A stretch of 38,483 nt of DNA, taken from contig KZ538964.1 of assembly GCA_000934665.2 (NCBI GenBank), positions 1-38,483 on the forward strand. Reading direction: 5' to 3'. Each line of letters opens with the position of its first letter. The first letter of the stretch is position 1. Position numbers and translations under genes: made by a program. This stretch comes from Catajapyx aquilonaris (Eukaryota). The notes under the pieces were generated by a model. That model was not told the DNA's origin. It ran no database searches and saw only the letters and a program-made list of their open reading frames with translations. Below, piece after piece: positions 1-38,483 of this stretch.

Positions 1-644
1 TAGCTCAAACCCGTGGTTACGCCGCTGGACAACACTTACACTTCCCTTGTGAGACCCCTCAACTACGATATACCGATATATGATACCGATATAATACGAT
101 ATACCTTGTCCATCATAACTGAGCTCACATCGGATCAAACTCATCATCGCATCAAACGCATCATCGCATCAAACGTTGAGTTTGGCCTACCTGATTTGCA
201 AGAGAGGGAGGTGTGCGTATGTGTGGGGAGGGGAGGGGGAATAGAGGCCTAATAATAAGTCGGCTACGTCTACGTGCTATTGGTAATGTGATCACATCTA
301 CCAGGACTTTCCATGTTTAATGCCTAATTCCCAATAACAGAATCCTATCTCACAGACCACATCATGGAAACAGTCATTCCAATCAAACTACTGATTGTGC
401 ACAACGAAAGAATTATTTTATTTCATATATGATATATGTAAATAGACCAACTTGATGGACGCTGTTCATCCTGGCAGTTAGCTAACCAATGCACCTCTCC
501 TGCTCCACATCATGATGCCTTGCAAGGGATAAAATTAATGCAGTGTACGGGATTTTCAACTGATTTTTTTTTACAATATTAACCTACGTTATTTCATTTT
601 TTCATTAATATGCTTTTAATTAAGCAGTTTCTCTAAAATAATAG

Positions 645-720
645 CAGGGACTGCGAATATGTTACTTTTGCCACTGTATTATAATACAAGTACAGTAGTA
701 AAAGTAACTCGCAGTCCCGG
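645..720. mobile_element. Short palindromic MITE-like element (hAT-like CAGGG end)
   Basis: CAGGGACTGCGA..GTTACTTTT pairs with AAAAGTAAC-TCGCAGTCCCGG; no clear TSD. Confidence 0.45.
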
Positions 721-794
721 ACATGGCAGATATCTGATTGCCTAAATCGGAAGGGACTAGCCTCTTTACTTATAGTCTACCTAAATATGACTAA

Positions 795-919
795 GGGCCG
801 GTTTCACCGAGCTTGGTATATGATAAAACCAGGTTTTTTTAGAAAAATCTATACAAATAGATAGGGATTTTGAGAAATACCCTGGTTTTATCATATACTG
901 AGCTCGGTGAAACCGGCCC
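795..919 (+). mobile_element. PIF/Harbinger (Tourist-like) MITE, 125 bp, copy 1
   Basis: TIR GGGCCGGTTTCACCGAGCT..GTATATGATAAAACCAGG, TAA on both sides; near-identical inverted copy at 38117-38241. Confidence 0.85.
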
Positions 920-1704
920 TAAAAACTCCATTGTCCAAAACAGTTACTAGATTTCCTTCTGACTTTCCAGAAAGATATTATTTCTAGTCATTTTTAAATT
1001 TCAAAACCTCTCCTCTCCCTACCTTCCGATACACTTACAGTTAGCAACTTATTAGTTTCATTATGAATAGGCCCAGAGATATTTTTAAAACGTTCATGAG
1101 TGGTAGGGGGCTCTGGTCTTCCCAAAGGGAGAAGATAGGGTGTCAGCATTTCACATGCCAAAAGCTGTAAATTTCAAATAACACGATATGCTCGTGTGCA
1201 TGTATATTGACGGCCAAAATATTATTATTGCTGACACTGCCAATATTTTTTCCACTATACCTGTGGCACATTTCTCCCTTGCCGCATATGGAGCATGACG
1301 AGGGATTCACAGGATATGCGAACGAGGGAATAACGGCAAAATATTTGAAGGATCCAATATTGGATCAAGTAAGTAAAACCACACAATATCCGCAGAATTC
1401 AAAGCATACTCCGTACCGATATTAGTCATTCATTAGTCAGCTGAAATGCGACCCCTCATTATTATCTGATGATCAGGAGGAAATCATTCTGAGTTTGTCT
1501 TGAAACGTCAAGTGCGTCACACGAAGCTATATATGCTGGAGATAAAATATATGTTTGACAAAACGCAAATATATTGGCGCCCCTATACGCTAAATGGTGT
1601 TCTTTCTCAAACCAAGGCACAAAAATACGTAATTTCACAATATGCCCTTTAATATTGTAAATTGCTTAGTATCTATACAGTATATTATTCGGTATGTCAA
1701 TTAA

Positions 1705-1986
1705 CCATGGAACCGTGCCGTGGGATCTTTTTGGGCCCCAAGGAAAAAAATGCATTAAAATGATAATTACAATGAACTTTTGCCATTTTTTTACAGTATA
1801 TAACAGGAAGTGTATGTTTATTTTGAATTAGCGATCCTTTTAGGGATTGTTCAAAGAATGATTGTGTATAGTCAATACATTGACAAGTATTTTATAATAA
1901 TTAATAAAAATTAAAATATGGTGGGGTCCGAAAAGATCCCACGGCACGGTTGCCGTAATACCCGTAAGCACGGCACGGTTCCAGGG
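1705..1986. mobile_element. piggyBac-like non-autonomous element
   Basis: TTAA|CCATGGAACCGTGCCGTG ... CACGGCACGGTTCCAGGG|TTAA, with subterminal repeats of the TIR motif. Confidence 0.75.
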
Positions 1987-2101
1987 TTAATGGTTATATT
2001 ATTTTTGAGAACATCCATCAATATCTGCATGGGTAGTACACGGTGTAGGATTTTTTAACTTCATATTTCAATCGCAGTTGATACTCGTAATCATACTGAA
2101 T

Positions 2102-2155
2102 GTCTATATTCTTTGAATTTTCATCTTATAAGATGAAAATTCAAAGAATATAGAC
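2102..2155. repeat. Perfect 54-bp palindrome with no spacer
   Basis: GTCTATATTCTTTGAATTTTCATCTTA followed directly by its exact reverse complement. Confidence 0.95.
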
Positions 2156-2420
2156 TACAGTGGCAAGTATAGCAACAGCAAGGGTGGTCGAATTCGTCGG
2201 AATGATGCACTTGGGAAAGCAAAAAGCCTGAATAATTTTACACAGCCTGAGTTATAGGAATAGGGGAGGTAAATAAACTGTCAAGATGAACCCCCTATAA
2301 AGAAATGAATTTTTTGTGATAAAGTAGGCTAGTAGCTACATAAGAGACATTAGTCACTGGTAGTAAATTTGATTAATCTATGTTAACCTTCTTGCAAAAA
2401 CATATGATAGAAATCTATAA

Positions 2421-3008
2421 CCGTGTAATTTTGACCACAGGAGTGTAATTTGGACTGCAATGTAAATTAGCTTTTATGGACGCCAATGTCAATTTCAAGT
2501 CATCTTCTTTCCATTTCCCATATGTTCCTTTCGATTTTCGATCTTCTCTGGTTGCCATCTGGAAAAGTGTAGCAATTTATTAAGCATCGTGTAATTTGGA
2601 CACCGGACCAGATGACACTCTCCCCCGTCCAAATTACACAAGAGTATATTAAGTATATAAAAATGACTTCTTATAGAGGTAATGTTAAAGTGTCTGAAAA
2701 TATCTACAGCGAGTTATTAAATATCTTACGTTCAAATTTGTTGAAAAACCATTAATTTTCTTTTTGATGTGATTTGTAAACGTCAACAATATACTCCTCT
2801 GCAGCTGAACACAAAATTATGAGACACACGCCACGAGCACTCAACGCCCTTCCAGTTGTTCCTTCATGAATAATGAAACTGGCGGTAACAAGTATGGTCA
2901 TCATCACCCCCATCTGATTGAGAAGTGGTGCAACCTTTCACCCTAGCTACGAAATAAGTATACCAGTCCAAATTACACGCTTGACCTAAATTACACGGAT
3001 TTCCCATA
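2421..3008 (-). mobile_element. Internally deleted pogo/Tigger-like transposon
   Basis: Degenerate TIRs built of CCGTGTAATTT/GTGTAATTTGGAC motifs; minus-strand ttttccag|ATG at 2558 reads MATREDRKSKGTYGKWKEDDLKLTLASIK, resembling the N-terminal Psq-HTH of pogo transposases, then runs into the other TIR. Confidence 0.6.
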
Positions 3009-3544
3009 TTATCCCCAAAGGTCATTATGTCAAACCAAAGACGAAAGTTCTGCATTTTTGTAAGCAAACAAGAAGAGGAAGAAGACCGAAAGGGGAACAA
3101 ACTGATACTGAAATAAGATATTAGTCTGTTAATTTATATGGCTATTGCTGTCAACATCTATTTAAAACACCGTAATAGTTGTAAGTATTGCATTGTATTG
3201 TATTGTATTGTATTTATTTCCCTATGGGCCCGTGGCCCTTTTAAGGGGACTCACACTCTTTAAAATTATTACAAAAAAAAGAATTATTATAAGTTTAATT
3301 AACAAAAAACCACAGTAGCCTACTATGTGCTTGAGATAATAAATTACTCATTCTCTTACGGGCTGAAAAAAGGGGCAAATGTATAATAAGTGATATAAAG
3401 TAAATGAGTCCCGGAGGTTAAGTGAACAGTATTCCTCTGTGGACCAAGAGTGATCTTATACCCCTGGAACCATATGCCGAAATGATATCAAATTATCAAT
3501 AGCCTGATCCCCATTTGTTTGAATACTTTATAGTCCAGTGCAAT

Positions 3545-3634
3545 GTTGTAATGTAGAAACTAGTAATGTGTGTCCCCCGAAACAGGGCCACAGCCCTGAG
3601 CAAGGGGCAAGAAAAAATAAAAATAAATAAATAA
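3545..3634 (+). mobile_element. 5'-truncated retroposon (3' tail only)
   Basis: 15-bp TSD ATAGTCCAGTGCAAT (3530-3544 and 3635-3649) around CCCCC..CAGGGC-CACA-GCCCTG..GGGG and an A-rich (TAAA)n tail. Confidence 0.75.
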
Positions 3635-4199
3635 ATAGTCCAGTGCAATTAGCCGATATTTTGGACTAACCTGGAACAAATTAATAACAAAGCGCCCTTT
3701 TGGGGATATGTTCAGTACATGTCCTGGAAGCTGTACACAAAGTTTCCCAAGTTTCCGGTGACGGGTTTGGCAACCATCTTGGAAAATGTAGCCGCCATTT
3801 TGGGTCCCCTTTCCACCAGTGTAGCGGGCAAACCAGTGAAGCTAAATCGATGATTTCTTTTGTATTCAAGGTTCTTCATGAAGCACACCCTCGACGTGAT
3901 GTCTACATACTTTCTCATATCTGCCGTTTATATTGTGTAAATTGTCAAATGAAGAGTTATGAGGTGGTTTACGAGGAAAATATTCAAATTATAAAAATGA
4001 GAGCAAGGCCCATATTAAATATAAATGGTCTATTTGAATACCCACCTGTGCAATCCAATTTACGCTTCCATATTTTGAAAAGGTCGTCTTGACATATTCA
4101 TATGCTTTTTAAACTAGCCTAGAGATCTCCATTTTGCCTGCATGTGCCTAAGCCCTACAGTACAATATGTCACCACACCCATCGAGCTCAATTTGTTCC

Positions 4200-4311
4200 G
4201 GCCACATTCATCCTGGTCTTGAAGCAACCCTTCGCACAACCTCAAGGTCCTCATCGATCCTCGCCTTGGGGGCTGTGCGAAGGGTTGCTTCTAGACCAGG
4301 ATGAAGTGGCC
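4200..4311. repeat. Imperfect ~112-bp hairpin (probable small MITE)
   Basis: GGCCAC(A)TTCATCCTGGTCT.GAAGCAACCCTTCGCACA.C..CAAGG pairs with its reverse complement across a ~16-nt loop. Confidence 0.7.
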
Positions 4312-4344
4312 AAAAGTATTTGAAACCGATAGTACGTCTATATA

Positions 4345-4781
4345 CAGGGTGTATCAGAACTCTACCGTAAGCCATGTGCCAATGGCATAAGGGGCACCAG
4401 AGCATCATTATATGTAGAGGGGTCATCATGTCTAGGCAGCCACATCACGTAGATAATTGATCATTTGAGAAGTAGCGATTGCGCTTAAGCGTGATTGTAG
4501 AATAGCAGTGCATCTGGGGGGAACTGCATTCTAAGAGCCCTCAGTGACTACCCCAATAGCAGTGTGGCAGTAGCCCCCCAGAAAATAGCTGCGACCTTCA
4601 CCTGTGACGCGATTGCGGCTGAAGGTTTGCATACCTGCCAGGATATTTTATACCTATTGGTTGAGGTCAATTATCTCGGCCATGCGGCGGCCCAGGCCTA
4701 TGATTCCGATACTGTAAATGATCATCTGCTGACCATTACGCCATTGGCATATGGCTTACGGTAGAGTTCTGATACACCCTG
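4345..4781. mobile_element. Tc1/mariner-type MITE
   Basis: TA|CAGGGTGTATCAGAACTCTACCGTAAGCCAT.TGCCAATGGC ~45-bp TIRs, TA on both sides. Confidence 0.85.
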
Positions 4782-5318
4782 TATAGGGGTAGCCTATGTG
4801 TCTTGTTGTCTATACATCGTTACCTGTTGATTCCTCGACATTATTTTCTATTCCTTACAATTTTGACTTGTTTTGGACCATTGATTGTGCTAGCAGTTGG
4901 ACCTTACACTATAGCAAGAATCATCATGTATATAGGCTAAAATCATCGGTTATCCAGTGGGTACAAGTGCAAAAAAATCTCATTTATCTAACATCATGGT
5001 ATCTCCGATACCATTTATTATCGGAATTTGTGACAGGAGGGTCAGGCAGTTTATGGTACAGATGATAGGTGTACAGCCATAATTATTACAATCTCTTACT
5101 TGCAAACTCTTCATACAAAATATGTTGTATATTTTCATGTTATTGTCCTACCTACAAAGATCTCATTTTGCAACTCACATTTTTGAGTGTGAATGCCTAA
5201 TATACTGAATTAGTGTATTGGCCATATTTTTAAAACTATGTAGCCTAGCCGATTATGTTTAAGTTCGTCGGCCTGTCACCTTTTAACTGAGTTTTATTTT
5301 TATTTTATCAATGCTTGA

Positions 5319-5429
5319 GGGTGGATTCATCAAATGTCGTAAGTAAAATTTTCGTCGTAACCGGTCGTAACCATAGTTACAATAATTAACTAACTATGGT
5401 TACGACGGAAATTTGATGAATCCACCCCC
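5319..5429. mobile_element. PIF/Harbinger-like MITE
   Basis: GGGTGGATTCATCAAAT / ATTTGATGAATCCACCC TIRs, TGA on both sides, internal palindrome GTCGTAACCATAGTTA/TAACTATGGTTACGAC. Confidence 0.7.
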
Positions 5430-5727
5430 TGACGGAGAGGAAAGTGAAGTAAAACGTAGCATGATTTCCCATTAGGAACCAACGGGAATCATCAACATTC
5501 TGAGCTCATCTGCCTGGCTATTTTATTTCAACATATAATATGGTTATACAGACAAACCTGTATTACTCACTTATATCACATTGGTAATCGCAAAATCACA
5601 TCCAGTAGAAAGCGCTCAGTAAAATACAACTTCCGTTTGGAAGCACCCTAAGAAGGGAATAAAATACAGTACTTTACTGAGTGCACAACCAGTGCAACCT
5701 TGAGCTCTCAATTATTGAGATATCCAG

Positions 5728-6444
5728 CAGTGGCGTAGGCAGGGTGGGGGGGGGGGCAGCCCCCCCNCAGAAATGTTTGAAATAGGATTAGAAATTACAA
5801 ATTCATGATTTTTTTTTTGGAAATAGTAGGCGTATTCGGCAATTCAGATTTTTCTGAGATGCGTCACGTGATATCTGAGTTGTTAGCCCCGCCCCTCAGA
5901 AGATTATTGCCGAACGGTCGAACTGAGAGACCCCCCTACCCGCCATTTGTGCTGCATCCCAGTGATGCCAATGTTCGGGTATTTCGGTGCCGTACTTCGG
6001 ACCCTTGCGGGTAATGGTGCGGGTAAAATGAAAATGCGGGTAAAATCGGGTGTTTTCAGGTCCTCTCGCGGGGTTTTCGGGCATTTTACATTGGCAACAC
6101 TGCTCCATCAATAACATGAATTTGTTGTCCGCCATGTTTCTCAGCAAGTAAGTCAGGTCAGGAGTACACTAAGTTCCTGAGCTTGGGAAGTCAGGTAGGG
6201 CGCATGCGCACTTACTTCAGGGGGCGTGGCACCTGATTTGCCGAACATCCAAACAGCCCAGGAAGTCAGATTCCTGAATTGCCGAATACGCCTAGTGCCA
6301 CCAATTTCATCAAGTATACACACCCATTCAAATCTCCCACATTAACCTAAGCTCGTGTGACCTTGAGCCCAAAAATTCTTTTGCGGTTTGTTCAAGTGCT
6401 TATGAATGGGCCCCCCTCCGAAATTTTTCCTTCCTACGCGCCTG
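5728..6444. mobile_element. hAT-like MITE hosting a nested MITE
   Basis: CAGTGGCGTAGG..G-run at left, CCTACGCGCCTG at right; flanks TATCCAG / TATCAAG resemble a TSD. Confidence 0.6.
5828..6293. mobile_element. Nested MITE (Harbinger-like)
   Basis: TIR AGGCGTATTCGGCAATTCAG / CTGAATTGCCGAATACGCCT, AGT on both sides. Confidence 0.75.
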
Positions 6445-7706
6445 TATCAAGTACCGTATGTAAAAGTACTGTACAAGTTTCTGGAGTCGAACAATCTATG
6501 GCGGTTAATACGATTTGATCCAATTTGATCAAAATTGCATTTTCCTCCTAGATAAAATTGCCAACCTCGCCTCCACATATAACACTGTGCATTAAGACAC
6601 CACTTGGACCGTCGAATAAAATTAAACGAAATAATAACGGTGTGAAGGATAATTATGTCTGATCGCAAATGAAGTTAGTAACTTACTAACTTCATCATTG
6701 AAGCATCATTCCACCTGAATCTGCTATTCTGGCCTTCGCTATAAATTCCTCCTCCAAGTTATGACAACCAATTTCCTCTTCACAAGAATGTGAGTTGACA
6801 CACCTCCAACACATTAGATCCACATTACACCACCTCCAGAGAACCGCCTGTACTCCACCCTCCCCATCTGCAAAGCCCCAAACCCAAAAGCAACCCAATC
6901 CTTCCTTGTCTTCCCCCCAATCGGCACGCCCATTCTCTCTCGCTCTTGTTATCCACTAATGTATGATTTTAATTACTCGGCCATCAAATCCGGAGCACAA
7001 AAGCTGCCACAAAGGAACCCATCCCAAGTCCCCCATTTCAACCCCCCCCCCCNCCCCACTCCTCCTCATCTTTGCCATCAAATCACTGGGAGGCTGTGAA
7101 CGCATCATCAAGAGCCGAACAAAATGAAAAGCAAGCCCAGTTTCCTCTGCCTGCCTGCTATGCCGTATCCATGATTACTACTTCGTCTATTCACAAAGCA
7201 AGAATATTATTCCTGATTGCAATGGGTTTCCCCTGCTTCCTTGCCAATGGAAAAAGGGCGTTTGTCCTCCTTTCCCAGATTCCCTTTCTCTACTGGTTTG
7301 CCGCCATTTGCACATCGCCTTGCATTTATTCACATAGGCCTCGGTGCTGACGCCATTTTCTTAGTGCAAGTGTTTAATTAGCTATCGGCTACCTTAGATG
7401 GCACAAATCTCTCAGTCGGTGCATGTTTGGGAGATAATTCATTGTTCACAATACTGTTTTATCTGACCTTCACTGGGCATCTGATAGCTCGATACAGATT
7501 GGTCTAATAACAGGACTGATAGGTGACAATATGTAATGATCAGCACGTAGCGATAATCGAACACTCCAGATACGAATAGTGTTGACAAAAATCCAAGAGT
7601 GGTGTCGAGCTGATTATTTTCTGTGTAAGGTAGTGAACATGTTATGTCTGTCATTGAATTTAATATTATACAATGCCGTGAGATCGAAAATATTATTCGT
7701 CTTTAA

Positions 7707-8120
7707 AGGGACACTCCACTCAAAAACCAAGTTTGTCTCTAAAATTCGGGCAAAAAATCCTGAATCCGAAGGTGCAATCCATTTTTTGCTACGCGGAACG
7801 GTAATCCCAGGGCGAGGGGTCAAAGAGGGGAAATTCAAATAGTGCTCTAGAAGCTGGTCGTCCGCCAGCGACGCCCTCGGGACCTTGGGAACTGGAGGGC
7901 TGCTCCCGCCTGCCCGAGCGCTTAGGCCCACCCCAGAGCGGTGCAGCCCTCCAGTTCCCCTGTTCCCCGCGTGGCGGCCCCGCTCTTTAAAAGACGACAC
8001 ACTTTGACACCTCGTCCTGGGATTACCGTTCCGCGTAGCAAAAAACGGATTGCATCTTCGGACTCAGGATCTTTTGCCCGATTTTTAGAGACAAACTTGT
8101 TTTTTGAGCGGAGTGCCCCT
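7707..8120. mobile_element. Kolobok-like non-autonomous transposon
   Basis: TTAA TSD, AGGG..CCCT termini, ~119-bp TIRs; explains the mirror-image ORFs 7579-8225. Confidence 0.75.
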
Positions 8121-11100
8121 TTAATGAGTTTTTCGCAATTGTACATTAGTCATTATGTCGGTGAAATTACTAATAAATGCCTGACACAGTCACACAGAGA
8201 GGGATTCTATTGGTGGTTCGTATAGAAGTAGGTGTTCTCCAGGCCGAGAAGTTCTGACCCGAAAGAGCCGCGCAGTACCGGTGCGGTGTGATCATGACCA
8301 AGCAACAAGTGACAGGCTACACGGGACCTCCTTTACCACCTTCCACCTCCTGCTAATGAGTCCCTTCCTGTCCACCTCGTGTTTCCCCTTCTCATCTACA
8401 TAGGACCATGTCCCGCGTCCCTCTTCCAACCCTATATCTACCCCAACTTGACCCCTGGAGTGAGGGACATCATAAATACGAGGTGGACTTGGGACACACT
8501 CGCCCCCAGCACTTCCTTCGATACGTCTGATGCATCTACCTCTTCCTCGCCTATCTCGATCGTGAATTATGGCTGGGAATGAATCCCTCTGATAGAAAAA
8601 AGGAGGTACTCGTATATGATCTTGGGTATGATTTTTGGTACGACTTATACAAATTTACTAATGCAACACACAACTTACTTTTGATTCTCGCCTCACAAAA
8701 AGCTTCTCTGCAATCTACACAACCTTGCCAGCAAGGATGATGAATTCTTTGAAATTTCTTGAAAATCTGGAAAAGATATGGTCATAAATGTTATGCATAG
8801 TAAAGCAAGAAGAAAATGTCTCAAAGCTCACAAATTCTGAAAAAGCTGTTACTCTGCATTCCCGGGGAAAAAAATCACAATAATTTGTATTTGTGACTGC
8901 TAAATGTCACATTTGAACAGTAATGTTCATCTCGGTTTGTGGAGAGCAGCAGCAAACATGAACCTACCTCTGAAGCTCGAAATAAGCCTGGATAGTCCTT
9001 CGGAAGAACTACCGGTGATGCGCCCTCCGGAGTGATGCAAATGGTATTCAAATGTGATAATCACACATTCGGATATTGTCAAGTTCTTAATGCAAAATGA
9101 ACTTGTAAATGATGCACATTTATGGAAGTAAAAAATATTTGCATTGCAGTCTCACAGTCAGATCAGTATTCAGTCTAGACGTGTTTGAACTTCATAATCA
9201 GAAAGTCTGACAACAATTCGCACAAGATCCATTTACGACACAACCATACGTTATAAAATGTTAGGCTACTGCTAACTTAGCAGTACCAGTATTGGGGATG
9301 GTTACTGCTAAGTTAGCAATAACTAGCAGTGGGACAAAAATTCCACCAATTGGGTTTTTTTTTAAGCTTTGATACCGTAATATTTCACAACTGCAGCAGT
9401 TGACATTTTACAGGGTGAGAATTACAATGTTGTAACTTCAATGAAAATCCTATGTAGTTACATATTCTCGCCCCGCGATATCTAAACCATTCAGGATTAA
9501 TTTTCTCCCTCCATAATATTATCGTACGCTAATGTGTGATATCTCCGCCTTCATCTCGCACTGTACAAAGGTGGCTCGACTCTGGCTTCGCCTCATGTGG
9601 AATTTCTAGAGACCAACCATCAGGGGGAACTCGCAAAATGCCCATTAGCGACTTTGCACTTGCACCCCATCTTCCACTCACCCCAAACCACGGACCCTGG
9701 CGCTTCATACAATAGCCCTATGTGTATATGGACAATAAAGGTCCGTACGATATACAGTACATACATTATAATAAAATCCAAGCACTGCTGGGTTATAATT
9801 ACTGAATTGTTATTAGTAAGCGTGTATTATTACGTATTATTATTTGTAATAGGACATTATTCATTGCTTCTGGAATCAAGCTTGACTGTTTCAAGTGACA
9901 TGTATTACACTAACCAACTGTAAAGTTTATAGTAACAAAAAAAATGAAATGATCTGATGAGTGCAGCAAATGATTCTGAAGGCAGCAGAACCACTTGATG
10001 CCTGAGGCCATGAAGCAGACGAAAGTCCAAAGAGGAATAGCAAAAGCAGGCAGAATTCGAGTATGGGTGAATTCGTATGTCTCCCATAGGAATCTAATTA
10101 AACCACACCCCTACTTTCTAAAGGTTTTGATCGATGGTGGAGCGACTGGAGCCCAATCGTAGAGAAGAACCCAACTGCGCAAAATCAGGACCGCCATCTT
10201 GGGAGACACCGCCTACCACCACGTTTGCACTATTCAAATTCTGTCCGATCGCGTCAAGCACTATTGATTCTTACCTCTTGCAATCAATCCGTTGTTGAAT
10301 ACTCGAGGAAATAGGCTAAGTCAATAACTATCATCCAATAGGAATAACAGCAAACCTGTCAGCAACTCCTGGAACATTATGGACCCGTTTTAGCAAATCT
10401 TTCAGTTTCTCACTCTATATAGGCATGATGGTCCCAACACCGTTCAGGAGTAGTCTACGTGTAAATATAGAGTCATATTTTGAAAGCCGCTAACCAATCT
10501 GTCTCGAAAGAACAAGAAGTATTTTATACCCAGGATCAGAAAAAAAGCGAGGTTAACCATGGGCTGTAAACGTCCTTTGTGAGGAAGATATTAGACTAAT
10601 TCTATCTCATAGGTGCGTTTTCTTACTCTTTATTCATAAAGGGCAAGAAAATATGATGACGAATCTTTAATTGCCAGTGAGTTTTTTCTTCTTCTTATCA
10701 TGGCTGTATCGCCTATTCGCTTCTATGAGGCTAATGAGGGGAGGGATGACTTTTTTTAAAGGCCTTTACTTGAAATTTTACGATTATGTTACTTTAGGTA
10801 TCAATAATACTAACGGCGTATATGGAATCAGTGATTTTTTTCAGGTTTTTGGTTCCAAGCCTGCTGAATGACCGAACACCGGATATATTGCACCTAACAG
10901 CACCCGTCAGTTCCCTAATTTTGTTTCCGTAATCTTTCTAAGAGCCTCTCACACTGCTCTCACACCTCTCCTCGCAGATTGTCCTGATGTTAGTGTTCAG
11001 CTAAAAGATGTATTCAAAAACTGGCAATTAAAATCCTTCTCGTCACGCTTTTCGGCAGCGAGTCGCATACCTTTCGCTAGCTATAGCGTTCGTAGCTGAT

Positions 11101-11664
11101 AGCACGAACCAATGGGGTGCATCTCGCTGCCAAAAAGCGTACCGGTAGCGATAAGGCGTTTCTGGCGAGCGGGTGAACAAATCGTAGCGAAGTAAGCCCA
11201 AACAGTTCTGGTTCTACACGAATATTAGGTTGTATCGCGCGATTAGAAATTATGTCATTTCGTTTAGTGCAATTATTGCGATGACTTAGGCAGCACAGAG
11301 GAAGAGAAAACCTGATTGAGTTCCTCCATCTATGGTTCACCTGATTGATGATGCCCACGACTTCACCAATGTACAGTACATTCCCCCCNCCCCCACGATT
11401 CCACCGATGACCCAGCGGCTGCATGCCAGTTCCCTGCGTAGATTTCCTTAACCCCTTCGATATACCAGCTATAGGTCAAAAACGCCTAGATTTAAGCTTA
11501 TGCCTATTCTGAAGATAAAGACAATATATTTTAATAATAACAGCTGTGGTATATTTAACCATTCATAAAAAACATTATTAATGTGTTGCGAACAATTTTA
11601 CTCCTCTAGAGGTCTCTAAATTAATTTCCGAAAAGAATCGCCTTAAAAACTCGAAATTCGAGTA

Positions 11665-12001
11665 CTCCCCGGCCAACTGTTAGGCTGATTTAATTATGAA
11701 ATGCGCTAAAATATACGGAACAACAACTTTGAGAACGTGCCAGACGAATTTGCTGAAATCGTCGTACTTTGCGAGAAATAAATTAATAGCCTATACTTAT
11801 TTGTGGCTTTTTGACATTTCGGTAAACTTCCAAATTGATTTACTTCTCGAAAAGTGTCAAAAAGCCGTAAATAAATTTATTAATTTACTTCTCACAAAGT
11901 ATGACGATTTCAGCAAATTCGTCTGGCACGGTTCTCAAGGTTATATATTTTAGCGTATTCCATAATAATATGATTAAATCAGCCTAACAGTTGGCCGGCA
12001 G
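11665..12001. mobile_element. Fully palindromic Tc1/mariner-type MITE
   Basis: TA|CT.CCGGCCAACTGTTAGGCTGATTTAAT termini; arms pair over nearly the whole 337 bp. Confidence 0.8.
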
Positions 12002-12003
12002 TA

Positions 12004-12737
12004 GGGGAGACCGGGGCACTATGGCTACAGGAGTACGATGGTACAGTCAAATTTGTGAAGAGGCTATTATAGGTTTACGGATCTGATGCTTATGTGGTAG
12101 GTGCAGATAGACATGATCCACATTCCACCCTATTTTCAATTGAATCGCAAAAGACTGTCGGCGGCAGTAGATTCTTTCGGATTTTGACAATTTGCGAGAC
12201 TTTCCTTTTTTTTATTACAATATAGTTTTTCTGTATTCTTCCAACAGAAGTGCTAGATCACCCAGCCCAATAATGCGTTTGCAAGGCAGAATATCTGCCT
12301 ACAAAATGACAGCATAAATGGCCATTTAATATTTGTCACTCAAGAGTAGGAGGACTCGAAAGGTAAATAAAAATGCCTACTGGGCATGATTGCACATTTT
12401 GCTTGTGGGCCGTTGTAACATAATTATGTCCCTATACCAACCTTGACGGACCATGGCGAACATGGAAGACCATGACAGCCTCTACTGCCTTTCCCCTGTC
12501 ACTTATTAGGCCGGGCCCATGCACTTTTCCCAGTTACCGGCTACTATACTTGCTCCATATTAGTTGGAGGACACGCTGTGTTATCCTGCAGGCAAAAAGT
12601 TCTGAATATCTTAGTAACATCTTTGTAATCTCTTGTAACTATATATAGATATGAATCGATGATGTGTGTAAGTGATTTTCATATTATTTCATAAGCCGTA
12701 CCTTAGCCTTATATTACTGTGCCATCGTGCCCCGGTC
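12004..12737. mobile_element. pogo-like non-autonomous element, right end eroded
   Basis: TA|GGGGAGACCGGGGCACTATGGCTACAG at left; CTGTGCCATCGTGCCCCGGTC at 12717-12737 is the matching inverted repeat. Confidence 0.5.
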
Positions 12738-12857
12738 ACTGCAACACCAGTACATGAAATAGCCTCTCACCATTCGGCGAAAAAATATGCATCCAGCATC
12801 CAGCTGGAACACCCAGGCACTAACACTATACCGTGCACTATACTAATGTCCAGGACT

Positions 12858-12860
<3 letters not shown>

Positions 12861-12912
<52 letters not shown>
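12861..12912. repeat. (CT)26 microsatellite
   Basis: Seen directly. Confidence 0.95.
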
Positions 12913-12915
<3 letters not shown>

Positions 12916-13304
12916 CACCACATACACACAGCCCAGGGATTGTTTAAAAACACGTCTGACCTTCTGCCCGTTCTGCTTCTCCCCTTTCAATACATTGCAA
13001 TGATAGGCCCGGGATAGAGCCATACCACATATTCTTATTTGACTAGTAAGTCCAAACCAGCCGTGATCCAAACTACGTCATCTGACCCGGATGCTCATTG
13101 CCTCCGTGTCCTCACCTGCAAGTGTGGCAATGAGTTACACACATCGTCGGAAGGCCTATAAAATGGGGTTTCAAACCGTATTATCTGAGCTCATAGCATC
13201 ATAGGACGAGTATCCGTAATCGAGCCTGTCCTCTCCCACAAAAACTCGCTATCAGTTGAGCGACCCTAATATTTTTTTTAAAAAAGCAAAAACTGCAATT
13301 CCAA

Positions 13305-13510
13305 AAGCTGCGCCATTTGAAACTGCCCCGCTGTCAGCTAGGGAGGTTACCAGAACAAGCATGGGATGGACCGGGTTGGATAATAAATTGAAACTCTATA
13401 TTTTAAAAATACAACATTTTCAGCTGAAAATATTAACAATTCCATTACAGTAAAGTTAATAATTCAAAAACTATTATGGTAACTGTGGAGGATTCAAAAT
13501 GGCATCCGTA
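13305..13510. promoter_or_regulatory. Probable PPT1 promoter region with oppositely oriented YY1/Pho-like motifs
   Basis: GCGCCATTT at ~13310-13318 and CAAAATGGC at ~13496-13503, upstream of the PPT1 ATG; motif match only. Confidence 0.3.
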
Positions 13511-13629
13511 TCATTACACCGCAGATGTTTTTACGAGAATTTTGATTGTGATAACGTGATAAACAAGATGTAAGTGCCTTATAAGCAGAGGTGATCAGGT
13601 CACAAATCCAGCTCGGTGCTAGATTCAAG

Positions 13630-14966
13630 ATGAGCTACTTACACACACTACTTATTCTAGTGGCAGTCCATTACTGCCACGGAGTGTCACTGTTTGAACT
13701 CCGCAACACCATCAATGATGACAAGCAGCTTCCTGTTGTGCTTTGGCATGGAATGGGTATGTTGGGAGATGTTGATTGTTTGCTGAATAATAATGTGCTT
13801 GTACTTGTTACAGGGGACTGCTGTTGCAATCCGCTCAGCATGGGTGCAATACAGAAGGTTATTGAACGGGAGATACCTGGTGTGTACGTGAAGTCACTGA
13901 TGATTGGCAGTAATGTGTTTGAAGACACTGAAAATGGATTTTTCGACAATGTCAATGACCAGGTCACAATGGCGTGCCAAATGTTGGCTGCGGATAAGAA
14001 CCTAACTAATGGCTACCATGCGTTGGGCTTCTCGCAGGGTGGTCAGTTCTTGTAAGTAATGACTGTGGCCATTTGTTAGTTAACCAGATTCTTTCCAGCT
14101 TGTGCGAGATATTGGCAAAAAATTTTGACAGCATTGTAGAGCTAATCAACAACATGAAATGCAGGGAGCTTTCAAATTTTTAGACATTTCTTGTAATATT
14201 TTCACTCAAAATGGTCTCTGGATGCGTTACAGGCGAGCTGTGGCACAACGCTGTCCCGACCCCCCAATGGTCAATCTCGTTTCCTTTGGTGGGCAACACC
14301 AAGGTGTGTTTGGATTCCCCCATTGCTTTGCAAGCAGCCATATTGTGTGTGAATACATCAGAAAACTTCTGAGTCTTGGTGCTTACACCAGGTAAGTAAC
14401 ATGTTTGTACCGTAATACAACTGGAAATAATAACCAGTTATACAGTCTTGTGCAGAACCATTTGGTGCAAGCTGAATATTGGCATGATCCACTTAAAGAG
14501 GATACATACAAGGAAAAGAGCATATTCCTGGCTGATATCAACAATGAGAAGGTTGGTACCCATAGTTCTATTGGGCTACAGAACAAGAGTGACTAAGCAA
14601 TTTCTGCAGGTTATGAACACACAGTACAAGGTCAACCTGCAAAAGCTGGCCAACTTCGTGATGGTTCGGTTCAACAACGACACTATGGTGCAGCCTGTTG
14701 ACACAGAATGGTTTGGATATTACAAGCCAGGGCAGGATAAGGACACAATTACATTGCAAGAGTCACAGATTTACACTGAGGTAGGTCGTAAAGGTGCATT
14801 TTCAGCATGACTATTTCTAATGACGCTGTATTTACAGGATTGGCTGGGATTGCAAGCAATGGACAAGGCTGGGAAGCTCCACTTCCTTGGGGTTAATGGC
14901 GATCACCTGCAGTTCTCAGATGAGTGGTTTGTATCTGAGATTATCGACAAGTACCTGAAAGTGTAG
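13630..14966 (+). CDS. Ppt1: Palmitoyl-protein thioesterase 1 (lysosomal alpha/beta hydrolase), 6 coding exons, 309 aa
   Basis: Exons 13630-13756, 13814-14051, 14233-14391, 14446-14551, 14610-14780, 14838-14966 (930 nt, all GT-AG, frame kept). Signal-peptide-like N-terminus, [35 protein letters not shown] (nucleophile Ser), [29 protein letters not shown] (Asp), GDHLQF (His). A possible 5'UTR intron is 13570-13622 (GTAAGT..CTAG). Confidence 0.97.
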
Positions 14967-14989
14967 GCGCTTTACTCCTTGACATGATC

Positions 14990-14995
14990 AATAAA
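14990..14995 (+). terminator. Polyadenylation signal of PPT1
   Basis: AATAAA 24 nt after the TAG stop. Confidence 0.65.
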
Positions 14996-15268
14996 ATACG
15001 CTCATGATTTCCAATGACTTGGTCAAGTTTGATATAATCTAGCCCCTGCATTTCCTTGTCCCATGACATTGAGGGTTGCCAGCAGCCTTTGAAAATTAAT
15101 AAGACTCAAGGTTTTGGATAGAAAAATGTATGGTTTTTTTGTGGCTTAGTCACTTTTTCCATTATATTAAGATTTATAATTCATTTACATCAGGCCTTTT
15201 TCCTAATCAAAGGGTAGTCAAAGGGAATGAATATTATAATGACTTGCTGCATTCTTTGTCATCACATA

Positions 15269-16195
15269 CGAGGAGTGATCAAAAAGTAAGGTCTCCAAGG
15301 CTGTAACCTTTATTCTGTATGAACACAAATGACGAAACTTACAGGGTACATGAGGACAATGGACATCTACTTTTCTACAAAGTTTCCACACCGAAGAACG
15401 CACTTGTCCCATCGCCAGACCAGTTTCTCAATCCCTTCCCAATAGAAAGGGGTGCCCTGTTGACAGCACCAGTCACGCAGCCTTCTTCACCTCATCGTCG
15501 CTTCGGAAATGCTGACCTGCCATGTCTGCTTTCAGGGCTCTGAATAAGTGATAGTCTGTGAGGGCTAGGTCGGGACTATAGGGTGTGTGAGGAAGAACTT
15601 CCCAGTCGTATCCATTCAGCAAAGCCATGGTGTCCCTCGATGTGTGCGGACGGGTGTTGTCGTGGAGAAGGATGACCCCAGCAGTGAGCAATCCTGGAAG
15701 TTGCGACTATCAATTCGGAGCGCAGTGACCCTGGCGAAGTTGCAGAAGGCCATCAGGTGGAAACGACCAGGATTGCTCACTGCTGGGGTCATCCTTCTCC
15801 ACGACAACGCCCGTCCGGACACATCGAGGGACACCTTGGCTTTGCTGAATGGATACGACTGGGAAGTTCTTCCTCACGCACCCTATAGTCCCGACCTAGC
15901 CCTCACAGATTATCACTTATTCAGAGCCCTGAAAACAGACATGGCAGGGCAGCATTTCCGAAGCGACGATGAGGTGAAGAAGGCTGCGTGACTGGTGCTG
16001 TCAACAGGGCACCCCTTTCTATTGGGAAGGGATTGAGAAACTGGTCTGGCGATGGGATAAGTGCGTTCTTCGGTGTGGAAACTATGTAGAAAAGTAGATG
16101 TCCATTGTCCTCATGTACCCTGTAAGTTTCGTCATTTGTGTTCATACGGAATAAAGGTTACAGCCTTGGAGACCTTACTTTTTGATCACTCCTCG
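15269..16195. mobile_element. mariner-derived fold-back MITE (927 bp) made of two inverted 3' ends
   Basis: TA|CGAGGAGTGATCAAAAAGTAAGG TIRs; 429-bp arms (15269-15697, 15767-16195) each encoding the transposase C-terminus HDN.RP.TSR..PYSPDLALTDY (D34D); 69-bp spacer also transposase-derived. Confidence 0.92.
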
Positions 16196-16581
16196 TATAA
16201 TGGATTCTCTAGAAGTCTAGAGAACCAGTCTGATGCTTGCAGAGGAGGGAGGGAAAGGGATGATATGCCAAAAGTTCTAAACAGTAGCCAACAAGTACAA
16301 AACTCGAGATGAAGAATTTTGAGTTTTCACTTTCACTTCAGATATTATTAGCTACAATTTCCACTAAAAATTATTGCCCAGTTACAATTTCAATCCTGCA
16401 ACAGTTGCTTTACCATTTGCTATCCTTTATGAATTTGGTTTTCCCATGGAGTTCTGCTCTCCTTAGATGGCAAAAAGATGCTGCAACTCACTTAATAATA
16501 TTCCAGTGTAACAATGATACCAATAAGCCATTCTCACCCTCACAATATGCATCTTCAATCTTCATACAGGTCTGGGTCATA

Positions 16582-16627
16582 ATACTAACTGAAATACTAA
16601 CAGAAATACTGACAGAAATACTGACAG
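16582..16627. repeat. 12-bp tandem repeat x~4 (ATACTRACWGAA)
   Basis: Seen directly; produces ILTE repeats in a chance ORF. Confidence 0.8.
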
Positions 16628-18794
16628 CCCATAACACTACAATTTTTTAAAAAGTAGCTGGCATGTTATAAGTAATCCCACAAATGAAATCCAACAATCT
16701 TCTTAGTGATTTGCTATTACAGTCTTCTTTTCTCTCTTTGCTCATCATCTCGTTTCTTCTTTGGACAGGGTTTTCCTCTAACAATGGGCTCAAATTGCGT
16801 TCTGTTCATTCTGAAGCGTCTTAGTATGATGATAGAGGCCAATATTTGAGTCCCAAACTAGGGTTTCCCATCAATGATGACATGCTTCCATGTTGCTGAT
16901 GGGGCTTATTGAACAAGTTAATTCATTACTTTGGTCATGTTGGGTACTGTAGGCCTTATGGCAGTGCAAGTATTTTTTGTCTGTATTGATCAGTCATGTC
17001 CATATTTCTATTGACTTAACCCTGCAATTAAAGAGGCTAAAAAGGAATTTTGTGGTTAACATTTTTTTTTATTTTAATGTGCACTTCTGTTAAAGTACTA
17101 ATGTACAATACTTGGTGATAAGGCAATCCCATCACATAACTTGAAAATTTTCAAACAGTTGCATATACAGTACAAGGCCTATAATAATCAGTTCACCCAA
17201 TCTTTCTTGGTATTGCACCATTTCAACATCTACAGGGCCTTTTAATTTAAAAAGCACTAGTATTTAAGACTCTCACTCAGCTGCAGTATATTAGCTTTAC
17301 AAACTATACACAGTTAGTTTTTACAGCTGCTCTACAACTCACCACATTCTGGATACCCCAGATCATTAATATTATCATCACTCATTACCCTCCCACAGTC
17401 TCAAACATGCATAGAAAATGTCACTTCAAGAGATGTAGTTGCCTAGTAAAGCTGTTGGTATGGAATTATCGTGTATTTATATTCAGGTAGGGAGAGTGGC
17501 AACTTTGCCTTCAGAAACAATTCAATATTGTCTGGCCAGGGTGAAAATTGAGATGTGGAGTTCGAGCTGGCTGGAAAAACCTATGGTGGGTCTGTAGCTG
17601 TGAATTTTATGTTCAGCAGATTACTTGGCAATGTCATGTAGCACAAGTACACAAGCTTACTACATGTACAAAAATATTAGGCAAGAGCTGCATAAGAGTA
17701 CATAAATTCTTTAAGCATTAACGAGATGAACATGAATTTTAACAAACATAAGTGTGCGTCACTGTTAAAAAATTAAGATTTTCATTTACAACAGAATGAG
17801 ACACAAGTTCAAGAATTCAATAACATCAATCAATAATTTCACCAGCAATTTCTTCAATTCTTTATCAAACACGAACAAATTTTTAAGTCTATTAACCCAT
17901 GAACTGAACTCCCAATGCAAACAAAATGCGGATCATGGAGTTTAAAGAGCATCCACATTACAGCCAATAAATCCACCAAGCAGAACCTCAATTTAACACA
18001 TGAACGGAATGGAATAACTTCAAAACAAAGAGAGAACAATATGACAGCTGCAATTTTTAAACTAAAAAACATGAAACTTTTTCATACTTTGGTGCTTGCA
18101 AGTGCAATGAATTGGTTGAATTCATGAAACTCTAAACAATGAAAAAAAAATATGCACAAGCAGAACACATCATATGTACCCAACTCCAACAAACTTATAA
18201 ATTTCCAATACATGCAAAATAAATGGTACAGGAGTGATGGTGAAAGCTGCTGTGGTTATCAAGCAACAGGCCCAGCAGTGGTGTCAACAGCACATAGCAC
18301 CTGTGAAATGACATTATTTCTGAATTAATTGCGGCTCAACATAATTTATGTGAAAACATGTTGATTTTCTATGGAAAACACAGTCCTCACATGTTCATCT
18401 TCTTCAAAAAAAAAACAGGTTTTTGGGGCAGGGAAAGGGATGTTGGGGGAAAGAGGGATAAAGGAAGTTACGCTATCTATGGTTCAATAGTCACAATAAT
18501 TAGGCCCTGTTGTTATAGTGTTTCATATTAGTACAGTACTTACCCCTACCAAATAATTATTATACTCTACCAGGTCATGCTTAAGATACGACCAAAAGTC
18601 CCATTCCACCTACACACATTACCTCTGAGGGCAGGTTGAGCCACTAGTGGTATATAAAAACCTGCCTTCTCTCTGTTATTAATTGTGGCTTAATCATTGA
18701 CAACCATTAATAACAAAGAGAAATGCGCACTTTTTAAAATACAATGTGGGCAGTGCACCTGGCGTCTGAACCTACCACAGAGAAAAAAATACTG

Positions 18795-19777
18795 TATTAC
18801 CTCACTGAAAGCGGCATGCCAGTGTAGTCGAGGTTGATGAGTTTTTAGAAATGCACGATCTGGTGGCTAGGCGAGGTTTTCTTAAGCACAGCATTATCAC
18901 GATCTCCGTGAAAATTATTGTTACTCAAATGAATGCATTGCACCATGTTCTACGGTGCAGATACAGCCCAGAACACTTCTATTGCCTGACACATCCCATA
19001 AGATCGTTCGTTAAGTTCTTTCATTCTCACTGCAGCATTTTCAATTAAAAGTCCAAGGCTGCAAGAAGGTAAGCATACCTACCAGGATATTTCATACGTT
19101 GGGTTTGGATTTTATTATCTGAGTAACGAAGATTCTCAGACATACTGATACCACTACACAAAGTGAACCTCTGATTGACAATGCAATCTGCGACCAGCGA
19201 ACTATTCAGCAAAACGAAGGACTGACAGAGTATGCCTTGATCCATTGTGTCAGAGTAGGGGGTTTCCTCCCAGAGCAGGCTGAATATGGGATTGGTCACA
19301 CTCTATGCCTTGTGCAACAGATGAACTTGCATATTCTCACAGCCCTGTAGGCATGTGCTAGCACATTTTTCACAGTAACATTATTACAGTACCAGATGCA
19401 GGGGTTGAAATATTCGGATGTAAAGGTGCCATTTGCACTCCAAAATTGTCATCTGCACTCCAAACTGAGCCTTGGAGTGGAAAGTTTTCACTCTAATAGG
19501 TCCTGCTTTTAAACATGGCTATACCCAGGAATAAAAAATGAAGCACTCCAAGTATGTAATTGGCAATCCAGATGAAAGTCTGGAGTGCAAACTTTGCATA
19601 TGGACAAAAATTTTAAAATTCGCCTCCTGCAGATGCATTCAAAAGAATTATACAAGGATCCAAATTATGGAAATCTATCTACCTCGGGTATTGCAGCATG
19701 CCGGCCACCCCTGGGTTACACCGGCATGCTGGCCGACCTCGTTTTATACCGGCATGCCACTTTAAGTGAGGTAATAT
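18795..19777. mobile_element. Old TIR element, unclassified
   Basis: TATTACCTCACT.AAAG.GGCATGCC.GT.TA...CGAGGT at left matches the reverse complement of ~19735-19777; no intact ORF. Confidence 0.5.
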
Positions 19778-20010
19778 GGTATAATGGGAAACCTGTAGTT
19801 TCTCAATAACCCCAGTACCAACTCCAAAAAATTTCCCATCTATTGGAACTGCACAGTCTTAGAAAAGGCTCAGGTCTGAATGGCATAAATTCAAAACAAG
19901 GAGAAAGAAAAATTGATCCTCTAATAAAGACCATAAGAAAATAAAATCCCTCACATTCCAAATTTCAAGAAATATTTCCAGTAGTCGATACATTGAAATA
20001 AAACGTTATA

Positions 20011-20686
20011 CAGAGTGTCCCACAAATTACGCTACCCAGAATTACATTAATAACTGTAACACAAATGAAGATATTGCAACGGAATTTGAACTCAAGCAAC
20101 CTCAACACGTGAGAAAGGAATTGGAATGGGTCTGACAAATGTGGGTGCTGTAATACTGACGCTGGAGCGACGGATCGGCCAGACGACACCTGAGCAGTGG
20201 TGCACGGCGGATATCCTTGCTTCCTGATCCAAACGTGGCCCAAACCTGTCAACAGGATGGGGCGACATGCCACACATCACATGTCACCATGGCTGAAATA
20301 AAGTCCTTGTTTGGCAACCGAGTCATTTCGAAGGGACTGTGGCCACCGCGGTCGCCCGATCTTACGCCACCTGATTACTTCTTAGGGGGCTTTCTGAAAG
20401 GAAGAGTGTACCGCAACAATCCACGATCCATCCAGGCCTTGAAGGACAACATCGTCCAGGAAATTCAGGCAATACCGCAGGATATGCTGGCCAGAACATT
20501 CCAAAATGTGTCGCGCCGTGTTGAGACCTGCCTGGCCGCTAATGGTGGCCATTTCCAACACATGTTGTGATGCCATTTAAAATCACACATGACAAGGTAA
20601 GTTCAGTTCAAATTTCGTTGCAATATCTTCATTTGTGTTGATGTTATGGAAGTAATTCTGGGTAGCGTGATTTGTGGGACACCCTG
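20011..20686 (+). mobile_element. Internally deleted Tc1/mariner-superfamily element (rosa/VS-like) retaining the transposase C-terminus
   Basis: TA TSD, ~82-bp TIRs CAG(A/G)GTGTCCCACAAAT; ORF 20217-20570 QQDGATCHTS..WPPRSPDLTPPDYF.GFLKGRVY..GGHFQHML. Confidence 0.88.
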
Positions 20687-20741
20687 TACAACAAATGGTG
20701 AGCCTCTTAACAAACACAATAATTAGGTCTTAAATGGAAGG

Positions 20742-22623
20742 TTGATTGATTGATGGTTTAATGGCGCAACAGCAGCAATGGCTATACTGCGCCAAGCACC
20801 TGTGACGTTGTAGGGGAGGGCAGGCAATACCACCCCAACCCCAACGTTAACTAAACCGAAGGTTTATATATGAGGCATTCCACGTCAACTGGACCCCCCT
20901 CCCCGACAAATCTTTTCCGATTTCCACCAAAACCGAGTATGTTGTAGTACACATGGCTGTGAGCAAGGACCTCTTTTTGTTTGTCCCTGCGACGCGTGGT
21001 TGCATATCTACAGGGTGCGAAAGGTGCTGATTTTTACGGATTTTGGCTCCGTCCGCCTTCAGTTGGAAGGCCATAACTTCGGGCGATTGCGACATATCCG
21101 AAATATGATTAATGGAATGGGAGGCTATTGTAACACCCTTTCAGACAGTATGAGTCACGTTCGTAAAGTTTTAAAAATTCAAATTAAAGATTGCGTCCAA
21201 ATGTTTCATTAATTTTTTTCTCAGAAATGGACATTTTTGAAAAATTTTGAATTGCGCTATAAATGAAGCCCGAGATGTTTTCTTGACATTTCCGGAAAAA
21301 AACAAGAGTAGACTTTCGATATTTATTGACAGGAGATATTTTTATAGGGCGCATCCCAGTTGCTCGCCCTGCAACGATTTTGGGTCCAGTGTACAGTGCA
21401 GTCGTTGATTGGGGATTTGTGGATCATTAATAGAGTGACCACTGTGGCATTCGAGTTAAAGCGTTTGGAAACAACCTTGACCCCTCAAAATTCCGAAAAT
21501 CCTTTATTGACACTTGGAAACACCACCTAGCTGCCCTAAGGTCTTGGCAGTTTTGAGAGCAGTCCGGCCTAGCAGCCAAAAATAGTCGGATAAAGAAAAG
21601 GATATGGGCAAGGAATCTGCTCAATGGCACTTGTGCCCCCACAGGTCAGTCACTTGTTTTCGGCGCCATGTGCAGCAAATGAGGGATGGCGGATGGCAGA
21701 TGGGGGGATGCACAGAGGGGGAAGTAGTAAGGCGTAAGTACACTGCACCCAAAATCGTTGCAGGGCGAGCGACTGGGATGAGCTCTATAAAAATATCTCC
21801 TGTCAATAAATATCGAAAGTCTACTCTTGTTTTTTTCCGGAAATGTCAAGAAAACATCTCGGGCTTCATTTATAGCGCAATTCAAAATTTTTCAAAAATG
21901 TCCATTTCTGAGAAAAACATAAATCAAAGTTTTGGACGCCATCTTTAACTCAAAATTTTGATATCTTACAAACACGAGTTCTACTGTCTGAAAGAGAGTT
22001 CAAATAGCTTCCCAACGCATGAATCAAATTTGGAATTTGTAACAATCTCCTGGCAGTTATGGGCCTCCAACTGAGTGCGGACGGAGGCAACATTATTGTA
22101 TGCGCTTTTAGAGTTTTTAAATAACACGAGTCTACTCTCATTTTTTTACGAAAATGTCAATAAAACAATGTAGGGTTCATTTTAAGAGCTATTCAAAATT
22201 TTTTTTAAATGTCCATTTCGGAAAAAAAAATTAATGAAACATTTGGACGCAATCTTTAATTTGAATTTTTAAAACTTTACGAACGTGACTCATACTGTCT
22301 GAAAGGGTGTTACAATAGCCTCCCATTCCATTAATCATATTTCGGATATGTCGCAATCGCCCGAAGTTATGGCCTTCCAACTGAAGGCGGACGGAGCCAA
22401 AATCTGTAAAAATCAGCACCTTTCGCACCCTGTAGATATGCAACCACGCGTCGCAGGGACAAACAAAAAGAGGTCCTTGCTCACAGCCATGTGTACTACA
22501 ACATACTCGGTTTTGGTGGAAATCGGAAAAGATTTGTCGGGGAGGGGGGTCCAGTTGACGTGGAATGCCTCATATACATATATAAATTTTTTTAAAAAAA
22601 GGAGATAATTAATTAATTATCAT
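20742..22623 (-). mobile_element. Short retroposon 3' fragment split by the Sola-like element
   Basis: 12-bp direct repeat TTAAATGGAAGG at 20730-20741 and 22624-22635; minus strand ends in a GGCGCA..TAGCCATTGCTG..TGCGCC hairpin and a (TCAA)3 tail. Confidence 0.55.
20872..22571. mobile_element. Sola2-like non-autonomous fold-back transposon (1.7 kb)
   Basis: GAGG..CCTC termini, 4-bp TSD ATAT; left arm 20872-21393, right arm 21738-22571, near-identical; explains the mirror ORFs 21000-21212 and 22231-22443. Confidence 0.75.
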
Positions 22624-22684
22624 TTAAATGGAAGGAACTGGAAGAAAGGGACTAAGAATATAGATGTACATAAATATTTGCCTG

Positions 22685-25600
22685 TTATTGGGTAGAATCA
22701 AAGGGTTGCAGGTCAAACCACTCAGTTACCGCCTTGTTCAAATTGTATGCAGACAAGTCGATAGCAACCTGAAAATGGCAAAGTTATCAGAACTCTTTTG
22801 TTGTAAAAGAATTTATAAGCAGCACACATTCACTTACCACTCCAAGGGCAGGACTCTTCGCAAAAAATCCTTTCTTGCTCACCACTGTCACCTCCAATTT
22901 GCGCACATTCACCTCAGAAGGCGGCAAGCTGAACTCGAAAGTCTCATCAAATAATGGATTGCAATTATCCTTTATTACGGCAGTTTTGCGCTTGCTCTCC
23001 TTTGATCGGTCTGGTAACAGATACAACTTGGCATATGGGTCAGGAAGGTCCCCGTCGTCACCTTCGGCAAGGTTGCTGCTCAGAAAGTAGAAAAATAAGC
23101 TCGTGGTCACCAAATGACAGGGTTGTTAACTTACGCAGCCTTATGCAAGACAATAACTAGCTGCTGACGCTGGACACTGTACCGAAGGGTGAGTTGCACG
23201 CGTCCCAATCCATGTTGGCCAGCTCCACTGTAACAAAGTGATTATGACTGGGGTATCTTGATATCATGGAAGCATACTGTCATCATTTCAATTCCTTCAG
23301 CATGGGAACACTTTTAAAAATTCAATTTGTGTGACAATTCTTGCTCATCAATGTCCTATCAAATATGGTCAACCTCATAATTTTGTACTTTTGGGTGGTT
23401 CCCCAATTCTTTGGCACCATGCCATGCTAATTTTGCCTAGCTTTGACCTTTGTCAGTGCCCCCCAAAAGAACGTGACACAATTGTTACACAATCTGTACA
23501 AATAGGGTTCCAGCAGCAGCAGTGTTCAAGTATGCTGGTTTCCATGACCTCATCATATGGAACCATTGAAATTTTGCAAATAACATCTGCCTCTCCACAT
23601 GATGAAACCTAAGCACTATGAATCATATGCATGAAATACCTTTACACGACTCACCTCGAAAGTCTTGCAAAAAAACTAAGTCTGTCACAATATGCATTTT
23701 GAATAACAAGGCTATTACTTTAACACTTACAGTGCCTCTACTAGGGGTAGAGAGCAATCATTACTAGGTTTACTCACGTAACATTTCTTTTGCGAATACC
23801 CTCCTCTGTTTCTTCATCGAGTGCCCCAGCAGGTGTCAGAGAGCTCTGGTCACCTGACCGTATTGAAGTGACATCCACATCCTTCTGTTTAGAAGATGGG
23901 CTGTCAGTGGGATTTTCCATGTCACCAGTTCCCTCCATTCCATCTCCCAATGCCTCATCTTCATCTTCCTCATCATCAGATGGGGCTGACGGTTCTACTT
24001 GTTTCAAAATCTGCAATTACATAGTGATGCAGTCAAGCCATTTCAAGTGTCTTCAGTCATAAAAATACCACCTTCAGTTGCACATTGAGAAATAGTCGAG
24101 CATCAGGCCCAGCCCCTTTCAACATCTGTGGCTCTCCCACCAGAGACATGTTTTCTCGTTCAATCAGAGTAGACAGTACAATTTTCAGATGACCCAATTC
24201 AGTACCAGTCTTCCCATCCACTACTCGAATATGTAAGTCGTCTGATTCTGGATTTTTAACCAGGAAGACAAATCCACTTTCCCATACAGGATCTCCAGTT
24301 CGCTGGGCATTTGCAGTCTGTTGTTGTAGGCTTCCAGAACTTCCTCCAATACTCACAGCACAGTAAGGATCTGGCTTTGATTGCTGGCGAGCATTCTGAA
24401 AAATTAAAATATATTTCATGCATGTTGTACTGCTCCTTGAGGCTTTGATCTTTTGATTCATGACTTTCAACTGATTGAAAAAAAAATCATTTTGGTTGCC
24501 CATGTCTGTACTATCAATAGAATAAGGCAAGAAATTGACAAATAGAGACCCTTATTCATCTCTGAAAGCCTACATTAACCCTCTGGCCACTGCATGTGTA
24601 TTATATGTGATACACACTGATAAAAAAATTAAAACCTCCTACTTGAGGGTTACACTAGCAATCTGGCCTTGCTTTGCACAGGCCCACATCTGTTGTGATG
24701 TGACTGATGGATGTTTCTGTTCTTGTGGTCATTAACATTATTATTCTGGGGAGAAAGGGAGGTTGGGGGGACATCTTCTAAGGAGCAGAGAACTTCTGTC
24801 AAAGAAGTAGATAGACAAAAGAAGAATCTTAGGTTGACTGTTGACTTATTGATTTGGTTGGCTGATTATAGATATCCCTCGTCATTTTTCTCCAAGTGCA
24901 CTTCCCTCCCTCCCTCCCTCCCTCCCTCCTCCTCCTCTTTCCCCCGTCCCCTCCTCCCAATTGTATCATTCCAGCCTGTCCTCGTCCACTTCCCTATGGC
25001 CGATGACCCTACCCCTTCCCAGGCAATCCAAGCCAACCATCTTAGGTACAATTGCTCCTGACATTTATCTAAAATATTAGCTGTTAGTACTAGGATGAAT
25101 ATAGATTTTCGGAGCTGAAAACACTTCCAGTAGTCCTTTCTGACCCATTGGTACCTGAGGTAAATGCTTGGACTCATTAACCCTGAGGTCTGGTTTCACA
25201 GCCTCCGTGGTTTTGGCCCACAAAGAGAGAAAACTGTTTCAAAATGTAAAAGCTTTCTGTCATCTCTCTCTGGTTTTTGTTTTTATGCTAACAAAGGGAG
25301 ATTCCCCTCAGAAATCATACTGCAGTGAACATGTAAGGTACGTCTATAGACCACTAGTGTAAACCTGGCAACGCCACTTCAAACATGATGGTTGTAGTTT
25401 GGCTACTTCCTTATGAACTGGCTTCATTACACAATTTTCAGCTGCACAACCAAACATTTCTCAACAACTCTTTCACAAGGATGACTCGCAAAAAAAGCTT
25501 GCACAATTAGATTGGCTACCTATTATTGTAATTAAGTCACAAAATGTAAAATAAATGCAAATCCTGCATATTCCAGCAGTGCCAGTGATCTTTAAATAAG

Positions 25601-28600
25601 GCAAAGCTATCTTGTACAAGGTTCAGTCAAATGAATGTAAGCCATTCCGATGTCACACAAATTGTTCACAGGAGTATGTTTTGCACCATTTAACAATTTG
25701 GTTCCTGGACTTACAACCATGCCTCCATACAGATCTGTGGATCACTTTCCCTCATCCATGCATTTGAATGAACCTTGAAATATAACTAGAAAGACACTAC
25801 TGGATTGTGCAAATGCAAAAGAGATGTAATAATTCCTCATGCACACACTACTCTTACTAGAAAAGTAGGAGTTTGTATAAAACATTGCATCATCATCAAA
25901 ATCATGAAAAAGTCACAGGCTATTCACCAATTCACACTATGCTATGAATTGAAGCAATACATCCCACAATAAAACTCTATGTTTAGTCCATTTGGTTCCA
26001 CATTTTTGAGAAGAAGCATTTGATGAATCACATCAAAATGTTGTCAAGACCAAAGTTACCACATGCTGGGGACATGCATTACAAATCTAACACATACTGC
26101 ATGTCTCAGAACAAAGCTCACATATGCATTGGTAAAAATGTAGCATATGCTCATTTCTACTTGTTCCTGCTACCTCACCTTCCAATGGAGCAGTCACTCG
26201 CAGAACTGTAAAGCCGATTAAATGGGCTTTCGCATGTATGATTCCATGCCAAATTAAGGGCCACTTGTGTGATCAATGTTAAACCCAGAACTTTGTCATT
26301 AATCCAAGATGAATAACATAGGATCAATCACTTGATCTGGGTTTACCATAGATCACGCAACTGGCCCTTAAAGGTGAGCTCACACAGGCAAATATCGGGG
26401 AAAAATTCCCAATGATATGAATGTGAGCTAAATTCTGACAGGCTCAGTATAAAATGCAATGAGAAATTTGCAAGTCACAAACGCAAAAATCCCCCATAAT
26501 GTCCAGTACAGTGCAATAATAAACTTGTGCTTGACAGGTTGCTTGCTTCATGAATTTTCAACAGTGTGAGACCTGATGTAAACTAATGACATGTGTCCTG
26601 GTCATAACATATTTGTGTTTTACCATCTTCAAGAGTCATTATAAAGTAGGTAAGAGAATGGGAGGTCCTTTTTTGTAGTGGCAGATTGAAAGTGATGACA
26701 AAATATTCTTTCACTGGGTTGTCAACTTTGCATGTTGCACTAAAACATGTAGATCTCAAGATTCTTATGCTTAGTTCCACCAACCTTGCTCTCTGTCAGT
26801 TAATCCATTCGATAGCTTGACCCCCAGTGGTTTAATGCTGATTGCACCAACAAAATTACTGATTCGATAGCTCCTAACAGATTATTAGGACACGTTAAAA
26901 GGGCTCCTAACGATCCATTAGGCGCTATCGGATCAGTAATTTCAGTTGGTGCAATTGGGCATTAATTCCTCAATCGACTCAATGTATGTTCCCAAGCTCG
27001 CGAGCACTGGAGTTTTCAAGTGAATGCTCGAATTCGAGAATTTTTTGAGCGATAAGTCAAGGTCAAATGAGCTGCGACAATTGACTTCTGGCTCTCTCAC
27101 CATGACCGATTTTCGCAAGCTTGTGAACACACATTAAACATGGGTTCTCAAGCTCACAAGAACGCATATTTTATAGCTAATAGTGTAATACCGAAGCAGT
27201 GGTGGCGGAGGGGATATGGTATCCGACTGCTAATCGGGAGGTCCTGGGTTCGAATCCCGGTGCCGGCAACTCTAACCGTGGTTTTCTGTGGTTTCCCACG
27301 GTTCCTCCAGGAGAATTCCGGAGTTGTTCCTAAACTAATAGGCCACAGCCGCCTCCTTCCTTTCCTATCCTATCCCAAAAAGCGCAGTAAAAACGAAACG
27401 AAGAGTTCCAGTAAAAAAAAAAATCCCCCCTAAAGAGCCGCTGGCTGATAACGGGGTATGAATTATTATTATAGCTAATAGTGTAATTCGATAATTTTTT
27501 CACGTGAGCGAGAAAGCCGCGGACAAAACGGGATGCGAGAATAGGTTTCTCGCTCTCCCTCACACTTTCGCTACTACCAATAGATGAACAGATACAGAGC
27601 TAGATGATATGTTTGCCACTAACCTGCTTAAAGTGAAGACCAGAACATTACTTTTGGCCATTCGAACAAGTCGAGCAGTCTCATTGGTGCCAACAGAAGT
27701 GGGATTTCTGTTCACACCAGTCACGTGGTAGCCCGAATACCCCTTCTTCCGCGCCTCCACCCGATAAATAGGTCTACCTGCTGACCCGCCAAATTTGTCC
27801 CAATAACTCTTAAATGCTTCATGGACCTGGGCAAAAGACAGTACAGGAAATGACAGGTGGCATGTGGGCTACCCTACCCTTGCATTTACGGATATATTTC
27901 GTGCCACTTTCGTCCATATTGGGAGGGAGGTGCGTACCAATTCATCCAGTGCCCTAGTTTGTGAATTTCAAAAATCGAATTTACGCCACTAAAACTGTTT
28001 TTTGATGGAAATGTTGCACTTTGTTGGCCTGTCATTCCAGGATAAATTTCTCAAATGTACTAAGATAATATCACACTGTTCCACAAAAAATTCACTGAAG
28101 CAGCACCTACTAAATATCAAAAATTCTGTCTGTAACAATAAAAGGCTTTGCTAAGCCTGCAATCCAATAGAAAGGTACCAGGGCAATACCTTTGGTCTCC
28201 GACCAAGCCAATCTTTGGGAGCCTTGGCAGACTGACAGAAGAAGAGAGCAAATTCCTCAAAAGTAGCTGTTAAGTAGCAAATTAATACTAATTCTGCCAA
28301 CCACAACTCTGCAGCAGTTCCTGGTGGAACATTTTTTGAGATCACGGCCATTAACGTTGCAAAGTATTGGACACTGAGTCACAACCAGCAAATAAGAAAA
28401 GCATTGTAGCAGTTGATCTTGTGACCAAAATTACACACACAGCTTCAAACTGAAGTCACAAAGATCCTCTGATTAAAACTACAAAATCCACATGTTTTAA
28501 TTTATATGTATATGTCCAAAAACTAACGATGCCCAACTTCAAAATGACATCCCAATCATTTGTAGTAACATAATGCATGAGTTTTGAATACCTCAGTTAA

Positions 28601-29319
28601 AAATTGTGCAAGTAGAATGCAATACAACACCATTGCAGTTCATCATCATGCCTTGACATGATGATCCAACTTTTTACTTAGGCCAAAGGACAACTGCCAG
28701 GATCAGTTACTCCATGAACCCCAATAATTTTTAGTTAAGGTTGTTCCTAATAATGTTTCACCAAAAAGTGAAACCCAGTTTCTTCCTATTAATTCTGGTA
28801 TAATCAACATCTGTAGTTGAAAGACCTGACTGCAATTTTTTAATTAAAATGTATTAGGTGTGTTCAAATGAAACAAAGTGAGGCAATATCTCAGGAGCTA
28901 TTTGTCTCAGCTGTGTGCTAGTGGTATCTCTGAGTAGGCCCTCGCATGGTTAATTTTCATGCAGAGTAGTTAGTAGTCAGTGTTCAGGGGAGGCGGAGTG
29001 GTGCTGCAGTAACGTATGCGCCCACGGATGTTAAGGTCCCGGGTTCAATCCCAACCCGGGGACACCCCCTTCATCTTGTACAGAGTTCAGGGTCACCTCT
29101 GGCTTCGTCTCGGGTGGTATTTCCACAGACTACACCACCCGGGGGAGTTCACTAAAAATGGCCACAGCGTCAGATGCACTGCACCTTGCACATCCCCTCC
29201 TGTCATCCTGCCCGTGGGCCTGAGTGCTTCAACTATAATAGGTTCCAATATTGTATAATAGTTCAAAATAAAGGTCTGTGTGATATACCCCCATTTGTGG
29301 GTGAAAGCACTATCCCAGG

Positions 29320-29378
<59 letters not shown>

Positions 29379-32300
29379 GTCAGTATGCATGCAGTGGACA
29401 GGGAAGCATTTTATGCAAGTCTATCAGGGCTATGGATTCGTCTAAACATGTATGGCTCGCAATCATCCTTTTTCCTCATCATGGAAGGAATTGCACCAGT
29501 GGACATTGTCCATTGGATGCACAAGGTACATGGAAATGTCTGTTTCAACCCCAAGACTCTCTTCAAAAGGTGTAGGAAATTTCTGTCCAGACATGTGTGC
29601 ATGGAGGACCTTTCGAGAGAACATTTCCTTAGTGGATTTCTGCACTAAGGTGTCCATCAAGGTGTTGTGGTTGAAGCAGGCTCTCCCACACACCCTTGGC
29701 ATCCAATAAACAATGTCCACTGGTGCAGTTCCTTCCTTGATGAGGAAAAAGGATGATGACGAGTTGTGCCTGTTTGGACGAATGCATAGCCCTAGGACAC
29801 TTGTATGAAATGCTCTTCTGCCCACTAAATGCATACTCACTACTCACTACTCTGCATGAAAATTAGCCATGCTAGTGCCTACTCAGAGATATCACTAGCA
29901 CTCAGCTGAGACAAATAGCTCCTGACAAGTGAGATATTGCCTCACTTTTGTTTCATTTGAACACACCACATACAAAGGAAGCTTTTATAGTGTATATGTT
30001 AGGCTCAAACCCCAAAAACGGCCATTTGGTGAAAAAAACGTCCATACTGCAGAATGCTCTATGCCAAACCATTTATTCGGCAGAATGGATGGAGCATTCT
30101 GCAGAATGCTCTATGTCAAACCAGAACAGAATGGACGTTTTAGTGAAACAGCCAGACCCAGAAATGCTCTTTTTAAAAAGGCTAGAACGCTTTCCTGGGC
30201 TAATCTTAAACGGCAGGACGCCAATTTCGTGTCGGGATGGCTGGTAAAGAAGAGGCCCCCGCCGCCCAACCCCGACCGCGTTGTTAAGGTGCGGATAAAC
30301 TGTAGCCTAGCCGATTTTTTAAATAACACAATTAGTAGGAAAAGGCTGTGTTTCACTTTTTCCTCTAACTTTCTTGAGAACAGCCTATGAAAATTATTGT
30401 TGCACACAACAAAACTGCTCCTGGAAGGTGTCCTCGCATTTCCACGCATTTTGTAGGTTTGTTCTCACTGTCAGCTAGCACAAATTTTCCTGAATACTGA
30501 GCTTGAAAAACACTATGCATGTAATAACCCTGCCACAAATAACTAGGCACTGTACACAGCAGCACCATGTATAAACATCCAGAATAATTATTTTAAAGAT
30601 TTAATGGCAGAAACAATGCAAACTATAAAGGGGCAGTCCAGAAAGTGTCATTCAGATGATTTACTTTTGTAAACCCCTCTCCAGATTCCTTCAAGTCACA
30701 CACATGCCATGACAGATGTTGACTCTGGCACAGCAGAAAGTATGCCAATAAATATTTCAGGCTGGCATGGACCATCTTACTGGTTTTTTCCCTACTAAAT
30801 ATTTGTCCAACAAAATGCAAATGTGTCTGCCATTACAATACTAAACTCCAGGACACTTCTCCAGAATCAGTTGCATGCTCTCAAAGTGCAAAGTCTCAAA
30901 GAATTAAAAGAGAGCGACACACACACATAAAATTCAAATGCCCTGGAAACAACAAAATAATACAAAAATGTCCACTTACTGGCAGATTCTTGGCAGAGTC
31001 AATAAAGACAACCACTGCAGCTGAATGAATACCTCGGCCCTGAACCTCTTGAAGAGCCAGTGGGAGGTCTGCTGGATTTGGAGACAAATTGAACCATGTC
31101 AGCTCCAAATGCACTAGTCCTGACTTCACATCTTCCAGTGGCACCCACTAAAATATTGATTTGTTATACTTCCACATGCAGAATGCTATATTACCGCTTC
31201 CCTTACCAGATCTTGTTGGCCTTTCTTCACAGCACTATATATGTCGACACTCGCTCTGCAACAGGATAACAAATGGTACATTTTAAAACATTCGCACATC
31301 TGTGCCACAACTACAACGATGCTCTCCAAAACGATGCAGCAAAAACAGTTTCACAAAAGGGTAATCAGCACACACAAGGAAGAACTAAGATGCATAAGGT
31401 CAGTACAAGTACTTGGGAAATTTTCAAAGCTGCCTGAACACCCAGCACAAGCAAAAATGCATACATAAAGCCAAAGTACAAAAGAAAAATTGCATGAGGC
31501 AAGAGACAAGCAAGAAAACCACATTGTTAGAGAGATCCCAAGAAGGATTATTGTTCAAGGTTGATGTGGATCCAGGTCAGCGCTTAGAAGTAATATACCG
31601 CTAACTACTACTCAGAAACTGCTATTAACATGTCATATTTACAGATTCTTGATCCCAAATAACCATCCAGAATCTGCATCAACTGCAAATTACAAGCACA
31701 AAGGTTTAACATGAGTCAGATGTGCACTACTCCTTTGTTTCTTTGCACCTACTGTATGCACTGGTGTTGAGTCGAATATGAGGCTGAACAAGAGACTGAA
31801 CAAGAAATGCTTCAAGAATCTTGTCATTGACATTTCAAATACTGCTAACAACAGGATCAACAGGTGTTAATAAAAACTGTTGGAGAGGGGCACCTGAAAA
31901 ACTCTCAATCTCATAGCAAATCTAATGGGTCAATCTATATTATTATAATAATATGTAGTGATATCTGATCTACCCTGCCTGTCTGAATCTGAGTTCATTT
32001 TGCTTCAACAGAACTACTAATATGATACATGGATGAGCATTACAGGAAAGAGGAACACCCAGCTGAGTTAGGATCCAAAACTTGTAAATCTGCTGAAAAC
32101 AAAATCTTGAACCAAGCTTAAGACAGCCAACACTCTCCTATTCACTCCTTAGTTGTACTAAATAGATATACAGTATATGACATGGTGGCAGTGGCGATAT
32201 TGCTTTGTTCACCCCTGTCAGTACTCACGAGACACCTACTTGACCTCTAGCCTGACCTTAGAATTAGGATTTTTTGACAATTTCTTTTTCACATTGCAGA

Positions 32301-34358
32301 TCTAGAGAAACCAAGTGAGAAGTAGGACAATAACAAAAATATTTCTTTGTATCTTAGTACAATAGATACATTTAAAATTAATACCGTGGTGCCTCGTTCT
32401 TCGAACTTAATTTGTTCCAGGAGGATGTTTGAACTCTGAATATTGTTCAAAGTCCAAATCAATATTTTTCATAAGATATTATGGAAAATTAATTAATCTG
32501 TTCCCAAATCCTAGAGCTTAGACAATACACATTTTGATAAACTTTAACAGCCAATACACTAATTTAATAAGGCAACCGTTACAATATCAAATGCTCTTAA
32601 TAATAAATGAAAACATAACAATAAATGAAATACATCAACACTGTAGAACAAAATGAAAATAGCATTTCTGCACCAGTGAAAAGTGATGTTCCGTGTGGAG
32701 AGGAACTTGGAGAGGAAGAGAAAGGATTACTGTTTGAAAGGGGAGTCATCTTCCATTTTATAATAAGTTAACTCAATACATCAAAAATTAAGAAAAAAAA
32801 AATCACTGAAAACACACAAGCGTAACGCAAGAGATGCTTTTACAGTGACAAAGAGAGATGACTTGGATGCACAACAGATGGCATTCACCCTGTGAGCGAT
32901 TTTTTTCACTGAGCGAGTAGTTCAAACTTAGAAGCATCATTCGAACTCCCGATCAAATTTCTCTCAAAATTAGTGTTTGAACTCTAGAACGTTTGAAGTT
33001 AGGAGCGTTCGAAGTATGAGGCTCCACGGTATAAACATCATTACCAGTGAAATTGAATAGTGCTTATCGGAGGCTCACTGCATTGATCTTACATCTAGTA
33101 ATTGCACTTGTATGAAGTCATTATGATAATTGGCATTTTCAGGGGTTGCAAATCCCTTATCCAATATTCCAAAAACCAAAATCTTCCAAAATTGGAAAGT
33201 TTTTTGAATGCTGACATGATGTGCCGCAAATGAAAAATTCCCCATGAGTATAACATGACTCCGAGTCATTACCTGTATCTGTACGTATACAAAATTATGT
33301 CAAATTTAACCTCCAGGGTTAATGACTAACCTACACTATGAAATGTACAGTTGATTCCAGATGTAACAGCCTCTGCTTTGTAGTAAACCTGAAAGGCTGG
33401 CCCCACCATACCTCCATATATGGCATGTGTATTTGGCTATAACAAATCGCGAAAATTGCTGAGTGATTTCCGTGGTCCCTTGAAGTCTGTTATATCCAGA
33501 GGCAACTGTATATGGATTTCGTGTTCAGGCATTTATCTCATCCCAAAGCTGTCCAACTTTATAGATGAAAACAAACAAATATTCCAAATAAAAAAATAAA
33601 TATGAAATCCGAAGCACTTCTGGTCCCACACATTCGGATAAATGATTCACAACCTGTTAAATGATAAGAAACAGTGTCAAAAATCACATTTTATGTCACA
33701 ATTTGTTCAATCACTTTCTTGACTCCCATCAACATTCAACAGTATCAATCACACCATAAATAATATGATTTGCAGCATACATCTTACTTTACATAAGGAA
33801 TAATTGACAGCTGTACATTCTAATGTTTCAGTAAATTAGAGGAGCAAAATAGATGACTCTTTTTGCTAATGTTCTCCTAAGATTCCAAAATGCCATTCCA
33901 TATTTAAATAAGTGATATTCTATTGTACTTTATGCTAATGCCCCCAACCATCATTATTTTTATACAACGTGTGTACCTGAGTTAGTGCCACCTCTCCAAC
34001 TTCAATTTTTCTCTAAGCACAACTACAATTTATAGTCAATTAAGAATTATGTCCTACTTTAATGTGGTAGTTTCTGGTTACACTGTACCTCCCCAAATTG
34101 TCTCCTTCTCGTGCAGGATCGTAGTCCAGAACCTCAATCAACACCTCAGTTTCTTGGGCGTACACAAACATCTGCGATACAAAGGATTTCTTTTGGAACA
34201 TACAGGTTGCAACAAGCAAGTAATCTCAAGCAAGAACTCATATCCCTATTCAGTCGGTGGAGGATGGAATACCTTCCCAGAAAGTCATCCTTGTTCCCCT
34301 TGTCTTCATCCATCAACCTCAACTTCAAAGATTGGCACTCAGGTTCCTCCACCAAAAA
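22685..34358 (-). CDS. Esyt2: Extended synaptotagmin (Esyt2-like ER-plasma membrane tether), 3' portion: end of C2A, C2B, acidic linker, C2C
   Basis: Minus-strand exons 34358-34273 (FLVEEPECQSLKLRLMDEDKGNKDDFLGR), 31255-31207, 31147-30980 (WVPLEDVKSGLVHLELTW..VFIDSAKNLP), 24395-24072 (KPDPYC..PVWESGFVFLVKNPE), 24010-23778, 23227-23135 (GLGRVQLTLRYSVQRQQL), 23075-22838 (PDPYAKLYLLPDRSKESKRKTAVIKDNCNP), 22768-22685 (EWFDLQP..stop); all GT-AG with consistent phase; upstream SMP/TM exons not found in the window. Confidence 0.93.
23655..23681 (-). CDS. Esyt2: Candidate 27-nt Esyt2 microexon (LSFFARLS)
   Basis: gacag|A CTT AGT TTT TTT GCA AGA CTT TCG AG|gtgagt; phase 2-2 matches the host intron; no stop. 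Confidence 0.6.
26258..26367. mobile_element. Harbinger-like MITE
   Basis: GGGCCA.TTG.GTGATC / GATCACGCAACTGGCCC TIRs, TTAA on both sides. Confidence 0.7.
26836..26961. mobile_element. Harbinger-like palindromic MITE
   Basis: ATTGCACCAAC..AAATTACTGAT.CGATAGC.CCTAA pairs with its reverse complement; TTAA flanks. Confidence 0.65.
26981..27135. mobile_element. Small MITE
   Basis: AATGTATGTTCCCAAGCTCGCGA / TCGCAAGCTTGTGAACACACATT imperfect TIRs. Confidence 0.55.
27190..27468 (+). mobile_element. tRNA-derived SINE (family A)
   Basis: Box A-like TGGTGGCGGAGGGG, box B GGTTCGAATCC (27247-27257), anticodon-like arm CCGA-CTGCTAA-TCGG, (TAT)n tail, 19-bp TSD TTATAGCTAATAGTGTAAT. Confidence 0.88.
28190..28231 (-). 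CDS. Esyt2: Candidate 42-nt Esyt2 cassette exon in C2B (SAKAPKDWLGRRPK)
   Basis: tgctctcttcttctgtcag|TCT..AAG|gtattg; phase 0-0 matches the host intron; open frame. Confidence 0.6.
28854..29970. mobile_element. mariner-derived fold-back MITE made of two inverted 5' ends, interrupted by a SINE
   Basis: TA flanks, GGTGTGTTCAAATGAAACAAA TIRs; both arms encode decayed N-terminal HTH (FLI.EG.APVDIV.WM..V.G..CFN). Confidence 0.8.
28987..29378 (+). mobile_element. tRNA-derived SINE (family B) with long (TAT)n tail
   Basis: Box B GGTTCAATCCC; homologous to 37320-37667; imperfect TSD GTCAGTGTTCA / GTCAGTATGCA; (TAT)n at ~29320-29378. Confidence 0.85.
32384..33029. mobile_element. Tigger/pogo-like non-autonomous element
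   Basis: TA|CCGTGGTGCCTCGTTCTTCGAAC ... GTTCGAAGTATGAGGCTCCACGG|TA. Confidence 0.75.
33140..33656. mobile_element. Tigger-like (Tigger4/MER46-resembling) non-autonomous element
   Basis: CAGGGGTTGCAAATCCCTTATCC left end, CACTTCTGGTCCCACACATTCGGATAAATGATTCACAACCTG right end; family resemblance from recall. Confidence 0.6.
33348..33508. mobile_element. Nested Tigger-like MITE
   Basis: TA|CAGTTGATTCCAGATGTAACAG ... CTGTTATATCCAGAGGCAACTG|TA. Confidence 0.65.
34089..34171 (-). CDS. Esyt2: Alternative (mutually exclusive) Esyt2 C2A exon MFVYAQETEVLIEVLDYDPAREGDNLGR
   Basis: cgcag|ATG..GGG AG|gtacag, 83 nt, phase 0-2 like exon 34358-34273, same D-x-D-x5-D-x-LGR motif. Confidence 0.85.
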
Positions 34359-34631
34359 CTGAAGCGTGGGTTAGTTTGTTAACTCATCACCTTATTGACC
34401 AAAGATCCAACACAGGCACTTTACAATACCACCAAGTGAGATTAGTTTCAAAGGTAAGAAAGTTCTACAATGAACCATATGAGCCCCAATAACTTCCATT
34501 TCAGTATCATTATCCTCCCCCTGTGTGCCATGGCACAATGTGAGTCTAACACCAAATGGAAAATATTTACAACCTCACCTGCAACAAAACAAGGAGCATA
34601 CAAGAGTGGATCAAATTAATAATGAGACAAG

Positions 34632-34862
34632 TCGTCTGGCAACCTAACCTCCAGGGGGACTGCACATGATCCTTTTTCAGACATTGCACTTGCACCTGTG
34701 TCTCCTCCCAAGAAATCCCCCATCCCTACCTCATGTCCTTTCATCCTTGCACCGGAGTGGAAGAAAAATACAGAAAATTGATGGAAAATGGTGGTATTCC
34801 ACACCCCCTTAGAGGGCCTCTGGCCCTATCACAGGGTAATGTTTAAAAAAAGAAAAAAAAAA
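34632..34862 (+). mobile_element. Degenerate 3' part of SINE family C
   Basis: GTCTGGCAACCT.AACCTCC.GGGGGACT.CACATG matches ~37851-37886; ends with the shared tail hairpin and an A-run. Confidence 0.55.
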
Positions 34863-34993
34863 GTGAAATAATTAAATTGTTATTGGCAGTTTTGGAAGCT
34901 GCTCTCGAGTGATAGCTGTGACCTCATATGGGATTCAAAAGTTCAATCAGTTTGCCAATAAGGAAGTGTCAGTGATACAGTCGCTGTGTAAAG

Positions 34994-35180
34994 ATGATGG
35001 TGCACCTTCAGTCATGCACTGAGGAGGATAAGGGAGCTGTTACCTGGTTTTGGGCAAAGAACAGACAAAACCCATTGAAATGTATCGGAAAATATAAGCA
35101 CTACGCGGATCTCCCATGTATCTTGCAGTCACTTGCATGTGAGCGGTATAAAATATTTCAGAAAGATGAATGTAGTCCAT
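34994..35180 (+). mobile_element. Decayed mariner transposase N-terminus
   Basis: MMVHLQSCTEEDKGAVTWFWAK.. resembles the mariner N-terminal E(Q)RAVI.FLWA motif; frame disrupted, no TIR pair found. Confidence 0.4.
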
Positions 35181-36071
35181 CAGGCCAGTGCAATGGAGCC
35201 ATAACACTGGAATTTTTTTACATCAGTCACAGGCCTGAGATTGCAAGGGATATGGTATCTATACTATTAATATCCTACTGTGATGGTGATTCCTCCCGCT
35301 GTGTACAGCCTACAGCATTGGAAGTGATGTCAAATTTTAGCCGGCGTGTCCTATATTTGCAATAAATTTTTGTTTTTTGGAAATAGTGACCAGGGAATTT
35401 ATAAAACGCAAAAAACGCAGACTGCCTAAAAAAACCAACCACCATGGAGTTCCCATAAACGCCGTTCCGGTCGCGGGCGCTACCTCCGCACCGTCTTACT
35501 TCGGTACTTCGCCGTCGGATGTCTCCGCCTGGTCTGCGTCTCTCTCTATCCCTCTCTCCCTACTCCACTTTCGCAATTTTGCCTAATTTTTTTGCCTCAT
35601 TTTGGCAAGTTGGTGCCTAGGATCTCTATATTGTGCTTCTATTCGCCAATACATTTAGATGTCTTTTGTCCCTTATGTGCACAAAAACATAATGAGTGCT
35701 CTTTAATCCATCTTGGTGAGTCTGAATGGGCACCGCTATCTTTAAGCAAATTCTGCCTGACTCAGACTACACCTATGGGCAAACTGTCTGAAGTTATGAG
35801 AACCATATGAGTCTGCAACTGTCCCTGTCCCAGGCATCCCAAAAGGTGGGTTTTTAAACAATTTCATGGCACAATTCTCGTTTTCATTTGATCAAGTATA
35901 TCCTGAGAACAAAACTTCGATTTAGGCTACGTTGTATATCACTCATTTTCCTTGGCAAGGCATCCTTGACAAGTGACTATACTCTTCAGATGGGCCATGA
36001 GTGGAAGGGAAAACATTGCATATATAATTTGTGGGCAATTTTTGCAACCCTATCCCCCCAGTCCAAATATA

Positions 36072-36650
36072 CAGGGTGGATCAGAAGTTGGTACCTATTT
36101 TTATTTCCGCATAACTTTCCAACGAGTACACCTACGTAAGTCAAACCTGATTCAAAATGTGCGGGAATTCATAAGAATTTATCTGGGTGACACTTTGCTA
36201 CTGTGGCACTGCTAGCGAGCGTAGCTTTACACTTCTTCCGCGGTGGCACTGTTAGAGGGCGCATGTTGACACTTCTTGCCATGGTGGCGCTGATAACGGG
36301 GGCAGCTGTGAACAAAATGTCGGACCACTTGTCTGTGACATACAAATGGGGTCAGAGTGTTCAGGGGCTGGCCTGTGATATCACAGAGAGCGAGAGAGGT
36401 GATCCGACATTTTGTTCACAGCTGCCTCCGTTATCAGCGCCACCACGGCAAAGTGTCAACCTGCGCCTGCTAACAGCGCCACCGCGGAAGTGTAAAGCTG
36501 CGCTCACTAGCAGTGCCACAGTAGCAAAGTGTCATCCAGATAAATTCTTAGAAATTCCCGCACATTTTGAATCCTGTTTGACTTCTGTAGGTGCACTCGT
36601 TGGAAAGTTATTTGGAAATAAAAATAGGTACCGACTTCTGATCCACCCTG
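36072..36650. mobile_element. Tc1/mariner-type MITE with ~255-bp arms
   Basis: TA|CAGGGTGGATCAGAAGT.GGTACCTATTTTTATTTCC TIRs, TA on both sides; explains ORF 36203-36766. Confidence 0.88.
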
Positions 36651-36673
36651 TAGTACATAATCTCTCTTTCCCC

Positions 36674-36692
36674 NNNNNNNNNNNNNNNNNNN
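36674..36692. other. Assembly gap (N run)
   Basis: 19 Ns between a C-run and poly-A. Confidence 0.95.
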
Positions 36693-37319
36693 AAAAAAAA
36701 AAAAAAAAACAATACAATTTTTATTGGTGCTGTTTGGATTTTGGGCAATATTATGATGAGAATTGAAGCTTGATTAGTGTCTTTCATTTCTGAATATCGA
36801 TAATAATGTCATAATTGGCAAATTCTCTCCTTCCCTTATCTTACAGTGTTGTCAAACAGTCAAACTTCTCACACTATCAACAAGCCTCATAATCTAAATT
36901 GTCATTATTCAACAAGGACAATTGTGATGCTCCACCAGAAAAAATAAATAATATGCACATCACATAAAGGGGGATACACAAAAAGAATTTGCGGCAGCGG
37001 CAAGCGGCGCGTTTAACGCTTCACCGTGCAGTTTACATAAAATTTTTGCCGTGTACACAGGGCTTGGGGCGCGACAAATATTCCGCGTGTCAAGGACATG
37101 CCAGCCAGAATGAGCTGCGCACTATTTGTCGCGTGACATTTATTTGTGAAACGGGCTTAACTCTCGGGAGCACTGCTCAAGTAAAAAGCTACTCACTACA
37201 TTAGAAACCCATAGCCTAAGATGATTATGGATTTGTGTATAACCACAAGACAACCATTTGTTGCTACTGCACTACATCTGCATATAATTTCAATTACTTG
37301 TTAAGTCTAAGCCTGACAA

Positions 37320-37667
37320 TAATAATAATAATAATATAATAATAATAATTGGTTGGGTAATGCTTTCGCCCTATCAGGGTTTATCGCATGGACCTTTATT
37401 TGTTGTGTACATTGGAACCTTTATACGTATCGCCCGGGCCCACGGGCAGGATGACAGGAGGGGATGTGCAAGTGCAGTGCATCTGACGTGTGGCCATTTT
37501 TAGTGAGCTCCCCCGGGTGGTTTAGTCTGTAGGAAATACCACCCGAGACGAAGCCAGAGGTGACCGACCTCTGCACGAGATGAAGGGGGTGTCCCCGGGC
37601 TGGGATCGAACCCGGGACCTTAACATCCGTGGGTGCGCACGTTACCGCGGCGCCACTCCGTCTCCCT
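37320..37667 (-). mobile_element. tRNA-derived SINE (family B), copy 2
   Basis: Box A TGGCGCCGCGG, box B GGTTCGATCCC, (TAT)n tail, 15-bp TSD GTCTAAGCCTGACAA. Confidence 0.9.
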
Positions 37668-37723
37668 GTCTAAGCCTGACAACACTAGTAAGAGTGGGTC
37701 TCCAGTCATCAATATCTTATATC

Positions 37724-38076
37724 GGGGAGGTGTGGTGGCCGTGATGGTAACGTCTCGGCTTGCTGAGTGAAAGGCCCCAGGTTCGATCCCCGCCTGGGGA
37801 ACTTTCCTTTCACCTGCGTCGGGAGGGTCTCTGACCTGCACCAAGGAGGTGTCTGGCAACCTTAACCTCCTGGGGGACTACACATGGCCCAAAAGCCATA
37901 GGACAATGCACCTGCACAAGTGTCCCCTCCCCAACAATCCCTTTCCCTACCCTATATCCTAGTATTCCTTGCACGGAGATTGAAGTTAATTGAAAAACTG
38001 TATGGTGGTCTGCCACCCCCCAAAAGGCCCATAGAGGGCCATCAAGGGGTACGTAAAATAAAATAAAATAAAATAA
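37724..38076 (+). mobile_element. tRNA-derived SINE (family C)
   Basis: Box A TGGCCGTGATGG, box B GGTTCGATCCC, (TAAAA)n tail, 10-bp TSD ATCTTATATC. Confidence 0.88.
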
Positions 38077-38116
38077 ATCTTATATCAAGACTAGATATAA
38101 GGCAATTATGCTCTAA

Positions 38117-38241
38117 GGGCCGGTTTCACCGAGCTCAGTATATGATAAAACCAGGGTATTTCTCAAAATCCCTATCTATTTGTATGGATTTTCTTAAAGA
38201 AACCTGGTTTTATCATATACCAAGCTCGGTGAAACCGGCCC
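38117..38241 (-). mobile_element. PIF/Harbinger MITE, 125 bp, copy 2
   Basis: Inverted near-identical copy of 795-919, TAA on both sides. Confidence 0.85.
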
Positions 38242-38379
38242 TAAAAAGCATCAAGACATACTGTATACATGCAAATATTTTCCATATATTAACATACCCT
38301 ATGTGTTCTCACATATTCCCCAAAAACAACAAGGTGCAGCGCAAAGTGAGCATGGTCTAAGTAAAAAGTTTGTACTGTA

Positions 38380-38483
38380 CGAGGGAGGTTCAATAATTTA
38401 TCTACCTGAGTATCAAAATGAACACCTTTATTGAAATCCTCCTAATCATTTTTTAATATAGTCCCCCTTGAGCTCTACACACT
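38380..38483 (-). mobile_element. 3' end of a mariner element, cut by the window edge
   Basis: TA|CGAGGGAGGTTCAATAA TIR; minus strand reads CVELKGDYIKK-stop, a typical mariner C-terminus. Confidence 0.75.

What the first reader, a model, noticed from the sequence alone, without database searches (positions are those of the whole stretch)
34089..34358. Tandem mutually exclusive exons swap the Ca2+/lipid-binding loop 3 of the Esyt2 C2A domain
Seen: two exons 101 nt apart, both phase 0-2, encode equivalent segments (..LMDEDKGNKDDFLGR and ..VLDYDPAREGDNLGR). The second is absent from the ORF track. Joining both shifts frame and meets TGA within 11 codons; skipping both also shifts frame. Established: D-x-D-x5-D in loop 3 supplies three C2 calcium ligands, and both exons keep them. 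From recall, Drosophila Esyt2 has alternative exons at this position. Inference: the isoforms differ in loop charge (KGNK vs PARE) and so in Ca2+ or phospholipid sensitivity at ER-plasma membrane contacts. Further variants may lie beyond the window.
Basis: partly seen in the sequence, partly recalled or inferred. Interest (0 to 1): 0.72.

Follow-up and report, generated by a model that had tools for sequence, protein, structure and literature searches.

The report
Known alternative exon pair in Esyt2
Two neighbouring exons offer alternative versions of the calcium-binding loop of an extended synaptotagmin, an arrangement already described for arthropod Esyt2 genes, so this is a real but ordinary new example.

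Summary
On the minus strand, exon A (34358-34273, 86 nt) and exon B (34171-34089, 83 nt) lie 101 nt apart. Both have AG/GT borders and the same phase. Both encode the D-x-D-x5-D..LG(R) segment of the first C2 domain of an extended synaptotagmin. Joining both gives TGA after 11 codons; skipping both gives a stop at codon 7.

A profile of 79 homologous segments picks out only these two among 1999 six-frame ORFs of the window (E 5.7e-11 and 5.3e-4; next 0.45). None of 4000 neutral-decay simulants of exon A kept exon B's score.

The arrangement is published. Craxton 2010 (PMC2823689, text and Additional file 43) shows mutually exclusive exons at this position in Daphnia and insect Esyt2. NCBI isoforms of Ceratina and Cherax differ only here. 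A tree places the window's gene in Pancrustacea, next to insects.

Verdict: real, a new member of a known kind, low interest.

The parts
34273..34358 (-). Variant exon A of the C2A loop-3 exon pair (86 nt, phase 0 to 2). This is the canonical-looking version, ending ..MDEDKGNKDDFLG(R).
   Evidence: Searches give the borders cag| and |gtattc. Pfam C2 scores 23.2 bits for its ORF. My own profile gives 39.1 bits, E 5.7e-11. It aligns to residues 83-112 of human E-Syt2 chain 4npj_A, but the E-value of 0.45 is not significant. The closest stored segments are from horseshoe crabs and ticks, at 11-12 of 14 residues.
34172..34272 (-). The 101-nt intron between the two variant exons.
   Evidence: GT..AG borders are read directly. 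No excess of inverted repeats was found around it.
34089..34171 (-). Variant exon B (83 nt, phase 0 to 2). This is the divergent version, ending ..VLDYDPAREGDNLG(R).
   Evidence: Searches give the borders cag| and |gtacag. My own profile gives 16.9 bits, E 5.3e-4. None of 4000 neutral simulants reached that score. All 17 PDB matches at E up to 10 are synaptotagmin C2 domains, each not significant on its own (E 0.18-1.2). There is no Pfam match.
31207..31255 (-). Next constitutive exon (49 nt). Its first base completes the split R codon of either variant. It encodes ASVDIYSAVKKGQQDL.
   Evidence: tblastn with beetle E-Syt2 P0018 gives 47% identity.
30980..31147 (-). Constitutive exon (168 nt) covering the end of C2A and the start of C2B (WVPLEDVKSG...SAKNLP).
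   Evidence: 45-53% identity to insect and tick E-Syt2.
24072..24395 (-). C2B exon (324 nt, 108 aa).
   Evidence: Pfam C2, 41.1 bits. One search gives 322 proteins at E up to 0.001.
23134..23229 (-). Exon at the start of C2C. Borders are approximate.
   Evidence: tblastn, 56-75% identity to arthropod E-Syt2.
22835..23077 (-). Main C2C exon. The 5' border is approximate. A last coding exon follows, down to about 22700.
   Evidence: Pfam C2 scores 57.2 bits. 26 of 66 candidates scored E up to 0.001, of which 24 are E-Syt-like.

Best explanation
The window holds the 3' two-thirds of the single Esyt2-type extended synaptotagmin gene of a pancrustacean arthropod, on the minus strand. The exon that encodes the second half of the Ca2+-binding region of the first C2 domain (two strands and the D-x-D-x5-D loop) is present as two tandem copies. 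They arose by exon duplication and are used one at a time.

Exclusivity is enforced at least by the reading frame, which is shown here: each exon is 2 mod 3, so including both or neither produces an early stop. Such transcripts would give a truncated protein or be degraded (inferred).

Exon A gives a canonical loop, with lysines at the two positions where synaptotagmin-1 C2A has R233 and K236 (that numbering is recalled). Exon B keeps the three aspartates but has Pro and Glu at those two positions, with an Arg between them.

The inferred consequence is two C2A versions with different apparent Ca2+ and anionic-lipid affinity. In E-Syts the C2A domain is the Ca2+-binding one, and it is proposed to hold the SMP lipid-transfer domain in check until Ca2+ binds. 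The two versions would therefore set different Ca2+ thresholds for lipid transfer at ER-plasma membrane contacts. This last step is inference only.
For: Anatomy: borders, lengths, phase and the 101-nt intron come.

Homology of both exons to the same segment: my own profile scores them at E 5.7e-11 and 5.3e-4, and nothing else in the window's 1999 ORFs scores below E 0.45.

Constraint on exon B: A and B share only 34 of 83 bases (gapless, 3'-anchored) and 6 of 28 residues. In 4000 simulated neutral decays of exon A to that identity, 895 kept an open frame and none scored 16.9 bits or more; the maximum was 4.4.

Same arrangement in relatives: Craxton 2010. Ceratina calcarata isoforms X1/X2/X3 (P0012, P0008, P0010) and Eufriesea P0001/P0002 differ only in this segment. 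Cherax quadricarinatus X1/X2/X3 (P0076, P0355, P0354) likewise. D. melanogaster Esyt2 is annotated with a cluster of 3 such exons.

Placement: the window's protein falls inside Arthropoda (SH-aLRT 100) and Pancrustacea (98), as sister to the sampled insects (81).

Role of C2A: 'only C2A capable of binding Ca2+' (PMC8093936, passage, citing Xu 2014). C2A is proposed as autoinhibitory for SMP, with release by Ca2+ (review PMC7889955, passage, citing Bian 2018).
Against: There is no transcript evidence for either exon in this organism.

Pfam's C2 model does not detect exon B, and its PDB matches are individually not significant.

Exon B has no close counterpart among the stored E-Syt proteins. 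Its best hit in any stored protein was E 0.002, in a long multi-C2 protein (P0031, 3909 aa). Its best hit in a named E-Syt, the ticks, was E 3. Conservation of exon B in other species is therefore unshown.

The upstream constitutive exon is outside the window, so its phase is taken from the literature.

The net charge of the nine-residue loop is the same in both versions.

No competing RNA structure was detectable: 7 inverted 11-mer pairs against 7.3 +/- 4.3 in 100 shuffles.
Confidence: 0.8

Rival explanations
1. Exon B is a dead duplicate, a pseudo-exon that is no longer spliced into mRNA. The gene makes only the exon A form.
For: No RNA evidence was available. Exon B is not found by Pfam C2 and has no close match among the stored E-Syt proteins. 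Exon A is the version that resembles the single form of ticks and horseshoe crabs.
Against: At the observed divergence from exon A, a neutral copy should have lost the profile signal: 0 of 4000 simulants reached 16.9 bits, and 3105 of 4000 had a stop. Exon B keeps AG and GT borders, the open frame, a length of 2 mod 3, all three aspartates and the closing LG(R) in register. Relatives use 2 or 3 versions at this position.
Confidence: 0.12
2. Exon B is used, but not in strict alternation with exon A. For example, it might be used only with another promoter or upstream exon. Or it might act as a frame-breaking 'poison' exon added to A to lower protein output.
For: The 101-nt intron is long enough to be spliced in arthropods (established knowledge), so A+B transcripts are mechanically possible. 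They would carry a TGA after 11 codons. No RNA structure that would enforce exclusivity was found.
Against: A poison exon needs no conserved C2 motif, yet exon B keeps one. In the annotated relatives the versions replace each other and the rest of the protein is unchanged.
Confidence: 0.06
3. The resemblance of exon B to a C2 loop is a chance ORF in an intron.
For: An 83-nt frame stays open by chance about one time in four (895 of 4000). There is no Pfam match.
Against: The profile gives E 5.3e-4 among 1999 ORFs, with the next best at 0.45. The ORF lies 101 nt from its homologue, in the same phase, with AG/GT borders. All 17 weak PDB matches are synaptotagmin C2 domains at the equivalent loop.
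Confidence: 0.02

Closest known systems
Mutually exclusive exon cluster in the first C2 domain of arthropod Esyt2 (Craxton 2010, BMC Genomics 11:37, PMC2823689, Additional file 43)
   Same: The same gene family and the same exon. It begins right after the ..W.CE exon and ends ..LG(R), with a phase 0 intron before and a phase 2 intron after. The copies are tandem, of nearly equal length, and one copy is used at a time. The taxon range also fits: Daphnia to Drosophila, and the window's gene falls in Pancrustacea.
   Different: Only two versions are present in the window, as in Daphnia pulex, against three in the listed insects and in Cherax. Neither version has the long ..PGVQ.. loop of the insect and Daphnia 'var2' class. 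Exon B matches none of the published classes closely when compared by eye or by blastp-short against stored proteins. A third version further upstream, outside the window, cannot be excluded.
Drosophila melanogaster Esyt2 (CG6643), annotated cluster of three mutually exclusive exons (Ivanov and Pervouchine 2018, PMC6071210; four predicted isoforms per Kikuma et al. 2017 preprint, 10.1101/141333)
   Same: Orthologous gene and position.
   Different: It has three versions. Kikuma et al. studied one isoform (Esyt2-RB) as the major one, and the passages I saw make no functional comparison of the versions.
Mutually exclusive C2B exons of invertebrate synaptotagmin-1 (C. elegans snt-1, Capitella, Lottia; Craxton 2010)
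   Same: Tandem alternative exons that recode part of a Ca2+-binding C2 domain.
   Different: A different gene and a different C2 domain. [quoted passage not shown]
Docking-site/selector RNA-structure control of exon choice (Dscam, 14-3-3zeta, Mhc, MRP, srp)
   Same: It governs tandem homologous exon clusters in arthropods (PMC6071210).
   Different: No excess of complementary segments was found around these exons in this single sequence. With two exons that are each 2 mod 3, the frame rule alone can explain productive exclusivity.

Membership tests
Extended synaptotagmin (E-Syt2-type) | Three C2 domains in the order C2A, C2B, C2C | tested here: met
   Pfam C2 matches the exon A ORF (23.2 bits), the C2B exon (41.1 bits) and the C2C exon (57.2 bits) in that order on the minus strand. 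tblastn with full-length E-Syt2 proteins is collinear.
Extended synaptotagmin (E-Syt2-type) | SMP lipid-transfer domain and N-terminal membrane hairpin | not testable with these tools
   These parts lie upstream of exon A, outside the window. No upstream C2A exon (DPY motif) was found in 34400-38483, and no whole genome is held.
Extended synaptotagmin (E-Syt2-type) | Groups with named E-Syt2 orthologues rather than other C2 proteins | tested here: met
   24 of the 26 significant hits to the C2C exon are E-Syt-like, and the named ones are 'extended synaptotagmin' entries. The tree places the gene inside the arthropod E-Syt2 clade (SH-aLRT 100) and in Pancrustacea (98).
Arthropod Esyt2 C2A mutually exclusive exon cluster | Two or more tandem homologous exons at the position between the ..W.CE exon and the exon that starts A/T-S/T-I/V.. 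| tested here: met
   compared with Additional file 43 and with the Ceratina and Cherax isoforms.
Arthropod Esyt2 C2A mutually exclusive exon cluster | Same intron phases (0 before, 2 after) and near-equal lengths | tested here: met
   The 3' phase 2 and the lengths of 86 and 83 nt are shown directly. The 5' phase 0 follows from the open frame of both exons, but the upstream exon itself was not seen.
Arthropod Esyt2 C2A mutually exclusive exon cluster | Including both or neither exon breaks the frame | tested here: met
   TGA after 11 codons when both are joined, and a stop at codon 7 when both are skipped.
Arthropod Esyt2 C2A mutually exclusive exon cluster | Each version is found in mature mRNA, one at a time | not testable with these tools
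The one related metagenome locus, L001, is a continuous ORF with an A-like segment only.
RNA-structure-controlled exon clusters (docking site and selectors) | Competing complementary intronic segments | tested here: inconclusive
   Six inverted pairs were listed. The count of 11-mer pairs with at most 1 mismatch is 7, against 7.3 +/- 4.3 in 100 mononucleotide shuffles. No relatives were available for covariation.

The most novel reading that the evidence does not exclude
Exon B may not be the orthologue of any of the three insect versions. It could be a separate, lineage-specific duplicate of the canonical exon. It has kept the three Ca2+-ligand aspartates while replacing the two loop lysines (at the positions of Syt1 R233 and K236) with Pro and Glu. 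This would give a natural low-affinity or differently gated C2A switch for E-Syt lipid transfer. It would also mean that this exon of Esyt2 has been duplicated repeatedly and independently within Pancrustacea.
Probability: 0.25. Interest if true: 0.35.

Novelty: new member of a known kind. Interest (0 to 1): 0.18.

Why it matters
It matters little beyond annotation. Gene models for this species should carry two Esyt2 isoforms that differ in the C2A loop-3 exon, and should not join both exons. The Timema monikensis model P0178 appears to make that error.

The wider question is what the alternative C2A loops of arthropod Esyt2 do. It seems untested in the literature I could search. A species with only two, very different versions could be a simple system for studying it. 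Still, the phenomenon has been in print since 2010.

Tried and rejected
Whole genome: none is held for this window.

First protein search, with exon 31147-30980: 16 candidates, none significant.

Exhaustive search with the C2B exon: 322 hits at E up to 0.001. The listed hits aligning over most of the exon were 35-51% identical (up to 62% over a 58-residue stretch), and no close relative was found.

Organism: the PPT1 exon gave 52-71% identity to fish, molluscs, cnidarians and others alike. That is no help for taxonomy. E-Syt identity is 38-45% to insects, ticks, Cherax and Strigamia alike. Only the tree gave a placement, and it is a quick tree in which the window fills 37% of the columns.

Metagenome scan with the exon A ORF: one locus, L001, at 57% identity. 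It is a continuous ORF without introns and has only an A-like segment, so it gives no test of exon B.

A third version in the window: none was found.

Pfam on exon B: no match. PDB sequence search: only weak matches.

RNA structure: inverted repeats are at chance level.

Earlier findings of this scan: three look-ups, nothing found.

Papers: Xu et al. 2014 (PMC3946263) is not held. PMC12857021 has nothing on Esyt2 splicing in the passages shown.

Not done: comparing exons A and B in a script with the sequences in Craxton's supplement, because those are not stored sequences. That comparison was made by eye only.
Full report
WHAT IS THERE

Read on the minus strand, 34358-34273 (86 nt) and 34171-34089 (83 nt) are two exon-like segments separated by 101 nt. 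Each is preceded by ..cag and followed by gt. Both are open in the same phase and both leave two bases over. The first base of the next exon (31255-31207) completes the split codon to Arg.

- Exon A reads FLVEEPECQSLKLRLMDEDKGNKDDFLG(R).
- Exon B reads MFVYAQETEVLIEVLDYDPAREGDNLG(R).

Joining A to B gives TGA after 11 codons. Leaving both out gives a stop at the seventh codon of the next exon. The second result assumes a phase 0 end of the upstream exon, which lies outside the window.

THE GENE

Downstream on the same strand lie these exons:
- 31147-30980, the end of C2A and the start of C2B
- 24395-24072, C2B
- a linker exon near 24010
- 23229-23134 and about 23077-22835, C2C
- a last coding exon ending near 22700

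Pfam finds C2 in the exon A ORF, the C2B exon and the C2C exon.

A search with the C2C exon gave 26 significant proteins among 66 candidates. Of these, 24 are E-Syt-like. The named ones are 'extended synaptotagmin' entries of Hymenoptera, a beetle and ticks, at 53-59% identity.

No upstream C2A exon is in the window. The intron before exon A is therefore longer than 4.1 kb, and the SMP domain cannot be checked.

IS EXON B MORE THAN AN OPEN FRAME?

I cut the homologous segment out of the stored E-Syt-like proteins, which gave 82 distinct segments. Three came from faulty gene models and were dropped. A profile HMM built from the remaining 79 was run against all 1999 six-frame ORFs of 12 residues or more in the window.
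- The exon A ORF scored 39.1 bits (E 5.7e-11).
- The exon B ORF scored 16.9 bits (E 5.3e-4).
- The next best was 7.5 bits (E 0.45).
The window therefore holds two versions and no third.

A and B are very different: 34 of 83 bases in a gapless 3'-anchored comparison, and 6 of 28 residues. As a null model for a dead copy, I mutated exon A at random to that identity 4000 times. Of these, 895 kept an open frame, and none scored 16.9 bits or more; the maximum was 4.4. Keeping the frame, both splice borders, the three aspartates and the closing LG(R) at this divergence points to selection on the peptide.

Evidence on the other side:
- Pfam's general C2 model does not see exon B, alone or with its flanks.
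- Its matches to solved structures are all synaptotagmin C2 domains at the equivalent loop (17 of 17), but each is not significant on its own (E 0.18-1.2).
- Exon A aligns to residues 83-112 of human E-Syt2 chain 4npj_A, also at a non-significant E of 0.45.

IT IS A KNOWN ARRANGEMENT

[quoted passage not shown] I read its Additional file 43 whole. It aligns the versions together with the exons on either side:
- Two versions in Daphnia pulex.
- Three each in Tribolium, Nasonia, Apis, Anopheles and twelve Drosophila species.
- The variable exon starts right after ..W.CE and ends ..LG(R/K), with a phase 0 intron before and a phase 2 intron after.
This is the exon duplicated in the window. Ivanov and Pervouchine 2018 (PMC6071210, passage) list D. 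melanogaster Esyt2 among genes with a cluster of three such exons.

The stored proteins show the same thing:
- Of the 21 proteins that carry the anchor motif, nine have a ..DDPLGR version, six a ..GDESLGR version and two a long ..YDDFLGR version. One beetle and three tick entries have versions of their own.
- Ceratina calcarata isoforms X1, X2 and X3, and two Eufriesea entries, are identical on both sides and differ only here.
- Cherax quadricarinatus X1, X2 and X3 do the same.
- By contrast, all listed tick entries that cover the region have one version (14 of 15 in one cluster, 5 of 5 in another). So do both horseshoe crabs (3 of 3 and 8 of 8). That single version is the closest stored match of exon A, at 11-12 of 14 residues.
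- Exon B has no close match in the stored set. Its best hit in a named E-Syt, the ticks, is E 3.

WHOSE GENE?

Neither the neighbouring PPT1 gene nor plain identity tells. I built a tree of the constitutive exons with 26 E-Syt proteins. It was a quick IQ-TREE run with SH-aLRT support only, and the window fills 37% of the kept columns. It places the window inside Arthropoda (100) and inside Pancrustacea with a barnacle, a crayfish and insects (98), as sister to the ten named insects and one unnamed Logan protein (P0176) (81). No Daphnia, springtail or other early hexapod protein was in the set. The taxon therefore lies within the range where the exon cluster is already known.

HOW IT LIKELY WORKS

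Inferred: transcripts with both or neither exon are lost or give truncated protein. The 101-nt intron is long enough for arthropod splicing, so steric exclusion is unlikely (established knowledge). I found no sign of competing RNA pairings. Six inverted pairs were listed, and their number is at chance level: 7 against 7.3 +/- 4.3, with 52 of 100 shuffles as high. One sequence cannot settle that point.

On the protein side, the exon covers the acidic loop with three of the Ca2+ ligands. The passages I saw say that only C2A of E-Syt2 binds Ca2+ (PMC8093936, citing Xu 2014, which I could not read). They also say that C2A is proposed to inhibit the SMP domain until Ca2+ binds (PMC7889955, citing Bian 2018, not read).

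Setting the two loops against the synaptotagmin-1 C2A loop D-F-D-R-F-S-K-H-D (seen; residue numbers recalled):
- Exon A has Lys at both basic positions (R233 and K236).
- Exon B has Pro and Glu there, with an Arg between them.
Over the nine-residue loop both are -3, and over the whole exon the values are -3 against -5. A difference in Ca2+ or lipid affinity is plausible but untested. I found no paper that compares the versions in any species. Kikuma et al. used the single isoform Esyt2-RB.

WHAT COULD NOT BE DONE

- Transcript evidence.
- Conservation of exon B in close relatives. None was found. The single metagenome locus L001 is an intron-free ORF with an A-like segment only.

VERDICT

The feature is a further example of a published arthropod Esyt2 exon cluster.

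Confidence that exon B is a functional alternative to exon A is 0.8. The main rival, a dead duplicate, is at about 0.12.

Novelty: a new member of a known kind. Interest is low.

Noticed in passing
window 13585-14807 (+): A neighbouring gene on the other strand, a palmitoyl-protein thioesterase 1 (PPT1). Four ORF pieces cover Pfam Palm_thioest positions 1-231 of 254. The first exon is 52-71% identical to PPT1 of fish, molluscs, cnidarians and horseshoe crabs.
   Followed up: partly
window 20867-21325 and 22118-22576: A large inverted repeat, 95% identical over 460 nt, lies just downstream of the 3' end of the E-Syt gene. A further related copy lies at 21738-22093. It looks like a foldback or MITE-like element.
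   Followed up: no
window 28988-29352 and 37318-37666; also 27196-27268: Two copies of a repeat (84% over 367 nt) sit in opposite orientation in the introns on either side of the exon A to exon 30980 block. Rfam calls a tRNA at 27196-27268 (+) at 32 bits (gathering score 29), but ARAGORN does not call it. This fits tRNA-derived SINEs. Whether the inverted copies pair in the pre-mRNA was not examined.
   Followed up: no
protein P0178 (Timema monikensis, 856 aa): This public gene model contains two versions of the variable C2A segment one after the other (..DADDVADDENLGS... then ..FDKDPGEDDFLGR). The mutually exclusive exons seem to have been annotated as consecutive exons. Three tick models (P0327, P0328, P0341) carry extra residues before the segment that look like retained intron.
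   Followed up: no
L001 928-1929 (+): A metagenome contig with a continuous 334-residue ORF of an E-Syt-like protein, with no introns across the C2A-C2B region. It is either a transcript or an intron-poor organism. It is 57% identical to exon A and has a single loop version.
   Followed up: partly
window 15476-15706 (-): By eye, this ORF reads like the C-terminal part of a Tc1/mariner-type transposase (recalled resemblance only). Pfam gave no family at E up to 0.01.
   Followed up: no
window 5767, 7053, 11389, 36674-36692: Three single N positions and one run of 19 N, probably an assembly gap, in the intron upstream of exon A.
   Followed up: no
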